Origin: a virus
Taxonomy: Duplodnaviria; Heunggongvirae; Uroviricota; Caudoviricetes
Reading direction: 5' to 3' (one strand)
DNA: 64,000 nucleotides
IMG/VR virus record: IMGVR_UViG_2938655777_000006
Coordinates: 80,983 to 144,982 of that record
A program made the position numbers and the translations under genes. The notes beneath the pieces are model-generated. The model made no database searches, was not told the DNA's origin, and saw only the letters and a list, made by a program, of their open reading frames with translations. Positions within the stretch are counted from its first letter, which is position 1. Each line of letters opens with the position of its first letter. Of this stretch, positions 1-64,000 are shown piece after piece.

Positions 1-398
1 GCAAAGAGGAATGTGGGAATAAAATTTATAAATATCTTGATGAACCTGACTTCTTTTATAACCTGCCCGTAATGGAGGGATGCCAAGAAGTACTAAAAGA
101 ATTGAACTACAATTATAACATTTATATTGTGACAGCTCCATTCAACTTGAATAATGTCGTACCTAAATATAAATGGCTGGTAAAACACTTCCCTTTTTTA
201 GATGAAAATAAATTTGTATTTACAAGAGATAAATCTATAATAGCAGCCAATTATTTAATTGATGATAAGCCTAAAAATTTAGAGAATTTCAGAGGGAATA
301 AGATTCTGTATAATGCACCACACAATCATGACGAGAAGCGATTCTTTCGAGTAAACAACTGGAATGAAGTAAGAGAAATTTTGTTGGATTGGAAGTGA
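1..398 (+). CDS. 5'(3')-deoxyribonucleotidase, NT5C/HAD family (5'-partial, continues upstream of window)
   Basis: Frame open from window edge to stop at 396-398; C-terminal HAD-type sequence (...YLIDDKPKNLENFRGNKILYNAPHN...) resembles YorS-type dNMP nucleotidases of Bacillus phages. Confidence 0.5.
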   Translation, partial: KEECGNKIYKYLDEPDFFYNLPVMEGCQEVLKELNYNYNIYIVTAPFNLNNVVPKYKWLVKHFPFLDENKFVFTRDKSIIAANYLIDDKPKNLENFRGNKILYNAPHNHDEKRFFRVNNWNEVREILLDWK

Positions 399-543
399 TA
401 AAGGTGTTGGTATTTAATTTTGAAAGGCTATCTGATTTATATAAATATTTAGATATGGATGACATTGATTATGGAGAACTTCAAGAATTACGAGATAAGA
501 TTGATGATTTAAAGCAAATTGTTGAAGATAAAATGGATGTATA

Positions 544-732
544 TTGATGAGCAGAACTAAGACGATTAAATACATAAACGAAACTTCGGTTGATGAGATG
601 ATTGAGCAGATAATAGCTAAAGGTTCAAATATTAATCAGGTTATTGAAGCAGCAAAGGAATCAAGGACTGAGTATGGGTTAAAGGTACAGGAGTTTATCG
701 AACGATTAGGCGAGGTAGAGAGGAATGTATAA
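544..732 (+). CDS. hypothetical protein (62 aa)
   Basis: ORF in track, + strand, tight packing with neighbours. Confidence 0.35.
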   Translation: MMSRTKTIKYINETSVDEMIEQIIAKGSNINQVIEAAKESRTEYGLKVQEFIERLGEVERNV

Positions 733-933
733 GTGGATAGCATATGGCTTAAATATGGCTTAACTATGCCTAAAGATATTCTTTTTATTGACAAAAACAA
801 TGACGATATTTGGGCATCACATGATAAAGCTTTGGAACATTTAAAAGAGAATCGAATAGAATTTGATACTTTAAGTAATTATGATCCAAAAATAGACGTG
901 GACATTGACCTGATGTTAGTAATAGAAATTTAG
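733..933 (+). CDS. hypothetical protein (66 aa)
   Basis: ORF abuts previous stop (taaGTG). Confidence 0.35.
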   Translation: MDSIWLKYGLTMPKDILFIDKNNDDIWASHDKALEHLKENRIEFDTLSNYDPKIDVDIDLMLVIEI

Positions 934-972
934 TAAAACCTGTATTTCATGAAGAAAGGAGTTTAACGAAGT

Positions 973-1245
973 ATGAAAAAACTAATTGCAGTTTTACTTA
1001 TAACGCTAGGTTTGACAGGATGTACATCAGCAAGCATTCAAGACAAAGCGCAAGATGTTGATTCCAGATTCAAAATATTGAGTTCAAGTAATATCAACAG
1101 TAATCGTCATATTGCAATCTTGGAGGATAAGAAAACAGGTTGCAAATATATGTATGCATATGCCGAAAATAATAGTATTGGGACAGCATTAACTCCTCTG
1201 CTTAATGAACGTGGAGTTGCCGCTTGTTCAGAATATTCAAACTAG
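973..1245 (+). CDS. putative lipoprotein
   Basis: N-terminal signal peptide with lipobox LLITLGLTGC; RBS aaaggag upstream. Confidence 0.5.
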   Translation: MKKLIAVLLITLGLTGCTSASIQDKAQDVDSRFKILSSSNINSNRHIAILEDKKTGCKYMYAYAENNSIGTALTPLLNERGVAACSEYSN

Positions 1246-1272
1246 TGTTAAATTGATGTTTTAATAAAGGAT

Positions 1273-1560
1273 GTGCTTGCGATGGATATCATTGATGCTA
1301 TTCAGAGAGTAGTAAATGAGGTCGTTGAAAATGAATATAGACACGATGAATGCCCACCAGATTTTATAGTAAGCCTATTGTATGAAAAGTCTATTGTTCA
1401 GGAATTTGAAGAACGATCAGATAGGGATCATAGAATCATTTTAACAGTTAGACATTTGGGATCGTGCTTTAGCAAAGTAATCTTTCCTCAAGTAACTCAG
1501 GTATTTGGGTATGACTCCTTAAAAGAAGAGATGAAATACATGTATAACAGAACTATGTAA
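1273..1560 (+). CDS. hypothetical protein (95 aa)
   Basis: ORF in track. Confidence 0.4.
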   Translation: MLAMDIIDAIQRVVNEVVENEYRHDECPPDFIVSLLYEKSIVQEFEERSDRDHRIILTVRHLGSCFSKVIFPQVTQVFGYDSLKEEMKYMYNRTM

Positions 1561-1575
1561 ATGTGAGGTGTTTGT

Positions 1576-1788
1576 GTGAATGGGTTTTTGCTTAATTTAG
1601 CTGATGCCAAGCACAGTATTTATGAAAAATTGTACGGCTCAAATAGATTTGTGTTTTCAGAAAATGATTGTATTGAGCGAATTAAACTTATACATAAGTA
1701 TGAGATGTTGTTGGATGTTATATCAATGTTGCCACCAATAGAGCAAATAAATATACAGAAAATCATTAAAGGAATTTATGAAGAGTAG
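1576..1788 (+). CDS. hypothetical protein, paralog family A (with 3190..3417)
   Basis: Shares ~55-60% identity over ...CIERIKLIHKYEMLLDVISML... with the ORF at 3190. Confidence 0.45.
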   Translation: MNGFLLNLADAKHSIYEKLYGSNRFVFSENDCIERIKLIHKYEMLLDVISMLPPIEQINIQKIIKGIYEE

Positions 1789-1821
1789 ATTTATAATTTT
1801 GATGGAGAGGATGCGCTATTT

Positions 1822-2226
1822 ATGGCTACGCCTATTGATGGATATGCAAAAGTAGTAACAGATGATAAAGGAAATGTAATTCATATTTTCGATTATTATT
1901 TCAATAATGATAATCGTTTTGAAAAGTTTACAGATCAAAAGATTATTCAGTTAATTCATAATACAGGAATTGCTGACTCAGAACTTCTGGTAACGTTGCT
2001 ACATTGGCAATATGATGATAATGAAGGTTTAGATATCTATGAACAGTTTGTGCTTAAAGCAAACTACAAAGAGAGTTTAATTGAAGAAGTTGAAATTAAG
2101 AAAGATTTGATCGGGGATTGGACTTTTGAAGTTGGAGATTCTTTTGAGCCAGAAAAAATATACTTTCAAGTGGACGTAAGACGATTGTATGAAAAAATTT
2201 ATAAAGAAGACTACCCAGTAAAATAA
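1822..2226 (+). CDS. hypothetical protein (134 aa)
   Basis: ORF in track. Confidence 0.45.
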   Translation: MATPIDGYAKVVTDDKGNVIHIFDYYFNNDNRFEKFTDQKIIQLIHNTGIADSELLVTLLHWQYDDNEGLDIYEQFVLKANYKESLIEEVEIKKDLIGDWTFEVGDSFEPEKIYFQVDVRRLYEKIYKEDYPVK

Positions 2227-2258
2227 AGATTTTATTTTGAATTATCGGAGGGATAGCA

Positions 2259-2537
2259 ATTTATCAAGCTTTAACTAGTGCAGTTTTAGAAGACAGATTA
2301 GGTATAGCTCATCAGTTTTTAAAAGGTCACTTTTACAATATTGATACATACAGCACTGAGAAATTTATTACTACATATGGATCTAATTCAATTGGTTTTA
2401 TCGAAAGGGATTGTTACTTTCTAAGTGAAACACAAGTAAATAAATATTTCGAATACAAAGAGCCACTATATGTTTATGGTGGAGTAGGGAATCCCAAACG
2501 GTTAAATTGGAATATCAATGGAGGCAGTGTTATATGA
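2259..2537 (+). CDS. start-codon-less ORF (92 codons); candidate ATT-initiated gene or pseudogene
   Basis: Frame open 2241-2537 with no ATG/GTG/TTG; SD GGAGGG (2247-2252) + 6 nt + ATT (2259); stop overlaps next ATG as ATGA (2534-2537). Confidence 0.3.
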   Translation: MYQALTSAVLEDRLGIAHQFLKGHFYNIDTYSTEKFITTYGSNSIGFIERDCYFLSETQVNKYFEYKEPLYVYGGVGNPKRLNWNINGGSVI

Positions 2538-2794
2538 AAAAGCATTTGAAAAAACATTATTTAAGTTATATTTGGCTTTTTATTCTTTTGATAGCATCTA
2601 AAATTTTACCAGAAGCATCACTGACAATTACTGTGTTGGGCATGGCTGCTTGGATGTCAATATTCCTTTTGGTACATATATTTTCTTTTACATTAGTTTT
2701 TTTGGTTTATTTCATCATTTGGGGTGGGAATTTATCGGTTAGTGGTGAAGGGTTATTAAAGAAAATCAAGAACAAAAAAACCAAATCAAATTGA
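2534..2794 (+). CDS. small membrane protein
   Basis: MKKHLKKHYLSYIWLFILLIAS... two hydrophobic helices; RBS GGAGG 2520-2524. Confidence 0.45.
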   Translation: MKKHLKKHYLSYIWLFILLIASKILPEASLTITVLGMAAWMSIFLLVHIFSFTLVFLVYFIIWGGNLSVSGEGLLKKIKNKKTKSN

Positions 2795-2820
2795 TATTTC
2801 ATTTGAAAAGGAGAATGCTC

Positions 2821-3009
2821 ATGCTAAGAGGCTGGATTAGTGCTGATGTAGAGGATAGAGAAGAACTTGAAAAATTCGGAATTAGATTGGGGCAATATGA
2901 CTATGAAAATTGCGAATTTACAGAATGCCTTGTGAACGAAGAGGCTTTTACCCTACTTGAGCCGCTGTGGGGAGAATATGTATGGGGACTTGAGCTTGAA
3001 AAAAATTAA
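2821..3009 (+). CDS. hypothetical protein (62 aa)
   Basis: ATG 2821 7 nt after AAAGGAGA; track ORF 2791 uses upstream TTG. Confidence 0.4.
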   Translation: MLRGWISADVEDREELEKFGIRLGQYDYENCEFTECLVNEEAFTLLEPLWGEYVWGLELEKN

Positions 3010-3189
3010 AAAGAAAGGAAGATAACCTACGTTTAAAAAATTCAAAGAGTGTGTGTTGAATAAGGAGTATCGTAAAAGTGTTGTTGAGATTTATATTCTT
3101 TTGTACGCTTCTATTACGCTATCTCTAATCAACTTGTTACTGATAATTTTCAAATAAAATCGATCTTTGATCAAGAAAGGAGAACACAT

Positions 3190-3417
3190 ATGGACGATTT
3201 TCTCTATTATTTAGCCAAACAAAAATATCTTAGATATAAACAGCTCTACATTAACAATAGCTGTGCAGACCGAGAAGAAGAGTGCATCGACAGAATTAAA
3301 CAGATGCATAAATACGAGATGATTTTAGAAGTGATAGCTATGTTGTCTATCGATAATCAAATTGATTTAAAAGAAATTGAAAAGCAATGCTTTGGAGACG
3401 CGCCCTATGTATTCTAA
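3190..3417 (+). CDS. hypothetical protein, paralog family A (with 1576..1788)
   Basis: ...ECIDRIKQMHKYEMILEVIAML... paralogous to the 1576 ORF; RBS aaaggagaacacatATG. Confidence 0.45.
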   Translation: MDDFLYYLAKQKYLRYKQLYINNSCADREEECIDRIKQMHKYEMILEVIAMLSIDNQIDLKEIEKQCFGDAPYVF

Positions 3418-3718
3418 GAACCCGATTGAAAAAGAAGCGATCAACATGGGTGCGCATAGTGAAGTTTACACGGATAATGAGCATCCTTCTACTTACAAGC
3501 CAACAAAAATCAATAAGGATGTTTATACTGTGCTTGAAGTAGTATCTGTTGAGATATACCATTACCATGGTTCTTGGTTTAGGTACAAATATGATCTTGA
3601 TTTGCTTGACGCTGGCAGAAAGTTTTTAAAAATGAAGATTGATAGCTGGAATGAGTATGAGGATTTATTAGGAGAAGTCATTGAGTATGACGGTAACGTT
3701 TTTACGGTTCATAGCTGA
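3407..3718 (+). CDS. hypothetical protein
   Basis: ATG 3407 (MYSKNPIEKE...) overlaps previous stop by 11 nt; track ORF starts at an upstream TTG. Confidence 0.4.
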   Translation: MYSKNPIEKEAINMGAHSEVYTDNEHPSTYKPTKINKDVYTVLEVVSVEIYHYHGSWFRYKYDLDLLDAGRKFLKMKIDSWNEYEDLLGEVIEYDGNVFTVHS

Positions 3719-3751
3719 TAAATTCAGCATTTGACGTGGGAGGGGGATGCT

Positions 3752-3895
3752 ATGGTGACTAAGAAAAGTGATCATAAACATGAGTATGAGCTAATCGAAA
3801 TAAAAAAGAATGGTTGGTTTACTCATGAAAAGACATGTAAGATTTGTGGTCATGTAAATAACCGTTTGAGGGTAGAGCAATCGGAAATACGATGA
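3752..3895 (+). CDS. small hypothetical protein (47 aa)
   Basis: Translated by hand: MVTKKSDHKHEYELIEIKKNGWFTHEKTCKICGHVNNRLRVEQSEIR; RBS gggaggggg upstream. Confidence 0.3.
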   Translation: MVTKKSDHKHEYELIEIKKNGWFTHEKTCKICGHVNNRLRVEQSEIR

Positions 3896-3922
3896 AATGA
3901 AACTTTTACTAGAGGAGGTACA

Positions 3923-4171
3923 ATGAAGATTTATCACACACAAACCGCTAAAAATAAGCAGCATAAGTATCATATTTTGAGTGATATTGGTGAACGTGTA
4001 TATCATTCACTATGTAACTCTGGGAGCTTTTGGGTAGGTGGGTATCACAATGATAAACCCGCAATGAAGCCTAATTTAATTGATTTTGATAGTAACTATG
4101 CCAATGAACTATGTCCTTCTTGTGTATTACAAGCCTATAAAAACGGAATGATTGGAATTCATGAAAGGTAA
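3923..4171 (+). CDS. hypothetical protein (82 aa)
   Basis: RBS agaggaggtacaATG. Confidence 0.4.
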   Translation: MKIYHTQTAKNKQHKYHILSDIGERVYHSLCNSGSFWVGGYHNDKPAMKPNLIDFDSNYANELCPSCVLQAYKNGMIGIHER

Positions 4172-4180
4172 GGTGAGTAA

Positions 4181-4450
4181 ATGGCTACAGCAGAAGAGCG
4201 AGAAACAGTATGTGTATGTAACGATGAAGACAATACGTGGGAAGTTTACAGTTGTTCCCCCAAGACTATTACGAAAATCAAAAAGGCAGGTTTAGAGCTG
4301 CTTCGAGTTGATGCAGATGGTGGTCACTACTTTAAGGGTGACTATGGTCAGGTATCGTTCCGAGCTAAAAGTAATGGACGCAACTGGACACCTGAACAGA
4401 GACAGGCTGCCGCCGACAGAATGAGAGCAATAGCAAATAAAAATACATAG
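4181..4450 (+). CDS. hypothetical protein (89 aa)
   Basis: ORF in track; RBS aaggtgagtaaATG. Confidence 0.4.
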   Translation: MATAEERETVCVCNDEDNTWEVYSCSPKTITKIKKAGLELLRVDADGGHYFKGDYGQVSFRAKSNGRNWTPEQRQAAADRMRAIANKNT

Positions 4451-4463
4451 GAAGTGATGCTTA

Positions 4464-4955
4464 GTGAAAAAATTGAAAGAGGTCACGTTTGGTCTAGAGA
4501 ACTGTGAAGCGCTGTCTATTAAAGGTGAATATATAGGAAATTTCGGAGTAGAAAACATAAAAAGTAGCATTAGAAAACACTATAATAATATTTCTCACTT
4601 TAACGTTTGTGATACTTTTTCAATGGCGATAAATAGGGGAGCAAACAAGGGATACTATGCGTTTGACACAAAAGACGAACATTATAAACAAAATACTTTC
4701 AAACGATTAACTCAAGGGGATATTGTTTCGGTTGATATAATCTATGATGATGATACAAAGGATGAATTTTATGTCCATTGGGAAGGCGAAAACGATTATT
4801 TAAACGAAGCTCAAAAAACATACATAAGTGAACTTGGAGATTTATTTATAGTAGTGTCAAAAGACGAAACTGTTGAATCCGAATTCGGACATTGGAATAT
4901 CGATAGTGAAAAAGGAAGCATGAATACAATGTGGAAAATAAACTCGATCAAATAA
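4464..4955 (+). CDS. hypothetical protein (163 aa)
   Basis: GTG start 8 nt after AGGAAGTGA. Confidence 0.45.
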   Translation: MKKLKEVTFGLENCEALSIKGEYIGNFGVENIKSSIRKHYNNISHFNVCDTFSMAINRGANKGYYAFDTKDEHYKQNTFKRLTQGDIVSVDIIYDDDTKDEFYVHWEGENDYLNEAQKTYISELGDLFIVVSKDETVESEFGHWNIDSEKGSMNTMWKINSIK

Positions 4956-4982
4956 GAATTTTACATAGAAAAGAGGTAGTGA

Positions 4983-5693
4983 ATGAACCTGTTTAGAAAA
5001 GTGCTGAAGTATTTTAAACCCACAGAAATTATCGATGATGGGACTATGCATAATAATAAGTTGGAGTCCGTAAAAAGAGAGCTAGAGCGACAATACAATA
5101 TTTTTGAACTTCTACTTCCGAAAGAATTTATCTTAGAGTTTAGAAATAAATCATACATATCTGGTGGATGTATTTATAGTTTGTACCATGAGCATGAACC
5201 TAAAGATTATGACTTCTTCTTAACATCCAATGAGTTAGCAGAAAAACTCAAAACGTACTTTATGGATCAAGCTGGATATCATGGTTCAGATATTAGCGGT
5301 GGAACCTATAAAGGGTTACCATTAGTAATTACTAAAAATGCAATTTCAGTTGGCAAATTTCAAATTATCACTCAATGGATAGGTGAGCCTGAGGAAGTTG
5401 TTGGTGAATTCGATTTCAAACATAACCAATTCTATTATCACAATGGAGTTCTTGACGTTGCAATGTTGATTGACTGGTCGTATCTCAAGGGGAATAAGCT
5501 TTCATACAATGAAAATCGAGCAAGAGATATTGTTGGAACGATTTTGAGAACACCTAAATTTGTTGAACGAGGTATGACAATTACCCAAAGGGAAATGGCA
5601 AAAGTATTGTTGAGGCTTAATAGGGTTGGTTTTAGTGAAAAAGAAGTTGAGCAATTAGAAAGTCTTGATGTAGATAGACATTTTAGTTCATAG
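4983..5693 (+). CDS. putative nucleotidyltransferase (Pol-beta superfamily fold)
   Basis: G[GS]x10-13DxD-like motif ISGGCIYSLYHEHEPKDYDFFL, downstream acidic EFDF; RBS GAGGT 6 nt before ATG. Confidence 0.4.
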   Translation: MNLFRKVLKYFKPTEIIDDGTMHNNKLESVKRELERQYNIFELLLPKEFILEFRNKSYISGGCIYSLYHEHEPKDYDFFLTSNELAEKLKTYFMDQAGYHGSDISGGTYKGLPLVITKNAISVGKFQIITQWIGEPEEVVGEFDFKHNQFYYHNGVLDVAMLIDWSYLKGNKLSYNENRARDIVGTILRTPKFVERGMTITQREMAKVLLRLNRVGFSEKEVEQLESLDVDRHFSS

Positions 5694-5726
5694 AGTCATG
5701 ATTTTACAGAGCAAAGGAGTAATCAA

Positions 5727-5897
5727 TTGAAGCAAATTGTTCTCAATATTGATGAAAATGATCGCGTTAATTTGAAAGTTGAAGGCTTTAGTGATTCACT
5801 AAAAGATTTAGAAGAGATTTTCTATATATTGTCCAGCGGAACCCGAATGGTAGCAACAAAAGTTGAAGAGATGAAGTCTAAGGATGGGGAGAAGTAA
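5727..5897 (+). CDS. small hypothetical protein (56 aa, TTG start)
   Basis: Hand-translated MKQIVLNIDENDRVNLKVEGFSDSLKDLEEIFYILSSGTRMVATKVEEMKSKDGEK; AAAGGAG 7 nt upstream of TTG. Confidence 0.35.
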   Translation: MKQIVLNIDENDRVNLKVEGFSDSLKDLEEIFYILSSGTRMVATKVEEMKSKDGEK

Positions 5898-5898
5898 A

Positions 5899-6069
5899 AT
5901 GCGGAAAGTAGAGATTAAAGGATACATAATTTTCGACGAAGAAGAATTGAATCATGGTAGTGACATCATCGGTCAAATTGACCATGAACTATTTAATTTA
6001 GATGGAATTGTAGAATGGGAATTAGAAGAGGTAAATGATGTAGAAGTTGAATATGAACGAGAAGCATAA
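5899..6069 (+). CDS. hypothetical acidic protein
   Basis: ATG 5899 directly after previous stop (taaaATG); GGAG 8 nt upstream. Confidence 0.4.
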   Translation: MRKVEIKGYIIFDEEELNHGSDIIGQIDHELFNLDGIVEWELEEVNDVEVEYEREA

Positions 6070-6101
6070 AATCGCAATTTTACATAAAAGGAGTTTTTTA
6101 A

Positions 6102-6365
6102 ATGACATTCAATGAATATAAAGATATATGCAATAAATATATTGCTTTTTCAAAAAAAGTTGAGAGAAAGGAAAAGATTGATTTTAATGATATTGATAGT
6201 TTGTATCAAATTTTAGTTCAATTGAATTCTGTTAAATTTGATTACTCAGGTTTTTCAAAAAAAGAGAATTATGAGGCAAAGATTTTAGCAAAAGAAGTAA
6301 GAAGCATAGATCGGTTAAGATTAATTGCAAAGACTATAGAATCAGTGAATGATTTGTATAAATGA
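6102..6365 (+). CDS. hypothetical protein (87 aa)
   Basis: RBS aaaggag 8 nt before ATG. Confidence 0.4.
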   Translation: MTFNEYKDICNKYIAFSKKVERKEKIDFNDIDSLYQILVQLNSVKFDYSGFSKKENYEAKILAKEVRSIDRLRLIAKTIESVNDLYK

Positions 6366-6391
6366 GGATTTTTACCGCAAGGAGGACTGTA

Positions 6392-6814
6392 ATGACTATA
6401 TACGAAGATATGGATAGGCTGCGTAGAGAGGTAGAAGAAAAAGCAGCTTTATTAAAAGCGATGGAATCTAAGCATTTTGATGTTAATGGTATTTGGAAAT
6501 TCTCAACTGAAGGAGATTGTGAAGGTCGAAGCATAAAACAGCTTGGAACATACGAAGGCAATCTATACGATGGTATAAGATTATACAACAGAAGCAGCTA
6601 TTATTCTCTGACATGTGAAAGAGTTGGATATCTTTCGTTGTTAACTAATAAAAAGCCTGCTAAAAAGAAGGCTCACTTCCAAGTGAGGGATGAAACAATG
6701 AGAAAAGGCGATAATCAAGAAATAATAAAACAGTTGTTGTCAAGTGTACCAGATGGTTGCGCCTTAAGTACAAGTAATTATTATGGGTGCATTGCTTTGG
6801 AATGGGAGGAGTAG
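6392..6814 (+). CDS. hypothetical protein (140 aa)
   Basis: ATG 6392 after caaGGAGGactgta; track ORF begins at an upstream in-frame ATG. Confidence 0.45.
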   Translation: MTIYEDMDRLRREVEEKAALLKAMESKHFDVNGIWKFSTEGDCEGRSIKQLGTYEGNLYDGIRLYNRSSYYSLTCERVGYLSLLTNKKPAKKKAHFQVRDETMRKGDNQEIIKQLLSSVPDGCALSTSNYYGCIALEWEE

Positions 6815-6817
6815 TGT

Positions 6818-7000
6818 TTGATATTTACTGAGCAGGACATGTTTGATAGTTGCAGAGATGTGTTGCTGTTTAGGTCAATCTTTGATGGTCTTAGTAGAGG
6901 AGAAAAGATCGTAACGATTCTATTCTTTCCCATAGGCTATGTACTTGCAATGATTGGTCTAATTCTATTCTGGATAGCATTAAGACGAGATAAAATGTAA
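6818..7000 (+). CDS. small membrane protein (TTG start)
   Basis: GGGAGGAG 7 nt before TTG; C-terminal TM helix ILFFPIGYVLAMIGLILFWIAL. Confidence 0.35.
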   Translation: MIFTEQDMFDSCRDVLLFRSIFDGLSRGEKIVTILFFPIGYVLAMIGLILFWIALRRDKM

Positions 7001-7026
7001 ATTTGATAGGAAAAGGAGAGAAGTAA

Positions 7027-7926
7027 TTGAGTAATAAGAAATCAACACATGACGACAAGCTCAGATTGATTGTGATTAAAACTAAAAGTAAGGTGTATGT
7101 ATCAGATAACATAAATAATAGTTCGTATCATTACACTAAAATTAAAGAACTTATATTCGACGGTGTTAAGCCAATTCCGACTTATAGAGAGGATTGGTTT
7201 GAGATTAAAGAGGTTCCAAAAATGATTCAAAAGAAATTGCCTTCAGAGCGAATTAATTCTAGATATGAACTTAAAGAAGCGCATTATAACACTGGATTAC
7301 CCAAAGTTCTCCAATCATCAGATTTTAGTGAAGAAGGACAGTATGAGTCAGTTTATGGTCTATATGAACTAAAATATGAATTGACTGACCCCAAACTAGT
7401 AGAAATAGAGTTTGAGTTAAATGTCATTGCAGAAGACTTGGATTTTGAAATTGTTCGAAGCGACTACAACCTGCAACACTCCGTTTTAGATCAAATCATT
7501 ACACATCCCGTGTTATTATCAACTCGTCCATGCACACTATCCAGACAAGAAAGCTACAATATTGTTCGCAAATACATAAAAGCAAATATTGATCCAAGGT
7601 GGGCAACCATTACAAGTGACTATGACTTTTGTTTTACTGTCAGTAAAAATATCGAACATGAACCAGAAGAATATAGAGTTAACGTAGGAAAGCGTAAACC
7701 AAAGTATGAGACAAGATATACAAGAACTAGAACGGTTAAAGTTTACGAGACTTCTCCTAAATCGTATGATAGATATCCTATTATTGAGCCATTTGTAGGT
7801 AAAAACGAAGAAGATTTGAAGATGAATATTCAAAAATTTTTGGACGAGCTTATGGAAGTAATCAATAGACCATTGATCGAGTGTGAACATTGTAAGGGAT
7901 ATGGAGTGATCAATTATGAAGTTTAA
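7027..7926 (+). CDS. hypothetical protein with C-terminal CxxCxGxG zinc-finger-like motif
   Basis: TTG start after aaaaggagagaagtaa; C-terminus ...[15 protein letters not shown]. Confidence 0.45.
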   Translation: MSNKKSTHDDKLRLIVIKTKSKVYVSDNINNSSYHYTKIKELIFDGVKPIPTYREDWFEIKEVPKMIQKKLPSERINSRYELKEAHYNTGLPKVLQSSDFSEEGQYESVYGLYELKYELTDPKLVEIEFELNVIAEDLDFEIVRSDYNLQHSVLDQIITHPVLLSTRPCTLSRQESYNIVRKYIKANIDPRWATITSDYDFCFTVSKNIEHEPEEYRVNVGKRKPKYETRYTRTRTVKVYETSPKSYDRYPIIEPFVGKNEEDLKMNIQKFLDELMEVINRPLIECEHCKGYGVINYEV

Positions 7927-8152
7927 AAAGAATTTTCTGATAAATGAACTAGATTTGCCGTATAGTGCTTTAGTGGATGATATTACAGATACTTCTCGTT
8001 GGAGCATCCACCATGAAATTGTGTTTGAGCATGAAGGGAAATTTTATCAGACTCATTATTCTGAGGGAGCCACGGAAATGCAAGATGAGAGTCCGTGGGA
8101 GTATGAAGAAGACGTTGATTGTGACGAAGTTGAACTAAAAGAAGTAAAATAA
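7916..8152 (+). CDS. hypothetical acidic protein (78 aa)
   Basis: ORF overlaps previous stop. Confidence 0.4.
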
Positions 8153-8157
8153 TTGAA

Positions 8158-8640
8158 ATGGTTTCTCTACCCGAATCAATTGATCGCAAGGAATTTATCA
8201 CTCAGCAACATACCATACCTTCAACTGGAAAAAAGAAGACAGTAAGTGAAATGACGGTACGAGAAATTAGAGAAGTTAAAGCAACAAAAAAAGAGAACAC
8301 GCCAATAAAGTCGCATACGGGTACAAGCAACAAAGAGAAAGGAGTTGATGTAGATCAACAGATAGTATCGCCAACTGTGGCATCGACTCGTTTACTAGCT
8401 GCAAACAATAATCAGAAAAAAGATGATACAGATCAACTGTTAATTGAAAACGATAAACTTAAAAAAGAAATTGAATGCTTACAAAAAAGGAATGGCGAGC
8501 TTGAAGCTATCGAGAAAGAATATTATCTATTAATGAACATGTTGGAAAAGGTTAGAAAGGATGCTTTTATAGGCGACAGCACACCCAAGAAGTACAAAAT
8601 AGAGAGGAATGGAAATATTATTATTGAAAGGGCAATCTGA
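8158..8640 (+). CDS. hypothetical protein with C-terminal coiled coil
   Basis: ORF in track; ...[32 protein letters not shown]... Confidence 0.4.
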
Positions 8641-8682
8641 TCTATAATCTTTATAAAAGGTCTGTTTTATTCTACTGGAGGA

Positions 8683-8916
8683 ATGTTAATGGAACTATCT
8701 GAAATAAAAGATAGGATGAAAAAATGTTGTGTTGAGGCAATAATAAATACATACAGTTTAGACAATGAGGTAGCTAAAATAATTTTGAATAACTCATCAT
8801 GGAATGAACTTGTTGACGAGAGCGATTGCGATGAATTGAGATGGATTGGTCATTACCCTTTCGAATATTGGGCTGAGTATATATGGAATGAATATAAGGA
8901 GGCAATCAATGATTAA
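8683..8916 (+). CDS. hypothetical protein (77 aa)
   Basis: RBS ctggaggaatgttaATG. Confidence 0.4.
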   Translation: MLMELSEIKDRMKKCCVEAIINTYSLDNEVAKIILNNSSWNELVDESDCDELRWIGHYPFEYWAEYIWNEYKEAIND

Positions 8917-9358
8917 TATTGTTGAAGGTAATTTACTTGATGCAACCGAAGATATTATTGGACACCAAACGAACACTAAAGGTGTATGGGGGTCAGGAGT
9001 TGCTAAAGCAATAAAAGATAAATATCCAAATGCTTATCCTGCTTACCACGACCTCTGTTATGAATACGGAGATAAGTTGCTAGGTAACTGTTGGACAATT
9101 AAAGCGAGTGATAATAAGTTTATAGCTAATTTGTTTGGGCAAACAAACTATGGGAGAGATAAAAACAAGGTTTATACTCATTATGACGCGTTAAAGTTAA
9201 GTTTGGAAATCTTAAAAACCAGAGCTGAGAGGTTCGGATATTCGGTAGCATTACCTTATAATATTGGCTGCGGATTGGCTAATGGAGACTGGGATATTGT
9301 ATATGAGATTATTGATGCAGTGTTTAGTGATTATAAAGTAACACTTTATAAAATGTGA
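8909..9358 (+). CDS. macro-domain (ADP-ribose binding/processing) protein
   Basis: MINIVEGNLLDATEDIIGHQTNTKGVWGSGVAKAI... matches macro-domain N-terminal G-rich pocket pattern; ATG 8909 after ataaGGAGGcaatca. Confidence 0.5.
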   Translation: MINIVEGNLLDATEDIIGHQTNTKGVWGSGVAKAIKDKYPNAYPAYHDLCYEYGDKLLGNCWTIKASDNKFIANLFGQTNYGRDKNKVYTHYDALKLSLEILKTRAERFGYSVALPYNIGCGLANGDWDIVYEIIDAVFSDYKVTLYKM

Positions 9359-9437
9359 GCAGAACAGGAAGAAGAGATTTTTAGAGCAATACATAGAGAC
9401 TATCTAATAAATAGTGGCTCCAAGTAGGAGGAAATTG

Positions 9438-9683
9438 ATGTATAAGAAGTATTGGAAAGAAGATGGTAAACGATACATGATAAAAATTGATGAAGTCAGA
9501 GTTAATACGAGTAGAGAACATGGGATGACATACTACAAACTTATTCAAAAACTAAAAATATTTCAGAAAAAGAAATACTTCTTGGGTTGGAAGTGTATTT
9601 ATTTAAATCAATGGGACGAAGAAAAGGGAGCAGATTTAATTAAAAGAATCCGTGAGAGCACTAACGATTGTTTTGGTAAATAA
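9438..9683 (+). CDS. hypothetical protein (81 aa)
   Basis: ATG 9438 after taGGAGGaaattg. Confidence 0.4.
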   Translation: MYKKYWKEDGKRYMIKIDEVRVNTSREHGMTYYKLIQKLKIFQKKKYFLGWKCIYLNQWDEEKGADLIKRIRESTNDCFGK

Positions 9684-9698
9684 AGGAGAGAAAATTTA

Positions 9699-9983
9699 AT
9701 GACTATAAGTGTGCCAATTGAAATTATCAAAAATAATAAAACTCAGGAATTTATTGAGTTGCAATTAGCGCATGAACGTTTAGATAATGAATTACAAAGA
9801 TGCGCTATTAAACTGGAAGAGTTATACGCTGAACTTAAAAGGATAATTAGTCCAACTGATCGTTATGGTCATTCATACACTTACAATTATGAGTACTTTA
9901 AAAAATGCAAAGCATGGAGAGAAGCGCTACTTATGCAAAATGCGATTAACGAAGTCGTGAACGTAGAAGAAAAAATCCAATAA
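9699..9983 (+). CDS. hypothetical protein (94 aa)
   Basis: RBS aaaggagagaaaatttaATG. Confidence 0.4.
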   Translation: MTISVPIEIIKNNKTQEFIELQLAHERLDNELQRCAIKLEELYAELKRIISPTDRYGHSYTYNYEYFKKCKAWREALLMQNAINEVVNVEEKIQ

Positions 9984-10096
9984 GTAAACGCTGCATACAT
10001 AGAAGTCAGAGAGAAACTTAGAGTTATTTATAGGAAATGTGGTATGACAAATGTGGTTATTTAAGTGGTGGCTACAAGTAACTGTGGAGGAATCAG

Positions 10097-10404
10097 ATGA
10101 ACAAAACAATTAGAGTTAGTGGACGCATTTCAAAGGATGTAGAAGGAATTCTGCTTGGTTGTGAGGTTCTCGGTAAATATATAGTTAACGAATTAGCCCC
10201 GAACAATTTCCTAAGTATGGTGAAAATCGCTATTGTGGCGAGGGTAACGATGGAATATGGAAATTTTACAATCACCCCTTAGCTTTCGTTCAAATCTATT
10301 TATACAACAAAGAAGTTACATTTGAAGAGGTCATTGATTATCAAATCTTGAGTTCGATTGGTGAATTGGACATCCAAGTGGATTGGGTGGTTATTCAGAA
10401 CTAA
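10097..10404 (+). pseudogene. hypothetical gene split by a frame change (N-part 10097..10282, C-part frame open 10189..10404)
   Basis: Both frames hand-translated; they overlap across a CCCC run at 10197-10200; one extra base would fuse them into ~102 aa. Confidence 0.4.
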
Positions 10405-10600
10405 CAATTTCTTATTTCAGCACAGAGCACCTGACAGTAGGTGGACACGATATAGAAAAGATATTGTCTTCATATCTTGGTAAGTATGCAATAGTTAATA
10501 TTGAAATAAAAGACGAACACTAAGTGTCGGTAAAATGCGTGTTTTATAGTGAGGAAAATCAAGTAAATGAAAGTAAATAGGAGAATGGGGGAACAAAGGA

Positions 10601-11155
10601 ATGAAGGATAAATACAAGTTGTTTTTAAAAAGATTGGCTCAACTATCTGAAGAAACTGGTGTTTATATTGAAACTCATGATGATCCCAACTATTATCCAA
10701 CACTTACAACGGAACCTTCATTATATCAATCTGAAAAAGTTCATAACGTTGTTTGGATTTATTATGATAGAAGTAATGAAAAGTACGTTGGATTGGTGAA
10801 TAATCCATATAATGGAGAAACAATTGAGGAAGAGGATTTAATGTTTGGTAGTGGGAGTATCAAAACACCAGAGACACAATCTCCATTTACGGATTATTAT
10901 TGTTGGTGTGATACTGAGAATGGCAGAGATTGCTGGATTGAAGTCTTATCCGAAGAAAATATTTTAAACACTGAAGAGATGGAAAAGCAAATAGCTTACG
11001 GCAAGAAAGCACATGTGATCAATCACAGAGGTTATAGATCATTTGTTGTTTTAAATACCAATGATGAGATGGTTTGGTGTTATCCCCCTACTGGATATAA
11101 ATCAGATTATTATCAAAATGAAGACTCACAAAAATTACTATGGTTGATACGCTAA
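10601..11155 (+). CDS. hypothetical protein (184 aa)
   Basis: RBS aatgggggaacaaaggaATG. Confidence 0.45.
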   Translation: MKDKYKLFLKRLAQLSEETGVYIETHDDPNYYPTLTTEPSLYQSEKVHNVVWIYYDRSNEKYVGLVNNPYNGETIEEEDLMFGSGSIKTPETQSPFTDYYCWCDTENGRDCWIEVLSEENILNTEEMEKQIAYGKKAHVINHRGYRSFVVLNTNDEMVWCYPPTGYKSDYYQNEDSQKLLWLIR

Positions 11156-11243
11156 TCCGGTTTTTTAATCAATACAATATATCCGAATTGAAATGAAAAA
11201 CCATGAGAGAGGTGGAAAATGAAAGTAGACACAGATAGTTTGT

Positions 11244-11402
11244 TTGCAATGTGAGCATTTTTGGCATGAGTGTGGAGATCCCAGTCAACAAGAAGAGTAT
11301 CAATGCATTGAAACATGTAATAGTCCTGATGAGAATGTCCAAGCAAAATTTGATGATGAATATGAGATTGATGTATGTGAAGGTTTTGTTAAAGAGATTT
11401 AA
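11244..11402 (+). CDS. small Cys-rich acidic protein (52 aa, TTG start or fused to upstream 11-codon ORF)
   Basis: Hand-translated MQCEHFWHECGDPSQQEEYQCIETCNSPDENVQAKFDDEYEIDVCEGFVKEI; SD-led ATG 11219 opens an 11-codon ORF ending TGA in the -1 frame. Confidence 0.3.
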   Translation: MQCEHFWHECGDPSQQEEYQCIETCNSPDENVQAKFDDEYEIDVCEGFVKEI

Positions 11403-11470
11403 TATGAAATAAATATGTAAATGGAGATGTGATCTTGTTTAGTAATGAAATTATCGTAAAAGGAAATCAT

Positions 11471-11659
11471 ATGTCTGGAACAATTAAAAAGAACGATGGC
11501 AACAAAGATTCATCAAATCATCCATACATATTGCACAGTGGCTTGAATTTTGGTGGTCGTGGAGGAACAACATGGACTGCCGATAAGTTGAGGGAGATTA
11601 TTGAGGAAATACAGAATGTAATTGTTGAAATCGATAAGCAGAATGGAGATTTAAAATGA
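11471..11659 (+). CDS. hypothetical protein (62 aa)
   Basis: ATG 11471 after aaaaggaaatcat; track ORF uses upstream GTG. Confidence 0.4.
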   Translation: MSGTIKKNDGNKDSSNHPYILHSGLNFGGRGGTTWTADKLREIIEEIQNVIVEIDKQNGDLK

Positions 11660-11844
11660 CAACTGAAACCGAAAAAACTAATCCGCAAACCATTTACGTT
11701 GTCCAAGGGAGAAGTGGAATTGTGTTCTCTGCAACCTCTAACTATGAAGAGGCTTTGAAGGTTAAGAATAGTTTAAATGAGATCGAAAGCGATAGAGCTA
11801 AAATGTCATATTGGGAAAATAATAAGATTGTCTTGCAAGATTGA
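11656..11844 (+). CDS. hypothetical protein (62 aa)
   Basis: ATGA overlap with previous gene. Confidence 0.4.
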   Translation: MTTETEKTNPQTIYVVQGRSGIVFSATSNYEEALKVKNSLNEIESDRAKMSYWENNKIVLQD

Positions 11845-11923
11845 TAAATATTCAAGGTAAAATACATACTTTATCAATTGAGTAATTATAACCGATATTA
11901 AAAAAGTATAAAACTAAGAAGGG

Positions 11924-12175
11924 ATGATTATATTGAAAATCACTGGTAAGCATGTTTGCAATAGTAGTTTTAATGATTGTAATTACGAATACAATTGGGA
12001 GGCGCAAATCTCACAACATGTGTCATCGTCATCTTTTGAAGTAGAATTAATTGATGAAAATAAAGCTCAAGCATCAATTAAATCAAGTGATGATGGCGAG
12101 TTTTATGAGGTTAAAACCATCTGTCCAAGATGTTATCAGGATAATTTATTCAGATATCCAAAATCTCTAAACTAA
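11924..12175 (+). CDS. hypothetical protein (83 aa)
   Basis: ORF in track. Confidence 0.4.
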   Translation: MIILKITGKHVCNSSFNDCNYEYNWEAQISQHVSSSSFEVELIDENKAQASIKSSDDGEFYEVKTICPRCYQDNLFRYPKSLN

Positions 12176-12182
12176 AAATATA

Positions 12183-12235
12183 CCACCTGATCTGTGTCAA
12201 ATATTCTAAACTTCTCATTTTTACAGATCGGGTGG
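12183..12235. other. imperfect 13-bp inverted repeat (stem-loop)
   Basis: ccacctgatctgt ... acagatcgggtgg (12/13 complementary), 27-nt loop, after gene 11924..12175. Confidence 0.3.
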
Positions 12236-12270
12236 GATCAAAATAAAATGAACCTTTCAAGGAGATTTGG

Positions 12271-12453
12271 ATGAAAAATTTTCTAATAAGTTATTTGCTA
12301 ACTGCTTTAAATATGATAATGATTATGCTTGTTTGTTACTACCCTTTAAAATGGATATTTAGGATCAATAAGATGAAGATCAGTCTATTAGAATTTTATT
12401 ACATAACGCTCGCGAGTTTCCTTGTAGTTTCATTATTTAAATTTACACTATAA
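12271..12453 (+). CDS. small membrane protein
   Basis: Hydrophobic 60-aa ORF; RBS caaggagatttggATG. Confidence 0.4.
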   Translation: MKNFLISYLLTALNMIMIMLVCYYPLKWIFRINKMKISLLEFYYITLASFLVVSLFKFTL

Positions 12454-12604
12454 ATGAAGTGGGCGGTACAGTGTGGGTTTACTAAATTGATCACACCTGA
12501 ATACTATGAAATTCATATGGAAGATGACTGATAAAATTGGGCTTTTACGATGAAATATATTGAGATTAAGTTGGTACGAAAATTGAAGAAGGAGAAGTGA
12601 TAAC

Positions 12605-13069
12605 ATGGAGCTAGATAATTATTTGAATAATGCAGTTATCAGCAATGAACTGTCCAAGGCGATTAGTATTGCCGCAAATCTACATACAGGGCAATTTGAT
12701 AAGGGAGGAAATCCATACATACTTCATCCTCTCAGAGTAATGATGAAGATGGAAGATCGCACATCTATGATTGTTGCCGTGCTACATGACGTTTTGGAAG
12801 ACACTTTCTTTACTATTCATGATGCCGAGGATAGTGAATTTAGTGACAAAGTAATTGAAGCACTTAAGGCGATTACAAGAAAGAAAGACGAATCATACAT
12901 GGACTTCATTCGTCGCTGTAAGCAAAATGAATTGGCACGAAAAGTTAAGATTGCTGATATTGAAGATAACATGGATTTGAGTAGGATTGAGCAGCCAACA
13001 AAGAAGGATTATGAGCGAACAAAGAAATATGAAAAGGCATTAAAGGAGCTAATAAGCATTGAAGAGTGA
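12605..13069 (+). CDS. small alarmone hydrolase, RelA/SpoT-type HD domain ((p)ppGpp hydrolase-like)
   Basis: HTGQFDKGGNPYILHPLRV ... AVLHDVLEDT match the HD-domain signature of RelA/SpoT hydrolase domains; RBS gaAGGAGaagtga. Confidence 0.55.
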   Translation: MELDNYLNNAVISNELSKAISIAANLHTGQFDKGGNPYILHPLRVMMKMEDRTSMIVAVLHDVLEDTFFTIHDAEDSEFSDKVIEALKAITRKKDESYMDFIRRCKQNELARKVKIADIEDNMDLSRIEQPTKKDYERTKKYEKALKELISIEE

Positions 13070-13262
13070 TTTAGAATTGCTACAGCAGATTTATAAAGTA
13101 GCAAGTGCTCTGGATCTTGTATGTACTGTATTGAATCGTGGCGAAAGTACTATGAGTGGTGCAGAGTATGAAGAGTTAATGGAGTTGATGATTGAAGTGA
13201 AAGATTATTTAGAAGCTAAAGATCTGTAAAAGCATCGTTTTACCAAGATAGGAGAATACATA

Positions 13263-13547
13263 ATGGCAAAACAGAAGACCAATGTTCAGTATCAATTCCC
13301 ATCCAAAACAGACAATGTATTTCGCATTTACCTCAAGAAGAACCATTTGAACAATTTGATTGTAATTAGATTTGAGTTGCCAACTGGAGAGGAATACACA
13401 CGAAACTACGGAAACATTCCTTCAAATAAACTATTGGTTGGACACGAAGGAAAAGAATTTGAATTGTATATAGATGGCGACTATGTTGGACAAAGAGTTC
13501 TTATTGAGGCAGATGGGAATATGTTTAGATACGATGCTATTGAATAG
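13263..13547 (+). CDS. hypothetical protein (94 aa)
   Basis: RBS ataGGAGaatacataATG. Confidence 0.45.
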   Translation: MAKQKTNVQYQFPSKTDNVFRIYLKKNHLNNLIVIRFELPTGEEYTRNYGNIPSNKLLVGHEGKEFELYIDGDYVGQRVLIEADGNMFRYDAIE

Positions 13548-13593
13548 TTATTTAGTTAGTTGTACACTATAAGAACAAACGTTCTAGGAGTGT

Positions 13594-13986
13594 GTGTACA
13601 GCATGAGCAATTATATAACATCTAATGAGGACACTCAGCTTGTAATTGATTTTATACAGCTACCTTATGTGTTAGATGTGCTGGAGCTAAACTTAAAAAA
13701 GATTAAACAGTCTGACTTAAAAATGAAGGAATTGTTCGTGTTGTATCTAGAGGGCTTGCAAAGTAGAGTGTTGATGGATTTGAAAGTTGTTCGTCAAAAA
13801 ATGAGACAGCGAGGAATAAAGGTGTTTGATGGGGTTAGGTCAGACAAAGATTTGGTAACTGAGTACCTATGTCGTGGGTATACTCATACCATGCGATTCC
13901 TTTGGTCTAAGATCAGAAGAGATGTTGAAGTAAGAATAGCTGCCTATATGGAAATTGATATGAATAAACTGGTCAGGCTGGAATAA
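13594..13986 (+). CDS. hypothetical protein (130 aa)
   Basis: ORF in track (GTG 13594 or ATG 13603). Confidence 0.4.
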   Translation: MYSMSNYITSNEDTQLVIDFIQLPYVLDVLELNLKKIKQSDLKMKELFVLYLEGLQSRVLMDLKVVRQKMRQRGIKVFDGVRSDKDLVTEYLCRGYTHTMRFLWSKIRRDVEVRIAAYMEIDMNKLVRLE

Positions 13987-14278
13987 TTCAGCTTGACTTA
14001 AACAAACAAAAATAATAAAATTATTTATAGAGATGAAAAGTGAATTTGCGCCAGTACATAGGAAAATGTTGTATAATATGATGCAGAGGTAGGTGGCAGC
14101 AAGATGACAGAAGAAAATGAAAAGATAAGAGAGCATATTCACCAAGCAATACGAGCATTAGAACATTATCTTGAGTGCGAACTAGAAGATGAAGATAGAT
14201 ATTACAAGAGAATGCAATAACCTATTTTGAATCGATTATAGAGTAAAAAGATAATTTTATATAGATCGGAGAAAACTA

Positions 14279-14878
14279 ATGGATACGCAAACAGTAGATA
14301 CTCTGAATAAACTACTAACAATCGCCTTTCCTGCATCAATCTTGACAGCGATTTTAGCAAGTATATTTAACAAATTTACGAACGACAAGAATCAGTCTCT
14401 TAAATATATTACAGAGGAGAGAGCAAAATGGAGAGAATTTGTAAGGGATAGTGTTTCCAAAATTTGTGCCAGTAATTATGGCGAAGAGAGTAGGAAAGCG
14501 GTTATAACCAGGCTGAAATTGAGCTTAAACCCACTCGATGGTAAAAGGAATTTTCTGGATGTAAATATTTTGGATATATTAAATAAAATTCTTGATTACA
14601 AATCGACTCCTGATGATTTGAAGGAATTAAGCTATTTGGTTGGATTACTATTGAAGTATGATTGGGAAAGGTCAAAAAATGAAACTAAAAGTATACTAAA
14701 AAGGTGGTATCATAATTTCAAACTCAATGTTAAGTTTAGAGTTTTACGAAAGAGAATAAATGCTCCTCGTAAAACCGTTTCAGATGAAAATCTAGATGCC
14801 TGTGAAAAGATGAATGAATATGAACTATGGGAAACAGTTAGGAAAATTGCAGATCAAGGCATGAAAAAAACTAGATAA
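14279..14878 (+). CDS. hypothetical protein, N-terminal membrane anchor
   Basis: LLTIAFPASILTAILASIF hydrophobic N-term; RBS atcGGAGaaaactaATG. Confidence 0.45.
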   Translation: MDTQTVDTLNKLLTIAFPASILTAILASIFNKFTNDKNQSLKYITEERAKWREFVRDSVSKICASNYGEESRKAVITRLKLSLNPLDGKRNFLDVNILDILNKILDYKSTPDDLKELSYLVGLLLKYDWERSKNETKSILKRWYHNFKLNVKFRVLRKRINAPRKTVSDENLDACEKMNEYELWETVRKIADQGMKKTR

Positions 14879-14973
14879 AATATGACTTTCATTATAAACC
14901 TCATATTTGTTACTTTATATATATTTATTAGTCATCTAACTGACTGGAAATTATTCAAATAGGTGATTAGGCT

Positions 14974-15360
14974 ATGAAGAAAAAGACTAGGAAAATCTAC
15001 ATTGGAGAGAAAGAATACCTATATGTTATCAATCAAAAATATCATAATGGTATAAATGAAATTACTCTTTCTATATCATTAAAAGAACTAAAGAATACTA
15101 TAATTTCATTCCATTTTTGTACATATGATGACTCAATTGTAGGAAGCCCTCTTCTAGTAGGTGCCCCCTTAAAGGAAATAGTGACTGGAAATATTGAAAA
15201 TCTCAATCTGCATCACCCAAGAGTAGTCAGACTATTTGTATTATATGGATTGGAAAATGGATGGAATGAATTGAGCAGGATGGAGTTTGATGGCCTAAAA
15301 GCACTTTATGAACTGGGATATGATAGCTCATGGCTCAAACCAAAACACATGCCTGATTAA
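14974..15360 (+). CDS. hypothetical protein (128 aa)
   Basis: ORF in track. Confidence 0.4.
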   Translation: MKKKTRKIYIGEKEYLYVINQKYHNGINEITLSISLKELKNTIISFHFCTYDDSIVGSPLLVGAPLKEIVTGNIENLNLHHPRVVRLFVLYGLENGWNELSRMEFDGLKALYELGYDSSWLKPKHMPD

Positions 15361-15512
15361 TATTTCAAGGGTAAGATAACGGGCAGGATAATTTAATAAT
15401 AGTAACGATTTTTATAATGCGAGTCTACTGAATACTTAGTAAAATTAGTTTTGACTGATTTAATTAGTTTGGAAGTTAAGTGATAAAGCAAATATTTTAT
15501 AGGAGGTTCATA

Positions 15513-15740
15513 ATGATTGGTTTTCAATTGCCTACATATTATGGTATGAACATTACATATTTTAAAAATAACTCAAACTACTATATGTGTTTTGATGAAG
15601 GATACACGTCAGGAAAGACCCAGATATCAAAAGATTTTTACGAATCGGTTTTGAAAGAGTTTGGAGTCAAGCAAGAGTTGGTGTGGGATGAAGGAAAAGA
15701 AGATGAGGAAGTCACTGATATAATAAAAGAGTTTGGATAA
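15513..15740 (+). CDS. hypothetical protein (75 aa)
   Basis: ATG 15513 after atAGGAGGttcata. Confidence 0.4.
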   Translation: MIGFQLPTYYGMNITYFKNNSNYYMCFDEGYTSGKTQISKDFYESVLKEFGVKQELVWDEGKEDEEVTDIIKEFG

Positions 15741-15773
15741 ATCGTACATTTTATCGCAAAGGAAGCGACGAGG

Positions 15774-16385
15774 GTGCTGAAATACAAGCAACATGGTAGA
15801 TGGCAGCACATTTATTCTGGCAGTTATAAAGACAAGAATATCAATGAAGCAACGCATGAAAAGTATCTATTCTTCTCAAATGATAGAGGCTCACTGATTC
15901 AGATAGCTGAAACAGAAATAAAGCATAATGGATTCTATTGGGCTAAAGTAGTCGATGAACCTATGACACCCTCAAGTGGTTATGTCTTGTGTTTGTACTG
16001 GAATGATGATTCAAGATTGGATGAGCTTAAAGAGAGATATCATGACAAAATTAAATGGAAATCCGACGAGGATACTCGAAACGGAAAGTACTCTGAAGGT
16101 TACTCTGCATATGATCTAATGGGAAGTGTGCCGTTTGATATAAAAGATAGACGGCTTTACGAGGACTACTATAGAACATGGTTCCATGACAACCGCCATG
16201 ATGAAAAGTATAACTTTGATAAGATTATTGATGAAGTGGTAGATGAAATATGCGAGAACTTACCAGAGGAGTACTTAGCTAAAATGTCTCACTTTGACCT
16301 TTCGGTTATATCAATAAAGAAAAGTCATCGCAAGGTATATATTGAAGATCTCGTTGAGGCGTATAAAAACTCAAAGGAAAGATGA
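15774..16385 (+). CDS. hypothetical protein (203 aa)
   Basis: GTG start after gcaaaGGAAGcgacgaggGTG. Confidence 0.45.
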   Translation: MLKYKQHGRWQHIYSGSYKDKNINEATHEKYLFFSNDRGSLIQIAETEIKHNGFYWAKVVDEPMTPSSGYVLCLYWNDDSRLDELKERYHDKIKWKSDEDTRNGKYSEGYSAYDLMGSVPFDIKDRRLYEDYYRTWFHDNRHDEKYNFDKIIDEVVDEICENLPEEYLAKMSHFDLSVISIKKSHRKVYIEDLVEAYKNSKER

Positions 16386-16487
16386 AATGAAATTTGGTGA
16401 AAAGGTAATATCAATTAAAGGTGTTACTGTGAGGCAGTAAATCTGATGGGATTTTCCTTTCATTAGAATATAGAAAGAAGGATACAG

Positions 16488-16739
16488 GTGACACACGACT
16501 TTGATTCTGAGCGATTCTATACGATAGTTGGAAGGAATATTGAAAAGGCTAGAAAGAGTAAGAACCACACTTTACAATCTCTAGCGGATGAATTGGGAGT
16601 TACAAAGAAGACAGTTCATAGATACGAGAATGCAGAGATTAAAGTGAGTATTGATCGTTTAATACAAATGGCTGGTGTACTGAGTACAACAGTGGGGAAG
16701 CTCACTGAAGGTATTCTGTTGTATGATGAATCAAAGTAA
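16488..16739 (+). CDS. XRE-family helix-turn-helix transcriptional regulator
   Basis: LQSLADELGVTKKTVHRYENAE HTH signature; GTG start. Confidence 0.5.
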   Translation: MTHDFDSERFYTIVGRNIEKARKSKNHTLQSLADELGVTKKTVHRYENAEIKVSIDRLIQMAGVLSTTVGKLTEGILLYDESK

Positions 16740-16771
16740 AATCTTTCTTTTACCATAACAGAGGTGAGACA

Positions 16772-17203
16772 TTGCAACATTATCATTTGTTCAAGAAACT
16801 CAAGTCAGAAACATGGTGTTGGCATAACGAGAAGGATAATGAACTTTGGGATTTGATTGGAAAAGAGTTTGACAATGAACGTTGGCAATCTATCATGCAG
16901 TTGTTGGTTAATCAAAACATGTCAAAGAAAAATAAGGATATGATAACTAAGAACTCGTATAGACTGACTGTGAAAATTAAAGAGGAAACTGGTATAGAAG
17001 TTTTTCCTGTAATTCTTCAAATCAATTATGGAGCAACATCAAAGATGGAGAGGTATGGGTGGAAAATGTATTCGTTAGCCGAAGATCAATTAAGATATGT
17101 ATACTCCAATTGGTCACCAAAGGACTTGCTACCAAAGAAATATGAAATAGAAGATGAGGTAATTGGTGCATTAGATGTTGAACTGAATAGAAAATTGAGA
17201 TGA
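16772..17203 (+). CDS. hypothetical protein (143 aa)
   Basis: TTG start after cagaGGTGAgaca. Confidence 0.4.
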   Translation: MQHYHLFKKLKSETWCWHNEKDNELWDLIGKEFDNERWQSIMQLLVNQNMSKKNKDMITKNSYRLTVKIKEETGIEVFPVILQINYGATSKMERYGWKMYSLAEDQLRYVYSNWSPKDLLPKKYEIEDEVIGALDVELNRKLR

Positions 17204-17234
17204 AAGTTTACTTTGATAAAGAGGAGACTTCTTT

Positions 17235-17792
17235 ATGTTCGAGCTGACTAAAGAGAATATACCTATTTTGACATTGATAGTTTCGTTTGTCGGTCTTTTG
17301 TTAACAACTTATACGGCAACAATTAATGTTACAAGACAAAAGAAAGCGAACCTAGAGATTGAGAGAATTCGCATAAAAAGAGAAATGAAAATTGCAGCAT
17401 ATGATCGTATTTCCTCTTCTATTTTTAAGTTAATGCATTTCATACAACTGATTTTATCAAGCTCTTTAGATAGGAAAGAAGTTAAAGATGCAGAAAAAGA
17501 ATTCAGTAATCTTAAAGAAGTGTTTAGGAGTAGGGCGTATATATTTAAACAAACCTTTGCTTTTGAAGAGTCGGTCAGGAGTATGGAATCACTTTTTCAA
17601 CTCTTAGAATCACATTACCATCAAAGAGTACAAGTTATTTTTATGAAAGAGGATGTTAAAGATATTATTTTACCAGCTTATGATAATTTACGTTACTTAG
17701 AGTCTGATCTTCATCGTGATGTATTTGAAGAAATAAACTCCAATTCGCAAAGTGTGTTTATCAAAATGATTAAAAAAGTCCTGAAAAGATGA
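17235..17792 (+). CDS. membrane-anchored protein (185 aa)
   Basis: N-terminal TM IPILTLIVSFVGLLLTTYTA; RBS aagaggagacttctttATG. Confidence 0.45.
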   Translation: MFELTKENIPILTLIVSFVGLLLTTYTATINVTRQKKANLEIERIRIKREMKIAAYDRISSSIFKLMHFIQLILSSSLDRKEVKDAEKEFSNLKEVFRSRAYIFKQTFAFEESVRSMESLFQLLESHYHQRVQVIFMKEDVKDIILPAYDNLRYLESDLHRDVFEEINSNSQSVFIKMIKKVLKR

Positions 17793-17887
17793 ATCAATCA
17801 TGATCAACAAAAACGAGCAAGGTAGGATTCGAGAATTTTTCAGATCTGATTGCATTATAAGAACATGACAACAAGGAGACTACATCA

Positions 17888-18145
17888 ATGAGCGAACAAG
17901 AGTATAAGATTAAACTGCTTACCAGTAATCAATACAGTGAATTTTATTTTTATGCCTCTATCGATGAGCTAGAAGAGTATTTAAATGAAACGTTGGCAAT
18001 AACTCCAGAACAGTTTTTAGAGTGTTGCACTATGGGGCAGTCACGACAGTTTTTTGAATGGATTAAAGCGAAATCTAATCAAAGAATTCAGAATGAACAA
18101 AAGGAAACAAATGAAGAACCAACAGAAGGAAAAGAACAAGAATAG
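17888..18145 (+). CDS. hypothetical acidic protein (85 aa)
   Basis: RBS caaggagactacatcaATG. Confidence 0.4.
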   Translation: MSEQEYKIKLLTSNQYSEFYFYASIDELEEYLNETLAITPEQFLECCTMGQSRQFFEWIKAKSNQRIQNEQKETNEEPTEGKEQE

Positions 18146-18182
18146 TAAAAGGTTGATTCTGCTATGAGAAGGAGGTGATAAT

Positions 18183-18365
18183 TTGAGTCTATATGAAAAT
18201 CTATCGGAACTTTACCATCAATTAGGTTGGAAGTACGAGGAACTACATGTCGCAGTAGAAGATGATAATAAAAAAGAAATATTGCGACTTAATGATGAAA
18301 TTAATTCACTAATGCAACAAAGCGAAGAATTATATATTGAAAAAATACATACTAAATTGCCGTAA
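18183..18365 (+). CDS. hypothetical protein (60 aa, TTG start)
   Basis: gaaGGAGGTGAtaatTTG. Confidence 0.4.
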   Translation: MSLYENLSELYHQLGWKYEELHVAVEDDNKKEILRLNDEINSLMQQSEELYIEKIHTKLP

Positions 18366-18494
18366 GAATGTAGATTGGATATGAAGAAGAGATTTACTCG
18401 CTAGACATAAATACTTTGATAAAAGTTCAATTTTACTGATATACATAACTTACCGCAGAAATAGTATATACTCATTTGATATACTGTTAAATGG

Positions 18495-19331
18495 GTGATG
18501 AATATGTTTATATCTCCAATGCTCTTAGAGTACGCAGAGGACAATAAACCATTTAATGATGATAAGTATATAACAGAATTAAAACTAGATGGAATAAGAT
18601 TGATCGCTAGCAATATTGATCGGCCTAGATTGTATACGCGACACAATAATGAAATTACTTCAAATTTCCCTGAATTGATCGATTCGTTAACCATTCCAGC
18701 AGGTAGCATAATTGATTGTGAGCTGATCGTATCTGACATAGATGGTAAACCCAATTTTTCGGCAGTTATGGAGAGGTTCAAATCAAATAAAAGTAAGCAT
18801 AAAGTTACTGCTTGTGCGTTTGATATCATTAAATATAAAAATAAGGACATAACTAAGCTGTCTTTGATTGAACGCAAGGATTTACTTGATGAATCATTCA
18901 TTGAAAACACTTACTATACAAAATCCAAATTTCTTATTGGTAGAGGTATCGAGTATTTTGATTTGGTGAAACAGCAAGGATTAGAAGGAACCGTTCAAAA
19001 ACTGATTGACTCTAAATATGAAATAGGTAAAAGGTCTTCCGCATGGGTGAAAGTAATTGCTTATGAAATTGATGAATTTTTTATTGTTGGCTATCGAAAA
19101 GAAGATTTCGGATGGCTGCTATCAGATGGAGAGCGTGTACTAGGGGTAATGGAACTGGGAGTAGGAAAAGCAGAAAGACAAGCAGGTTATAAGGTTTTTC
19201 AACAACTCAAGACCAAAGAGACTCGTGATACGGTATATCTTCAGCCTGCTATTAAATGTATTGTTAAACATAGAGGTTATACCAAAAACAATATGTTGAG
19301 ATTGCCAGTGTTCGATAAATTCGCAATTTAA
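18495..19331 (+). CDS. lig: ATP-dependent DNA ligase (minimal, ~275 aa)
   Basis: Motif I ELKLDGIR (adenylation Lys), motif IV EGTVQK, motif V AWVKV; start GTG 18495 or ATG 18498/18504. Confidence 0.6.
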   Translation: MMNMFISPMLLEYAEDNKPFNDDKYITELKLDGIRLIASNIDRPRLYTRHNNEITSNFPELIDSLTIPAGSIIDCELIVSDIDGKPNFSAVMERFKSNKSKHKVTACAFDIIKYKNKDITKLSLIERKDLLDESFIENTYYTKSKFLIGRGIEYFDLVKQQGLEGTVQKLIDSKYEIGKRSSAWVKVIAYEIDEFFIVGYRKEDFGWLLSDGERVLGVMELGVGKAERQAGYKVFQQLKTKETRDTVYLQPAIKCIVKHRGYTKNNMLRLPVFDKFAI

Positions 19332-19344
19332 AGGAGGTGATAAG

Positions 19345-19950
19345 TTGGCTGAACGTTTATTAAAATGCCCCATATGCGGACAGTATGGGCGCAAAGTGGA
19401 CATGATTAGAGAAACAGATAAGCGGCATTACCATAGAGAATACTGTCATGAGAAATGGAAAAGGGAAAGAATTTTTAAACGAAAAGAGCAAGAGGAATTA
19501 GATTCGCTAACAGACACCATAGTAAAGATACATAAGCTACAAGGCAGGTACTCTGTACCTAAAACTTTTTATCCATTTATTCAAGACTTGAGAAATGATT
19601 CGGTGTTATTTGGTAGGTTGGATAAAAAGTATAAACAAGGAACTTCATATGAAGTAATCAAAAATACATATGAGTATTGTTCTGAAAAGATAGAGTGGGC
19701 TAGAGGGAATAAAGAATTTAAAAACTTAATGGCTGAATTAAAATATTGCTTTGCAATAGTAAAGAACAACATTGAGAACTCCATTAGAGCAAGTAGACAA
19801 ACTCAGCGAAACCAAGTTGAGTCTGAAGCATTAACTAAGCATATAGAAGCAATGAGTGATGTCCATGATAAAATAACTAAGATTCAAATTAGCAATGTAG
19901 CAACAAATGATGAGTCTGACCAGATTGATGTTACAACACTGTTTGATTGA
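19345..19950 (+). CDS. Zn-ribbon protein (possible helicase-associated/loader; inference)
   Basis: N-terminal CPICGQYG...HYHREYCH; TTG start after taaaGGAGGTGAtaag; immediately upstream of helicase. Confidence 0.45.
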   Translation: MAERLLKCPICGQYGRKVDMIRETDKRHYHREYCHEKWKRERIFKRKEQEELDSLTDTIVKIHKLQGRYSVPKTFYPFIQDLRNDSVLFGRLDKKYKQGTSYEVIKNTYEYCSEKIEWARGNKEFKNLMAELKYCFAIVKNNIENSIRASRQTQRNQVESEALTKHIEAMSDVHDKITKIQISNVATNDESDQIDVTTLFD

Positions 19951-21493
19951 GGAGGGCGATAACATTTCTGACGTAATATCTACAATTGAAGACATCTCTA
20001 CTGAAACGTTAGTGGTGGGAAGCTTTTATTTGAACCCTGATTTACTTTTAGACTATAGCGAAGTAATTAAATCAAAGTATGATTTTAATCAGCCAACGGC
20101 TAGGTTTATGTATGATTCATTACTTGATTTATATAGCCAACATGCAGGAACAGAAATAAATGAAGTAAAAATAAATATTTATATGAATTCAAATGATGAG
20201 CGAAAAAAGAAGTATGACTATTTGAAAGGCTATTCATACATAGATAGAATTACGAAGATTGTTGATTTGGATGATTTCCCTGTTTACTATGAAAAACTTA
20301 AAAAATTCTCTCTTCTTAGAGAGTTTGAGCGAAAAGGATTCCCAGTCCAAAAGTTAATGGACAGAAAAGATTTTGACAAGATTGGGACTGAAGACATTAT
20401 TAAAGGAATGGAGTATCAGATCAACACCATCGGTACAGTGATTGGTGGAGTCGAAGATAGTGTTATTTTGGGTCACAACATGCCTGAAAAGATTGAAGAA
20501 TGGAAGTTGGCTCCAGATGTGGGCATACCGATACCTTTTGAGATAATCAACACATTGCTACGTGGACTTAGAAGGAAAAAGTTTAATCTTTTTGGAATGC
20601 ACAGTGGATGTGGTAAGAGTCGTACTACAAGTAAAATTGCTTGTTATCTAGGTATTAAGTTGAAAATTCCTGTGTTGGTGCTAGTTAATGAACAGGATGA
20701 AAATGAATGGTTAGGTATGCAGATCAGCAGCGTTCTGAACAATCCTGAGTTTGGATTCGATATTCAAATGAAACGAAGGGGTATCGACGGAATTGATGAA
20801 ACGAAGATTGTAACTGGAACACTGACTGAGGACGAAGAAGAGATTGTTAAGGAAGCAGCCCGATACATAAAAGAGAACAGTAAAATCTATTTTTTAGAAT
20901 TAAATAAGTACGATGAAAATACACTCAAGCGACAAATCAAAAGACACAAGCTAAGAAATTGTCAGTTAATAATTTATGACACAATGAAAGCACCAGATCA
21001 TGATTGGATGACTTTCGTAAGAACTGCTGACATGCTTAAAGAGGTAGCAAGCACTGAAGACATTCCTGTTTGGTCTACTTTTCAATTGACTGACGACAGT
21101 TTGTTTAATGATATGTTGACAAGCCAAGCTATTGCTAATGGTAAGCATATTAAGCACGTAGCTGATGCGCTAATGATGGCTAAACCAATACCTAGGGATC
21201 AGTATGATAAGTTTGTGATATATAATCCTAACGATCCTTTTCTTGGCGAGTCTACAACACAATTAGAAATACATACAAACTATTATATGGTTGTTATTGA
21301 TAAAAACCGTGGCGGCAAGGACAAGGATATCTTATGCTTTGAGGTCGATAAAGGTAAAAATATATGGATTGAGAGGGGCTATCTTGTACCTTCTGAAAAC
21401 GAGAAGGAATTAAAACAACTCAAAAAAGAGAGCAAAAAGCTTAAAACAGAAAAGCAGGTCAAGGATTTGAAAAAGGCACTTAACAAAGAGTGA
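19907..21493 (+). CDS. DnaB-like replicative DNA helicase
   Basis: Walker A FGMHSGCGKSRTT, DnaB C-terminal RecA-like domain; start ambiguous (ATG 19907 overlaps previous gene by 44 nt without SD; in-frame ATT 19964 lies 8 nt after GGAGG). Confidence 0.6.
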   Translation: MMSLTRLMLQHCLIEEGDNISDVISTIEDISTETLVVGSFYLNPDLLLDYSEVIKSKYDFNQPTARFMYDSLLDLYSQHAGTEINEVKINIYMNSNDERKKKYDYLKGYSYIDRITKIVDLDDFPVYYEKLKKFSLLREFERKGFPVQKLMDRKDFDKIGTEDIIKGMEYQINTIGTVIGGVEDSVILGHNMPEKIEEWKLAPDVGIPIPFEIINTLLRGLRRKKFNLFGMHSGCGKSRTTSKIACYLGIKLKIPVLVLVNEQDENEWLGMQISSVLNNPEFGFDIQMKRRGIDGIDETKIVTGTLTEDEEEIVKEAARYIKENSKIYFLELNKYDENTLKRQIKRHKLRNCQLIIYDTMKAPDHDWMTFVRTADMLKEVASTEDIPVWSTFQLTDDSLFNDMLTSQAIANGKHIKHVADALMMAKPIPRDQYDKFVIYNPNDPFLGESTTQLEIHTNYYMVVIDKNRGGKDKDILCFEVDKGKNIWIERGYLVPSENEKELKQLKKESKKLKTEKQVKDLKKALNKE

Positions 21494-21511
21494 GTCAAGA
21501 GGTGATATAAA

Positions 21512-22549
21512 ATTGATGCTCAAACTTTAAAAGAAAACATAATAAGAGACAATAAAGTTGCAGATATTTTAACATCTCTCGGTTGTCACATTAATGATAG
21601 GATGTCTACCCATGGTGAAATAAGATCGACAAGGCCAGGAGGAGATAATCCTTCTAGCCTTCAGGTTTTTACTGACACTTTACTTGTAAATTGCTACACT
21701 AATCCTCTTCCCAAACTAGGGAGTGGGCATCCAGACATCATAACACTCGTTCAGCATTATAAGGATATCTCGTTTTCAAAGGCCATGTACTATATCTGTG
21801 AAGTTTGTGGATATAGTTACTACGCTGATTACAAACATACAAAAGTAGAAATAGATCCATGTCTTCAGTTCCTAGATTCAATAGAACCAAAGACCGAAGC
21901 TTACGATGAAGTCCCATTGAGAAAAGTAGATGATACTGTTCTGAACTCTTACATAGCTATCCCCAATAAACTATTTCTTGATGAAGGAATAAATTACGAA
22001 ACACAGAGATTGTTCGAAGTCGGGTATTCTCTTAGGGATAACTGTATAACAATACCGATCAGAGATGAGTTAGGAACGCTCGTTGGGGTCAAAGGAAGAA
22101 CTACGCTTGATTATAAAACATTAAAAACGTCGAAGTATTGGTTCCCTATACCTACCCCAAAGAGCCAAATACTATACGGTTTAGATAAGAGTTACGATCA
22201 CATCAAAAAGGCTGGCAAAGTAATTGTGTGGGAAGCTGAGAAGAGTGTCCAGAAGGCGTGGAGCTATGGTATTAAGCATACTGTGAGTGTTGGTGGACAT
22301 GAACTGAGCAAAACACAGGTTTTGAAGCTTGAACGTTTGGGGGTTGAGGTAATATTGGCTTTTGATAACAACATAAGCGCTTCTGATCTAAAAGAAGAGG
22401 CAAGTAAATTTGTCATTAGAGATAATGTTTATTGTATTTTAGCGCATAAAAACAGAAATATTCTTGAAGAGAAAGACGCTCCTATAGACAAAGGGATAGA
22501 CTTTTTTATGACATTAATGAACGAAGAAAAATACAAAATTCCTGTCTGA
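21512..22549 (+). CDS. DnaG-like DNA primase
   Basis: TOPRIM-like VIVWEAEKS / ILAFDNN; N-terminal Zn-finger-like LGCH...HGE lies upstream of the first ATG (21602) in a frame open from 21506 with no canonical start; SD GAGGTGA + 6 nt + ATT 21512. Confidence 0.5.
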   Translation: MDAQTLKENIIRDNKVADILTSLGCHINDRMSTHGEIRSTRPGGDNPSSLQVFTDTLLVNCYTNPLPKLGSGHPDIITLVQHYKDISFSKAMYYICEVCGYSYYADYKHTKVEIDPCLQFLDSIEPKTEAYDEVPLRKVDDTVLNSYIAIPNKLFLDEGINYETQRLFEVGYSLRDNCITIPIRDELGTLVGVKGRTTLDYKTLKTSKYWFPIPTPKSQILYGLDKSYDHIKKAGKVIVWEAEKSVQKAWSYGIKHTVSVGGHELSKTQVLKLERLGVEVILAFDNNISASDLKEEASKFVIRDNVYCILAHKNRNILEEKDAPIDKGIDFFMTLMNEEKYKIPV

Positions 22550-22574
22550 GTAAAATATAGTTTTTATCTAATTG

Positions 22575-22598
22575 GAGGCGTAAGAACCTCCTTTTTTA
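22575..22598 (+). terminator. rho-independent terminator
   Basis: GGAGG-cgtaagaa-CCTCC stem followed by TTTTTT, directly after the primase gene. Confidence 0.55.
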
Positions 22599-22648
22599 TA
22601 CTTCAAAATACTTTACTATATATAAATGAAAATAATGAAATAAAACTG

Positions 22649-22677
22649 TTGACTTATATTAAACAAATAAATATAAT
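22649..22677 (+). promoter_or_regulatory. consensus sigma-A-type promoter (early-type)
   Basis: TTGACT (22649-54) - 17 nt - TATAAT (22672-77), A/T-rich upstream element; drives gene at 22707. Confidence 0.55.
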
Positions 22678-22706
22678 GAAAATATGAAACAGAGAGGGAT
22701 GGTCAC

Positions 22707-22952
22707 ATGTCAAGTCATCAACTTGCTGACTTAGAGCCGACAGAGGACTTAGGTTTAGCAACTCATGTTTTGGTAACAAAGAATTTATGTGGTGGATTAG
22801 ATTTAACAGAGGGGGAGTTATATGTCTTAGGAAGGTGGGAATCTAGCATTAGCAGTATAGGTGAAGCCGAGTTGTTCATAGTAAATGATGCAGGGTTTGA
22901 ATCGAGTTCGTTCATGATGTGCTCCAGAAAAGTATTCTATAGAATAAAATAA
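22707..22952 (+). CDS. hypothetical protein (81 aa)
   Basis: First ORF downstream of the consensus promoter; RBS agagaggga. Confidence 0.45.
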   Translation: MSSHQLADLEPTEDLGLATHVLVTKNLCGGLDLTEGELYVLGRWESSISSIGEAELFIVNDAGFESSSFMMCSRKVFYRIK

Positions 22953-23064
22953 CAATTCGATACATAGTAGAGGTTGATCGTAAAACCATTCATAGCTAAC
23001 AACCTCTCAACTTGCTAATGTGACCATATAAAAGTTGGAATTTATAAGAATGGAGAGATGCTAA

Positions 23065-23523
23065 ATGAGCAAAAAGGCAATGTGCATTAATAACAATCAG
23101 GCAACGAAGAGTAGAAAAGAGTTTGTTCAATATCTAATGTCGCTGGACGAGCTAAAAAAGTCAGATGGCAATCATGTTTACTACTTGACGCATACATACA
23201 ACAACGATCCTAACAGGAAGCTTTACTTTAAGGCCCCCTATGATCTCGATACTATAAATGCAATTTGTGCCTATATTCAATTCGAATGTTCTGAAATTGA
23301 AATGTCTTATTCAATGGACGAGTCAGAGGTTATTGAGATCCTTGAGAAATTTTACAGTTGCAGTAGTACATTTTCTGCTGATAAAGGTGACGTTAAGACT
23401 GCTCAAAAGATTGATTTATATTTTAACTGGGAAACACATTGCGGTTCTAATGTTCAAACGGTGAGTTCATTGAAAAGAAAAGGAATGGACAAATATTTTA
23501 AAAGATATGTTGATGGCTTTTAA
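23065..23523 (+). CDS. hypothetical protein (152 aa)
   Basis: RBS aatGGAGagatgctaaATG. Confidence 0.45.
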   Translation: MSKKAMCINNNQATKSRKEFVQYLMSLDELKKSDGNHVYYLTHTYNNDPNRKLYFKAPYDLDTINAICAYIQFECSEIEMSYSMDESEVIEILEKFYSCSSTFSADKGDVKTAQKIDLYFNWETHCGSNVQTVSSLKRKGMDKYFKRYVDGF

Positions 23524-23573
23524 GTGAGGGTTTATAAAATTTGAATTTTACATAGAACGGAGGAAGTGATCCT

Positions 23574-23768
23574 TTGTGGAGAAAAATGTTTAAATTCTTT
23601 GGAGCAAAAGTTATATATACAGTTGATTATGATGGAGAGGTTAGAATTAGATTTGCTAATAAGCTCACTTATGATAGATGGGCCTGCTATGAGATAGACA
23701 AGAAAGTAGTTTTATTTAAAGACGGTTCATCTTCTGGGAACTATATAAAAAATTGGGGTTGGCTATAA
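23574..23768 (+). CDS. hypothetical protein (64 aa, TTG start)
   Basis: GGAGGAAGTGA 4 nt before TTG. Confidence 0.4.
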   Translation: MWRKMFKFFGAKVIYTVDYDGEVRIRFANKLTYDRWACYEIDKKVVLFKDGSSSGNYIKNWGWL

Positions 23769-23809
23769 AAGAAGAGTTTTACTTATAGACACAAAAGAAA
23801 GGAGACAAC

Positions 23810-24232
23810 ATGAGAATTAAATTGGAAGGACACGAATTCGTAGAAACAGCAAAGCAATATTTTAAAAATGAATATAACTCTGACTTATATAGTGTATCAG
23901 GCAATCTTGGTTACGATGTTTTACTAGAAGATTTTTATAAATGCGTGGAGTTAAATTATTCAAAACCGAATAATACACTATATAATATAAAACCTTGCAT
24001 GGAATATGCTTCTTATGAGTGTAATTTTGTTCGCAAGCTACGAACAGGAGATGTAGTCGGTATACTGGATAAACATTTGGAGAGTATGGGTATAAAGCGA
24101 GCTTCAATGCCCTCCTATGTATTTGTTCCAGATGAGAGAAGTAAATTCGCATTCATGAATCCATGTTCATTTACTAGTGGAGTTCTTAGTGGAATTATAC
24201 ATATTGAATTTGATATCAAAAATATGGACTAA
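23810..24232 (+). CDS. hypothetical protein (140 aa)
   Basis: RBS aaaGGAGacaacATG. Confidence 0.45.
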   Translation: MRIKLEGHEFVETAKQYFKNEYNSDLYSVSGNLGYDVLLEDFYKCVELNYSKPNNTLYNIKPCMEYASYECNFVRKLRTGDVVGILDKHLESMGIKRASMPSYVFVPDERSKFAFMNPCSFTSGVLSGIIHIEFDIKNMD

Positions 24233-24260
24233 TAAAAATATACTTTTAAGGAGAAACGAT

Positions 24261-24440
24261 ATGAAAAAGATTTTTGCTAGTTTTCTACTATTTGTTTTAT
24301 TGGTGGTTGTAAGTGCAGGGGTTGGTTATGGAATTGAAAAAATTAGCTCGGATATGATTTTCCCATTGTCAGCGATCTATGGGGCTGCCGCCTTTATGTT
24401 GTTTTCAAAGACCCAAAGAATCATAAACGATACACTGTAA
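24261..24440 (+). CDS. small membrane protein (59 aa)
   Basis: MKKIFASFLLFVLLVVVSAGVGYG...; RBS taAGGAGaaacgat. Confidence 0.4.
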   Translation: MKKIFASFLLFVLLVVVSAGVGYGIEKISSDMIFPLSAIYGAAAFMLFSKTQRIINDTL

Positions 24441-24542
24441 TAGCAAACTTTAAAACAAAAGGAGAATAATACATATGACTAAAATTGCAATTGTAAAACA
24501 CAACGGAAGTCAAACACATACACATTCTACACTGACATTGAT

Positions 24543-25043
24543 TTGGAAAAAGACGATTTGGTTGTTTGTGACACTCAAAAAGGCTATGAAACTGGTAGAG
24601 TATTGAGAGTTACTGAATCCATTCAAGGGGGTAAGCCTACAAGATGGATTGTGTCCAAGGTAGACACGAAGAGCCATGTAGAACGAGTAGGGAAAGAAAA
24701 ACGGATTAGTCACCTAAAGCAACAGATTGATATGAGAAGAAACGAATTCTCTGATGAATATATTAATGAATTGATTTCTTTGAAGGATAAAGCGATGTAC
24801 TCTCTACTAAAAGAACTTTATGAGCTAACTAACAAAAAAAGTAATAACACCAAAAATGACATTGAGTTAAAAGATTCATTTTATTTTGAAAATCAGAACG
24901 GCGATCAGCTTTTAGCAGTCAGAGAGAATAAACGATATGCTGTTTCTGTAGTAGGTCTTACAAAGGTATGGACATATTATTACCTCATTGAAAAAGTAAA
25001 AGAAATGATTTCTACAGGAGAATGGAAAGTGATTGACCAATGA
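24543..25043 (+). CDS. hypothetical protein; probable C-terminal part of a gene split from SD-led ATG 24475
   Basis: Strong SD AAAGGAGAA + 7 nt + ATG 24475 opens a 42-codon ORF in the +1 frame overlapping this ORF by 60 nt; this ORF has only a TTG. Confidence 0.4.
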   Translation: MEKDDLVVCDTQKGYETGRVLRVTESIQGGKPTRWIVSKVDTKSHVERVGKEKRISHLKQQIDMRRNEFSDEYINELISLKDKAMYSLLKELYELTNKKSNNTKNDIELKDSFYFENQNGDQLLAVRENKRYAVSVVGLTKVWTYYYLIEKVKEMISTGEWKVIDQ

Positions 25044-25258
25044 AAGATCTAAACGAATTTTGGTTGAGTAGTAAACAGATAAATAAAAAAATTCAGAGAA
25101 ACAAGATATTATATTTCTTGACTAGAAGAAAGAAGTACAAAAATGAAATTGAACGCTTGGCTGGGGCTAGTATGAGTAGTTATAAATTTAAAACTCGGTT
25201 TAGATACAAATATTGAAAAGTAAAAACAAGATTTTATAAAAAGGAGTGATGGGTAACT

Positions 25259-25444
25259 ATGAACAATGAAATGAGTATGACAATAGAAAGTATCTCAGTA
25301 ATTGATAAGCAGATGAAAAAGATTGAGAAAAAGATAAAAGAAGCCAGCAAAGGGTCAGTCGAATATGCTTTCTTGCTTAAAGAACAACTTAGATTGGCTC
25401 AAATGGAAATAAACATACTACGTCACAATATGAAGAATGGGTAA
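25259..25444 (+). CDS. hypothetical protein (61 aa)
   Basis: RBS aaaGGAGtgatgggtaactATG. Confidence 0.4.
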   Translation: MNNEMSMTIESISVIDKQMKKIEKKIKEASKGSVEYAFLLKEQLRLAQMEINILRHNMKNG

Positions 25445-25466
25445 AACTACTATTTTATAAGGAGCG

Positions 25467-25706
25467 ATGACAGCGATGACACAAGATTTAGAACCAACAA
25501 CTACACTAAAAGAAAAAGCGGATATTGTGTTTATCAAGATAACTTCAGGTGTTTATCGAATACATAAAGATAGAAAAGGAAGATTTTCAGGTAGATTCTA
25601 TGTAGGGACGCAGGAAGTTTTGGATGCTTTGAATTATGAGAATGTTGTTATTTTAAGAAAACATAAACACGGGGTATCCTTGCATGATAATTTCAATGAT
25701 TTTTGA
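25467..25706 (+). CDS. hypothetical protein (79 aa)
   Basis: RBS ataAGGAGcgATG. Confidence 0.4.
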   Translation: MTAMTQDLEPTTTLKEKADIVFIKITSGVYRIHKDRKGRFSGRFYVGTQEVLDALNYENVVILRKHKHGVSLHDNFNDF

Positions 25707-25728
25707 AAAGAAAAGGAGATAGCGAATA

Positions 25729-25875
25729 ATGAATGAACTGGAATTAAAATTAGGCATATACACAGACGTATTGTATTCAAAAGTGGAGCTGTTTCGGAAG
25801 CAAGGTAAGGAGGAAGTGGCAGATGAAATCATGATTATAATCAATGAGCTGCTTGCTATTCAAGGGATGATTTAG
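25729..25875 (+). CDS. small hypothetical protein (48 aa)
   Basis: Hand-translated MNELELKLGIYTDVLYSKVELFRKQGKEEVADEIMIIINELLAIQGMI; AAAAGGAGA 9 nt upstream. Confidence 0.3.
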   Translation: MNELELKLGIYTDVLYSKVELFRKQGKEEVADEIMIIINELLAIQGMI

Positions 25876-25891
25876 GAGAGTGGATAGAGCA

Positions 25892-26053
25892 ATGAATACA
25901 AGCGAAGTATTGACCGAGGAGCAACGACAAAACATGGTTAGCTTCATCAAAAGAACTTTTGGTAAGAGTGTAAATGATGGTGAATTAACAAATGATGATC
26001 AGATTAAAAATATCCATAACGAGGCTGTAAATTATTCGGATTGGGGATTGTAG
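25892..26053 (+). CDS. small hypothetical protein (53 aa)
   Basis: Hand-translated MNTSEVLTEEQRQNMVSFIKRTFGKSVNDGELTNDDQIKNIHNEAVNYSDWGL. Confidence 0.3.
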   Translation: MNTSEVLTEEQRQNMVSFIKRTFGKSVNDGELTNDDQIKNIHNEAVNYSDWGL

Positions 26054-26104
26054 TGAAGCGACAGCCGAATAAAGTTATAGTCCCTAGAGGGCGAGGAGAG
26101 GGGT

Positions 26105-26323
26105 ATGAAATATTTTCACATGGAAATTTATTTATCTGGCGGAAACATAATTGACATTTTGAAAGCAGATCAAGAATTAATGAATAAAATTGCAGACTTT
26201 GCAGTAATGGGTAGCGACGATAAATCATCACCTGATTGGCTTGTTTTCGACCACAACAAAGCAAAGTATAACATAAATCGTAATTTAATATGTGCGGTAA
26301 AGAGCTGGGAAACGGAAGTCTAA
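26105..26323 (+). CDS. hypothetical protein (72 aa)
   Basis: RBS gcgAGGAGAGGGGtATG. Confidence 0.4.
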   Translation: MKYFHMEIYLSGGNIIDILKADQELMNKIADFAVMGSDDKSSPDWLVFDHNKAKYNINRNLICAVKSWETEV

Positions 26324-26405
26324 ACCATATATAAGAAGTTATATAAAAAGTAGAAATAATGAATTATATGTCTTTAAACTAACCTGAACTGAGGAGTGAT
26401 TAGAT

Positions 26406-26537
26406 ATGGCAAGTATCAAAGTCATAAACAAACAGACAGGAAGGGAGAACAGGCATCTCACTTACAATTTTATGAAGGCAATTAACAATGATCTTAAAAT
26501 TACACTACCTGAAAAATTCAAAATAAGTATTCAATAA
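26406..26537 (+). CDS. small hypothetical protein (43 aa)
   Basis: Hand-translated MASIKVINKQTGRENRHLTYNFMKAINNDLKITLPEKFKISIQ; RBS tGAGGAGTGAttagat. Confidence 0.3.
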   Translation: MASIKVINKQTGRENRHLTYNFMKAINNDLKITLPEKFKISIQ

Positions 26538-26624
26538 ATTGGTGAAAGGAGTGATTCAACCATAGTTTGGAAGCAAAAGCAACCTAAAATTCCGTTTGAG
26601 TCTTACGACAATACATATAGTAAG

Positions 26625-28199
26625 TTGGCTAAAATTAATGGGATTGAAGATATTGATCAATTTCTCAATCCATTATCGAATGTGATATGCGATTCATATT
26701 TACTTAAAAATATTGATGCATTAGTAACCCGAATTATTTTGGCAATACGCAACCATGAAACAATCACAATATCAGGAGATCCTGATTTTGACGGGGCAAC
26801 ATCGCTAGTAGAACTGTACAAGTACCTTAAAAATTTCACAGACGATGTACATTATGTATGCAATGAACGAAGCGAAGGTCACTCGATCGATAATTTAATT
26901 GATCAAATTCCTAAACGAACAAAGTTGTTTATTGCTGTAGATAGTTCAAGTAATGATACAGAATCGATGAAGGCATTGGTTGATAAAGGTATTGACTGCT
27001 TAATTATTGATCATCACACCATTACTAACGATAATCCCTATGCGATTATAGTGAATCCTCAGCAAGAAGGATGTAAATATCTAAATAAAAATGCTTGTGG
27101 TGGATTACTTGTGTTCAAAGTTTGCGAGGTAATTGATGATTACATGAATACACATTATGCACATCAATTATCTGACTTGCCGGGATTTTCATTGATGGCA
27201 GACATGATGTCAATGATGGAGTTAGAGAATAGATATTTTGCGAAACTATCCTTGAAGGGATTACGACATGCAGGATTAAAAGCGCTATTTTCAGCTATGA
27301 ACTTTGACTTAAGCAACCTTTCTGCGACAGACTTTCTTTATGGTGTAAGCCCTGCTGTTACGGCAGCTACAAGAGCAGATAATATTCAATTAGCAATAGA
27401 CTTCTTAATGTGTGATGAAGACTCACCAGAGATTAAAACAATAGTAAAAGAATTGATCAAGTTAAATGAAAATCGTAAAGTAATCCAAACTGAAGCATTA
27501 GTTAGATTGAAGTCCTTGGTTAATGAAAACGACAAAGTTGTTATTGTTATTGATCATACTCTTGGAAAAGGGATGAATGGACTGGTGGCACAAGAACTGT
27601 CCAGAACATATAGTAGGCCAGCAATTGTACTTGGGAATGGAGACAGTGAAGATACATATGCAGGAAGCTTTCGAGGTTTAGAAGATTTTTCAATGTTAGA
27701 ACTATTAAATAGTTGTAAAAGCGTTAATTATGCGGCTGGACATGATGCTGCTGGTGGAATTCAATTACTCAAAAATAATATTGATGCATTACGCGAAGAA
27801 CTAAATGAAAAATTGAGGAACTTTGTTGCAGATAACTCTATATATTATGATCTTGACTTCGATCTAACAGAGGTAAATGAAAACTTAATTAATTATTTAT
27901 CAGAATTTTATCGTATTTCAGGCAACCAGTTCAAACAAGGTAAATTTCTCATAAAAGGTCTATTTGTATCAGATAAGAAGTTGATGGGTAAATCCAACAA
28001 CACAGTTAAGATTGACTGCGACAAGCTTCAGCTTATGAAGTTTAAGACTGACGTAGATTACTATAAAAGTGTTCCAGTCTTTAGTGAGATAGAAGCAATT
28101 GGAACGTTAAATATAAATGTATGGAAAGTTTACAGACCAAAATTCAAAGTTACTAAAACACTCCAATTATTTATAGAAGAATACAGAGAAAATAATTAA
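26625..28199 (+). CDS. RecJ-like DHH-family single-strand DNA exonuclease/phosphoesterase
   Basis: DHH motifs DPDFDGATS, LIIDHH, and DHHA1 AAGHDAAGG; TTG start after gaaAGGAGTGA... region. Confidence 0.6.
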   Translation: MAKINGIEDIDQFLNPLSNVICDSYLLKNIDALVTRIILAIRNHETITISGDPDFDGATSLVELYKYLKNFTDDVHYVCNERSEGHSIDNLIDQIPKRTKLFIAVDSSSNDTESMKALVDKGIDCLIIDHHTITNDNPYAIIVNPQQEGCKYLNKNACGGLLVFKVCEVIDDYMNTHYAHQLSDLPGFSLMADMMSMMELENRYFAKLSLKGLRHAGLKALFSAMNFDLSNLSATDFLYGVSPAVTAATRADNIQLAIDFLMCDEDSPEIKTIVKELIKLNENRKVIQTEALVRLKSLVNENDKVVIVIDHTLGKGMNGLVAQELSRTYSRPAIVLGNGDSEDTYAGSFRGLEDFSMLELLNSCKSVNYAAGHDAAGGIQLLKNNIDALREELNEKLRNFVADNSIYYDLDFDLTEVNENLINYLSEFYRISGNQFKQGKFLIKGLFVSDKKLMGKSNNTVKIDCDKLQLMKFKTDVDYYKSVPVFSEIEAIGTLNINVWKVYRPKFKVTKTLQLFIEEYRENN

Positions 28200-28236
28200 A
28201 TAAAAATAATACATATAAGAACGGAGAAATATACAT

Positions 28237-28458
28237 ATGAAATTTTACGGAATCGCAGTAAACACACAAAACAAAAACGTGGTAATCAACAATCTACCAA
28301 CTGACTATATTGGAGCAGTAAAAGAAGCAAAACGTATCGCGACTAAACAAGAATTGAAGTTTCAATTTGTTAAGCCTGCTGTGAATGGACAAAAAAAAGG
28401 GGCAACGCTCACGAAATTTGCAGCACAACGCAAGAATCGTAAGTCTGTAAAACGGTGA
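28237..28458 (+). CDS. small basic protein (possible DNA-binding)
   Basis: Lys/Arg-rich 73 aa; RBS aacGGAGaaatatacatATG. Confidence 0.4.
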   Translation: MKFYGIAVNTQNKNVVINNLPTDYIGAVKEAKRIATKQELKFQFVKPAVNGQKKGATLTKFAAQRKNRKSVKR

Positions 28459-28462
28459 TTTT

Positions 28463-29137
28463 ATGGGGAAAAAATTTATTGATATAACGGGTGAAAGATT
28501 TGGTGAACTGATAATCTTAAGAAGAGTTGCTCCTGTTGGGGGACAGACTTGTGCACACTGGCTTTGTCGATGTGATTGTGGAAATGAGTTTGTTTCACAG
28601 TCAGGAGCCTTGTTGAATGGATACACAAAAAGATGTATCAATTGTAGGCACTCATTAAGAAGAAAATGTAACAATAAAAGAATATTAAATACATGGAATC
28701 ATATGTTGCAAAGATGTTATGTAGAAAAATCAAAACACTATCACGATTACGGTGGCAGGGGAATAGTGGTTTGTGAGGAATGGCGCACTGATCCAAAAAA
28801 CTTTGAGAATTGGGCAGTACAAAATGGATATGCCGACAATCTAACAATAGACAGAATTGACGTTAATGGAAATTATGAACCCAACAATTGTAGATGGGCG
28901 ACTAATAAAGAACAACAAAATAATAAAAGAACTAATAGATATGTTGAATCAAACGGAAAAAGGCAAACCATCAAAGAATGGGCAGATGAATTGGGAATGA
29001 ATGAATATAGGATTAGATATCGCATGAATCAAGGAGTTACTGATCCAAATGTAATTCTTTCAAAAGAGAAAATATATAGATTATCACCATACATAAACCA
29101 AAAGCATGTAGAAAAGGAGGGAGCTGATGCGTATTAA
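28463..29137 (+). CDS. HNH homing endonuclease (free-standing)
   Basis: N-terminal Cys cluster CHWLCRCDCG...CINCRH; HNH_3-type core NLTIDRIDVNGNYEPNNCRWATNKEQQNN. Confidence 0.6.
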   Translation: MGKKFIDITGERFGELIILRRVAPVGGQTCAHWLCRCDCGNEFVSQSGALLNGYTKRCINCRHSLRRKCNNKRILNTWNHMLQRCYVEKSKHYHDYGGRGIVVCEEWRTDPKNFENWAVQNGYADNLTIDRIDVNGNYEPNNCRWATNKEQQNNKRTNRYVESNGKRQTIKEWADELGMNEYRIRYRMNQGVTDPNVILSKEKIYRLSPYINQKHVEKEGADAY

Positions 29138-29366
29138 AATCTCGGATCATGCGAAAATAAGATGTGAACAAAGCAACATTGGAGTGGGTCGCCTTATTAA
29201 AGAGGTGGCTTCACTCCCAAATGTTCAAGGCAAGATTAGATGGATGACTAGATATGGAGTAATTGTTCTGGAACGAGTAAATGAAGGATTGATTCTGATC
29301 AAAACGTTCATTGCCAAGTTTAAGTATAAAGGCAAACAATATCATAAAGGTTGCAGAACGTTCTAA
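29127..29366 (+). CDS. hypothetical protein (79 aa)
   Basis: Overlaps previous stop; RBS aaaaGGAGGGAgctgATG. Confidence 0.4.
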   Translation: MRIKISDHAKIRCEQSNIGVGRLIKEVASLPNVQGKIRWMTRYGVIVLERVNEGLILIKTFIAKFKYKGKQYHKGCRTF

Positions 29367-29598
29367 TACATACGAGAAAGAGTGATAAGTTTGACAACGG
29401 TACTTAAACATAAACTTACTGGTGAATATGGAACATTAGAATATTCTAGGTTTGGTTGAAGCGTACATTGGTTGGATGAAAAAGGGAATTTAGGTAAGGG
29501 ACTAGGTAGTCGATTAGATACTATTTTTAAACATTGGGATATCGTCGATTTACCTGAAGGATATGAAATTGGTGAGTGGGGAGGTGTAAGGAAATCTG

Positions 29599-29961
29599 AT
29601 GAACGAAGTAATTCATAAAGTTTATAAAATTAGGCACAAGGAGACAGGGTTATTTTCTAAAGGTGGGACTCATATTTATGGAATCTGGACAAAAGAAGGA
29701 AAATCTTGGTCTAACATCGGGCATTTGAAAAATCATCTTAATCAATTTGTGGGTTACGACAATCCTTACACTGATGCCGAAATAGTTGAAGTTGTTATCA
29801 ACTATGATATGTGTATAAAGATGGATGTAAGTGAGTTATTTGATGAAATAAAAGCTAACAAGACAAAAATTGAAGAGAAGTATAGATTACAGGCTCTAAA
29901 ATGGAAAGAAGAGCAGGAAAGGAAGCAACTAGAAGAACTTAAAATCAAGTATGAGTCTTAA
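29599..29961 (+). CDS. hypothetical protein (120 aa)
   Basis: RBS gtgggGAGGTGtaaggaaatctgATG. Confidence 0.4.
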   Translation: MNEVIHKVYKIRHKETGLFSKGGTHIYGIWTKEGKSWSNIGHLKNHLNQFVGYDNPYTDAEIVEVVINYDMCIKMDVSELFDEIKANKTKIEEKYRLQALKWKEEQERKQLEELKIKYES

Positions 29962-29990
29962 TAAAATACAAGTTCGATTAGAGGAAGTGA

Positions 29991-30263
29991 GTGTGTAGCC
30001 AATTGACTAAAAATAGAAATCTTTTGATTACTATTGAAGAAGTTGTAGAGAAAAAGAATCCATCTCAACCATACATGGCAGGGGATCATGTTGCTCAAAC
30101 GACATCAATTTACACGGAAATAGTTCATAACAATGAAATTGTAAATATGATTGTTGATAATACGGTTATTCATGAGGAAGAAAAAGAAAGATTCGTTAAG
30201 GTTAGTAGTGAAGATAAGGATATTTTTAAGCGAATATTGAATAAATATCTCAAAATAAAATAG
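29991..30263 (+). CDS. hypothetical protein (90 aa, GTG start)
   Basis: ORF in track; RBS gaGGAAGTGAgtGTG. Confidence 0.35.
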   Translation: MCSQLTKNRNLLITIEEVVEKKNPSQPYMAGDHVAQTTSIYTEIVHNNEIVNMIVDNTVIHEEEKERFVKVSSEDKDIFKRILNKYLKIK

Positions 30264-30290
30264 TGGTTTTACATTAAGAGGAGGATAGAA

Positions 30291-30557
30291 ATGGAGAAAA
30301 GTGTATTTCTACATGTAAGAGGCGATGACTATTCAGCCATGCTTTTTGATCAAAACTTTAATGCTCAGGAAATTTATGAAGACATGATTCGAAATGGTGA
30401 ATCCACAAGAACAATTGACGAAGAGGATTATATTGAAATTGATATTGTAGAATTTGAAAAAGTTGATACTAAGTTTATGAGTTGGATTAAAGGAAATCTT
30501 TGTGATTACGATCAATTAAAAGGGAGCGACATCTTTGAAGTTAAGCCCGTAAAATAA
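30291..30557 (+). CDS. hypothetical acidic protein (88 aa)
   Basis: RBS aagAGGAGGatagaaATG. Confidence 0.4.
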   Translation: MEKSVFLHVRGDDYSAMLFDQNFNAQEIYEDMIRNGESTRTIDEEDYIEIDIVEFEKVDTKFMSWIKGNLCDYDQLKGSDIFEVKPVK

Positions 30558-30579
30558 TGTAAAAAAGTAGACAGACAAT

Positions 30580-30963
30580 ATGGAGGAGAAGAAATTGAGC
30601 AATACAGAAGGATTACAATCAAATATACATTTAAAATTATCGAATGGATGCTTGACAATTTATTGTGATGAGAAATTCGATGCTGACGGTATTACCTATG
30701 AAAATGGACAAAAATTAAATGCTGAAGGTTTATTCAATCTATATCGACATCAACATTACTCAATTTATTTGGTATTGAGATTGTATAAAAGAGAGCATGA
30801 GGACAGTGAATATCTTAAAGGAGTGACTATCCCTGCATTAGAAAATTTTTTGTTGAAGATGATGCCTTTCGAAGAGCTAGAAAAAAAGAAAGAAGAAATG
30901 AGTAAATACAACGAAGAGCGGTTTGCTTGTGAGTTTTTTAAAAATGTTCTTGCGATTTCTTAA
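30580..30963 (+). CDS. hypothetical protein (127 aa)
   Basis: ORF in track; alternative TTG 30595 5 nt after GGAGGAG. Confidence 0.4.
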   Translation: MEEKKLSNTEGLQSNIHLKLSNGCLTIYCDEKFDADGITYENGQKLNAEGLFNLYRHQHYSIYLVLRLYKREHEDSEYLKGVTIPALENFLLKMMPFEELEKKKEEMSKYNEERFACEFFKNVLAIS

Positions 30964-31010
30964 CCATAAAATAATGCTTTTACTGGGATGACAAATTAGG
31001 AGGAATGAGT

Positions 31011-31310
31011 TTGAAGTATATCCGTCTACCTAGAGGATCAGGAAAGCCAGATACCATTATGAATTCAATCAAAGAAAAGATAGAAAAGGAGGAGCGGTTC
31101 ATCGTGTTAAATGATATGAATTATCTTGATATCGCCAAACGTTTGGAGAAGTTACGCAAGGATCGAGCGAAGATTGATCGTGAAATATGTGACCTAGAGA
31201 ATATGAAAAGTAGAAAACTATCTGAAGATATAAAATGGAATACATACGAGAAAGCAATGGCAGATTGGAAAGATTATGGTACAACATTTCCGAATACAAT
31301 TAGATGGTAA
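31011..31310 (+). CDS. hypothetical protein (99 aa, TTG start)
   Basis: AGGAGGA 6 nt before TTG 31011; track ATG 31005 sits inside the SD. Confidence 0.4.
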   Translation: MKYIRLPRGSGKPDTIMNSIKEKIEKEERFIVLNDMNYLDIAKRLEKLRKDRAKIDREICDLENMKSRKLSEDIKWNTYEKAMADWKDYGTTFPNTIRW

Positions 31311-31464
31311 AAACAATAAACTGGGCAATGCAATCAACTAGGAGTGTCGGCTTAAGCTGAGATGGAAAACACGACGACAGTGGGGATTGAACATGACTAA
31401 CAAGTGAATGAATCTCGATTTTGGGTGAGGCCAGTCATTATACATAGAAAAGGAAGTTTATAAG

Positions 31465-31608
31465 ATGCCGTTAATTGGTGGGATTATTATCCTTGCGATT
31501 CTGTTGTTTATATTGTGGTTTTTACTTAATCCAATTTTTAATGCTGTAGGATCAAAGGTAAATAAAATCAAAAAACTATTTAAAAATCAGGAGGAAGAAA
31601 ATGAATAA
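31465..31608 (+). CDS. small single-pass membrane protein (47 aa)
   Basis: Hand-translated MPLIGGIIILAILLFILWFLLNPIFNAVGSKVNKIKKLFKNQEEENE; RBS aaaGGAAGtttataag; stop overlaps next ATG. Confidence 0.35.
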   Translation: MPLIGGIIILAILLFILWFLLNPIFNAVGSKVNKIKKLFKNQEEENE

Positions 31609-32443
31609 CTTTAAAATCGGTGCATTTGTTACAGGCGGTATTATTTTGTTTGGAGTTATCTTAACTCCATTTTTTGTTACTACAATCGGTGCTGGTCATG
31701 CTGGTGTAGTCTATAACCGAAATGGTGGACTAGAACAACAAACATTGGGTCAAGGCTGGCACTTAGTTTCGCCATTTAAACGTGTAACTGAATATCCAAT
31801 TGCAACTGAAACGGTTAAATATGAAGATGTGACTATCGGTACAAAAGATGGTAAGCCAATTAAAACTACTTTTCAATACAACTACCATATTGAACCGACT
31901 AAACTTCCTGATATTTTTAATAAATTCAGAGGGGCTAATTCAGAGGTAATTGAAAATGGATTCTTAAAGTCTCGCTTAACTGAAATGGCAAAAGAGGTAA
32001 CGACTAAATATACGGTTCTTGAAATTCTTGGAGAGAAAAGCTCTGAGGTATCGCTGGGGATTCAAGAGAAATTTGCTGTAGACGCAAAAGAAATTGGCTT
32101 CATTGTTGAAGCAGTTACCTTTACGCCACCAGTACCAGATGAACAAACACAAAAAGCTATTCAGGCAAAAGTAGATGCACAGCAAAAACTAGAACAGGAA
32201 AAAGTAGAACTAGAGAAGGCTAAAGTTATTGCTCAAAAACAACGTGAAGAAGCTAAAGGTAAAGCCGATTCAGTTTTAATTGAAGCTGAAGGTCAAGCAA
32301 AAGCAAACCAAGTAATTAGACAGTCTTTGACTAATGAACTGGTTCAATATGAGACAGTGAAGAAATGGAACGGGACTTTGCCTCAAGTAAGTGGATCTAA
32401 TACACCAATTGTACAATTACCTACTGCAAATACAAGTAAATAA
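31601..32443 (+). CDS. SPFH/band-7 (prohibitin/stomatin/HflC-like) membrane protein
   Basis: N-terminal TM FVTGGIILFGVILTPFFV, SPFH core, C-terminal coiled coil AQQKLEQEKVELEKAKVIAQKQREEAKGKAD; RBS caGGAGGaagaaaATG. Confidence 0.6.
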   Translation: MNNFKIGAFVTGGIILFGVILTPFFVTTIGAGHAGVVYNRNGGLEQQTLGQGWHLVSPFKRVTEYPIATETVKYEDVTIGTKDGKPIKTTFQYNYHIEPTKLPDIFNKFRGANSEVIENGFLKSRLTEMAKEVTTKYTVLEILGEKSSEVSLGIQEKFAVDAKEIGFIVEAVTFTPPVPDEQTQKAIQAKVDAQQKLEQEKVELEKAKVIAQKQREEAKGKADSVLIEAEGQAKANQVIRQSLTNELVQYETVKKWNGTLPQVSGSNTPIVQLPTANTSK

Positions 32444-32484
32444 GCATGTAAAAGATATATTTGACTGAGAAAGGAATGTGAGAG

Positions 32485-32667
32485 ATGCCTATTAATATAG
32501 GAGATAGATTTAAATTGAAATCAACAGGACAGCGACTTGAGGTATCCGAGATAGTCACAATGTACAAGCTGTCTCCAGTAAGAGCAAAAGCACTTCATAC
32601 ACCCGCAATGACCGAGGAAAAATTGATTGAAAATTACGAACCTTATATTGAAGAGGAGACAAACTGA
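32485..32667 (+). CDS. hypothetical protein (60 aa)
   Basis: RBS gaaaGGAatgtgagagATG. Confidence 0.35.
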   Translation: MPINIGDRFKLKSTGQRLEVSEIVTMYKLSPVRAKALHTPAMTEEKLIENYEPYIEEETN

Positions 32668-32940
32668 ATGGCTGAAAGAATCTATGGCTACAACCATAAC
32701 AAAGATTACACTGGATTTGTATGTGAACTAACTCGGACACTTGAAGAGACAATGGAAAAATTGAAGGAGCTGGGTGTTACCCCTCCAGACGGTTGGATTC
32801 CACATCCAGAAGGATTTTCTGTAAAAGCGGATCATCGAGACGATATGCTGGTTCAATTTTGTAATATTGATACTGGCGAAGATATCGAGGGAGAAACATT
32901 CTGGATTAAATTTGAGGATGCTGTTTCGTATTGGGCATAG
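32668..32940 (+). CDS. hypothetical protein (90 aa)
   Basis: Starts 1 nt after previous stop. Confidence 0.4.
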   Translation: MAERIYGYNHNKDYTGFVCELTRTLEETMEKLKELGVTPPDGWIPHPEGFSVKADHRDDMLVQFCNIDTGEDIEGETFWIKFEDAVSYWA

Positions 32941-32949
32941 GAGGATAAT

Positions 32950-33324
32950 ATGAAAGAAGTCAAATCATATCAGGAAATATGGAAAGAAAAATGGGAAGAT
33001 ATTTGCACCAATCAAGATGGAACAATTAATCTAGATCAGATTCAACGTGAACTTGCAGATTATTCATTTATGCTCGATCAAGTACCCAAAGTCTATGAAG
33101 AGGTTGCTGGATTAAGCAAACCTAATGCATATGCAAGAGCAGTGATTGACCAATTTGAACGTATGAGAAAAGAGGCATTTAAGATGTGGCTAGAGGATTT
33201 TGTAGAAAATAATGAATGTATGTACGAAAGGCATATAAACAGTGATGACGAAATAGATAATGAGTTTGCCGAAGGCATTAGATGGACACTGGATGAATTA
33301 AAAGAGGATTTTGGTATTCGGTAA
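32950..33324 (+). CDS. hypothetical protein (124 aa)
   Basis: RBS atAGGAGGataatATG. Confidence 0.4.
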   Translation: MKEVKSYQEIWKEKWEDICTNQDGTINLDQIQRELADYSFMLDQVPKVYEEVAGLSKPNAYARAVIDQFERMRKEAFKMWLEDFVENNECMYERHINSDDEIDNEFAEGIRWTLDELKEDFGIR

Positions 33325-33367
33325 AGTGAGTAAAATGAGATTTTATAAATACAAGGAGAATGTAAGC

Positions 33368-33814
33368 ATGAAGAAATACGCAGATTGGTATTATGTACGA
33401 GAGGCAGAGAACGAAGGATTAGTTGCTTCTATGGATAATATAATTGAAAGAAATCGGACGGATCTAAACAAAAAGCTTAGTGCCTACTTTATAAGCAAAT
33501 TGCCCAATTATGATTCGATTTTTAATGAAAATGAAAGCGAAGATGTTTTGTATGCTATCAACGAATATATTCAAGAAAACAATATTGATAAACGTGAAAT
33601 TGATTTTCCTATTACGGAAGGCAGCGATGTTCATTTGTTGAAGATCACAGACAACCTTCAATTAAAAATCATTGTTGCTGATGAATATTATGGTAGCGGA
33701 GATTACAGCAAATACATTGCTATTGATCGCTTTATCATCAATGAAAATACTACAGAGAAAAATGTAGATTCATTAATTGAGTTTATTAAAAAATACCTTA
33801 ATAGCGTTCGATAA
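33368..33814 (+). CDS. hypothetical protein (148 aa)
   Basis: ATG 33368 8 nt after AAGGAGAA; track ORF begins at upstream in-frame ATG. Confidence 0.4.
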   Translation: MKKYADWYYVREAENEGLVASMDNIIERNRTDLNKKLSAYFISKLPNYDSIFNENESEDVLYAINEYIQENNIDKREIDFPITEGSDVHLLKITDNLQLKIIVADEYYGSGDYSKYIAIDRFIINENTTEKNVDSLIEFIKKYLNSVR

Positions 33815-33852
33815 AAGGCGTATTTGATTAAAAAACATAGGAGAATGAAAAG

Positions 33853-34209
33853 ATGGCTAAAATTAAGCTACCTAAAGATATCGTTCAAGTTCTAGATAAA
33901 TTTAAAGTTGAATTTAAACCCAAAGGTGTATCTTTTAAACTTGGGGCAACTAATTGGACTTTTCTTAGAGAAAGTTTCGAACAAGAACACAAAATTATTA
34001 TGGATCACATAGCTGGAGACAGTAAACATTGGGAAGATTATATGCTTTCACTAGTACATGGTTACGAAGAAATCACAGATGAAGAAATAGTAAAGGGATA
34101 CTATGAGAGAGCTACAGCGCTAACAGCGTTCGATCCTTGTTTGGCTTATCGTGCAGGGATGAGAGATTTTGCAAAAGTATATGGCTATAATTTTCGGTGG
34201 TTGTTGTAA
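33853..34209 (+). CDS. hypothetical protein (118 aa)
   Basis: RBS atAGGAGaatgaaaagATG. Confidence 0.4.
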   Translation: MAKIKLPKDIVQVLDKFKVEFKPKGVSFKLGATNWTFLRESFEQEHKIIMDHIAGDSKHWEDYMLSLVHGYEEITDEEIVKGYYERATALTAFDPCLAYRAGMRDFAKVYGYNFRWLL

Positions 34210-34287
34210 GGCAATAAAGGAGGAAGCTAATGCACTGGACAACATGAATTACAAGCAGACAATTATAGATTAGGGAGGGCTTATTGA

Positions 34288-35313
34288 TTGAAATCTAATA
34301 TTATAATTCCAGAAACAATTAAGGTTGGCTTTCAAAACAGAGACAGTACGTACACTAAGAAACTGGCCTATGTTATTTACTACGATCATAAAGGCGTTTT
34401 AAGAAAAGAAGCTTCATGGAATAGCTGGAGAGACAAAGACATTCCCGATTTGTCGCTATCAAATATTCCAACATCAGGATTTGTACTAAATAAAAAAGCG
34501 GGTGGGTACTCAAGTGGATGGAATCACAGACAAACATATGTCAGAGTGTATGATCCAAGAGACTTTGAATTTGAAATTAGCGTACCCAACCTGCTGTATA
34601 TCCTAGAAAATACTAACTCCATCAAAGGAAAAGGACTGGAAGGCGAATTTGTTTATGGGTGGGATGGTACTGAATTAGTTCTAATCCCAACCTCTTCTCC
34701 TGATTATAGTGAGATTATTCAATTCAATGGCATCCTTAAAGAGAAGAAACACATTAAAGGGAAAGAGCTATTGCTAGGCGCTACATATAAGACCAAAGAT
34801 AATAGGGAGCTTGTCTACTTAGGTAGATTCGATTATTACGGATGGAAAGGAGAAAAGGAAGCTAAGAAGTACTTCTTTTACAATAAAGATAAATATTCAT
34901 ACCTTGAAACGATAAAAACACTGGGAGATAAGATAATCAGCGTAGTGTCAGAAGAATGTGTTGAAAATTATGCTGAGTTGATGGACAAGCTAGAGTCTGA
35001 TTCACACTACTCACCGTATGATGAATCAAAAGATGAATTTGTTGATTGTGACTATGATGTTTTCAAAAGCAAAGTTACGAATGATAGATGGGGTACGAAG
35101 TTTTATAGTAGAGGTAGCATTATCAAAGTATCAGAAAATTATCCCGATCCAAGTTTATTTAAAGTATCTACCGAAGCCATGTCTTCATGGGGCTACAGCA
35201 GAGATGAAGTGATCTATGAAGGTTCGCTAGAAGATATCTACGAAACCTATAAACCAAAACGAAAAAATAAATATTTAACTAATGGGAAACTCTATCAAAA
35301 AGATATTATTTAA
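34288..35313 (+). CDS. hypothetical protein (341 aa, TTG start)
   Basis: ttaGGGAGGGcttattgaTTG. Confidence 0.45.
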   Translation: MKSNIIIPETIKVGFQNRDSTYTKKLAYVIYYDHKGVLRKEASWNSWRDKDIPDLSLSNIPTSGFVLNKKAGGYSSGWNHRQTYVRVYDPRDFEFEISVPNLLYILENTNSIKGKGLEGEFVYGWDGTELVLIPTSSPDYSEIIQFNGILKEKKHIKGKELLLGATYKTKDNRELVYLGRFDYYGWKGEKEAKKYFFYNKDKYSYLETIKTLGDKIISVVSEECVENYAELMDKLESDSHYSPYDESKDEFVDCDYDVFKSKVTNDRWGTKFYSRGSIIKVSENYPDPSLFKVSTEAMSSWGYSRDEVIYEGSLEDIYETYKPKRKNKYLTNGKLYQKDII

Positions 35314-35328
35314 AAGGAGAAATACATA

Positions 35329-35739
35329 ATGGTAATTAACAATGATCAAAAAATTCTGGAACTTAAAAAGCAGATTGAAGCTAAGAAGAAACAAATTAGC
35401 AAGTCAAAAAAGTTTGCGCCAGTAACAAACTGTTCAATTGAGTTGGATGGAGTAAGATATAACATTCAAGTGTTAACGAAAGAGCAAGTCGTCTCTTTAA
35501 TGGTAAAGCTTAATTCATATGCTATGTCGGCAGACGATTTGGGACTATTACATAATTACACTATTAGTGGGTTTAATGTAGCGGAATGGATTGACGATCT
35601 AAAGTCTAAACTTGATTTCATGTCTAGAAAAGAAGAAGAACAAAAACTTAAAACAATGGAATCAAAACTTGATAAGTTGCTCTCGAATGATAAGAAGGTT
35701 GAACTTGAAATAAGTGAGATTGAATCCCTGCTTAATTAG
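35329..35739 (+). CDS. coiled-coil protein (136 aa)
   Basis: RBS aaaAGGAGaaatacataATG; heptad-rich sequence. Confidence 0.4.
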   Translation: MVINNDQKILELKKQIEAKKKQISKSKKFAPVTNCSIELDGVRYNIQVLTKEQVVSLMVKLNSYAMSADDLGLLHNYTISGFNVAEWIDDLKSKLDFMSRKEEEQKLKTMESKLDKLLSNDKKVELEISEIESLLN

Positions 35740-35783
35740 TTAGTAAAAACCGATTTTACAATAATAAAAAAGGAGAAATTTAA

Positions 35784-35999
35784 ATGAGTGTTATTGATAG
35801 TATTAAAGCAAAAATCGAAGATTTACGAGAAGATATTATAGAAATTAATGAACAAATCGAAGATGATTTCAATCCTATGGACTGGTCTGGCGGAAATTTT
35901 GATGATTGTTATGATCTAGGGTATGGACATGGAAAGAAATTTGGTCGTATGGCAGCCTACAAAGAAATTCTTTCAATTCTTGAAAGTGATCGTCAATAG
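35784..35999 (+). CDS. hypothetical protein (71 aa)
   Basis: RBS aaaaAGGAGaaatttaaATG. Confidence 0.4.
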   Translation: MSVIDSIKAKIEDLREDIIEINEQIEDDFNPMDWSGGNFDDCYDLGYGHGKKFGRMAAYKEILSILESDRQ

Positions 36000-36038
36000 A
36001 AATCGTAAAAGTCAAATTTTATAAAGATGGGAGCGCTT

Positions 36039-36800
36039 ATGATGAAATTAAGTAAAGTTAAAGGCTATGAAGATCGGACTATGTTAATGGTTAAGTTCAC
36101 AGAAGAAAAATATGTTAATGATATTTATGACGGTAAACTGTTTTTTAATCCACTCAAGTACTTTGTAGATTTACATGAAGGTACGGGAATCAAAGGGCAA
36201 GGTGACAAATATGAAGGCGCAAATATCATTAATAATGTCTCTGTAAAGCTTATTAATCAGGATTGCAACATTCCTGTGCTAGAAGGGATGTTTGGGAAAA
36301 TTATTGAAAGAAATGGTATATCTGATCATATACCTGTATTTTGTTTAACAACTTTCACAGCAGATAATTTTGAAATCATCGATGAAACAAATGAATCATA
36401 TCGAGCAATTTTTAATGTAGATAAAAACACAAGAAATAAAATTGAAGAAAATTTTGGTAACAGGGCTGTTGTGATTAACCCGGTTTCATTTATAAAAGGT
36501 ATAAATCAAAGCTGCAAAGACAACGGAATTAGCTATGCATCTAAGAAAGTGAAATATGAAGACATATTCATTAACAGAAGAGAGAGAATAACTAATTATA
36601 ATAATTTAACAATTGATTCACTGTTTATTAAAGATAAATATTTTGAATATCAAAATGAATTCAGAATTGCCTTGTTTGATACCCGTATAAACAAAGGTGA
36701 ATTTTTTAAGATGGACAAAATAAAAGAAAGTGTTCTTGTAGACATAGACACGAAAGATTTTTTTGAAAATTATTTTATTGAAGTAGAAAAACACATTTAA
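36039..36800 (+). CDS. hypothetical protein (~254 aa), first gene of DpdA block
   Basis: ATG 36039/36042 5-8 nt after GGGAG; no recognisable motifs. Confidence 0.45.
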   Translation: MMKLSKVKGYEDRTMLMVKFTEEKYVNDIYDGKLFFNPLKYFVDLHEGTGIKGQGDKYEGANIINNVSVKLINQDCNIPVLEGMFGKIIERNGISDHIPVFCLTTFTADNFEIIDETNESYRAIFNVDKNTRNKIEENFGNRAVVINPVSFIKGINQSCKDNGISYASKKVKYEDIFINRRERITNYNNLTIDSLFIKDKYFEYQNEFRIALFDTRINKGEFFKMDKIKESVLVDIDTKDFFENYFIEVEKHI

Positions 36801-36837
36801 GTAAAATGCACATTTGACTGAGAGAAGAGGGATTGGA

Positions 36838-37269
36838 TTGAAACGATCAATAGCGTTAATTAGTTGTGGGAAAAACAAATCGTCTCAAAAAGCACAGGCG
36901 AAGGATTTGTATATCGGAGACTTATTTAAAAAGGCCAGAAAATACTCTGAGAAAGTGCATTCAGAATTCTATATTTTAAGTGCTCTTCATGAATTGGTGC
37001 AGCCAGAAAAATTATTAGAGCCTTATAACTACACGTTAAATGATTTAAACAAACAAGAAATTGTTTCATGGTCACATAATGTATATAAACAAATAAAAGA
37101 CATAATTAAAGAAGGAGAAGAAGTAGAAATTTATATATACGCAGGTGACAAGTATCGTAAATTTCTAGTTCCGCTCCTAGAAGCAGATGGACTAAAAGTG
37201 AATATTCCACTCAAAGGTTTGGGAATTGGACGGCAGCTATCATGGTTTAAAAACAACATCGGAGAGTGA
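36838..37269 (+). CDS. hypothetical protein (143 aa) adjacent to DpdA
   Basis: TTG 36838 6 nt after AGAGGG; conserved-looking N-term IALISCGKNKSS...DLYIGDLF; stop 5 nt before DpdA start. Confidence 0.4.
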   Translation: MKRSIALISCGKNKSSQKAQAKDLYIGDLFKKARKYSEKVHSEFYILSALHELVQPEKLLEPYNYTLNDLNKQEIVSWSHNVYKQIKDIIKEGEEVEIYIYAGDKYRKFLVPLLEADGLKVNIPLKGLGIGRQLSWFKNNIGE

Positions 37270-37273
37270 TTAA

Positions 37274-38086
37274 TTGAGGCTATATCTATCAAAATGCAAT
37301 GACAAGTTAAATACAAAAGAATTAAATACTGAATTTATTACACAAAGCGTATGCTTAAATCCGAAATATAAAGGAATCACCATAAAAAATCCTGATACAA
37401 AAATTTTAATGGATAGTGGAGCATTTCAGGATACAGATAAAGATAAGCGCATTTCTGTTGAAGAGGCATTAGAACGCCAATTAAAACTTGAAAAAAAGAT
37501 TGATATGGTTAGTGAAAGAATTGTTGCTTACGACCACATTGGAAATGTTGAAGACACAATTATGGCAAATAACTACTTAGTCTCTAGACGTGAAGAATTG
37601 AGACCAAGACAATTGGTGCTTATGATTCAGGGCGCAACAATTAAGGACTACATCTACTGCTTAATTGAAACTCTAAAAGTGGCTTCACCTGAAGATTGTA
37701 TTGGGTTAGGTGGGGTCGCAATGTCTGGAAGAGTGAATGATATAAAGTTCAAATTGCTGGATGCAATTAAAATTGGCTTACCAATCATTTGTAATTCTAA
37801 AGTTAAGGATGTTCACATATTTGGGGTGGGTACATTCAACGTATTAAAAGAAGTAGCATACATAAAAGATGTAATAGGAATGGCTGGAGTAGACACAGAG
37901 CAATTAAACATTAGTTGCGATACTTCATCATTTGAAATTATGTCCACAATGGGCAGTGTCATTGATGAGGTACAAGAGAAATGGGTTAAGGTGTACTCGA
38001 AACAGCAAAAATACATAGATTACCATCCAGCAGATTTAACAATTGAAAATATGAAGAAAGCAAAAAAGATAATTGAAAGAATTTAG
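37274..38086 (+). CDS. dpdA: DpdA-like tRNA-guanine-transglycosylase-fold protein (7-deazaguanine DNA transglycosylase candidate)
   Basis: TGT catalytic-region signatures LMDSGAFQ (cf. TGT ..TDSGGFQ), IGLGGVAMSG (cf. GGLAVGE), HIFGVGT (cf. YLMGVG); no Zn-binding CxCxxC tail, as in phage DpdA; TTG start 8 nt after GGAGAG. Confidence 0.6.
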   Translation: MRLYLSKCNDKLNTKELNTEFITQSVCLNPKYKGITIKNPDTKILMDSGAFQDTDKDKRISVEEALERQLKLEKKIDMVSERIVAYDHIGNVEDTIMANNYLVSRREELRPRQLVLMIQGATIKDYIYCLIETLKVASPEDCIGLGGVAMSGRVNDIKFKLLDAIKIGLPIICNSKVKDVHIFGVGTFNVLKEVAYIKDVIGMAGVDTEQLNISCDTSSFEIMSTMGSVIDEVQEKWVKVYSKQQKYIDYHPADLTIENMKKAKKIIERI

Positions 38087-38096
38087 GAGGAAATAG

Positions 38097-38618
38097 ATGT
38101 TTAGAATTATTCTTTATATTGCAGCAATCGTTATCGCAAATGTAGTTACAGCAAGTTTCCAGCCAATTACAGTCTGGAGATTTATTGTTCCGATGGGGAC
38201 TGTATTTATTGGCGCTACTTTTATTCTTAGAGATTTGGTGCAGCAAAAGTATGGGCGCAAAAATACGTATGTCATTATTTTCGTTGCACTGCTTTTTTCT
38301 GCGCTAGCCTCTTGGTCGTTGGGAGATACATTATGGATTGTAGCCGCAAGTGCGATTACTTTTATATTCTCAGAAACGTTTGATACAGAAGTGTTTACTC
38401 GGCTTAAGTGCTCTTTTGAGAAGAGAGTATTAATCAGTGGAACCATAGGTGGAGTTGTTGATTCTGGCTTGTTTGTAATTATTGGATTGTCGCCGTTGGG
38501 AGCTGGGTTTATTCCATGGGCAGCAGTAGGGTATGCAATCTTTGGTCAGGTAGTTGTCAAAACAGTCATGCAGTTTGTAGGCTATCTAACAGCCAGAAAG
38601 TTTATCAAGTTCAAATAA
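38097..38618 (+). CDS. yhhQ: YhhQ/VUT-family queuosine-precursor (preQ0/preQ1) transporter
   Basis: 6-TM protein; collinear with E. coli YhhQ motifs: ILRDLVQQKYG (cf. ATDLTVRIFG), TFDTEVFTRLK (cf. ILDVHVFNRLR), GGVVDSGLFV (cf. GNVSDTLAFF); RBS ttAGGAGGaaatagATG. Confidence 0.55.
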   Translation: MFRIILYIAAIVIANVVTASFQPITVWRFIVPMGTVFIGATFILRDLVQQKYGRKNTYVIIFVALLFSALASWSLGDTLWIVAASAITFIFSETFDTEVFTRLKCSFEKRVLISGTIGGVVDSGLFVIIGLSPLGAGFIPWAAVGYAIFGQVVVKTVMQFVGYLTARKFIKFK

Positions 38619-38650
38619 ATTGTACCTTTTAAACAAAACGAGGATGGGAG

Positions 38651-39028
38651 ATGTTCACTATAAATTTTGGTCAACAAGTATGGGGATCGATTGACATCAA
38701 TACACCGATTCCCTTCTCAAGCAACAACTACGAGTTTACATTTGCAATCGATGAAAAGACTTACACAATAACAATTCCAGTCGGCACATACAAAACAGTC
38801 AGAGAACAACACAGTTCAGAGCTTGTTTCTATTTTGAACACTCTAGCTAATGATGTAAATGCCCCTGTAGAGTTTAAATTGGGGGGAATGCATTACGATC
38901 AAAAATATAATGTCGTTGTAATTGAACACAATGATAAGTCTACGGGTCATGTAATTGATGGTTTTGGCGGTACAGCTAAAGACTTAATCTTTGGTGAAAC
39001 TAAATTCAATCTATCACCGAGAGATTGA
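38651..39028 (+). CDS. hypothetical protein (125 aa)
   Basis: RBS acgAGGAtGGGAGATG. Confidence 0.4.
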   Translation: MFTINFGQQVWGSIDINTPIPFSSNNYEFTFAIDEKTYTITIPVGTYKTVREQHSSELVSILNTLANDVNAPVEFKLGGMHYDQKYNVVVIEHNDKSTGHVIDGFGGTAKDLIFGETKFNLSPRD

Positions 39029-39038
39029 AAATAAACAG

Positions 39039-39067
39039 TTGACTTAAATTATATAAACAAATATAAT
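39039..39067 (+). promoter_or_regulatory. consensus sigma-A-type promoter (early-type), near-duplicate of 22649 promoter
   Basis: TTGACT (39039-44) - 17 nt - TATAAT (39062-67); ~125-nt leader to gene at 39193. Confidence 0.55.
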
Positions 39068-39192
39068 GATATTATAAATAAAAAAAAGGTGGTTATCGCA
39101 TAGATTACATTTACTACTGGTATGCAACAGAAAACTACTCTTTATTATTCATACTAAGATGATAATTTCGCACTGAAAGCGAGGACTCAATT

Positions 39193-39396
39193 ATGAGCCA
39201 AGAGACAAATAAGTTACTTGTAAATGTTGCACTGTTAAAAGAGTCATTGGAAAGATTGAATAGAAATCTGGATTTACAAACAGAAGCCAGAATTAGACTG
39301 GAGAAGGCTCAAAGAGACAAACTAGACTTTATTAATGAAAGATTGGGACATATCAACATACAGAAGTGGAAGAAAGCAAATGACCGTAAGTTTTGA
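39193..39396 (+). CDS. hypothetical protein (67 aa)
   Basis: RBS aagcGAGGactcaattATG. Confidence 0.4.
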   Translation: MSQETNKLLVNVALLKESLERLNRNLDLQTEARIRLEKAQRDKLDFINERLGHINIQKWKKANDRKF

Positions 39397-39601
39397 ATTA
39401 GCCGAACATCTGATTAACTGTTTTTTGGATGACGTTGGCACAGAAAGTGAAAGAAAGCTACACGAAGACAATTACATAAAGAAAAAACTTAAAAAACACT
39501 TAGGCGATAAAAATTTTGATAAGTACGATGCATTAAAAGAACAAGTATGGAAAGATGCATGGAGAGAATTTGATAAAGTAGCAATAAACAAAAATACATA
39601 A
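39380..39601 (+). CDS. hypothetical protein (73 aa)
   Basis: ATG 39380; track ORF 39335 starts earlier in same frame. Confidence 0.35.
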   Translation: MTVSFELAEHLINCFLDDVGTESERKLHEDNYIKKKLKKHLGDKNFDKYDALKEQVWKDAWREFDKVAINKNT

Positions 39602-39618
39602 TGATTGGATAATTAAAT

Positions 39619-39879
39619 ATGAATGATGAGCTGAAACGGTTTATTGTTGAGGGCATGTTGCCACGAGAAGTTGAAGCGTTGACTATTGCTGCTGATTCAT
39701 TGTATTTAAAGAGAGATAAGGATAGGGAGTATTTAGATGACTGGTGGCTAGTGGTTAGAGCCTTGCTAGGAGAAAGAGTAGAAGAATTTAGAAACTGTCG
39801 GATTGTAAATGAATTGTATAATTATTTAAATCATAGACAGGAAAATGAGGAGGCAAGGAAGCATGAATTATGGTATTAG
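39619..39879 (+). CDS. hypothetical protein (86 aa)
   Basis: ORF in track. Confidence 0.4.
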   Translation: MNDELKRFIVEGMLPREVEALTIAADSLYLKRDKDREYLDDWWLVVRALLGERVEEFRNCRIVNELYNYLNHRQENEEARKHELWY

Positions 39880-40324
39880 AGATATCATTGATCTGCATGT
39901 GTTTGATGAGACAGGAAAATTTGTTTCAACTATCACTACCCTGAAAAAAGGGAGCATAAGTGTAGCAAATAGAACGATCAGGGTAAAAGACGCTCTTTTG
40001 AATGGTGACATGCTTAAGTTTCTGAATAAATCAGTAACCGATGTGTCGGATTATGATAAGTTCTTTAGCACAACGCAAAATTACGAAACAATTGTATTTA
40101 ATCGTAAAGTTGTCAATTGTAAACTGATTGCTGAAGGGTTCTATAGAAAACAAGAAAACCAAGAAGATGTATTAGTACAATATGAAATACCACAATGCAG
40201 TATTGTAAGTAATTATGATTTCAATCACTCTACTGTTGGCAACGCAGATGAGTTTGATTATGTATTTGAAATAAAAGAGTTTAATGAAGAAGGCGATTTA
40301 TTCAAGCTTCATATTGAAAAGTAA
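39863..40324 (+). CDS. hypothetical protein (153 aa)
   Basis: ATG 39863 after GAGGAGGcaaGGAAGc. Confidence 0.4.
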   Translation: MNYGIRDIIDLHVFDETGKFVSTITTLKKGSISVANRTIRVKDALLNGDMLKFLNKSVTDVSDYDKFFSTTQNYETIVFNRKVVNCKLIAEGFYRKQENQEDVLVQYEIPQCSIVSNYDFNHSTVGNADEFDYVFEIKEFNEEGDLFKLHIEK

Positions 40325-40366
40325 TACATAGCATTTCAGATAAAACAGTTCTTTTACGCAGACCAA

Positions 40367-42562
40367 ATGGAGATGATACGTACGCAAGTTACTAAAAGAG
40401 ATGGTTCAGTTGTTGCGTTTAATCAACAAAAGATTGTTGATGCTATTTTCAAAGCAATGAGTAGAACAAAAAAAGGTATTGATAAGCAATTAGCAGCCAA
40501 TGTCACCAATGAAGTTGTAGCAATACTTAACAATGTAGCTAACATAGACATTGAAGCTATCCAAGATGCAGTAGTAGATGTTCTTATGCAAAGCGAGAGA
40601 AAAGATGTAGCCAAAGAGTACATAGGATATCGAGAAGTACGGAATCTGAAACGAAGAGAAAGAAGCAGCCTAGATAAAAAAGTATCTGGATTACTGGACA
40701 TGTCCAATGAGGAAGTATTAAAAGAAAACTCAAACAAAGATGGGCAGACGATTCCCACACAACGAGATCTTCTAGCAGGTATTATGGCAAAGGACTATGC
40801 TCAAGCTTATATGATGCCAAAACGAGTTGTTGAAGCTCACAATAGAGGAGATTTACATTTTCACGATCAAGATTATTCACCCTATTTTTCAATGACAAAC
40901 TGTATGTTGATTGATTTAAAGGGAATGTTGGAGAATGGATTTAAGCTTGGTAATGCTCAAATAGAAACTCCAAAATCTATTACAACAGCAGCGGCAGTTA
41001 CTGCACAAATTATTGCACAAGTAGCTAGTCATATCTACGGCGGTAACACAATTAATGAAATTGATAAGATCTTGGCTCCATATGTGAGAGCCTCATTTAT
41101 TAAACATTTTAGAGTGGGAATGAAATGGTTTGAGAGTAATCCAAACGATCATATACTTGAAAGCCAAGTGTATCCAGAAAGTTTAATCTTCAAGACCAGA
41201 TTTATAAAAGAATATAATTACGCGATTCAAATGACAGAAAAAGAGACATTGGATGCATTCCAATCACTTGAATATGAGATCAATACTTTGGTTTCCGCAA
41301 ATGGACAAACGCCTTTTTCAACCTTTGGTTTTGGGAGAGGGACAAGATGGGAAGAAAGACAGATACAAATTGCAATACTTAAAAATAGAATTAGAGGATT
41401 GGGCAAAGAAGGCAGTACTCCTATATTTCCAAAATTGATTTTTGCTCTAGAAGAAGGAGTTAATCTGAATCCCCAAGATATCAATTATGACATTAAGCAA
41501 CTAGCAATCAAATGTAGTACGTTGAGAATGTATCCTGATATCCTTTCAGTCCCAAAAGTTAAAGAAGTAACAGGTTCATTTAAGTTCCCGATGTCATGCC
41601 GCAGCTTTTTAAGTAAATACATAGAAAATAATGAAGAACTACATGATGGACGATTTAATATGGGGGTAGTGACTCTTAACTTGCCACGGATTGCAATTCG
41701 CGCAAAGAATAGTGAAGCAGAATTTTATAATCTATTGGATGATGAATTAGAAATTTGTAAAGAAGCGTTAATGTTTAGAATAAATCGCCTGAAGGGAGTC
41801 AAAGCAAAAGTTGCACCGATCCTCTATATGGAGGGAGCGGTAGGAGTCAGATTAAAGCCCGAAGATACAATTGACCAACTATTGGAAAATGACAGAGCAA
41901 GTATTTCACTTGGATACATAGGTCTACATGAAACCATATTGGCGTTATTTGAGAAACACATTTTTGATGACTCTTTTATGCATCAAAAAGGATTGAATAT
42001 TGTAAAATATCTTAGCGACAAAGCAAACAAATGGAAAAATGAAACTGGCTATGGGTTTAGTTTATATTCTACGCCAGCAGAATCGCTATGTTATCGTTTT
42101 TGTGAACTAGATAAGAACAAGTATGGTCTAATTAAAGGTGTTACTGACAAAGGATACTATACCAATTCGTTTCATTTAGATGTCAACAAAAAGGTAACGC
42201 CATTCGAAAAGATTGAGTTTGAAAAAGAATACCCTCAATATGCAAGTGGTGGTTTTATATCTTATTGTGAATTTGATTCATTAGTAAAAAATCCAGAAGC
42301 ATTAGAAGCTGTATGGGATTTTGCTTATGAGAGAGTACCGTACTTTGGAACAAATACTCCAGTAGACAAGTGTTATGAATGTGGGTATGAAGGAGAGTTT
42401 AAGGCAACAAATCAAGGCTTCAAGTGTCCAAATTGCAATAATAATGATCCCAAAACAAGTTCAGTCATAAGACGCTGCTGTGGTTATCTTTCAGAGCCTT
42501 CACAAAGACCTTTTAATAAAGGAAAGCAAAAAGAGGTTGTGTCGAGAGTGAAACATAACTAA
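40367..42562 (+). CDS. nrdD: anaerobic ribonucleoside-triphosphate reductase (class III RNR) NrdD
   Basis: N-terminal ATP-cone (IRTQVTKRDGSVVAFNQQKIVDAI), C-terminal Zn ribbon CYECGY...CPNCNN and glycyl-radical motif RRCCGYL. Confidence 0.7.
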   Translation: MEMIRTQVTKRDGSVVAFNQQKIVDAIFKAMSRTKKGIDKQLAANVTNEVVAILNNVANIDIEAIQDAVVDVLMQSERKDVAKEYIGYREVRNLKRRERSSLDKKVSGLLDMSNEEVLKENSNKDGQTIPTQRDLLAGIMAKDYAQAYMMPKRVVEAHNRGDLHFHDQDYSPYFSMTNCMLIDLKGMLENGFKLGNAQIETPKSITTAAAVTAQIIAQVASHIYGGNTINEIDKILAPYVRASFIKHFRVGMKWFESNPNDHILESQVYPESLIFKTRFIKEYNYAIQMTEKETLDAFQSLEYEINTLVSANGQTPFSTFGFGRGTRWEERQIQIAILKNRIRGLGKEGSTPIFPKLIFALEEGVNLNPQDINYDIKQLAIKCSTLRMYPDILSVPKVKEVTGSFKFPMSCRSFLSKYIENNEELHDGRFNMGVVTLNLPRIAIRAKNSEAEFYNLLDDELEICKEALMFRINRLKGVKAKVAPILYMEGAVGVRLKPEDTIDQLLENDRASISLGYIGLHETILALFEKHIFDDSFMHQKGLNIVKYLSDKANKWKNETGYGFSLYSTPAESLCYRFCELDKNKYGLIKGVTDKGYYTNSFHLDVNKKVTPFEKIEFEKEYPQYASGGFISYCEFDSLVKNPEALEAVWDFAYERVPYFGTNTPVDKCYECGYEGEFKATNQGFKCPNCNNNDPKTSSVIRRCCGYLSEPSQRPFNKGKQKEVVSRVKHN

Positions 42563-43065
42563 TGTACATAGCTGACTATAAAACATTTGATGTAATAAAC
42601 GGCATTGGTTTGAGACAGTCATTGTTTGTATCTGGATGCACTCACCATTGTAAAGGGTGCTTCAATGCTTCAGCATGGAATTCACACTATGGAATTAAAT
42701 ATACGGATGAATTAGAGAATAAGATTATCAGTGATTTGAAGATTGATTATGTACAAATAGCTGGATTATCAGTGTTAGGTGGTGAACCATTTCAAAGTAT
42801 TAATGGACTGCTACCACTTTTGAAACGAGTAAAGAATGAGTGTAAAGATAAGACAATTTGGATATGGTCGGGTTATACGTTTGAAGAAATTCTAAAAGAT
42901 AGTTCAAAGAAAGATATGTTATCTCTTTGCGATGTTTTAATTGATGGCAAATTTGAATTAAATAAAAAAGACTTAACTCTAAAATGGCGTGGTTCCAGTA
43001 ACCAAAGAGTTATCGATGTACAAAAGAGCCTAGAGCTACAGATGGCTATGCTGTTTGAGGATTGA
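42562..43065 (+). CDS. nrdG: anaerobic RNR activating enzyme NrdG (radical SAM)
   Basis: CxxxCxxC cluster SGCTHHCKGCFN; start overlaps nrdD stop (taATG). Confidence 0.65.
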   Translation: MYIADYKTFDVINGIGLRQSLFVSGCTHHCKGCFNASAWNSHYGIKYTDELENKIISDLKIDYVQIAGLSVLGGEPFQSINGLLPLLKRVKNECKDKTIWIWSGYTFEEILKDSSKKDMLSLCDVLIDGKFELNKKDLTLKWRGSSNQRVIDVQKSLELQMAMLFED

Positions 43066-43107
43066 TAATAATGGGCGGGCGGTAGGGCATAAGGAGGAGA
43101 TGTTCAT

Positions 43108-45435
43108 TTGACAAAAGTACTAAAAGACAGAAAAAGTTATACCCAACGATCAGATTTTGACCATGAAAGATTTGAACGTTTCTTCCACGAAATTGTTATG
43201 GATAGCGGCAAATCATTTGAAGAGAATGACTTGCAAGAGATGAAAGATAAAATCATCTCAGAAGTAGTGTCTAAGCAAGAAGTAAAAGCAGATTACTTGT
43301 TTGATTTGATTATTCGCGAATCAAACGATAGAATCAATCAATTCACACCACAATTTACCTACTTATCAGCTTCAACATTCAGACGTAAAAAATACAAAGA
43401 AGCTTCAAGAGAACGAGGATTCGACTACAAGGTTGGATATGGTGATTACTACACCCTTGTTAAAATGTTAACTGAAAAAGGAATATACTCAGAAGATATA
43501 TTGAACAGCTACAACAAAGATGAGATAGAATACGCTGGTGGATTTATTGACAGAGAAAGAGATCGAAAATTTAGCTACGCAGGTTTGTTCCTGTTTAACA
43601 AAAACTATTTGGCAAAAGGATACAATGAAGAAACCCTTGAGTTATTTCAAGAAAGATATCTAACATGTGCTCTTTATCTATTAAAAGACGAAGACAAAGA
43701 GAAGAGAATGGGTCTTGTTAAAGAAGCATATGATGTTTTAAGTCTTCATTTGGTGGGGCTTGCTACTCCAACGCTTGCTAATGCTGGTAGAGTAACTGGA
43801 ACTCTAAGTTCATGTCATATTATTACGATTGACGACAGTCTGCAAAGTATTATGGATGCAGTGAAAGACGCTTCAACATTTAGTCAGAATGGTGCTGGAT
43901 TGGGGATTTATCTTGGTCGTCTCAGATCTCATGGAAGTTGGATTCGTGGCTATAAAGGTCGATCTACTGGTGTAGTTGGCCCAGCTAAATTATTTAATGA
44001 AATTGCTACATACGTAAACCAACTCAATATGAGACCGGGTGGAGTAGCACTTTACCTACCATTATGGCACGCTGACATTTTTGACTTTCTAGATTTGAGA
44101 ATGAAAACTGGTTCACAGGAACGCAGAGCGCATTCCATTTTTACAGCAGTAAATGTACCCGATGAATTTATGCGTAGACTAAACGCACGAGACAATTGGA
44201 CTATATTTGATCCTTACGAAGTAAATAATAAACTCGGGATCGATATAAATAAATTGTATGACAAGAGAAAACTTCGTGACGGAGAAACACCAAACGAGAT
44301 AGATCATTCATTTACATACTACTATCGTGAGATTGAAAAAAATGACACCTTGGAATTGAAAAAAGTTGTTAAAGCAACTGATATCTATAAATCAATTTTT
44401 GAAGCTCAAAAAACTGGTGGTACACCTTACATGTATTATGTGGATACGGCTGCTCGTATGAATCCAAACAATCATGTAGGTATTCCGATTTCTTCTAATC
44501 TTTGCTCAGAGATTGTTTTAAACTGCGATTATGATGAATTTGTGAGCAAGGAGTTAAGTGAAGACGGTGTAGTAACTGAAAAGAAGAAAGGTTCTGGACT
44601 GGTAACTTGTAATCTAAGTTCCATTTCATTACCTGCCGTATTCGGTAATGATAATGTAGACCTTCAAAAAGTAATTGATATTCAATTTCGTCTATTAGAC
44701 AACGTAATTTCGTTGAATCGCACAGTTGTTGAACAAGCAACCCATACGAACAATATTTATCGTAGTGTGGGTGCTGGAGCTATGGGGCTAGCAAATCTCT
44801 TAGCAGAGAAAGGAATTCGATGGGAATCCGAAGCTGCTTCAGAATACGTAAAAGAAATTTTTGAAAAGTTAAACTATGCTCATATTCTTGCTAGTCATAA
44901 ACTAGCAGTGGAAAAAGGGTCATATAAGATGTATGAGGGTTCTGACTGGAATACAGGCGAATACTTTGAAAAGAGAAACTACAATTCCCCTGAATGGCTA
45001 GAACTAAAACAAATGGTTATGCAACAAGGAATTAGAAACGGTAATTTGAGTTGCGTTGCTCCTACTGGATCTAATAGTCTAATCAACAATGTCTTTGCTT
45101 CTCTAGATGCACCATATGAAGTAATCTTCCAAGAAGAAAAACAGGGAATGAATGTAACAGTTATTCCTGCAAACTATAGCGCTAAAACTAAATGGTACTA
45201 TAAATCAGGATTTGAGATGGATGAATTGTGGTCGCTGAAGATTGTTGCTGCGGCTCAAAAGGGAATAGATCAATCCATTTCTCATAATGTTATGGTGCAT
45301 GAATCAGTTAAAGCTAGTGAGATGTTGAAAATCCACACATTCGCTTGGGATTCTGGATGCAAATCTTTGTATTATACATATGTAGATAAAAATTCGGTAA
45401 ATAGAAAAGAAAACTGTGAGTCTTGTGCTGGATAA
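43108..45435 (+). CDS. nrdE: class Ib ribonucleotide reductase alpha subunit NrdE
   Basis: Active-site ISSNLCSEIVL, catalytic-loop regions; TTG start 7 nt after AAGGAGGAGA; C-terminal CESC pair. Confidence 0.7.
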   Translation: MTKVLKDRKSYTQRSDFDHERFERFFHEIVMDSGKSFEENDLQEMKDKIISEVVSKQEVKADYLFDLIIRESNDRINQFTPQFTYLSASTFRRKKYKEASRERGFDYKVGYGDYYTLVKMLTEKGIYSEDILNSYNKDEIEYAGGFIDRERDRKFSYAGLFLFNKNYLAKGYNEETLELFQERYLTCALYLLKDEDKEKRMGLVKEAYDVLSLHLVGLATPTLANAGRVTGTLSSCHIITIDDSLQSIMDAVKDASTFSQNGAGLGIYLGRLRSHGSWIRGYKGRSTGVVGPAKLFNEIATYVNQLNMRPGGVALYLPLWHADIFDFLDLRMKTGSQERRAHSIFTAVNVPDEFMRRLNARDNWTIFDPYEVNNKLGIDINKLYDKRKLRDGETPNEIDHSFTYYYREIEKNDTLELKKVVKATDIYKSIFEAQKTGGTPYMYYVDTAARMNPNNHVGIPISSNLCSEIVLNCDYDEFVSKELSEDGVVTEKKKGSGLVTCNLSSISLPAVFGNDNVDLQKVIDIQFRLLDNVISLNRTVVEQATHTNNIYRSVGAGAMGLANLLAEKGIRWESEAASEYVKEIFEKLNYAHILASHKLAVEKGSYKMYEGSDWNTGEYFEKRNYNSPEWLELKQMVMQQGIRNGNLSCVAPTGSNSLINNVFASLDAPYEVIFQEEKQGMNVTVIPANYSAKTKWYYKSGFEMDELWSLKIVAAAQKGIDQSISHNVMVHESVKASEMLKIHTFAWDSGCKSLYYTYVDKNSVNRKENCESCAG

Positions 45436-45499
45436 ATGATGAAATAGAAGAGAGGACTGTCTCTCTCTTCTTAATAATTTGTAGATAGGATGATGAGTA

Positions 45500-46525
45500 T
45501 TGGCTTTTAGAGTATTTAACGGAGAAGTGAATAATAAAGCAACCAAGATTTTTGGTGGTGAGGCAAGCGGTATATGTGATTGGGATGATATCAAATATCC
45601 TCATATGCTGACTCTGTATAAAGAATTATTTGGTAATTATTGGATTGAAGATGAGATTAGGCTTACTTCCGACCTTAAGCAATACCGTGACGGCCTAACA
45701 GAAAAAGAAAGATATACTTATAACGTTGTAACGGGAATGTTGACATCATTGGATTCTGTAGCTAATCGCTTTAATTTTACAATTGGGCATACCTGTACAG
45801 ATCCAAGTGTTGCAGCAGTCATCCAAATCATTGGTGCTTTTGAGGGATTACATGCTAGATCATATCAGTACTTAACTTCAACCATGCTTAACTCTGAACA
45901 AAAGAAACAGGCATTTAATGCGCCAAAAGAAATTCCGCTATTGCGAAAAAGAAACGATATCATTTTTAAAAAGATTCAAAACTTTATTGACGATCCAACC
46001 AACTTGGAAAAACTATATCATGCACTGCTTGCAAACTTAGTGCTCGAAGGTGTATTTTTCACCGGGGCATTTGTTTACTTTAATTCTCTTGCACGTTCAA
46101 ACAGAATGATTGGCTCCAATAACATGGTCAATCTCATTAAAACTGATGAGAATTTTCATTCGGTCTTTTATGGAGATGTAATGAAGATTCTGATGTTGGA
46201 AAACCCCGAATTAAATACTGAATTGAATCACAAAGAAGCTGTATCTTTTATCAAATCATGTGTAGAAAAAGAAAAAGAGTGGGCAGAATATATTTTTGAA
46301 GGAATAGATACGTTGTCTGTTCCAGAATATAAAGATTACGTTGAATATCTTGCAAATGTTATTTGTAGAAATGCTGGTATTCAAGAAGTTTATCCAGACA
46401 ATAAAGAACTGAAATCAAAATGGATTATTACCTATGGCTCAAAAGGTGGTAATACAAAAAGTGATTTCTTCCAAACGAATGTAATTTCATATGGACATGA
46501 AAGCGGCGATGGATTTGACCTATAA
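45500..46525 (+). CDS. nrdF: class Ib ribonucleotide reductase beta subunit NrdF
   Basis: Di-metal ligand motifs (EGLHARSY, ENFHSVF), ferritin-like fold; TTG start. Confidence 0.7.
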   Translation: MAFRVFNGEVNNKATKIFGGEASGICDWDDIKYPHMLTLYKELFGNYWIEDEIRLTSDLKQYRDGLTEKERYTYNVVTGMLTSLDSVANRFNFTIGHTCTDPSVAAVIQIIGAFEGLHARSYQYLTSTMLNSEQKKQAFNAPKEIPLLRKRNDIIFKKIQNFIDDPTNLEKLYHALLANLVLEGVFFTGAFVYFNSLARSNRMIGSNNMVNLIKTDENFHSVFYGDVMKILMLENPELNTELNHKEAVSFIKSCVEKEKEWAEYIFEGIDTLSVPEYKDYVEYLANVICRNAGIQEVYPDNKELKSKWIITYGSKGGNTKSDFFQTNVISYGHESGDGFDL

Positions 46526-46925
46526 CAATAAGGCTATCTATTATTATTCAATGTCTGGTAACACAAAAGCATTGGTAGCACTAGCTAATACACATGGTTA
46601 TGATATATATAATATGGCAACAATCCATCCAGATAATTTAGATTTTAAGAATTACGATATTTTGCTGATCGGTACGTCTACAGTTGGTCGAGGAGTTCCG
46701 CATAGATATTTCAAGGATATTTACCCTCTGATAAATGGTTTAACTGGCAGAAAAGTGGGATTGTTCGGCAGTGGGAATTCTATTTATGACGTTTACTGTG
46801 GAGCATTAGATTTATTAGAATCAGTTCTTCAAGATAATAACACCATCATATTCAAACTCAAATTTGAAAGTTACCCCACCAAAAAAGTGATTAAAGAGTT
46901 TAATGACTTGATTGGAGGAATTTGA
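46491..46925 (+). CDS. nrdI: NrdI-like flavodoxin
   Basis: FMN-loop IYYYSMSGNTK; real start probably ATG 46509; overlaps nrdF end. Confidence 0.5.
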   Translation: MDMKAAMDLTYNNKAIYYYSMSGNTKALVALANTHGYDIYNMATIHPDNLDFKNYDILLIGTSTVGRGVPHRYFKDIYPLINGLTGRKVGLFGSGNSIYDVYCGALDLLESVLQDNNTIIFKLKFESYPTKKVIKEFNDLIGGI

Positions 46926-46929
46926 ATTA

Positions 46930-47670
46930 TTGAAAGAAGCTCATGGAGGTATTTATTACTTAAGATTTAACGACAGGTATTATGTTGGCAAGGATTCTAA
47001 AGTAACAATTGATAAAAGAAAAAGAGAACATTTAAATCTATTGAGGCAAAATAGGCATTATAACTATAAGCTCCAAGAAGCATTTAATAATCTAGGAGAA
47101 GAGAATCTTGACTATGGAATAATTACATCTTCCCCAGATTATTCTCTTGATGAATTGGAACGTTTAGAGATTAAATACATAGAAGAGTACGATGCATATA
47201 CAAAGGGTTACAACCTAACACGTGGTGGATACGGAATGAATGGATACATTCTCACCCCAACTCAATGCCAACAGAGATCAGACAGTACTTATGGCGAAAA
47301 AAATGGAATGTCTAAGCTTACTAACGCGCAATTTTATGAAATAGTTGAGATGTTTAAAGAGGGCAAAGAGAATAAAGATATAGCTATTAAGTATGGTTTA
47401 CACGACCGTTATGTTTCATTATTAAGACACAAGAAAAGATTTAATAGACTCTGGCAAACTATTAAGGACTATACACCAGAAATTTCACATGGTAACGATA
47501 GAGCGAAATCAGTATCTCCAGAAGAGTTTGTAGAAATTGTAGTTAAAATTAAAAATGGAGCGACAAACGCTTCAGTAGAAAGAGAATATGGCTTATCATC
47601 TGGAACTGGGAGTCGAATTAGAAATAAGAAGCTTTACAGAGATTACTGGAGAAAATACTTTAATGAGTAA
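46930..47670 (+). CDS. GIY-YIG homing endonuclease (free-standing)
   Basis: GIYYLRFNDRYYVGKD...YNLTRGG GIY-YIG core; C-terminal basic DNA-binding repeats; TTG 46930 after GGAGG. Confidence 0.55.
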   Translation: MKEAHGGIYYLRFNDRYYVGKDSKVTIDKRKREHLNLLRQNRHYNYKLQEAFNNLGEENLDYGIITSSPDYSLDELERLEIKYIEEYDAYTKGYNLTRGGYGMNGYILTPTQCQQRSDSTYGEKNGMSKLTNAQFYEIVEMFKEGKENKDIAIKYGLHDRYVSLLRHKKRFNRLWQTIKDYTPEISHGNDRAKSVSPEEFVEIVVKIKNGATNASVEREYGLSSGTGSRIRNKKLYRDYWRKYFNE

Positions 47671-47694
47671 AAATATAAGGGAGCCAAAATACAT

Positions 47695-48522
47695 ATGACA
47701 ACTAAAAATAACAAGCAAGTAAAACAACCATTTTACGAAATTAATGAGACAGTTTATATCAAACCACTTAAGGTAAAAGGTGTTGTTAAGGGATATTTGG
47801 ATGGTTTGACAGTGGTAACATTTTTTATTAAAGGCAAAAGACGTACAAACAAGTTTGAAGACTCCTTGCTACGCCATTACAAAGAAAAAACAAATAAGTT
47901 AATCAGTATGCCAAAATTATTTAGAGGCGAACTTGTCCTTAATAAAAAAGATACAGAGACAATTACTAAAATCACTGAAATTTTAAAATCTTCAGTTAAT
48001 AACCCAATAGTACCTGAATCTATTTCCGACTTCTTTAAAGTACGCGAGTTCCAAAAAGCGTTTAATTGCCCTGCTCCAGATGTGCCAACTATCCTGTCAG
48101 ATAAATTGGCAATCAATCGTGCCTCTTTTATTCTTGAGGAAGTGATTGAGTTGTTGTATGCTACTGCTGGCAACAAAAAGAGATTCGATAAGTTTTTTGC
48201 TGAATTAATCTTGAATGCAGAAGAAACATATAAAAAACAACTCACTAAGCCTTTCCCTGAAGATCGTCTAATTGGGCAAATCGATGCTCTTATTGATATC
48301 AAGTATTTTGCTGAAGGAGGACTTGTTGAGGCTTCTGTTGTTCCTGATAGAATTTTTGATTTGGTTCATCAAGCAAATATGTCAAAAATTTTTCCCGATG
48401 GGAAGCCACATTATAATGAAGTAGGCAAGGTAATTAAACCTGAAGGATGGGAAGCTCCAGAACCTAAAATCGAAGAAGAAGTGAAGCGGCAAATTAAACT
48501 TGGCTCTAAACGATTCAATTGA
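47695..48522 (+). CDS. MazG-like NTP pyrophosphohydrolase (all-alpha) with N-terminal extension
   Basis: C-terminal region ...FQKAFNCPAPDVPTILSDKLAINRASFILEEVIELLYA... resembles MazG/dimeric dUTPase-type fold; RBS ataaGGGAGccaaaatacatATG. Confidence 0.45.
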   Translation: MTTKNNKQVKQPFYEINETVYIKPLKVKGVVKGYLDGLTVVTFFIKGKRRTNKFEDSLLRHYKEKTNKLISMPKLFRGELVLNKKDTETITKITEILKSSVNNPIVPESISDFFKVREFQKAFNCPAPDVPTILSDKLAINRASFILEEVIELLYATAGNKKRFDKFFAELILNAEETYKKQLTKPFPEDRLIGQIDALIDIKYFAEGGLVEASVVPDRIFDLVHQANMSKIFPDGKPHYNEVGKVIKPEGWEAPEPKIEEEVKRQIKLGSKRFN

Positions 48523-48583
48523 TTATAATGTGCTTGGGCGGTGGTAATTCCACTGCCTTTATTTATGAAGAGGAGTAGATAAT

Positions 48584-49372
48584 ATGTCATCCGTTGATAA
48601 CCAATATTTAGCGCTCGTAAGAGATATTCTAGAGAATGGATACGAAGATACCAATAGAACAGCAGATCGTAGCAAAAAAGTGTTTGGAAAAGTATTGCGT
48701 TTTAATCTTGCTGAAGAGTTCCCTCTTCTCACACTTAAATTCACTGGCTATAAAACACTAACTAAAGAAATGCTATGGATTTATCAGCAGGGATCGAATG
48801 ATGTACAGTGGCTAAATGATAGAGGTATTAAAATTTGGGATGAATGGAAGTTGCCCGATGGTACTATAGGCGAAGCTTATGGCGCTCAAATCAAAAAGCA
48901 TAATCAAATCAATAAGTTGATTAACGAACTTAAAAATAACCCCCAATCTAGAAGAATGGTTATTGATTTGTGGGCTGTTGCCGATTTGGATAAAATGTCG
49001 TTAACTCCTTGTATGTTTAATCACATTGCTGATGTGAATGATGGGAAGCTGAATTGGCATACAACAATTAGATCTTCTGATGTAGCTCTGGGCTTACCAT
49101 ACAATATAGCTCAGACAGCCATTCTAGTGCATATGATTGCACAAGTAGCTGGGTTACAAGTGGGAGAATTGATGATAGCAATAACTAATGCTCATCTGTA
49201 TGAACAACACTATGAGCCTATAAAGGAAATCTTCAACCGTACATCATATCCTGCACCTAAGTTGTGGCTTGATCCAACAGTAACAGATTTTCATGAATTT
49301 GATGTAGACAAACACGTTAAAGTGTTTAATTACCAATCACATCCGTCAATAAAAATGCGAGTATCAGTATGA
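48584..49372 (+). CDS. thyA: thymidylate synthase ThyA-family enzyme (TS or dUMP hydroxymethylase)
   Basis: Collinear with E. coli ThyA: IWDEW, RRMVIDLWAVADLDKMSLTPC (catalytic Cys), RSSDV, GLPYNIAQ (Asn = dUMP specificity), HLY; His after the Cys is replaced by Met. Confidence 0.65.
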   Translation: MSSVDNQYLALVRDILENGYEDTNRTADRSKKVFGKVLRFNLAEEFPLLTLKFTGYKTLTKEMLWIYQQGSNDVQWLNDRGIKIWDEWKLPDGTIGEAYGAQIKKHNQINKLINELKNNPQSRRMVIDLWAVADLDKMSLTPCMFNHIADVNDGKLNWHTTIRSSDVALGLPYNIAQTAILVHMIAQVAGLQVGELMIAITNAHLYEQHYEPIKEIFNRTSYPAPKLWLDPTVTDFHEFDVDKHVKVFNYQSHPSIKMRVSV

Positions 49373-49860
49373 GTATTATTGTTATAGCCGCTTTTGACAA
49401 GAATGGTTTGATAGGTAACGGCAATGAACTGCCTTGGAAGATTAAAACTGACATGGACTTTTTTAAGACACAAACCATAGGAAATAATGTTGTAATGGGC
49501 AGAAAAACATTTGAGAGTATTGGAAAGCCGCTTAAAAACAGAGTTAATATAATTCTCACAAGAAATATTGGCTATAAGGCAGATGGGTGCTTAGTCTTTA
49601 ATAGTATAGATGACATATTGAACTTCGCAAAAAAATCTGACAAAGAAACATTTATAATAGGTGGCAAAGAGGTATATGATTTATTTATGCCATATTCAGA
49701 TAAAATGATACTGACACAAATAGATGGGGAGTTTATCGGGGATACATATTTCCCTTTGTATGATTATAATAAGTGGAGAAAGGTCAACAGCATTGATATT
49801 GAAGCAGAAAAGCCTTACGACTATACAATAAGAATTGTATACTATGAATTAAATAAATAA
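49369..49860 (+). CDS. folA: dihydrofolate reductase
   Basis: IVIAAFDKNGLIGNGNELPW...VVMGRKTFESIG classic DHFR; ATGA overlap with thyA. Confidence 0.7.
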   Translation: MSIIVIAAFDKNGLIGNGNELPWKIKTDMDFFKTQTIGNNVVMGRKTFESIGKPLKNRVNIILTRNIGYKADGCLVFNSIDDILNFAKKSDKETFIIGGKEVYDLFMPYSDKMILTQIDGEFIGDTYFPLYDYNKWRKVNSIDIEAEKPYDYTIRIVYYELNK

Positions 49861-49877
49861 AAATAATGAAATACATA

Positions 49878-49906
49878 TATACAAAAATAATTAAATATGA
49901 TAATAT
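49878..49906 (+). promoter_or_regulatory. promoter, TATACA-17-TGaTAATAT (extended -10) with upstream TAATGAAATA element
   Basis: Same architecture and ~27/30-nt shared upstream sequence as promoter at 59062; predicted +1 falls inside left arm of the terminator hairpin. Confidence 0.4.
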
Positions 49907-49908
49907 GA

Positions 49909-49939
49909 GTACAGGTTAAATCAAGCCTGTACTTTTTTT
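49909..49939 (+). terminator. rho-independent terminator
   Basis: GTACAGG-ttaaatcaag-CCTGTAC followed by TTTTTTT, 49 nt after DHFR stop. Confidence 0.5.
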
Positions 49940-49981
49940 ATTAGGAGGTTGATAGTTTGAAAGAGTTGGCAAGGGAAGGAA

Positions 49982-50503
49982 GTGAAGAGTACGCTTTTCT
50001 TCATAACAAACATTGTACCTACGATCATATTGGGATTAATGATGAGGTATGGTCGTCGAATATTCAAAGAAGATTTTTCTCAAATAAATTCAAAATTAAA
50101 TAGAGAATCAATCTTCAATTCATTTTGTTTTGCCATTATGGGCTTCTCGATTATATCAAAATTATCTTCATTAGTGGTAGCACAGCAACCAGTAACACCG
50201 CATATTCAAACACCGATTATGTATGTGTATGCCATAGCATTTAGTCCTGTTTTTGAAGAATTAATTTGTAGAAAGTATATATTCACGAAACTACATAAAC
50301 GCTACAACTTTTGGCTGTCAGCAATTTTAAGTTCCATCATATTTGCAATTCCACACTTTAACGCAGTTAATTTTATAGCATACGTGTTTATTGGAATTGT
50401 ATGGAGTTGGTATTATAAAAAGACAGATAACATCCTAGTACCAATATTCAGCCATTTATTATTTAATTACTTCGTCATTTTATTTATGTCACTGAGAGGA
50501 TGA
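49982..50503 (+). CDS. CPBP (CAAX protease/Abi) family intramembrane metalloprotease
   Basis: Motifs EELICRKYIF (EExxxR), FAIPHF (FxxxH), HLLFN (HxxxN) in multi-TM protein; GTG start; strong SD AGGAGG at 49943 instead serves an out-of-frame TTG 49957. Confidence 0.5.
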   Translation: MKSTLFFITNIVPTIILGLMMRYGRRIFKEDFSQINSKLNRESIFNSFCFAIMGFSIISKLSSLVVAQQPVTPHIQTPIMYVYAIAFSPVFEELICRKYIFTKLHKRYNFWLSAILSSIIFAIPHFNAVNFIAYVFIGIVWSWYYKKTDNILVPIFSHLLFNYFVILFMSLRG

Positions 50504-50509
50504 AAAAAC

Positions 50510-50740
50510 ATGCAATTAAGTCATGAAGCACAAACACTGCTGGATATCTGTTGGGTTGATGGTGATCCTAGATCAACAACATTTATTATTGGAGAAAAGA
50601 CAAATTTTAAAGGCACAGAATTTAAGCCTAACGAAGAAACCTATAATGAATTATTGGAATATCAGTCCAGCTCTCCAAGACCATATAAGATTGAGAAGTT
50701 TGGCAAGTTCGTTAATCTCACGGGAAGGAAGGTGAAATAA
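50510..50740 (+). CDS. hypothetical protein (76 aa)
   Basis: Preferred over overlapping ORF 50523..50735. Confidence 0.35.
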   Translation: MQLSHEAQTLLDICWVDGDPRSTTFIIGEKTNFKGTEFKPNEETYNELLEYQSSSPRPYKIEKFGKFVNLTGRKVK

Positions 50741-50742
50741 AT

Positions 50743-50925
50743 TTGATTCACAACATTATACATAAAATATTCTGGAGTAAAGCATTTGAGGAAGTCAGAG
50801 AAGGACACAGGAAAATGTGCTATGAGCTAGGCATTAAAGATGGTCAGGATGAATTTGATAAAAATAATAAATTCTATAAAGAGTTTGCAGAAGCATATAA
50901 CAATGAATCAATCATATCAAATTAA
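50743..50925 (+). CDS. hypothetical protein (60 aa, TTG start)
   Basis: ORF in track. Confidence 0.35.
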   Translation: MIHNIIHKIFWSKAFEEVREGHRKMCYELGIKDGQDEFDKNNKFYKEFAEAYNNESIISN

Positions 50926-50953
50926 AATTAAATAATACATAGGAGAACAGTTG

Positions 50954-51241
50954 ATGAAAGTGAGTAACAGAGTTATTGAGCAGTATAAAGTGTGTTGTCC
51001 AATTAGTTTTTTAAAGTGTGATTCAATCACTGATGTTGAATACAAAATTAAAAGGGCAGTTACATTGGGAAGGAAATTTGCTGAACATGAAGACAGAAAA
51101 TATATACAATACCATTACCTTCAGTTTACAGTACAAAACGACAAAGTGGTTGATCTGACCAAAGATTATGATAAATACATAGAAGTCAGCGAAAGTATAA
51201 AAAACGCATATGATCGACTAGAAGGAAAGTTGCTAGTATAG
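50954..51241 (+). CDS. hypothetical protein (95 aa)
   Basis: ATG 50954 7 nt after AGGAGAA. Confidence 0.4.
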   Translation: MKVSNRVIEQYKVCCPISFLKCDSITDVEYKIKRAVTLGRKFAEHEDRKYIQYHYLQFTVQNDKVVDLTKDYDKYIEVSESIKNAYDRLEGKLLV

Positions 51242-51269
51242 CTCTTCGTAAAAGCCGTCTTTTATTAAA

Positions 51270-51878
51270 ATGGGAAATACATATAACAAGGTATTGATAA
51301 TACTAAAAGAGTTGATTTACATGATAGAAACTAAGAATATAGAGTTGACTACTCACGCTTTTGAACGAGTACAAGAGAGATTTGAGGATTATGGGAAAAA
51401 TAAAAAAATGGCAACAGATTATGTTAAAAAACTACTAAGAAGCTCTGAATACATTGGGTTAATTTCAGACAGAGATGAGGTAGACGCAGACTTTTATGTT
51501 TACAATAATGAGATAGCAATTCTAATAAGACCTAATACTACGCTGGTAGCAACCATATACAGTATTGATAGAGACAATCGACAATCCATTGGTTTTAGAG
51601 ATAAGGTGGTCGATTTATATAAAAAAGAATTAAGAAAAACTCATAGACTAGAAATGGCAAGACGAAGAAAAGTTGAAATTATAGAAGCCAAAAATGAAGC
51701 AGAAATAGCCATTCTAAAATTCAAACGGTTAACAACAAGATCAGAGAACGTAAAAAAAGAATGCAATAATAAGATTATTAAACTACAAAATGAAACATGG
51801 AATTATAAGAAAGAAATCAAGGACATACAGACACAGAAAAGGAACATTGCTTTTGCTATTGCAACTAATAATTTTTAA
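51270..51878 (+). CDS. hypothetical protein with C-terminal coiled coil
   Basis: ORF in track; alternative ATG 51321. Confidence 0.4.
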   Translation: MGNTYNKVLIILKELIYMIETKNIELTTHAFERVQERFEDYGKNKKMATDYVKKLLRSSEYIGLISDRDEVDADFYVYNNEIAILIRPNTTLVATIYSIDRDNRQSIGFRDKVVDLYKKELRKTHRLEMARRRKVEIIEAKNEAEIAILKFKRLTTRSENVKKECNNKIIKLQNETWNYKKEIKDIQTQKRNIAFAIATNNF

Positions 51879-51916
51879 ATAATACATAGAATATAATAAA
51901 TATAGAGGAGTAATGA

Positions 51917-52489
51917 ATATGCTCAACTGGATACGCAAGTGATATTTACGAGGGAAAAGAAGTACACGCAAAAGATTTTATTTTGAAATGTACAAGAGCA
52001 TTTGTAGCAACCGATATGAGAGATGCGCCATTGGATAAAGAAATTCCAGCACTTATGTTCTCTCCATACCACAAAGAATCACTAGGTAGGGTTATGGAGA
52101 GATTGGATTATTATCAAAAAATGACACTTGAAGAAGCGAAAGTTTTTGCAGAAGAGGAGTTCTTAGATTCAGTTGCAACTTATAACGATAGACTTAAATC
52201 AAAGCGACTGCTAAGAAAGAGGTATGAAGTTCTACTAGATGAAGTGATCTTGTGGAATCCTCCAACAGCAGAGCACACAGAACTAAAGAAATTTTGTGTA
52301 AATCAGATTAAAGATAGTATTGAATTGGACTGCGATGAAAGATTCATAAGTGTTCCATCTGGAAAACACCAGAGGAGTATATCGCTAATGGAATTAAGTC
52401 TGCTCAAAATGATATTGAATACTACACAAGAAAGCATAAAGAAGAAGTTGAACGAGTCAATAAGTGTAATCAATGGGTACAAGAATTGA
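51917..52489 (+). CDS. hypothetical protein; frame open from 51917 with no canonical start before TTG 51983
   Basis: SD AGAGGAG (51904-10) + 6 nt + ATA 51917; SD-led ATG 51919 in +1 frame gives only MLNWIRK*; protein-like sequence continues upstream of TTG 51983. Confidence 0.35.
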   Translation: MCSTGYASDIYEGKEVHAKDFILKCTRAFVATDMRDAPLDKEIPALMFSPYHKESLGRVMERLDYYQKMTLEEAKVFAEEEFLDSVATYNDRLKSKRLLRKRYEVLLDEVILWNPPTAEHTELKKFCVNQIKDSIELDCDERFISVPSGKHQRSISLMELSLLKMILNTTQESIKKKLNESISVINGYKN

Positions 52490-52745
52490 AGAGTTCTCTA
52501 TAAAAAATAAATATAACATATCGGAGGATAAATTTAATGGGAAAAGTGATTTTTGGAGCCACTAAAGAAGTGGTTGGAATGTATATGGATTAGATATTAG
52601 AGAAATATGATGACAGTTTAATGGTATTGGCTCCACCTTCAGGGACAATAAACACATACGCGCCATCCAAGAAAGGAAAAAGCAAGGGTTATGAACGAGT
52701 AAAACTGTGAATCAACAATAGATCATACCAAGGAGGGATATACAG

Positions 52746-52895
52746 ATGATCGGATGGTTTAAGAGATTAATATGCAAATACAGAGGGCACAAGTGGGAAA
52801 CGTATACGGTTAGCACGGGTTACTACAGTTACGACATAGAACAAGCAGGATATTGCACACGATGCAGCTATGACACTCATGGAGAATACGAATAG
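52746..52895 (+). CDS. small Cys/His-containing protein (49 aa)
   Basis: Hand-translated MIGWFKRLICKYRGHKWETYTVSTGYYSYDIEQAGYCTRCSYDTHGEYE; RBS caAGGAGGGatatacag. Confidence 0.3.
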   Translation: MIGWFKRLICKYRGHKWETYTVSTGYYSYDIEQAGYCTRCSYDTHGEYE

Positions 52896-52909
52896 GGGAG
52901 AATATGTAG

Positions 52910-53296
52910 ATGACACAAACATTGACAAGGGAGCAAGTTTTGGCGATGGAGCCAGTGGAAATCGACCGTCATATTCACATGATTTTGTTTGATGGCGAAG
53001 ATTTAACAGGATTTAAGTATAAACGTGTAACTTATACAATACCCGAAAGACGCACATTTGTTAAAGAAATTGATACGGGCGTGGTATGGAGAGAATGCCT
53101 AGCTTACTCTTTAGAGATTTCATCTGCATGGGAAGTTGAAGAAAAGATCAAGGAACTGAGGTTACAGGCTAAATATTGCATAGCATTAAAACAGGTTGTG
53201 ATTGGCACAGGAGAATATGTGGGAATGTTTGATTATATCCACGCAACTCCTGAACAACGTTGCAAAGCCGCGTTGTTGGCTGTACTGGACATTTAG
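52910..53296 (+). CDS. hypothetical protein (128 aa)
   Basis: RBS GGGGAGAAtatgtagATG. Confidence 0.4.
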   Translation: MTQTLTREQVLAMEPVEIDRHIHMILFDGEDLTGFKYKRVTYTIPERRTFVKEIDTGVVWRECLAYSLEISSAWEVEEKIKELRLQAKYCIALKQVVIGTGEYVGMFDYIHATPEQRCKAALLAVLDI

Positions 53297-53309
53297 GAGG
53301 ATGTTAAAG

Positions 53310-53714
53310 ATGAGCAATAAACACCGTGGTAAACACGTTCAAACAGGTGAATGGGCTTACGGTTATCTTATCGGAGATGATGTAATTGTTGGTGAGATTG
53401 TAGATTGGCATGATGAGTACTTTAACACTACACATTGGTATCTTGTAGAACCGACTACTGTTAGTAAATGTATAGAACTAAAAAATAAAAATGGCGTTGA
53501 AGCATACGATAAAGACATATTTAAAGTTCCCGATCTATATGAGACACCTGAGAATACATACCCAACATATCATTATGAGATGATTGAATATAGGGAATTT
53601 GCATGGCATTTGGGAGACCAGCCATTGTGCTACGACTATGATTTTGTATCAGATGTATGTGAGATCATTGGTAACATTCACGATAATCCTGAATTATTGG
53701 AGGCACGAACATGA
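53310..53714 (+). CDS. hypothetical protein (134 aa)
   Basis: ATG 53310 after ttAGGAGGatgttaaag; track ORF starts upstream inside previous gene. Confidence 0.4.
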   Translation: MSNKHRGKHVQTGEWAYGYLIGDDVIVGEIVDWHDEYFNTTHWYLVEPTTVSKCIELKNKNGVEAYDKDIFKVPDLYETPENTYPTYHYEMIEYREFAWHLGDQPLCYDYDFVSDVCEIIGNIHDNPELLEART

Positions 53715-53977
53715 AAGAAAAGCAATTCATATTTAATGGTTATCCAAGTGGAGATCACGAAGCATTTTGTTTTGATGTAGACAAAATTGATTTTAAACAA
53801 ATCACTGGAAGACAACCCAATAAATTTAATAAGGCGGTATTTAACAAAGGAATGTATATGGTTTATCCAAATGACTTGTTAGATGGGTTAACTGAGTCAG
53901 GAAAAAGGTATAAATTTGAAATCTCTATAAAGGTAATCGAAGAAGATATCTCAAAGGAGGGGAATGACAATGAATGA
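53711..53977 (+). CDS. hypothetical protein (88 aa)
   Basis: ATGA overlap. Confidence 0.4.
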   Translation: MKEKQFIFNGYPSGDHEAFCFDVDKIDFKQITGRQPNKFNKAVFNKGMYMVYPNDLLDGLTESGKRYKFEISIKVIEEDISKEGNDNE

Positions 53978-54339
53978 AATTCTAACAATCATAAAAAAGC
54001 TTAAAAAAGGTAAAAGAGTTATGTTTAAAAAAGTCAGCAAGAAGAATGCAGTATGTGCGCTATTAAATGAATATAAAATTACTACATATATTGAAGGGAT
54101 CTTTTGTGCAGATCGGCTATCAACATACAGATGAATATGAGAAGGAGAATATCAAACAATGAGTTGCTTAGAAGTTACTATGCGTGGATTGTCTAATATG
54201 CTCTACAACATCTCGCAAAACCCATGCAAAGAGAATTGCAATGTCATGTTGGACAGCATTAAGCGAACTCTTGTTGACTATAATAAAGTGGGTGGGAACA
54301 TCAATATTAAAGATTTTAGAGAAAAGGAGTAATCGAATA

Positions 54340-54705
54340 ATGTTTAAAAAAGAAGAAGTTGAATTATATTTAAACCTACACGATGATGTTACAAATAAGA
54401 TTTATGACATAATTCATTTACATAGTGCAATTGATAATAAATATTATGAAGTCAATGAAATACAATATAAAAATAACGTCATCATAGTGGATGTTGAATA
54501 TTATAAATATGGAGATCTTGAGTACGATTGCATACATATTGATCCACGAATGCTGTACGAAGAAGAATATTTTAATGAACTCAAGAATGAGACCGAGCAA
54601 GTGGAAAATGAACGATTAAATCAAATTAAAACTAAAGAGCAGCAGAGAATAAAAGAAGAATTAGAAAAGGCGCGCCAGTTAATTGCTAAGTATGAACATC
54701 AATAA
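54340..54705 (+). CDS. hypothetical protein (121 aa)
   Basis: ATG 54340 after AAAAGGAGtaatcgaata. Confidence 0.4.
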   Translation: MFKKEEVELYLNLHDDVTNKIYDIIHLHSAIDNKYYEVNEIQYKNNVIIVDVEYYKYGDLEYDCIHIDPRMLYEEEYFNELKNETEQVENERLNQIKTKEQQRIKEELEKARQLIAKYEHQ

Positions 54706-54742
54706 GATAAAAGTCTAGTTTTATCACTAAGAGGGATAAATT

Positions 54743-54982
54743 GTGGAAGAAGAATATGAATATCTTAAAGTGATCAACGATACTTTAGTTAATAAAGGTG
54801 AATACATTTTTAAGGAAGAAAATGCTGCTCAAAAATTTGCAAGAGAAGTGTTATCAGAGGCAGAAAACCAATACTCAGATGAGGGCTATTATCACGAATA
54901 CGAAGACTTTAAAGATTTCCTTTATACTCATCATGTTGATAGTATCGCATACTTCATTTATGGAGATAAGTATTCAAACTAA
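54743..54982 (+). CDS. hypothetical acidic protein (79 aa, GTG start)
   Basis: ctaAGAGGGAtaaattGTG. Confidence 0.4.
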   Translation: MEEEYEYLKVINDTLVNKGEYIFKEENAAQKFAREVLSEAENQYSDEGYYHEYEDFKDFLYTHHVDSIAYFIYGDKYSN

Positions 54983-55038
54983 TTCGTAGCCGATCAAATA
55001 CCTGTTTTACTAAAATAAAAATAAAGGAGAAATGTTGA

Positions 55039-55782
55039 ATGACATTAGAAAATAATATTAAAGATGTAATCAGTAAAAAACTTGAGGACGGAACTGTTGA
55101 ACGTTTAATTAGCGAACAACTTGAAAAAGGAGTCATTAATGCATTAGATAATATGTTCAGACCCTATGGAGATGTAACAAAGGTTATCGAAGAGCAAGTG
55201 AAGTCAGTTATGGTTCCATATATCGAATCTTATGATTATTCAAAATACATAATCAAAATGGACAGCGTACTAATAGATGTGTTGGATAGTTCGGCACTCG
55301 AAAATAAAAATCTACTTAAAAATTTTAAAACAGTGATTGAATTTGATGAACAAAAAGAAATTAAAGCCTCTGAACTTTATGAAAAATGGATGAAGTATGT
55401 GTCTGAAAATGTAGACACAAGCGAGTTAGAAGTAAATACCGATGACGGAGTAAGTTATGAATATGTCGATGTTCATCTTAGTATTGACCGAGATGAAAGT
55501 AGAAGTTGGAGTAGTTACGAGTATGCCAATCTAATTTTTGAATGTGAGCAAGATGAAGACGTGAATCAATCTATTCGTCTTTACAGATGGAAAGATGAGA
55601 AGAATAAAGGTTGGGATATTGAACGACACGAAATAAGAGATATTAAATCACTTAGATATTTAGACGAATTCGAATTGTTGCTTATGAATCTCTCCCAAAA
55701 CCGCACCAAAATTATTGTTGATACTGACGAAGAAAGTGATGAAGTTTTACCTGAAGCAGAACCAGAAGTGAGCTTTAGTTAA
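55039..55782 (+). CDS. hypothetical acidic protein (247 aa)
   Basis: RBS AAGGAGA 8 nt before ATG. Confidence 0.45.
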   Translation: MTLENNIKDVISKKLEDGTVERLISEQLEKGVINALDNMFRPYGDVTKVIEEQVKSVMVPYIESYDYSKYIIKMDSVLIDVLDSSALENKNLLKNFKTVIEFDEQKEIKASELYEKWMKYVSENVDTSELEVNTDDGVSYEYVDVHLSIDRDESRSWSSYEYANLIFECEQDEDVNQSIRLYRWKDEKNKGWDIERHEIRDIKSLRYLDEFELLLMNLSQNRTKIIVDTDEESDEVLPEAEPEVSFS

Positions 55783-55817
55783 TACATATTACTGTAAAAC
55801 ACTTGTTTTATAGAACT

Positions 55818-55849
55818 TGCTGCTCCTCAGGAGTCTATAAGGAGCAGCA
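55818..55849 (+). terminator. stem-loop (possible terminator, no clear U-run)
   Basis: ttgctgctcct-caggagtctata-aggagcagcaa perfect 10-bp stem 36 nt after gene 55039..55782. Confidence 0.3.
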
Positions 55850-56081
55850 CACTTATTAATGGGTTAATTCGAGAACAATTTCAAGCAATACATCAAATAG
55901 AACTTCTTTTAATTCCCATGTTGAATCGATAAAACGACTTGGAAAGATTACATTTACGTAGAAAGAAATGCAGATTTTGCGATAGGTATTAGATAAATGA
56001 GTAAAAATGATCAAGGTGTAACCACTCCTTTATTTTGTGACTCCTACACCTTGATTTCCTAGACAAGTTTGCGCTCTATAT

Positions 56082-56166
56082 ATGAGTACATTGTTAATTT
56101 TTATAGACAGACACGTTTTTGTGAGAAAGTGTTTCATTTTAGTGAGTACAATTGTTATTTATGGAC
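56082..56166 (+). repeat. two copies of a ~25-bp direct repeat upstream of sigma-factor gene
   Basis: aTGAGTACAtTGTTAaTTTtTAtaGAC (56082-56108) and gTGAGTACAaTTGTTATTTATGGAC (56142-56166); preceded by 10-bp inverted repeat tcaaggtgta/tacaccttga (56011-56054). Confidence 0.35.
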
Positions 56167-56228
56167 TACAAAATGATTTTAGCGAAGGAAAATGCAAAAA
56201 ATATCATTATACATAGAGGCGAAATAGC

Positions 56229-56870
56229 ATGATTAACAAGACATTAAATTATAAAAGAGATCCTAGCTTGAACAACGAAGAGATGATTAAAGAAGCAAAA
56301 CTAACTAACAATAAAGAACTTAGGGATAAGATTATAAATAACAATATTCCTTTTGTTAAAAGCCTAGCTGACCGTTGGTATAAGCGTGGAGTCCCAGAAG
56401 AGTTTGATGATTTATTAGGCATGGGAATGGTAGCACTAATGAAGGCTTACTATACATATGACACGAATAAGAATATTAAATTTGCCTCATATCTTGGAAA
56501 AGTAGTATGGAAAGAATTTATGGCACATTCTAGGTACAAAAGCATGAAATGTCGTAGCAAATACTCCAGTATTAGTTTCAATGAAACTCTTCATAAAACA
56601 AAAGGAACAGTCGAAGAAAAGCTGCTTGCTGAAGTTATTCCTAATGACAGTCACTTAGATTATCTGACAGTTGAAGATGAGATGTTCAATACACATTTAG
56701 TCGAACAAATGGATGGATTGTTGGCGAAAAAGGAGAGAATTGTTGCTGACAAATACTTTTTCGAAGGGAAAAGCATATCGGAAATTGGGGTTGAACTTGG
56801 TGTGTCGCGTCAGGCAGCGCATCAAGCTTTTCAAAGAACGATTAAGAGGCTAACGCCAATATATACATAA
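56229..56870 (+). CDS. sigma-70-family RNA polymerase sigma factor (phage-encoded)
   Basis: Region 2-like FDDLLGMGMVALMKAYYTYD; region 4.2 HTH SISEIGVELGVSRQAAHQAFQRTIKRL. Confidence 0.6.
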   Translation: MINKTLNYKRDPSLNNEEMIKEAKLTNNKELRDKIINNNIPFVKSLADRWYKRGVPEEFDDLLGMGMVALMKAYYTYDTNKNIKFASYLGKVVWKEFMAHSRYKSMKCRSKYSSISFNETLHKTKGTVEEKLLAEVIPNDSHLDYLTVEDEMFNTHLVEQMDGLLAKKERIVADKYFFEGKSISEIGVELGVSRQAAHQAFQRTIKRLTPIYT

Positions 56871-56996
56871 AAGTAAAACTCATATTTTATGAAGAAAGGG
56901 ATGGCATAGAACAGGGTACGACACAAAATCCATTGTAATATTCTCTCATAGATATAAAATAACCATTATAAAACAAATCTTATGGGGGAAAAGCCA

Positions 56997-57572
56997 ATGA
57001 ACAAAAGAGTAAGAACGTTGTCAATAAATGAAATGAATATCTTAATTTCTTCTTCTGCGCTAATTTCTACAATTATGCTTTTAGTTTTTTTGTACTCACC
57101 CTTTTGCGTGATCGCAGCATTGATAGTGTATTGTATTTTCTTTTTCTGGATATTTAAACTTCTTTGGATGATGTTTTATTCCAAATGGATATTGAAGTTG
57201 CCCGGAAAATCAATACTTAGAACAAGAAAATTGATCGAAGTGCATGTCGGTGATTTAGCAAAAAACGAAGCATCAAAATTCTTGTCAATAAATTCAAAAT
57301 CGGTTTTAGTAGCACACCAACTAAAAAAAGATGCAGTTTTTTATTCATGGCATCGCAGCCCAGAAAAATACAAGGAATTCTTCGGTGATTGTGCAGATAT
57401 TGTGACTGTGGAAGGGTTTGAGAGATTTGCACAATTGTTTAGAAACCGATCTTACAAGCCTGAAGAGGTGGAATATCCTTTAACGAGAGTGTATGTGTTC
57501 TGGAATAAACTTGACGACCACACAATTGCTAAGTTGGAGAGACATGTGAAAAGAGGAAGGTCTGCTGCTTAG
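56997..57572 (+). CDS. membrane protein (2 TM) with soluble C-terminal domain
   Basis: ATG 56997 7 nt after GGGGGA; TM helices LISSSALISTIMLLVFLY, IAALIVYCIFFFWIF. Confidence 0.4.
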   Translation: MNKRVRTLSINEMNILISSSALISTIMLLVFLYSPFCVIAALIVYCIFFFWIFKLLWMMFYSKWILKLPGKSILRTRKLIEVHVGDLAKNEASKFLSINSKSVLVAHQLKKDAVFYSWHRSPEKYKEFFGDCADIVTVEGFERFAQLFRNRSYKPEEVEYPLTRVYVFWNKLDDHTIAKLERHVKRGRSAA

Positions 57573-57675
57573 TTTTAGGGGGGCAAGTATCCCCCTAAAA
57601 ATTTTAGCTTTAGTGAGCATGAAGTGAAAAGATGATTAAGGGAAAAGTTATTTCTATCAAGGAAGAAGGGATAAG

Positions 57676-58254
57676 GTGACAACTTGGTACACAAGCGATA
57701 CACATTTTAGTCATAAAAATATTATTCAGCATGAAAGTAGGCCGTTTAATTCTGTTGAACAGATGGATGAAGCTCTCATTGATAATTGGAACCGTCACAT
57801 TAAAAATGATGATATAGTGTACCATCTAGGCGATTTTGTATTTGGCGGTATTTCAAAATGGGAAAATATTATTCCACGATTAAAAGGCAAGATTCATTTA
57901 GTAGTTGGAAACCACGATAACGATAAGGTATTGAAAAAGGTATCTCATTATTTTGAATCAATTGAAAACATAATCGTTAAGAAAATCGATAAGCAGCATT
58001 TGTTTTTGTTCCATTATCCCATAGAGGTTGGATTAACTCCAAATGCTTATTCAATACATGGTCATATCCACTCACGTCCCTCAAATATGATTAATCAAAT
58101 AAATGTAGGTGTAGACAGCGATTTTACCAAAGAGAAGGTTGGTTTTGGAAACCCGATTCCTGAAGATGTTATTCTACGTGAACTATTGATTAGAAAAGAA
58201 GCTATATTGCAACTTAGAGGCAGTAGTAGAGGTGATCGACATAGAGATAAATAA
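57676..58254 (+). CDS. calcineurin-like metallophosphoesterase
   Basis: Motifs SDTHFSH (DxH), GDFVFGG (GDxx), GNHDND (GNH[DE]); GTG start after AAGGAAGAAGGGAtaag. Confidence 0.55.
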   Translation: MTTWYTSDTHFSHKNIIQHESRPFNSVEQMDEALIDNWNRHIKNDDIVYHLGDFVFGGISKWENIIPRLKGKIHLVVGNHDNDKVLKKVSHYFESIENIIVKKIDKQHLFLFHYPIEVGLTPNAYSIHGHIHSRPSNMINQINVGVDSDFTKEKVGFGNPIPEDVILRELLIRKEAILQLRGSSRGDRHRDK

Positions 58255-58267
58255 ATACATGGAGATT

Positions 58268-58393
58268 ATGAACAATAAAAAGGACACAAAGCAAATTACA
58301 GATGAACAATATGCAAAATACATAAGCAAACTTTGGCAGTGGCAAATAAACAGCAGTACAGAATATTATCAATCGGAGGACGATCACTTTTGA
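58268..58393 (+). CDS. small hypothetical protein (41 aa)
   Basis: Hand-translated MNNKKDTKQITDEQYAKYISKLWQWQINSSTEYYQSEDDHF; RBS catGGAGattATG. Confidence 0.3.
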   Translation: MNNKKDTKQITDEQYAKYISKLWQWQINSSTEYYQSEDDHF

Positions 58394-58408
58394 TGATCAA
58401 TAATACAT

Positions 58409-58864
58409 ATGAAATTTCTAAACCAAAATGATATTTTTCAAATTTTAAAGAAGTCTCTCAAGAAGCATTATGGCAATTTCACGAGCGAACCCAAGATTGA
58501 AATTGATGTTGATGTAATGACTAGTAAATATGATTTTTATTCGAGAAAAATTAGTTTTAGTGGAAAGATTGTATCTTTTAAATATAGTGAGGAAATCTAT
58601 AAGAGAAGACTTACTTTGAAAGAAATTGAGGGAATGATTGAATTAGAGTTAGGTGGAGAAGTAAATGTTGCAGCATACATAAATGAGATTGAAGAAGTCT
58701 TAACAAGAGATAGTTACAATAACCACACTGTTTTAGTAGCTACAGTGACAAACGAAAAACTTTCATTAGATAAAGATTGCATCATGACTTTAATTGACAT
58801 AGCTATTGATATGAACGATAAAGAGTGGTTTATTGAGCTAACAAATAAATATAATCAATTATGA
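58409..58864 (+). CDS. hypothetical protein (151 aa)
   Basis: ORF in track. Confidence 0.4.
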   Translation: MKFLNQNDIFQILKKSLKKHYGNFTSEPKIEIDVDVMTSKYDFYSRKISFSGKIVSFKYSEEIYKRRLTLKEIEGMIELELGGEVNVAAYINEIEEVLTRDSYNNHTVLVATVTNEKLSLDKDCIMTLIDIAIDMNDKEWFIELTNKYNQL

Positions 58865-59019
58865 ATTAAACTAACGTTTGACGACATCAAGAATGTAAAT
58901 TATATCAAGAATAATGAGTAGAACTACATTGATACATATATAAAACTCAATGTTTATAAGGGTTTTTCGATAGTAATTTCTACGTAAAATCCTGATTTTA
59001 TTCATTGCTCAATACTACT

Positions 59020-59103
59020 CTTATAGGATCTAAATATTATATAAATAAATATAATGAAATATATACAAAATAATAAAGCCGTGATATAATCATCTTATAG
59101 GAT
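59020..59103 (+). repeat. 11-bp exact direct repeat TCTTATAGGAT flanking the promoter (candidate operator/centromere-like iterons)
   Basis: Copies at 59020-59030 and 59093-59103; additional ATCAAGAAT x2 at ~58893-58920. Confidence 0.4.
59062..59090 (+). promoter_or_regulatory. promoter, TATACA-17-TGaTATAAT (extended -10)
   Basis: TATACA 59062-67, TG 59082-83, TATAAT 59085-90; upstream TAATGAAATA element shared with 49878 promoter; ~75-nt leader to ParM-like gene. Confidence 0.45.
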
Positions 59104-59172
59104 GTATTACATTGTACGACACTGTTGAGCTACTGTCATACTTTGATACTCATTGTATTTGGAGGTAATATC

Positions 59173-60138
59173 ATGGCTTTAACTGTAGTGAAAAATTTAA
59201 GTGTGATTGATCTCGGATTTAGCTACACCAAGGGGAAAACAGGCAATACAATGTATCTTCAGCCTTCTATCTCCGGCGATGTTCAACCAATGTTTGAAGA
59301 AAACATCAAACCAAATGATTTTTTCTATAACGACGAATTATTTGTAGGGAATGTCGCCCTAAGGCACAGTGAGATTAAATATTTCACACTTAAAAATAAT
59401 AAGAGTGAAGCGATGACTTCTGACGTTTTGCTGAAAACTGGATTAGGATATTTAAATAAAAACAACCCATTTAATATGGTAACTGGACTACCTGTATTAT
59501 TCTATTTCAATCAAAAAAGTGATATGGAAAAGATGTTGGATCGAATAAACAGAGAGGATGCTTACAGCCTTAAGAAAGGCAGGGGAAATTATTCAGAAAT
59601 TAAACTTCATATAAATAAATATAAACTTGTTCCACAGGGATATGGCATAGCTATGGATTATCTGCTAGACAATAAAGGAAAGATCCAAAAAGTACATATT
59701 GCAAATAAAAAGGTATTGGTAATTGACTTAGGATTCTATACGTTAAACCTTTTGGGTTTAGATAAACTAGAAATAATGAAAGAATCAACAAGCCTTCTTT
59801 TGGGTGTTGAAAAGGCATATCAGTTATTGCGTAAGTACTTAATGAATGCTATAGGCAAGGCTCCAGCTATTTATGAACTGGACAAGTATGTGATAAGCGG
59901 TATATACGAAGGACGAAATATAAAACCATTAATAGCAAAAGCATTTAAATCACTAGCGATCCAAATTCAAAATGAGGTTGACGGACTAAATATAAATTTT
60001 GATTATTATCTAATTGGTGGAGGTGCAGCACATCAGATTTATAACACACTTAACTTCAAGAATAAAGTACTTTTCGATCAGCTTTCACAAATAAGAGGGT
60101 ATGAAAAAATTGGAGTTAGAGCATGGGGAAGAAACTAG
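59173..60138 (+). CDS. actin-like ATPase, ParM/Alp (StbA) family
   Basis: Phosphate-1 VIDLGFSYTK, phosphate-2 VLVIDLGFYTLNL, adenosine YYLIGGGAA, collinear with ParM; ATG 59173 7 nt after GGAGG. Confidence 0.55.
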   Translation: MALTVVKNLSVIDLGFSYTKGKTGNTMYLQPSISGDVQPMFEENIKPNDFFYNDELFVGNVALRHSEIKYFTLKNNKSEAMTSDVLLKTGLGYLNKNNPFNMVTGLPVLFYFNQKSDMEKMLDRINREDAYSLKKGRGNYSEIKLHINKYKLVPQGYGIAMDYLLDNKGKIQKVHIANKKVLVIDLGFYTLNLLGLDKLEIMKESTSLLLGVEKAYQLLRKYLMNAIGKAPAIYELDKYVISGIYEGRNIKPLIAKAFKSLAIQIQNEVDGLNINFDYYLIGGGAAHQIYNTLNFKNKVLFDQLSQIRGYEKIGVRAWGRN

Positions 60139-60401
60139 TTAGCGCAAGACTCAGAAACGGAAAGGATGATGACCTCAAAATAGCACTGAGTAAACTTCCT
60201 ATATATTATGATGAGAGCGACATCGTAAGAGAAGCGCTGAGACAGTTCTTATTTGGACACAAGGGTAGAAAACCTGAAATATTAGGGAGCAAAGTTGTAA
60301 TTGATGATGAACTTGTTGTAAATAAAGAAGAATTAGAAGAGGTTGATTTTATATCTCAATCAGATCTCGATAAAAGCTTAGATGATTTTATAGGGACTTG
60401 A
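60123..60401 (+). CDS. ribbon-helix-helix (CopG/Arc-like) DNA-binding protein, ParR/adaptor-like
   Basis: N-terminal beta-strand + helices KKLVSARLRNGKDDDLKIALSKL...SDIVREALRQFL; overlaps ParM-like stop. Confidence 0.45.
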   Translation: MGKKLVSARLRNGKDDDLKIALSKLPIYYDESDIVREALRQFLFGHKGRKPEILGSKVVIDDELVVNKEELEEVDFISQSDLDKSLDDFIGT

Positions 60402-60584
60402 GTAGGCTTCGGCCTACAATACATAAAATGAGGAAAGCTACAAGGATTAAAATCAAAATTAAACTGAATATCTGAGGTTCTAAGTGAATAAGTGTTATGT
60501 TAATGGCATTAAATATTTGATAAAACATATCAGCATGTCATAGCCCATATTAGGCATATACTGTCTCAACGAGAGGTGATTACT

Positions 60585-61559
60585 GTGGATGAAAACTCCA
60601 GAAGGATTACTGTTAATGAATCAAGAATTAATGTTGTCTTTAAAAGTCAAGAAGCTTATGAAACAATATCTGAGCAAAACGAAGAAGTTCCATTAACCAG
60701 TAATCATTACGAATCCGCAGCAGACATATTTAAGGATTTAGACGAAATGATTGGCCTTGAAAAGGTAAAAGATCTTGTGTATGAGATTTATGCATTGATA
60801 CAGGTGCAAAAACTTAGAAGTGAAGAAGGTTTGAAAAATAGTAGTCAGGTATACCATATGATATTCAAAGGAAATCCCGGTACAGGGAAGACGACAGTGG
60901 CAAGAATAGCTTCTAAATTGCTAAACAGAATGGGCATCCTTAGTAAAGGTCATCTGATTGAGGTGGAACGAGCAGACTTAGTTGGAGAATACATCGGTCA
61001 CACCGCACAAAAAACACGAGATCTTGTTAAGAAAGCTATGGGAGGAATCCTTTTTATCGATGAAGCCTACAGTTTGGCTAGGGGAGGTGATAAAGATTTT
61101 GGAAAGGAAGCAATAGACTGTCTTGTAAAAGTCATGGAGGATAGAAGTGATGATTTAATAATTATCCTTGCAGGCTATCCAGATGAGATGGGGATGTTCC
61201 TTAGAACAAATACTGGTCTTCCATCCCGGTTTCCAATACAAATAGATTTTCAGGATTACACAACAGATGAGTTAATGTTAATTGCAGTAAAGATGGCATA
61301 TGAAAAAGACTACAACATTACCTCTGATGCACTGATAAAACTAAGAGAAATAATTCAGATTGAGAAAGACTCAAGAAGTAATTTTAGTAATGCACGCTAT
61401 GTTCGTAACGTGATTGAAAAAGCGATTCGGCACCAAGCTGTCAGAATAATGAGTAGACGTGTAAAAATCTCTAAGCAAAATTTAATGGATATTTTGCCAC
61501 GAGATATATCAAATTCAAATATTGAAATGAATAAAAGAGAGTCTGTCATAATGCCATAA
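60585..61559 (+). CDS. AAA+ ATPase, SpoVK/CbbX-like
   Basis: Walker A GNPGTGKTT, Walker B ILFIDEAYSL, sensor/arginine-finger region; GTG 60585 5 nt after GAGAGGTGA. Confidence 0.6.
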   Translation: MDENSRRITVNESRINVVFKSQEAYETISEQNEEVPLTSNHYESAADIFKDLDEMIGLEKVKDLVYEIYALIQVQKLRSEEGLKNSSQVYHMIFKGNPGTGKTTVARIASKLLNRMGILSKGHLIEVERADLVGEYIGHTAQKTRDLVKKAMGGILFIDEAYSLARGGDKDFGKEAIDCLVKVMEDRSDDLIIILAGYPDEMGMFLRTNTGLPSRFPIQIDFQDYTTDELMLIAVKMAYEKDYNITSDALIKLREIIQIEKDSRSNFSNARYVRNVIEKAIRHQAVRIMSRRVKISKQNLMDILPRDISNSNIEMNKRESVIMP

Positions 61560-61576
61560 ATTAAAATGTATTTGTC

Positions 61577-61633
61577 CATAAAGAACAATCATACTTATTC
61601 AACTTAGCAGAAATCCATTGATTGTTCTTTATG
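61577..61633. repeat. perfect 15-bp inverted repeat (cataaagaacaatca / tgattgttctttatg) with 27-nt loop
   Basis: 18 nt after AAA-ATPase stop; no U-run; followed by strong SD AAGGAGGTGA (61651-60) and a 9-codon GTG uORF (61664-61693). Confidence 0.4.
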
Positions 61634-61752
61634 AAGCCTTATAAATATTAAAGGAGGTGAGAGGTGCAAAGTGTTCATATAGGATTTAATTAAAATCAAT
61701 ATTTTATAGGAAAGCGAGGTAAGCAACAATAGATAACTATGTAATTTATCAC

Positions 61753-64000
61753 TTGCATTCTGATGATAGTAATCCATCGACATCAATGGCTGTAGACTCA
61801 GTTACTAAATTTAAACAATACATAGACGCAGCAGAGCAAGCACAGATGAGTACAATTTGTTTTTCAGAACATGGGAACGTGTTTAACTGGGTTAAAAAGA
61901 AACAAACAATTGAAGAAAAAGGTATGAAATATATCCATGCCAACGAAGTGTATCTAACTGAACATAACGACAGAGAACGAGGATTAATTCGAGACAATTT
62001 CCACTACATGCTTATAGCCAAAAATTGGGACGGTGTAAAAGAGCTAAATCGATTAACCTCTATATCTAACAATAAAGAAGATGGGCATTATTATTACAAT
62101 CCAAGATTAACATTCGATGAGTTATTTAATACTTCAGACAATATCATTATGACATCTGCATGTTTAGCTTCACCACTATGGAGAGCAATAAAAAACGATA
62201 ACAAACAGATGTACAACCGACTAATGGATTTCTTCATGAAAAACAAACATCGGATGTTCTTTGAAATTCAGTATCATACACATCCTGAACAAAAGTCGTT
62301 TAATCAGCACTTATACAACATTTCTAAAGAGACTGGAATTCCACTTATTGCTGGAACGGATACACATGCACTTAATCAAGCTCATGCAGAAGCCAGAACC
62401 ATTCTTATGAGAGCAAAGGGTGCTACATATGGAGACGAAGACACTTTTGATTTAACATTCAAAACTTATCCCGAATTAGTTAAAATGTTTGAGGAACAAA
62501 ATTCAATACCAAGAAGTGCTTACCTTGAAGCAATTCATAATACGAATGTTATGGCGAACATGATAGAAGAATTTACGATCGATTCATCTCCAAAGTACCC
62601 AAAACTATATGATGATCCAGAAAAAGTTTTTAAGGAAAAGATAAATGTTGGTGTAGTTGAAAGAGGAGTAAACAAGTTTGAAGCAGAAAAGAAACATCGT
62701 TATTTTAAAAGAATTAGAGAAGAGTTTGATACATATAAGAAAGTTGGAGCAATTGATTATATGCTGCTTCAAAAAGATGTGGTCGATTGGGCGCATAAAA
62801 ATGGGATATATCAAGGATATGGACGTGGTTCTGTAAACGGAAGCTTGATCGCCTATCTATTGAAGATTACAGAGATGGATAGTATTAAGCATAAGCTAAA
62901 TTTCTTTCGCTTCCTGAATCCAGAGCGCATTTCACTCGCTGATATAGATTTAGACTGGCCTCCTTCAAAGAGACAAGATGTAATTGACTATGTAGCAACT
63001 ATTCCGGGTATTTACTTCTCTGAAATTATAACTTTTAATACGGTGGCTTTAAAAGGAGCAATAAGAGAAGTTGGTAGGGCGCTCAATATGGATTTATCAG
63101 TTGTAGATGGAATCGCAAAGGCTGTTTTTAAAAATGATAACAGGAAAGATGAAATCGATAAGCAATACCGCGAAAGCTATCCTGATTTATTTAAATATGT
63201 AGACTTGGTTCAAGGAGTTATTGTAAGCATAGGATCACATCCGTCTGGATATGTAGTTTCACCTATAAGTCTGCAAGATAATATAGGATTATGTTACACA
63301 AAAGAAAGTAAATATCCTGTGAGCCAGATTAATATGAAAGAGCTTGATAGCCTTAACTATGTCAAGCTTGATATTTTAGGTTTAGATAATATTGAAATCA
63401 TCAATGAAACTTGTAAGTTAGCGAATATTCCTCGTTTAGTCCCTGACAATATGAACGTAGATGACGAAGAAGTTTGGAGTTCTATTAGAGAGTCAGGCTT
63501 AGGAGTTTTTCAATGGGAGTCAACAAGTGCTGGAGCATATTTAAAAGACTTGTTGAGTCCTGAAACAATAAAAAGAATAAAAGAACAATACCCGAATTTC
63601 AGCTATATCCAATTGTTCTCAATTGGAAATGCTGCCATTCGTCCTTCTGGAGCTTCGTACAGAAATGATTTATCGCAGGGGATATTTAAAGATCATGGAT
63701 ATGATGCATTAAACGCTCATCTGAAGAGTACACTTGGATATCTTATATTTCAAGAATCAATAATGCAGTTCTTGGTAGACTTTTGTGACTTTACAATGCC
63801 TGAAAGCGATTCTGTTCGACGAGGGATGAGTAAAAAAGAGGGTACGGAAAAAGAGCTTCCAAAGATAAGAAAAAGGTTTATTGAGAAGCTAATGCGCGAT
63901 TACAGTGAGACCGAAGAAGCAGCTACTGCCGTCCTTGAACCATTTATTCAAGTTATCATAGATGCTAAAGATTATGGCTTCTCTGACAACCACTCAAACC
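61753..64000 (+). CDS. dnaE: DnaE-like DNA polymerase III alpha subunit (3'-partial, continues past window); start uncertain
   Basis: PHP YHLHSDDS, GRGSVNGSLIAYLL, catalytic ADIDLDW, GSHPSGYVVS, LDILGL, IFQESIMQ, RRGMSKK; frame opens at 61723, only in-frame candidates ATA 61729 (8 nt after GAGGT), ATT 61744, TTG 61753. Confidence 0.6.
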   Translation, partial: MHSDDSNPSTSMAVDSVTKFKQYIDAAEQAQMSTICFSEHGNVFNWVKKKQTIEEKGMKYIHANEVYLTEHNDRERGLIRDNFHYMLIAKNWDGVKELNRLTSISNNKEDGHYYYNPRLTFDELFNTSDNIIMTSACLASPLWRAIKNDNKQMYNRLMDFFMKNKHRMFFEIQYHTHPEQKSFNQHLYNISKETGIPLIAGTDTHALNQAHAEARTILMRAKGATYGDEDTFDLTFKTYPELVKMFEEQNSIPRSAYLEAIHNTNVMANMIEEFTIDSSPKYPKLYDDPEKVFKEKINVGVVERGVNKFEAEKKHRYFKRIREEFDTYKKVGAIDYMLLQKDVVDWAHKNGIYQGYGRGSVNGSLIAYLLKITEMDSIKHKLNFFRFLNPERISLADIDLDWPPSKRQDVIDYVATIPGIYFSEIITFNTVALKGAIREVGRALNMDLSVVDGIAKAVFKNDNRKDEIDKQYRESYPDLFKYVDLVQGVIVSIGSHPSGYVVSPISLQDNIGLCYTKESKYPVSQINMKELDSLNYVKLDILGLDNIEIINETCKLANIPRLVPDNMNVDDEEVWSSIRESGLGVFQWESTSAGAYLKDLLSPETIKRIKEQYPNFSYIQLFSIGNAAIRPSGASYRNDLSQGIFKDHGYDALNAHLKSTLGYLIFQESIMQFLVDFCDFTMPESDSVRRGMSKKEGTEKELPKIRKRFIEKLMRDYSETEEAATAVLEPFIQVIIDAKDYGFSDNHSN

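What the first reader, a model, noticed from the sequence alone, without database searches (positions are those of the whole stretch)
58865..60401. Actin-like ParM/Alp ATPase + RHH protein cassette with direct repeats bracketing its promoter
ORF 59173..60138 carries ParM-type nucleotide-binding motifs. The overlapping downstream ORF is an Arc/CopG-like RHH, ParR-like. Exact 11-bp repeats TCTTATAGGAT sit at 59020 and 59093, on either side of the -35/-10. Further ATCAAGAAT repeats lie upstream. This is the architecture of an autoregulated type II partition locus (parC-parM-parR). A plasmid-segregation-type cytomotive system in a phage with a lytic-style genome suggests either plasmid-prophage maintenance or positioning of phage DNA during infection.
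Basis: partly seen in the sequence, partly recalled or inferred. Interest (0 to 1): 0.55.

Follow-up and report, generated by a model that had tools for sequence, protein, structure and literature searches.

The report
Prophage actin-like filament and adaptor cassette
A large Paenibacillus prophage carries a two-gene module, an actin-like filament ATPase plus a small DNA-binding adaptor, of the kind plasmids use to move their DNA.

Summary
The two genes are real. ORF 59173-60138 is a ParM/Alp-family actin-like ATPase: Pfam ALP_N scores 70 bits against a 26-bit cut-off, and the AlphaFold model best matches solved ParM structures (TM 0.8). ORF 60123-60401 overlaps its stop codon in 17 of 17 related loci. 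It has a ParR-like layout: an N-terminal ribbon-helix-helix (RHH) domain, supported only through relatives (32 of 75 hit Pfam RHH_1), then an acidic linker and a conserved C-terminal helix.

The exact 11-mers exist, at 59019 (not 59020) and 59093, and they flank a conserved sigma-A-type promoter. They are not iterons. An exact repeat of 11 bp or longer arises in 7.4% of shuffles. The upstream copy lies in a segment missing from close relatives, and the promoter-proximal copy differs by one base in the nearest relatives. No repeat array was found.

Three elements are conserved instead: a near-palindromic CTTATARG box at the predicted start site, RTACA boxes in the leader, and a covarying hairpin plus ATACATA just after the adaptor gene.

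The host element is not "lytic-style". It is a temperate prophage integrated in spoVK by a large serine recombinase. Homologous pairs also occur in virulent SPO1-like phages. The likely role is therefore positioning of replicating phage DNA, as for AlpAC of prophage CGP3, not plasmid-style lysogeny.

The parts
58886..58912 (+). Two exact ATCAAGAAT 9-mers (58886-58894 and 58904-58912). They are probably not part of the system.
   Evidence: 5 copies in the window against 2.04 expected. The region does not align with any related locus.
58942..59001 (+). Conserved non-coding block upstream of the promoter. It includes an invariant 23-mer, TCTACGTAAAATCCTGATTTTAT, with the inverted repeat AAAATC-CT-GATTTT at 58986-58999. 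It appears to descend from the 3' end of an IDEAL-domain gene. Its function is unknown.
   Evidence: Invariant in 7 loci and recognisable in L026, whose Alp is 61% identical. It has no true second copy in the window. In L017, L022, L023 and L024 the homologous sequence is the end of the upstream ORF.
59019..59029 (+). Upstream copy of TCTTATAGGAT. It is specific to the closest clade and may be an accessory box or a chance match.
   Evidence: The segment is absent in L010/L014/L006/L011 and mutated in L002 (TCATGTAGGAT). The shuffle test gives 7.4%.
59062..59090 (+). Sigma-A-type promoter: -35 TATACA (59062-59067), 17-nt spacer, extended -10 TGATATAAT (59082-59090).
   Evidence: Best-scoring promoter-like site in the region. 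It is conserved in position and sequence in all 16 Paenibacillus loci. The window holds only one other promoter of this class, at 49878-49906.
59093..59103 (+). Promoter-proximal TCTTATAGGAT. Its core, CTTATAGG (59094-59101), is a conserved near-palindromic box 3-4 nt after the -10, so it is centred on the predicted transcription start. It is a candidate operator for the RHH protein.
   Evidence: A box of the form YTTATARG, TCTATAGA or CTTATGGG sits at the same position in all 16 loci. It is absent from the sister promoter at 49878.
59097..59172 (+). 5' leader of about 75 nt with RTACA/TGTAY boxes at 59102, 59112 and 59153, and a Shine-Dalgarno GGAGG at 59161-59165.
   Evidence: RTACA pentamers total 54 against 12.1 expected in the promoter-leader regions of 14 loci, compared with other intergenic DNA of the same loci. 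The motif was chosen post hoc. No consensus RNA fold was found and there is no Rfam hit.
59173..60138 (+). alp: ParM/Alp-family actin-like ATPase, 321 aa.
   Evidence: Pfam ALP_N 2.6e-19, PHROG 691 9e-39, AlphaFold2 pLDDT 89.7, Foldseek top hits Dh-cParM1, pCBH ParM and pSK41 ParM.
60123..60401 (+). Adaptor gene (92 aa), translationally coupled to alp. Residues 1-46 are the RHH domain (60123-60260), followed by an acidic linker. The C-terminal helix is SDLDKSLDDFIG (residues 79-90, 60357-60392).
   Evidence: It overlaps the alp stop in 17 of 17 loci. Conservation pattern. AlphaFold2 helices at 16-23, 31-44 and 79-90. RHH support through relatives. hhalign against pSK41 ParR gives E 8e-4 in register. 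The C-terminal motif is shared with SPO1 gp27.8, CP-51 gp95, the KKP_3916 partner and vB_BboS-125 gp18.
60402..60425 (+). Conserved 3' element: hairpin GTAGGC-TTCG-GCCTAC (60402-60417) followed by the invariant ATACATA (60419-60425). It is probably the 3'-end hairpin of the transcript. The ATACATA is a candidate adaptor-binding box.
   Evidence: Present directly after the adaptor stop codon in all Paenibacillus loci, with five different stem sequences and G.U pairs. Free energy is -10 to -13 kcal/mol with z-scores of -2.8 to -5.0 in 10 of 10 loci. It is unique in the window. Three GIY-YIG genes carrying an adaptor-like RHH domain are inserted right after it.

Best explanation
This is a self-contained, phage-borne type II (actin-like) DNA-positioning module. 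It lies in the replication gene block of a large SPbeta-like temperate prophage of Paenibacillus.

A conserved sigma-A-type promoter drives a bicistronic transcript. The first product is a ParM/Alp-family ATPase, inferred to polymerise into filaments. The second is a translationally coupled ParR-like adaptor. Its N-terminal ribbon-helix-helix dimer is inferred to bind phage DNA in or next to its own operon. Its conserved acidic C-terminal helix is inferred to dock onto the Alp filament.

Binding at the box on the transcription start would also repress the operon. After induction or infection, the adaptor-DNA complex would couple replicating phage genomes to growing filaments and so position or spread them. 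This is what was shown for AlpC/AlpA of prophage CGP3. It would not be used to keep a plasmid-like prophage.

Shown here: gene identities, operon anatomy, conservation, the integrated state of the element, and occurrence in virulent phages. Inferred: polymerisation, DNA binding and its sites, autoregulation, and the cargo.
For: - Alp identity: Pfam ALP_N 70.3 bits (cut-off 26.3), PHROG 691, PDB ParM hits. The AlphaFold2 model has pLDDT 89.7. Foldseek gives Dh-cParM1 at E 1e-19 (TM 0.80), then pCBH, pSK41, R1 and Bt ParM, Alp12, Alp7A and AlfA, all ahead of MreB and Hsp70.
- Adaptor linkage: the gene overlaps the alp stop in 17 of 17 loci and has a tripartite conservation pattern.
- RHH support: 32 of 75 family representatives hit Pfam RHH_1 (best 6e-8). 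The top 8 PDB hits of the family profile are all RHH proteins, with CopG-family regulators at 0.004 and NikR at 0.012. The alignment to pSK41 ParR (2q2k) is in register at E 8e-4.
- C-terminal motif: the [DE]L[DE]xxL[DS] motif is shared with the partners of Alp genes in SPO1, CP-51, KKP_3916 and vB_BboS-125, even though their N-terminal domains have diverged.
- The RHH domain is a portable DNA-binding module. It forms the C-terminus of three GIY-YIG nucleases, all inserted right after the cassette.
- Context: the promoter and start-site box are conserved in 16 loci. The neighbours are DnaB, primase, ligase, RecJ, ribonucleotide reductases (RNR) and PolIII alpha.
- Lifestyle: the element is integrated in spoVK beside a large serine recombinase. 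Relatives occur in 158 phage records, including virulent SPO1-like phages, but in only 18 plasmids.
- Precedent: AlpAC of CGP3 (PMC4446434).
Against: - No centromere-like repeat array was found.
- The window adaptor itself hits no family model, and its monomer model is poor (pLDDT 60).
- The candidate binding boxes (CTTATARG, RTACA, ATACATA) were chosen post hoc. The -35 TATACA is also found in a second, unrelated promoter at 49878.
- Nothing here shows polymerisation, DNA binding or an effect on phage DNA.
- Homology to AlpC/AlpA was not tested.
Confidence: 0.6

Rival explanations
1. It is a classical parC-parM-parR partition locus. It stably inherits the phage as a low-copy plasmid prophage, and the two 11-bp repeats are the centromere iterons.
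For: The gene pair and its order match plasmid type II loci. The repeats flank the promoter, as the iteron clusters of R1 parC do (established knowledge). Several relatives sit on contigs of 164-177 kb that are wholly viral and could be episomes.
Against: The window's own element is integrated in spoVK next to a large serine recombinase, inside a 406-kb chromosomal contig. A close relative lies in a 6.2-Mb contig. The repeats are not significant (7.4% of shuffles), number only two, and are not conserved as a pair. Virulent phages carry homologous pairs. Plasmid relatives are rare and distant.
Confidence: 0.1
2. The Alp filament acts on something other than phage DNA, for example by scaffolding a replication or assembly zone or by altering the host cytoskeleton or cell shape. 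The RHH protein would then be mainly a transcriptional autoregulator or a filament modulator.
For: There is no detectable centromere array. A single conserved box at the start site is what a simple autorepressor needs. Cb-cParR acts as a depolymerisation factor, and chromosome-encoded ParMs have unknown roles (PMC12270681). Alp7R nucleates Alp7A without DNA (bioRxiv 10.1101/098954).
Against: A conserved C-terminal partner motif combined with a DNA-binding domain is the adaptor architecture. The one phage system studied by experiment links DNA to filaments.
Confidence: 0.2
3. The small ORF is an RHH antitoxin or an unrelated regulator that merely neighbours alp.
For: The best single PDB hit of the first profile was a CopG/Arc/MetJ-family antidote, 5ceg. 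Some relatives hit VapB_antitoxin weakly.
Against: No toxin gene lies beside it. It overlaps the alp stop in 17 of 17 loci, and analogous partners follow alp in four other phages. It also carries a C-terminal motif that co-occurs with Alp.
Confidence: 0.04

Closest known systems
AlpC/AlpA/alpS of Corynebacterium glutamicum prophage CGP3 (Donovan et al. 2015, PMC4446434; PMC5539076)
   Same: Both are carried by an integrated prophage. Both pair an actin-like ATPase with a co-transcribed small DNA-binding adaptor, and both lie close to a prophage end. The proposed role, coupling excised and replicating phage DNA to filaments, is the same.
   Different: The host phylum differs. In CGP3 the operon is called alpAC, whereas here alp comes first. 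alpS consists of 24 short TTAAnnG repeats in the promoter region, and no such array was detected here. Sequence homology to AlpC/AlpA was not tested.
Plasmid type II partition systems with RHH adaptors: pSK41 ParM/ParR (3js6, 2q2k), R1 ParMRC, pLS20 Alp7A/Alp7R/alp7C
   Same: The order is ParM-type ATPase followed by RHH adaptor, with the promoter upstream. The adaptor has an N-terminal RHH and a C-terminal filament-binding tail. pSK41 ParM is among the top structural matches, and pSK41 ParR aligns in register.
   Different: Those systems have clear iteron centromeres: 10 x 11 bp in R1 and 4 x 20 bp in pSK41 (both from established knowledge), and nine repeats in alp7C. They also ride on plasmids. 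Here no array was found and the replicon is an integrating phage. Alp identity to plasmid ParMs is 27% or less.
Genome-encoded ParMs, cParMR cassettes (Dh-cParM1 8x1i, Cb-cParCMR; J Biol Chem 2025, PMC12270681)
   Same: Dh-cParM1 is the closest solved structure (TM 0.80). These cassettes are also chromosomal, with a downstream RHH ParR, and occur in Firmicutes. In the Cb system the figure legend places the centromere after parR, although the text places it upstream.
   Different: That paper never mentions phage or prophage (0 occurrences) and leaves the function open. Here the cassette is demonstrably inside a prophage replication module.
Alp genes of Bacillus phages annotated 'partition protein' (PHROG 691; SPO1 gp27.9/gp27.8, CP-51 gp96/gp95, vB_BboS-125 gp17/gp18)
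   Same: They belong to the same Alp clade (26-46% identity). Each has an overlapping or adjacent small partner with an RHH-like N-terminus and the same C-terminal [DE]L[DE]xxL[DS] motif.
   Different: None has been studied by experiment as far as the held literature shows. SPO1 and CP-51 are virulent myoviruses. Their partner proteins fall in different PHROGs of unknown function.

Membership tests
ParM/Alp actin-like ATPases (Pfam ALP_N / ParM-StbA) | Actin-fold ATPase with phosphate-1, phosphate-2 and adenosine motifs, scoring above the family threshold | tested here: met
   ALP_N scores 70.3 bits against a 26.3-bit cut-off. D13-L14-G15...K20, D185-L186-G187..T190 and G283-G284 are invariant or nearly so in 29 homologues.
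ParM/Alp actin-like ATPases (Pfam ALP_N / ParM-StbA) | Fold closer to ParM-type proteins than to MreB, Hsp70 or sugar kinases | tested here: met
   In the Foldseek search ranks 1-28 are ParM, Alp, AlfA or Ta0583 at E 1e-19 to 1e-10. MreB and Hsp70 start at rank 29 at about 1e-9. The closed beta-barrel subdomain was not inspected separately.
ParM/Alp actin-like ATPases (Pfam ALP_N / ParM-StbA) | Nucleotide-dependent polymerisation into filaments | not testable with these tools
   This needs light scattering, electron microscopy or imaging.
ParR-type RHH adaptors | N-terminal ribbon-helix-helix DNA-binding domain | tested here: met
   The evidence is indirect. The window protein alone hits no model, and its monomer model has pLDDT 60 with two helices of the right length. 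However, 32 of 75 family representatives hit RHH_1 (best 6e-8), and the 8 best PDB hits of the family profile are RHH proteins. A dimer model was not run.
ParR-type RHH adaptors | Detectable homology to characterised ParR proteins | tested here: inconclusive
   hhalign against pSK41 ParR gives E 8e-4 at 25% probability, in register. Against pB171 ParR it gives E 0.11.
ParR-type RHH adaptors | C-terminal peptide that binds the ParM filament | not testable with these tools
   A conserved C-terminal amphipathic acidic helix exists and is shared across phage Alp partners.
Type II partition locus (parC-parM-parR) | Cis-acting centromere made of multiple iterated repeats next to the operon | tested here: not met
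   There are only two 11-mers. They are not significant and not conserved. An 8-mer repeat search gave the expected best counts in most of the 17 loci (the exceptions, L002 and L026, were AT-rich promoter-like words), and no tandem array lies near the cassette. Dispersed short boxes remain possible.
Type II partition locus (parC-parM-parR) | Carried on a low-copy extrachromosomal replicon whose inheritance it ensures | tested here: not met
   The element is integrated in spoVK beside a large serine recombinase, in a 406.5-kb contig identical to the window.
AlpAC-type phage DNA-positioning system (CGP3) | Prophage-encoded Alp co-transcribed with a DNA-binding adaptor, near a prophage end | tested here: met
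   Operon anatomy. The recombinase and host junction lie about 7 kb downstream.
AlpAC-type phage DNA-positioning system (CGP3) | Sequence homology to AlpC/AlpA, and alpS-type TTAAnnG repeats | not tested

The most novel reading that the evidence does not exclude
Bacillales phages, temperate and virulent alike, may share a dedicated actin-like cytoskeleton. Its adaptors would be defined by a common C-terminal [DE]L[DE]xxL[DS] docking motif. At least in the Paenibacillus prophages, the DNA target would not be an iteron array. It would be a few short boxes bracketing the operon: a start-site palindrome, and the invariant ATACATA next to a covarying 3' hairpin. A family of GIY-YIG homing endonucleases would have captured the adaptor's RHH domain in order to home to that same site.
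Probability: 0.25. Interest if true: 0.55.

Novelty: new member of a known kind. Interest (0 to 1): 0.33.

Why it matters
Actin-like partition genes in phage genomes are routinely annotated 'partition protein', but only CGP3 AlpAC has been studied. This locus adds four points.

- The Alp-adaptor pair is a conserved, separately transcribed module of large integrating Paenibacillus prophages, next to the phage DNA polymerase.
- The same pair, with the same adaptor tail motif, is present in virulent SPO1-like phages. That argues for a role in lytic replication, not in lysogenic inheritance.
- At least some of the 'genome-encoded ParMs' recently described as enigmatic could be prophage cargo.
- It gives concrete DNA elements to test as the centromere.

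This is incremental, not surprising.

Tried and rejected
- Megablast of the cassette against phage records found no match.
- tblastn of the adaptor against plasmids found no match.
- Pfam, PHROG and NCBIfam scans of the adaptor alone found nothing.
- Foldseek of the low-confidence adaptor monomer gave one meaningless hit.
- Rfam on 58300-61900 at E up to 1 gave no hit.
- RNAalifold on 14 leaders predicted 0 pairs, because the leaders are too diverged to align. A conserved leader RNA structure is therefore neither shown nor excluded.
- A search for iterons (8-mers, up to 1 mismatch, both strands, against shuffles) found no array. Only two loci beat their shuffles, with AT-rich -10-like words.
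- Tandem Repeats Finder found nothing near the cassette.
- I asked whether the 3' ATACATA is the -35 of a downstream promoter. No -10 lies at a suitable spacing in any locus (reading), so I rejected this.
- I asked whether the 58942-59001 block encodes a peptide. There is no conserved ORF (reading).
- I checked whether FADO-type phages, the closest by PolIII alpha, carry alp next to dnaE. They do not.
- The output was invalid, because alignment files overwrote locus records in my script. One search replaces it.
Full report
**What is at the coordinates.** The region holds two co-oriented, overlapping ORFs. ORF1 runs from 59173 to 60138 (321 aa). It starts at an ATG seven bases after a GGAGG, and that start is the one conserved in relatives. 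ORF2 runs from 60123 to 60401 (92 aa). It begins 16 nt before the ORF1 stop and has its own GGAG. The best sigma-70-like site in the area is TATACA (59062-59067), a 17-nt spacer and TGATATAAT (59082-59090). The exact 11-mer TCTTATAGGAT occurs at 59019-59029 and 59093-59103, so it does lie on either side of that promoter. ATCAAGAAT occurs at 58886 and 58904.

**ORF1 is a ParM/Alp-type actin-like ATPase.**
- It scores 70.3 bits on Pfam ALP_N against a 26.3-bit cut-off, and 9e-39 on PHROG 691 'partition protein'.
- By sequence, the best solved relatives are the Clostridium botulinum pCBH ParM (4e-9) and Dh-cParM1.
- A model built on 29 homologues has pLDDT 89.7.
- In the Foldseek search of the PDB, ranks 1-28 are ParM-type proteins: Dh-cParM1 (TM 0.80), pCBH, pSK41, CorM, Ta0583, Bt-ParM, R1 ParM, Alp12, Alp7A and AlfA. 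MreB and Hsp70 start only at rank 29, with E-values ten orders of magnitude weaker.
- The nucleotide-binding motifs are invariant or nearly so in the family.

Polymerisation itself cannot be tested here.

**ORF2 is a ParR-like adaptor, but the evidence is indirect.**
- On its own it matches nothing in Pfam, PHROGs, NCBIfam or the PDB.
- Its monomer model is poor (pLDDT 60). It shows helices at residues 16-23 and 31-44, preceded by an unstructured N-terminus, and a third helix at 79-90. That is the layout of a ribbon-helix-helix (RHH) domain, whose strand forms only in the dimer.
- A homologous small ORF overlaps the alp stop codon in 17 of 17 loci examined.
- The family alignment has three parts: a conserved N-terminal 50 residues (ARLRxxKDxDL..LP..D.SD[IV]VREALR), a variable acidic linker, and a conserved C-terminal [DE]L[DE]xxLDxF[IL].
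- An exhaustive HMMER search of 1.84 billion representatives found only 88 relatives. Of the 75 scanned, 32 hit Pfam RHH_1 (best 6e-8), and others hit RHH_3, RHH_8, RHH_9 or 56B_RHH.
- The eight best PDB matches of the wider family profile are all RHH proteins. CopG-family regulators score 0.004-0.006 and NikR scores 0.012.
- Against pSK41 ParR the family profile aligns in register over helix A, the loop and helix B, at E 8e-4 but only 25% probability. I checked my recalled pSK41 ParR sequence against 2q2k first. Against pB171 ParR the result is E 0.11.

I therefore accept an RHH fold and a ParR-like architecture. I treat homology to characterised ParRs as unproven.

**The repeats are not a centromere.**
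- An exact direct repeat of 11 bp or more appears in 370 of 5000 dinucleotide-preserving shuffles of the 308-bp AT-rich intergenic region.
- With one mismatch allowed, the 11-mer has three hits in the window against 2.1 expected.
- In an alignment of seven related upstream regions, the upstream copy lies in a roughly 45-nt segment that is simply absent from L010, L006 and L011, although their promoters and adaptors are nearly the same.
- In the nearest relatives (L002, L008, L009, L010, L029) the promoter-proximal copy reads TCTTATAGAAT. In L002 the upstream copy reads TCATGTAGGAT. The exact identity of the two copies is thus peculiar to this genome.
- The ATCAAGAAT region aligns with no relative.
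- A search for any repeated 8-mer (one mismatch, both strands) in the 17 upstream regions found no array. Only two loci beat their shuffles, with AT-rich -10-like words. Tandem Repeats Finder found nothing nearby.

**What is conserved instead.**
1. The promoter itself is conserved, with its unusual TATACA or TGTACA -35 and its extended -10, in all 16 Paenibacillus loci down to 54% Alp identity.
2. A near-palindromic box lies 3-4 nt after the -10, so it is centred on the predicted start site. It reads CTTATAGG here, CTTATAAG in L016 and TCTATAGA in L022. The promoter-proximal 11-mer is part of this box. The only other promoter of the same class in the window (49878-49906) lacks it. The box is therefore specific to this operon, and it is the best candidate operator.
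3. RTACA/TGTAY pentamers are enriched in the promoter-leader region. The 14 loci hold 54 against 12.1 expected from other intergenic DNA of the same loci, and still 40 after removing one -35 instance per locus. This motif was chosen post hoc and the loci are related, so I give it little weight.
4. Immediately after the adaptor stop codon lies a hairpin (60402-60417, GTAGGC-TTCG-GCCTAC), followed by an invariant ATACATA (60419-60425).
   - Across loci the stem has five different sequences with compensatory changes and two G.U pairs.
   - All ten tested loci fold at -10 to -13 kcal/mol, with z-scores of -2.8 to -5.0.
   - The element is unique in the 64-kb window and has no U-tract.
   - The G.U pairs point to an RNA-level hairpin on the sense transcript, probably a 3'-end or stability element.
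5. A 60-nt block upstream of the promoter (58942-59001) is more conserved than expected for non-coding DNA. It seems to derive from the 3' end of an IDEAL-domain gene. I cannot explain it.

**A clue to where the adaptor binds.** Three diverged GIY-YIG endonuclease genes carry a copy of the adaptor's RHH domain at their C-terminus, without the acidic tail. They are P0115 in L014, P0121 in L034 and P0116 in L035, and they are 56-62% identical to the adaptor over that domain. All three are inserted directly after the hairpin-ATACATA element. GIY-YIG homing enzymes such as I-TevI bind through their C-terminal domain close to their insertion site (established knowledge). This shows the domain is a portable DNA-binding module. 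By inference only, it suggests that its target lies at the 3' edge of the cassette, where ATACATA is the only invariant sequence.

**What carries the cassette.**
- The window is identical, with 0 mismatches in 13,828 bases, to a 406.5-kb contig of a Paenibacillus assembly, GCA_011066295.1.
- All large ORFs of the window are on one strand and G+C is 33%.
- They encode DnaB, primase, ligase, RecJ, NrdD, NrdEF, a sigma factor, YopX and PolIII alpha. PolIII alpha is 62% identical to that of large Bacillus siphoviruses.
- About 7 kb downstream of the cassette come a large serine recombinase, then a 90-aa C-terminal fragment of spoVK, then hflX and a Met-gamma-lyase gene. That is the host spoVK neighbourhood.
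- The element is therefore a temperate prophage integrated into spoVK. This site is already reported for the SPbeta-like phage Goe14 (bioRxiv 10.1101/2021.11.22.469490).
- The gene right after the cassette (60576-61559) is an intact SpoVK paralogue. It scores 406 bits on TIGR02881 and is 50% identical to the host fragment.

**Distribution.**
- Relatives of the Alp occur in 158 phage records, 155 of them Bacillus phages. Among 72,556 plasmids only 18 carry a relative, all at 27% identity or less.
- The phage hits include virulent SPO1-like and CP-51-like myoviruses.
- In SPO1, CP-51, Alicyclobacillus phage KKP_3916 and vB_BboS-125, the gene after alp encodes a small protein with three features: an RHH-like N-terminus, a low-complexity linker and the same C-terminal motif. 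The motif reads DLDKALDN in SPO1, DLDKALS in CP-51, ELEEKLD in KKP_3916 and LEGDLDT in vB_BboS-125.
- A tail motif that stays constant while the DNA-binding domain diverges is what one expects of the filament-docking peptide.

**Mechanism and comparison.** The best-supported reading is a phage version of a type II system that acts during replication after induction or infection. This is what was shown for AlpC/AlpA of prophage CGP3. There the adaptor binds repeats in its own promoter, links circular phage DNA to filaments, and is needed for full replication (PMC4446434).

Two facts argue against plasmid-type inheritance as the main role: the element is integrated, and the pair is present in virulent phages. 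That role is not excluded for relatives found on contigs of 164-177 kb that are wholly viral.

The locus fails two defining features of a classical parC-parM-parR locus, the iteron centromere and the extrachromosomal replicon. I therefore file it as working like a ParMR system, not as a member of the plasmid family. The closest solved structure, Dh-cParM1, comes from a study of 'genome-encoded ParMs' that does not consider prophages (PMC12270681).

**Verdict.** The genes are real and correctly recognised. The centromere claim does not hold, and the genome is temperate, not lytic-style. The system is a new member of a known kind. Interest is modest.

Noticed in passing
L028:16193-19597, about 7 kb downstream of window position 60401 on the same contig; also window 60576-61559: The prophage is integrated into the host spoVK gene. 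A large serine recombinase (574 aa) is followed by a 90-aa C-terminal SpoVK fragment, then hflX and a Met-gamma-lyase gene. The phage itself encodes an intact SpoVK paralogue right after the alp cassette, 50% identical to the host fragment. This paralogue might compensate for the disrupted host gene.
   Followed up: partly
L014:5283-5810, L034:1106-1612, L035:224-745: Three GIY-YIG endonuclease genes have a C-terminal domain that is a copy of the adaptor's RHH domain. Each is inserted immediately after the cassette's hairpin-ATACATA element. Their RHH domain resembles the L022/L024-type adaptors more than the neighbouring adaptor.
   Followed up: partly
window 49865-49945: This is the second and only other promoter of the TATACA-N17-TGnTAnnAT class in the window, and it has the same AATGAAATA...TATACAAAA upstream sequence. 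It is followed at once by a terminator-like hairpin (GTACAGG...CCTGTAC plus a T7 run) just before the Shine-Dalgarno of ORF 49982-50503. It could be an attenuator or a small RNA.
   Followed up: no
window 58942-59001: This non-coding block is more conserved than the flanking genes. It has an invariant 23-mer containing the inverted repeat AAAATC-CT-GATTTT. It looks like a relic of the 3' end of an IDEAL-domain gene, and its function is unknown.
   Followed up: partly
window 56229-56870: The phage encodes a sigma factor (Sigma70_r2 domain, 213 aa) about 2.3 kb upstream of the cassette.
   Followed up: no
window 61638-61711: Three boxes resembling the 11-mer core lie in the intergenic region upstream of the PolIII alpha gene: CCTTATAAAT, TCATATAGGAT and TTTTATAGGAA. 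They are not conserved in L002, where PolIII directly follows the cassette.
   Followed up: partly
window 40367-46525: The phage carries both an anaerobic (NrdD, 731 aa) and an aerobic (NrdE/NrdF) ribonucleotide reductase in the same gene block.
   Followed up: no

Follow-up and report, generated by a model that had tools for sequence, protein, structure and literature searches.

Confirmed natural near-cognate start codons are scarce, with two chromosomal AUU starts cited for E. coli and four sites mapped in S. aureus. The S. aureus sites of infC, ccpN, citZ (AUA) and cvfC1 (AUU) have extended Shine-Dalgarno (SD) sequences, and the AUA of ccpN is conserved in B. subtilis (PMC13009471). In reporters, the ccpN, citZ and cvfC1 sites gave approximately 10-30% of AUG expression, and the attenuated initiation at such sites is described as modulated by IF3 (PMC13009471). 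For E. coli, AUA, AUC and AUU are reported to give 1-2% of AUG expression, and ACG is not among the four near-cognate codons reaching this level in that 64-codon preprint (bioRxiv 10.1101/063800). The AUU starts of E. coli infC and pcnB, which serve IF3 autoregulation and translational limitation, respectively, belong to the IF3-discriminated class, as cited in PMC5499595 and PMC13009471. Residual initiation with intact SDs is summarised in PMC5499595 for the T4 rIIB AUG-to-AUA and the T7 0.3 AUG-to-ACG mutants. The annotation of SPbeta favours weak starts, with TTG for yorH, yorI, yorJ and yorL and ATT for yorM.

The stretch of DNA analysed here, referred to as the window, is a 64-kb sequence (64,000 nucleotides) from a Paenibacillus prophage in a draft genome. 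At its 3' end lies the gene of a DnaE-like polymerase, translation of which most likely begins at the non-canonical codon ATA 61729. The region contains the following features:

61577..61633, plus strand: perfect 15-bp stem-loop (arms 61577-91 and 61619-33, 27-nt loop), 18 nt past the stop of an AAA-ATPase gene
61651..61693, plus strand: strong SD AAGGAGGTGA (61651-60) and 9-codon mini-ORF MQSVHIGFN*, from GTG 61664 to TAA 61691-93
61692..61706, plus strand: conserved non-coding motif AAAATCAATATTTTA, 22 nt 5' of the start
61710..61720, plus strand: SD GAAAG(C)GAGGT, core GAGGT 61716-20, 8 nt 5' of ATA 61729
61720..61722, plus strand: in-frame stop TAA, kept by close relatives as GGTAA
61729..61731, plus strand: putative initiation codon ATA of the DnaE-like polymerase, aligning exactly with the annotated ATG or GTG of homologs
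61729..64000, plus strand: coding sequence of the DnaE-like polymerase with PHP, pol3 alpha and fingers domains, continuing past the window end

The polymerase frame is closed upstream by the in-frame TAA, opens at 61723 and reads GCA ACA ATA GAT AAC TAT GTA ATT TAT CAC TTG CAT. It holds no ATG, GTG or TTG 5' of the HxH motif. The start options near its 5' end are confined to ATA 61729, ATT 61744 and TTG 61753, the earliest in-frame ATG being at 61786, and no near-cognate codon other than ATA 61729 separates the in-frame stop from the conserved codons 2-5. The product has the make-up of a C-family phage polymerase, with an N-terminal PHP domain containing the HxH motif, the pol III alpha catalytic domain and the fingers (Pfam PHP PF02811, DNA_pol3_alpha PF07733 and PF17657), and it matches Taq DnaE, E. 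coli DnaE and PolC in the PDB. Taq DnaE (2hpi) aligns in register, residue 41 of the query corresponding to its residue 40. Much of this had been recognised in a preliminary description of the sequence. The missing canonical start was confirmed at coordinates that agree with the sequence, as were the 15-bp perfect inverted repeat without a U-run and the strong SD followed by the GTG 61664 mini-ORF. The assignment to a DnaE-like polymerase of an SPbeta YorL-like module agrees with the Pfam domains, and a start at TTG 61753 would indeed leave the HxH motif without its first His. ATA 61729, then listed as one option 8 nt 3' of GAGGT, has become the best-supported start through the alignment of homologs.

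The ATA occupies the position of the annotated starts in phages PK-3, FADO, Kirov and vB_BcoS-136, in the same frame. The polymerases of PK-3 and FADO open with ATG GAT AAC TAC GTA, that of Kirov with ATG GAA AAT TAC GTA and that of vB_BcoS-136 with GTG AAT AAT TAT ACA. Since megablast with 61400-64000 gave no matches in the phage collection, protein-level searches were required. A homolog search with the first 324 residues returned mostly fragments or split genes of 300-550 aa with at most 73% identity and no close relatives, which were instead obtained via related loci (given below as L numbers), protein cluster members and encoding contigs.

In 12 distinct Paenibacillus contexts, codon 1 is ATA in six and ACG in the other six, so that ATG, GTG and TTG do not occur there. 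Ten of these contexts have an in-frame stop 2-6 codons 5' of codon 1, and ten of the 12 have no canonical codon in frame between the stop and the conserved N-terminus. Nearby canonical codons that might serve as starts in some relatives are a GTG at codon 5 (L005, L226), an SD-less TTG seven codons 5' (L009) and an SD-less ATG eight codons 5' (L223). Changes in codons 2-5 (D N Y V) are almost exclusively synonymous (GAT/GAC, AAC/AAT, TAT/TAC, GTA/GTG/GTT and one GCA), and the sequence before codon 1 cannot be aligned between clades, which places the coding boundary at codon 1. The dN/dS of the polymerase (0.03-0.07) reflects strong purifying selection, and the synonymous sites of L095, L096 and L131 have reached saturation relative to the window; the polymerase is therefore functional and the genomes are independent.

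Each relative has a strong SD 8-9 nt upstream, at an unchanged distance to codon 1. In the window, the predicted duplex with the 16S 3' end amounts to -13.9 kcal/mol, and the SD region is single-stranded in the minimum free energy fold. One base of this SD is bulged, and it is without the start-proximal UGAU extension of three other genes of the window described below. The SD exceeds the canonical sites of the polymerase family in strength, at a functional spacing. Within this family, by a crude measure of SD energy and spacing and with classes set by eye after the automatic classifier had called several canonical starts 'unclear' (12 'likely' members were classified manually), the SD median is -14.3 for non-canonical and -9.85 for canonical starts (Mann-Whitney p = 2e-6; p = 0.003 with one value per lineage).

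Non-canonical starts are also found in the wider polymerase family. Approximately 21 of 132 unique homologs (about 16%) have ATA, ATT, ATC or ACG at the SD-positioned start, distributed over at least six lineages of a neighbor-joining tree that is rough, being built with a fast distance method and without support values. Two clades switch among ATA, ATT and ATC. Most of the 132 N-termini begin at the equivalent of ATA 61729 or an adjacent codon. The genes upstream of the other non-canonical polymerase lineages mostly start with TTG or ATG, so that module-wide use of near-cognate codons is shown for the Paenibacillus lineage only. Many members of the family are split genes elsewhere, and mobile insertions occur in it.

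Three further replication genes of the window share the conserved combination of a putative near-cognate start and an SD:

19964..21493, plus strand: DnaB-like helicase, putative ATT start, SD GAGGAGG at 19949-55
21512..22549, plus strand: DNA primase, putative ATT start, SD AAGAGGTGAT at 21497-506, TGA two codons 5'
26562..28199, plus strand: RecJ/DHH-like exonuclease, putative ATA start, SD GAAAGGAGTGAT at 26544-55

For the helicase, whose Pfam DnaB and DnaB_C matches are at or slightly under the cut-off, the SD duplex is -13.4 kcal/mol, and in-frame ATGs further 5' have no SD. The aligned codon is ATT, ATC or ATA in 11 relatives, five of which have an in-frame stop 4-14 codons 5' with no canonical codon in between. 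In alignment, the primase ATT corresponds to the ATG of its counterpart in Geobacillus virus E3 and is retained in all seven relatives (74-94% identity). The exonuclease ATA, behind an SD with a duplex of -16.1 kcal/mol, falls on the ATG of the DHH protein of phage PK-3 in the alignment, and codon 1 is ATA in ten and TTG in three of 13 relatives. Public records shorten all three genes checked, the polymerase by 8 residues (GenBank KAF6630684.1, 1049 aa, starting at TTG 61753), the primase by 30 (ATG 21602) and the exonuclease by 21 (TTG 26625). The start of NrdD is ambiguous between ATG 40367/40373 without a spaced SD and ACG 40382 behind GGAGATGAT. For a candidate ATA at 51917, relatives were sought and none were found. 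As the window contains no tRNA genes, it provides no phage initiator-tRNA variant.

The best surviving alternative, though an unlikely one, is that the ATA is used only with the help of translation further 5' or of RNA processing, i.e. on re-initiation from the SD and mini-ORF at 61651-93, on coupling to an upstream cistron or, as a variant, on the hairpin as a possible processing site that makes the 5' end of the polymerase mRNA. The arrangement of some relatives favours it. In L007, a 131-aa ORF ends at a TAA overlapping polymerase codons 2-3 (the stop ends at the eighth base), and the window retains about 35 nt of the 3' end of this ORF. In many other non-canonical lineages, the stop codon of the preceding gene ends no more than 18 nt 5' or 8 nt 3' of the first start base. 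Moreover, the layout of hairpin, SD and start-stop recurs in L225, L006, L011, L222 and L231, and start-stops in E. coli are known to be occupied by ribosomes (10.1101/520783). However, a stop within a few nt of the start, as in termination-reinitiation coupling, is present in L007 and absent in the window, where the mini-ORF stop lies 35 nt and that of the AAA-ATPase gene, which is the closest ORF with 50 aa or more, 169 nt 5' of the ATA. Re-initiation in E. coli fell on IF3 overexpression (PMC2268962) and is therefore not obviously exempt from IF3.

The hairpin and the mini-ORF can be followed among the relatives as well. The hairpin is the sole strong perfect one across the 64-kb window. 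Its arms are identical in L225, L231 and L232 and show two compensatory pair changes in L005, and unrelated hairpins occupy the equivalent position in L006, L011 and L223. An intrinsic terminator was not detected, since the stem is AT-rich, no T-run follows and a terminator scan was empty. Folding of the 246-nt leader is no more stable than that of shuffled sequences (z = -1.5), leaving the hairpin alone as conspicuous. The mini-ORF SD is retained in relatives, followed by the start-stop ATG TAA in L225, L231, L006 and L222 and by ATG TGA in L011. In L005, the SD is present and the mini-ORF start is missing. The encoded peptide is not conserved among the relatives, whereas a regulatory leader peptide or uORF would be expected to be conserved, in a constant relation to the downstream start. 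The whole cassette of hairpin, SD and mini-ORF is missing in L007, L009 and L226, yet the ATA is kept. It is also found 5' of a polymerase that is not orthologous and probably starts with TTG (L231, L232), and is missing 5' of an ATA-start polymerase 98% identical to that of the window; the cassette is thus dispensable for the ATA start. It is an intergenic unit that moves together with the AAA-ATPase gene preceding it. The motif AAAATCAATATTTTA is found in the window, L005, L009, L011, L222, L223, L225, L228 and L231. It is not a repeated promoter-like element, having one exact copy (0 mismatches) in the window and nothing systematic before the other replication genes, and a sigma-70-type scan returned no promoters between the hairpin and the polymerase start.

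A start further 3', at ATT 61744, at TTG 61753 as in GenBank or at ATG 61786, with the preceding codons untranslated, is given very little probability. It draws on codon 6, which is ATT, ATC or ATA throughout the relatives and ATG in the PK-3-type homologs, and for which PGAP picked ATC in P. taichungensis, and on gene callers choosing TTG 61753 or ATG 61786. Against it, codon 6 is 23-24 nt from the SD and the two other codons are further still. A start at TTG 61753 would cost the PHP HxH motif its first His, together with the residues N-terminal to it, and one at ATG 61786 would remove the entire motif. Codons 2-5 are conserved at the protein level with synonymous changes and no indels or stops, whereas the sequence 5' of codon 1 diverges fully, and N3 and Y4 are invariant in a 9-sequence family alignment.

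It is hardly credible that recoding supplies the N-terminus, be it a programmed frameshift, an intron or intein, or RNA editing. Out-of-frame start codons are available, i.e. an ATG TAA at 61739-44 in the +1 frame and a +1-frame ATG immediately 3' of AAGGAG in the ACG clade, and the split genes mentioned above attest to mobile insertions in the family. However, homologs are colinear from codon 1 without gaps, and none of the ORFs in the other frames combines a start with an SD so as to feed the polymerase frame. ATG 61739 is gone in L009 (TAC GTT) and hence merely represents the Y-V codons in another frame. Rfam gave no match above the gathering score for 61400-61900, the best being a plant miRNA model (E = 0.35). 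Finally, a sequencing error or an inactivated ATG in a decaying prophage, for which a single G-to-A change from ATG to ATA in a prophage of a draft genome would be enough, is effectively refuted, because codons lacking canonical character (ATA or ACG) recur in 12 independent contexts spanning different genomes, species and assemblies of Paenibacillus, the ORF is intact (1047-1063 aa) at the low dN/dS given above, and three further genes show the same conserved pattern.

These comparisons also settle the remaining statements of the preliminary description. It had found no identifiable intron or intein, in line with the colinear alignments, the lack of a feeding ORF and the Rfam result. It had regarded the initiation mechanism as unclear, which no longer stands, as homologs colinear from codon 1 require no splicing, intein, RNA processing or uORF. 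The palindrome and uORF it had placed before the odd start are both real but not needed for the ATA start. The homologs with a canonical Met at a frame-corrected position, which it had considered as a counter-argument, do carry the Met, which maps onto the ATA with no frame correction.

Initiation at ATA 61729 thus fits, by analogy, the Firmicute pattern of near-cognate starts with extended SDs rather than an intron, a frameshift or an error. The extended SD GAAAG(C)GAGGU, 8 nt 5' in an unstructured AU-rich stretch, would bring the ATA into the ribosomal P site, where the initiator fMet-tRNA would read it with a third-position mismatch. The predicted product, M-D-N-Y-V-I-Y-H-L-H, equals the N-terminus of the ATG-start homologs, and initiation is expected to be slow and IF3-sensitive. 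Because the helicase, primase and exonuclease share this design and it is conserved across relatives, the near-cognate starts most likely act as a built-in attenuator that would keep replisome proteins low, possibly coupled to the initiation stringency of the host. Since ACG should initiate very poorly, the ACG clade would need very little polymerase or an unknown helper.

A more far-reaching proposal, tentative and rather doubtful at present, is an 'initiation-stringency regulon', in which synthesis of the helicase, primase, RecJ-like exonuclease and polymerase would be set by the rejection of near-cognate codons. The stringency of the host or a phage-modified ribosome could vary with IF3 activity, ppGpp and nutrient state, and a phage factor might possibly relax it. 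Leaky transcription from the prophage would then produce hardly any replisome, confining replication to a permissive cell state. The repeated independent occurrence of ATA, ATT and ATC starts in the phage DnaE family might reflect the same selection.

For genome annotation, start selection in these genes is a practical problem. Across clusters of the polymerase, the called N-termini are of at least seven kinds and mostly lack the first catalytic His or the entire HxH motif, and about one sixth of the phage polymerase family is probably mis-started because of a non-canonical start. A remedy would be homology-anchored start calling that permits ATA, ATT, ATC and ACG behind strong SDs. Four such starts in one replication module, conserved at species-level divergence without reversion to ATG, would illustrate natural selection for weak initiation with unusual clarity. 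The system is a tractable one for studying the purpose of near-cognate starts and a possible link between phage replication and IF3-dependent stringency.

Compared with described systems, the polymerase start most likely adds to the class of natural near-cognate bacterial initiation sites with a strong or extended SD, as it combines the absence of a canonical codon, the position of homolog starts, a spaced strong SD and codon conservation (ATA/ACG). The S. aureus sites share with it the AUA or AUU start, the strong or extended SD, the Firmicute spacing, the conserved codon and the expected attenuation. Unlike those sites, phage replisome genes are concerned here, with four in one genome and one ACG clade, the start is predicted from sequence, and the polymerase SD of the window is extended 5' with a bulge instead of by a start-proximal UGAU. 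E. coli infC and pcnB resemble it in having a non-canonical start of the IF3-discriminated codon class, which limits or regulates synthesis in them and may do so here, whereas they are single host genes, and the polymerase is not an initiation factor. The ATA and ACG of the T4 rIIB and T7 0.3 mutants arose in the laboratory with defective phenotypes; here, these codons are the conserved wild type. In T4, the DNA polymerase gp43 is subject to translational autorepression, the protein binding an RNA operator at its normal AUG, in contrast to the polymerase of the window with its putative near-cognate start. The SPbeta module yorI-yorJ-yorK-yorL comprises the same four functions, i.e. helicase, primase, RecJ-like exonuclease and DnaE-like polymerase. 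It differs in its canonical TTG starts and its contiguity, the window polymerase being located approximately 33 kb from RecJ. YorL itself is a distant relative of the window polymerase, and a true YorL-type polymerase takes its place in L231 and L232.

The DnaE-like polymerase gene encodes PHP, DNA_pol3_alpha and finger domains (Pfam), and its 5' end is laid out as follows:

61716-61720, plus strand, GAGGT core of a Shine-Dalgarno sequence (SD), 8 nt 5' of ATA 61729
61720-61722, plus strand, TAA closing the polymerase frame upstream
61729-64000, plus strand, polymerase gene counted from ATA as codon 1, running off the window end

After the TAA, the frame reads GCA ACA ATA (61729) GAT AAC TAT GTA ATT (61744) TAT CAC TTG (61753) CAT TCT GAT GAT AGT, and the earliest in-frame ATG lies at 61786. 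Rechecking against the sequence bore out all coordinates of the preliminary description and its statement that the gene lacks a canonical start, as only ATA, ATT and TTG (61753) are available before ATG 61786. Its view that the initiation mechanism is unclear can be revised: the starts of homologs map on ATA 61729, and the best-supported reading is SD-directed initiation, in which fMet-tRNA would initiate at this near-cognate codon.

No nucleotide-level relative of the polymerase region was found in the phage collection, and a protein-level search matched 1437 phage records. The best annotated phage homologs begin their coding sequence at precisely the codon for which the window has ATA:

PK-3 and FADO: ATG GAT AAC TAC GTA ATG TAC CAT, MDNYVMYH
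Kirov: ATG GAA AAT TAC GTA GTA TAT CAT, MENYVVYH
vB_BcoS-136: GTG AAT AAT TAT ACA ATG TAT CAT, MNNYTMYH
Window: ATA GAT AAC TAT GTA ATT TAT CAC, (I)DNYVIYH

The initiating Met of these homologs aligns with ATA 61729 as it stands, and solved DnaE structures keep the same register (Taq DnaE residue 40 corresponds to query residue 41). Close relatives, collected from Paenibacillus genomes by genome, IMG/VR and protein-cluster look-ups, comprise 12 distinct sequence contexts, none of which (0/12) has ATG, GTG or TTG at codon 1.

Codon 1 of the polymerase gene in Paenibacillus contexts (L-numbers are related loci)
ATA: window, Paenibacillus sp. EKM208P; P. peoriae / P. polymyxa (L007, L224, L227); CMAA1739 (L225); PvR008 (L005); CMM36 (L226); IMG/VR 2617270876 (L009)
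ACG: P. barcinonensis (L006); FSL L8-0435 (L230); P. amylolyticus (L228); P. xylanexedens (L011, L229); P. taichungensis (L222); strain 1781tsa1 (L223)

Every context has an SD (GAGGT, AAGGAG(A), GAAAGGAG or GGAGATGAT) 8-9 nt 5' of the ATA or ACG. An in-frame stop lies 2-6 codons 5' of codon 1 in 10 of the 12; the two exceptions hold an in-frame TTG (L009) or ATG (L223), both 5' of the SD and neither with an SD of its own. Codons 2-5 differ almost only synonymously (GAT/GAC, AAC/AAT, TAT/TAC, GTA/GTG/GTT, and one GCA), and between clades the sequence 5' of codon 1 is not alignable, so that conservation passes from non-coding to coding at codon 1. With this transition, none of ATT 61744, TTG 61753 and ATG 61786 can be the only start, including the TTG annotated in GenBank (1049 aa), which truncates the protein. 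Purifying selection on the gene is strong (dN/dS 0.03-0.07), and its synonymous divergence from L095, L096 and L131 has reached saturation; therefore, ATA is neither a sequencing error nor the mark of a pseudogene. A frame correction, intron or intein is unneeded, since homolog alignments are colinear from residue 1, in line with the earlier failure to identify an intron or intein.

At least seven different N-termini are annotated among the polymerase clusters. For the P. taichungensis polymerase (L222 401-403, WP_413027940.1), the NCBI annotation pipeline resorted to a non-canonical start, ATC at codon 6 (MYHLH...), which probably lies too far downstream by five codons.

All 65 long open frames in the window were scanned for a strong-SD near-cognate codon 5' of the first SD-endowed canonical start. 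Four verifiable genes were flagged, namely the polymerase and:

19964-21493, DnaB-like helicase, ATT 19964 behind GAGGAGG
21512-22549, primase, ATT 21512 behind AAGAGGTGAT, TGA two codons 5'
26562-28199, RecJ/DHH exonuclease, ATA 26562 behind GAAAGGAGTGAT (-16.1 kcal/mol)

The primase ATT falls on the ATG that opens the Geobacillus virus E3 primase ((I)DAQTLKE vs MDANELKE) and is present in 7/7 relatives at 74-94% identity; the GenBank start (ATG 21602, 315 aa) is 30 residues short. Similarly, the exonuclease ATA lines up with the ATG at which its PK-3 homolog starts, the start codon in 13 relatives being ATA (10) or TTG (3), and the GenBank start (TTG 26625, 524 aa) is 21 residues short. At the position aligned with the helicase start, 11 relatives have ATT, ATC or ATA; in five of these, an in-frame stop lies 4-14 codons 5' with no canonical codon between. 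ATG occurs at none of the four near-cognate positions in the relatives examined. Near-cognate starts throughout the module are shown for the Paenibacillus lineage only; the homologous SPbeta module (L214 2043-6937) uses TTG for yorH, yorI, yorJ and yorL and ATG for yorK. Given this TTG-rich module and the Paenibacillus near-cognate starts, weak starts seem to be a theme of the replication module, taken furthest in the Paenibacillus lineage.

Further starts deserve mention. SPbeta yorM is annotated with an ATT start, and TTG starts are unusually common in the window (~12-13 of 55 SD-endowed plus-strand genes). In NrdD (anaerobic RNR, 40325-40400), ATG 40367 and 40373 have no usefully spaced SD, and ACG 40382, kept in four relatives, lies 4 nt 3' of GGAGATGAT and 9 nt 3' of the GGAG core. 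This is the design of the ACG-clade polymerases, and the choice between ATG and ACG is ambiguous. A 190-codon ORF at 51917-52489 has ATA directly 3' of an in-frame TGA, behind GAGGAG, with its earliest in-frame ATG 33 codons downstream and without an SD; no Pfam match and no relatives were found for it.

A cassette lies between the AAA-ATPase gene and the polymerase:

61577-61591 and 61619-61633, perfect 15-bp inverted repeat with a 27-nt loop
61651-61660, strong SD AAGGAGGTGA
61664 to 61691-61693, mini-ORF of 9 codons from GTG to TAA
61692-61706, motif AAAATCAATATTTTA

The repeat and the SD feeding GTG 61664 had been described correctly. The hairpin, the sole strong perfect one in the 64-kb window, is not followed by a T-run, and a terminator scan gave no match. 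Each syntenic relative carries a stable hairpin 3' of the stop codon of the AAA-ATPase gene: the window arms recur in L225, L231 and L232, two pairs show compensatory changes and one is G-U in L005, and unrelated stems of 12-17 bp (L006, L011, L223) or 6 bp (L222) occupy the position elsewhere. That the position is kept while the sequence turns over, with compensatory changes, argues for a structural role. A canonical intrinsic terminator is rejected by the AT-rich stem and missing U tract; a processing site or 3'-end stabiliser is plausible. A strong SD follows in all hairpin-bearing relatives, and the element downstream of it is not conserved. It is an ATG-TAA or ATG-TGA start-stop in L225 (~300-312), L231 (minus strand, ~2946-2951), L006, L222 and L011; in the window, ATG TAA has turned into GTG CAA, giving the 9-codon ORF, and L005 has the SD and no start codon. 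The motif recurs in L005, L009, L011, L222, L223, L225, L228 and L231, 20-45 nt 5' of the polymerase start amid otherwise divergent leaders, with no repeat found elsewhere in the window, and could be a promoter, operator or recombination boundary. In L231 and L232, the swap to a non-orthologous polymerase has its junction at this motif.

In IMG/VR 2922727739 and 2600255062 (helicase 99% and 98% identical to that of the window), the cassette recurs (hairpin, SD, ATG-TAA, motif) and is followed by a YorL-type polymerase (LHNHVDRGSN...) that is not orthologous and probably starts at TTG. The ATA start is kept without the cassette in L007, L009 and L226. We therefore assign the cassette to the AAA-ATPase side of a mosaic junction, and the ATA start does not require it. 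The cassette may still contribute modestly through ribosome loading or re-initiation. Directly 5' of the polymerase, 59125-61559 encodes an actin-like (ALP/ParM-type) protein, a 92-aa protein and an AAA+ ATPase with lid domain, a trio that is syntenic in L005 and L006 and may serve as a module for segregation or remodelling.

For the wider polymerase family, 166 loci gave 132 unique N-termini, most of which show ATG, GTG or TTG either at codon 1 or at the codon next to it. Nine (window clade, L145, L081/L086, L071) lack any canonical codon from the upstream stop to codon 3, and about 12 more (L009, L014, L035, L123, L030/80/41, L092/76/63, L142, L032) have ATA, ATT or ATC at the SD-optimal position, with the sole canonical codon inside or 5' of the SD. 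By these classes, assigned by eye, near-cognate starts total ~21/132 (16%). They occur in at least six separate lineages of a rough NJ tree without support values, in which ATA, ATT and ATC are mixed within two clades. Under a simple duplex model, median predicted SDs are stronger at non-canonical than at canonical starts (-14.3 vs -9.85 kcal/mol, p = 2e-6; p = 0.003 with one value per lineage), and TTG starts also have strong SDs (-14.7). Such stronger SDs are the compensation expected of real, weak starts. In lineages other than the window clade, the stop codon of the upstream gene is often close to the near-cognate start, its end falling anywhere from 18 nt 5' to 8 nt 3' of the first start-codon base; this is translational-coupling geometry and includes ATAG and ATTAG overlaps.

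Among gut-metagenome relatives, L081/L086 and L092/L076/L063 show these start/stop overlaps, analogous to ATGA, and L081 has a seven-A run just 3' of the near-cognate start. Many polymerase homologs, P0001-P0006 included, are called as 400-430 aa, ending ...NFFRFLNPxRxSLPD just before the catalytic IDLD motif, which suggests genes split there by an intron or homing-endonuclease insertion; the window polymerase is continuous at this site.

The start position, its SD, the conservation and the purifying selection are established by the comparisons above; from them we infer actual initiation at ATA, with low yield, sensitivity to IF3 and an adaptive purpose, which may be to hold replisome levels low or to stay silent when prophage transcription leaks. 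Less probably, start-codon stringency would gate all four replisome genes as a regulon. A full-text literature search for a phage DNA polymerase with an ATA start returned nothing relevant. The same kind of mechanism is documented at Firmicute sites, as S. aureus infC, ccpN and citZ (AUA) and cvfC1 (AUU) all have extended SDs, the ccpN AUA is conserved in B. subtilis, and the ccpN, citZ and cvfC1 sites reach ~10-30% of AUG in reporter assays (PMC13009471). In E. coli, AUA, AUC and AUU give 1-2% of AUG (10.1101/063800), and T4 rIIB AUA and T7 0.3 ACG mutants retain residual activity (summarised in PMC5499595). Near-cognate initiation with an SD is already known, and the polymerase start adds another case; what appears new is the scale, with four replisome genes in one phage lineage and recurrence across the phage DnaE family.
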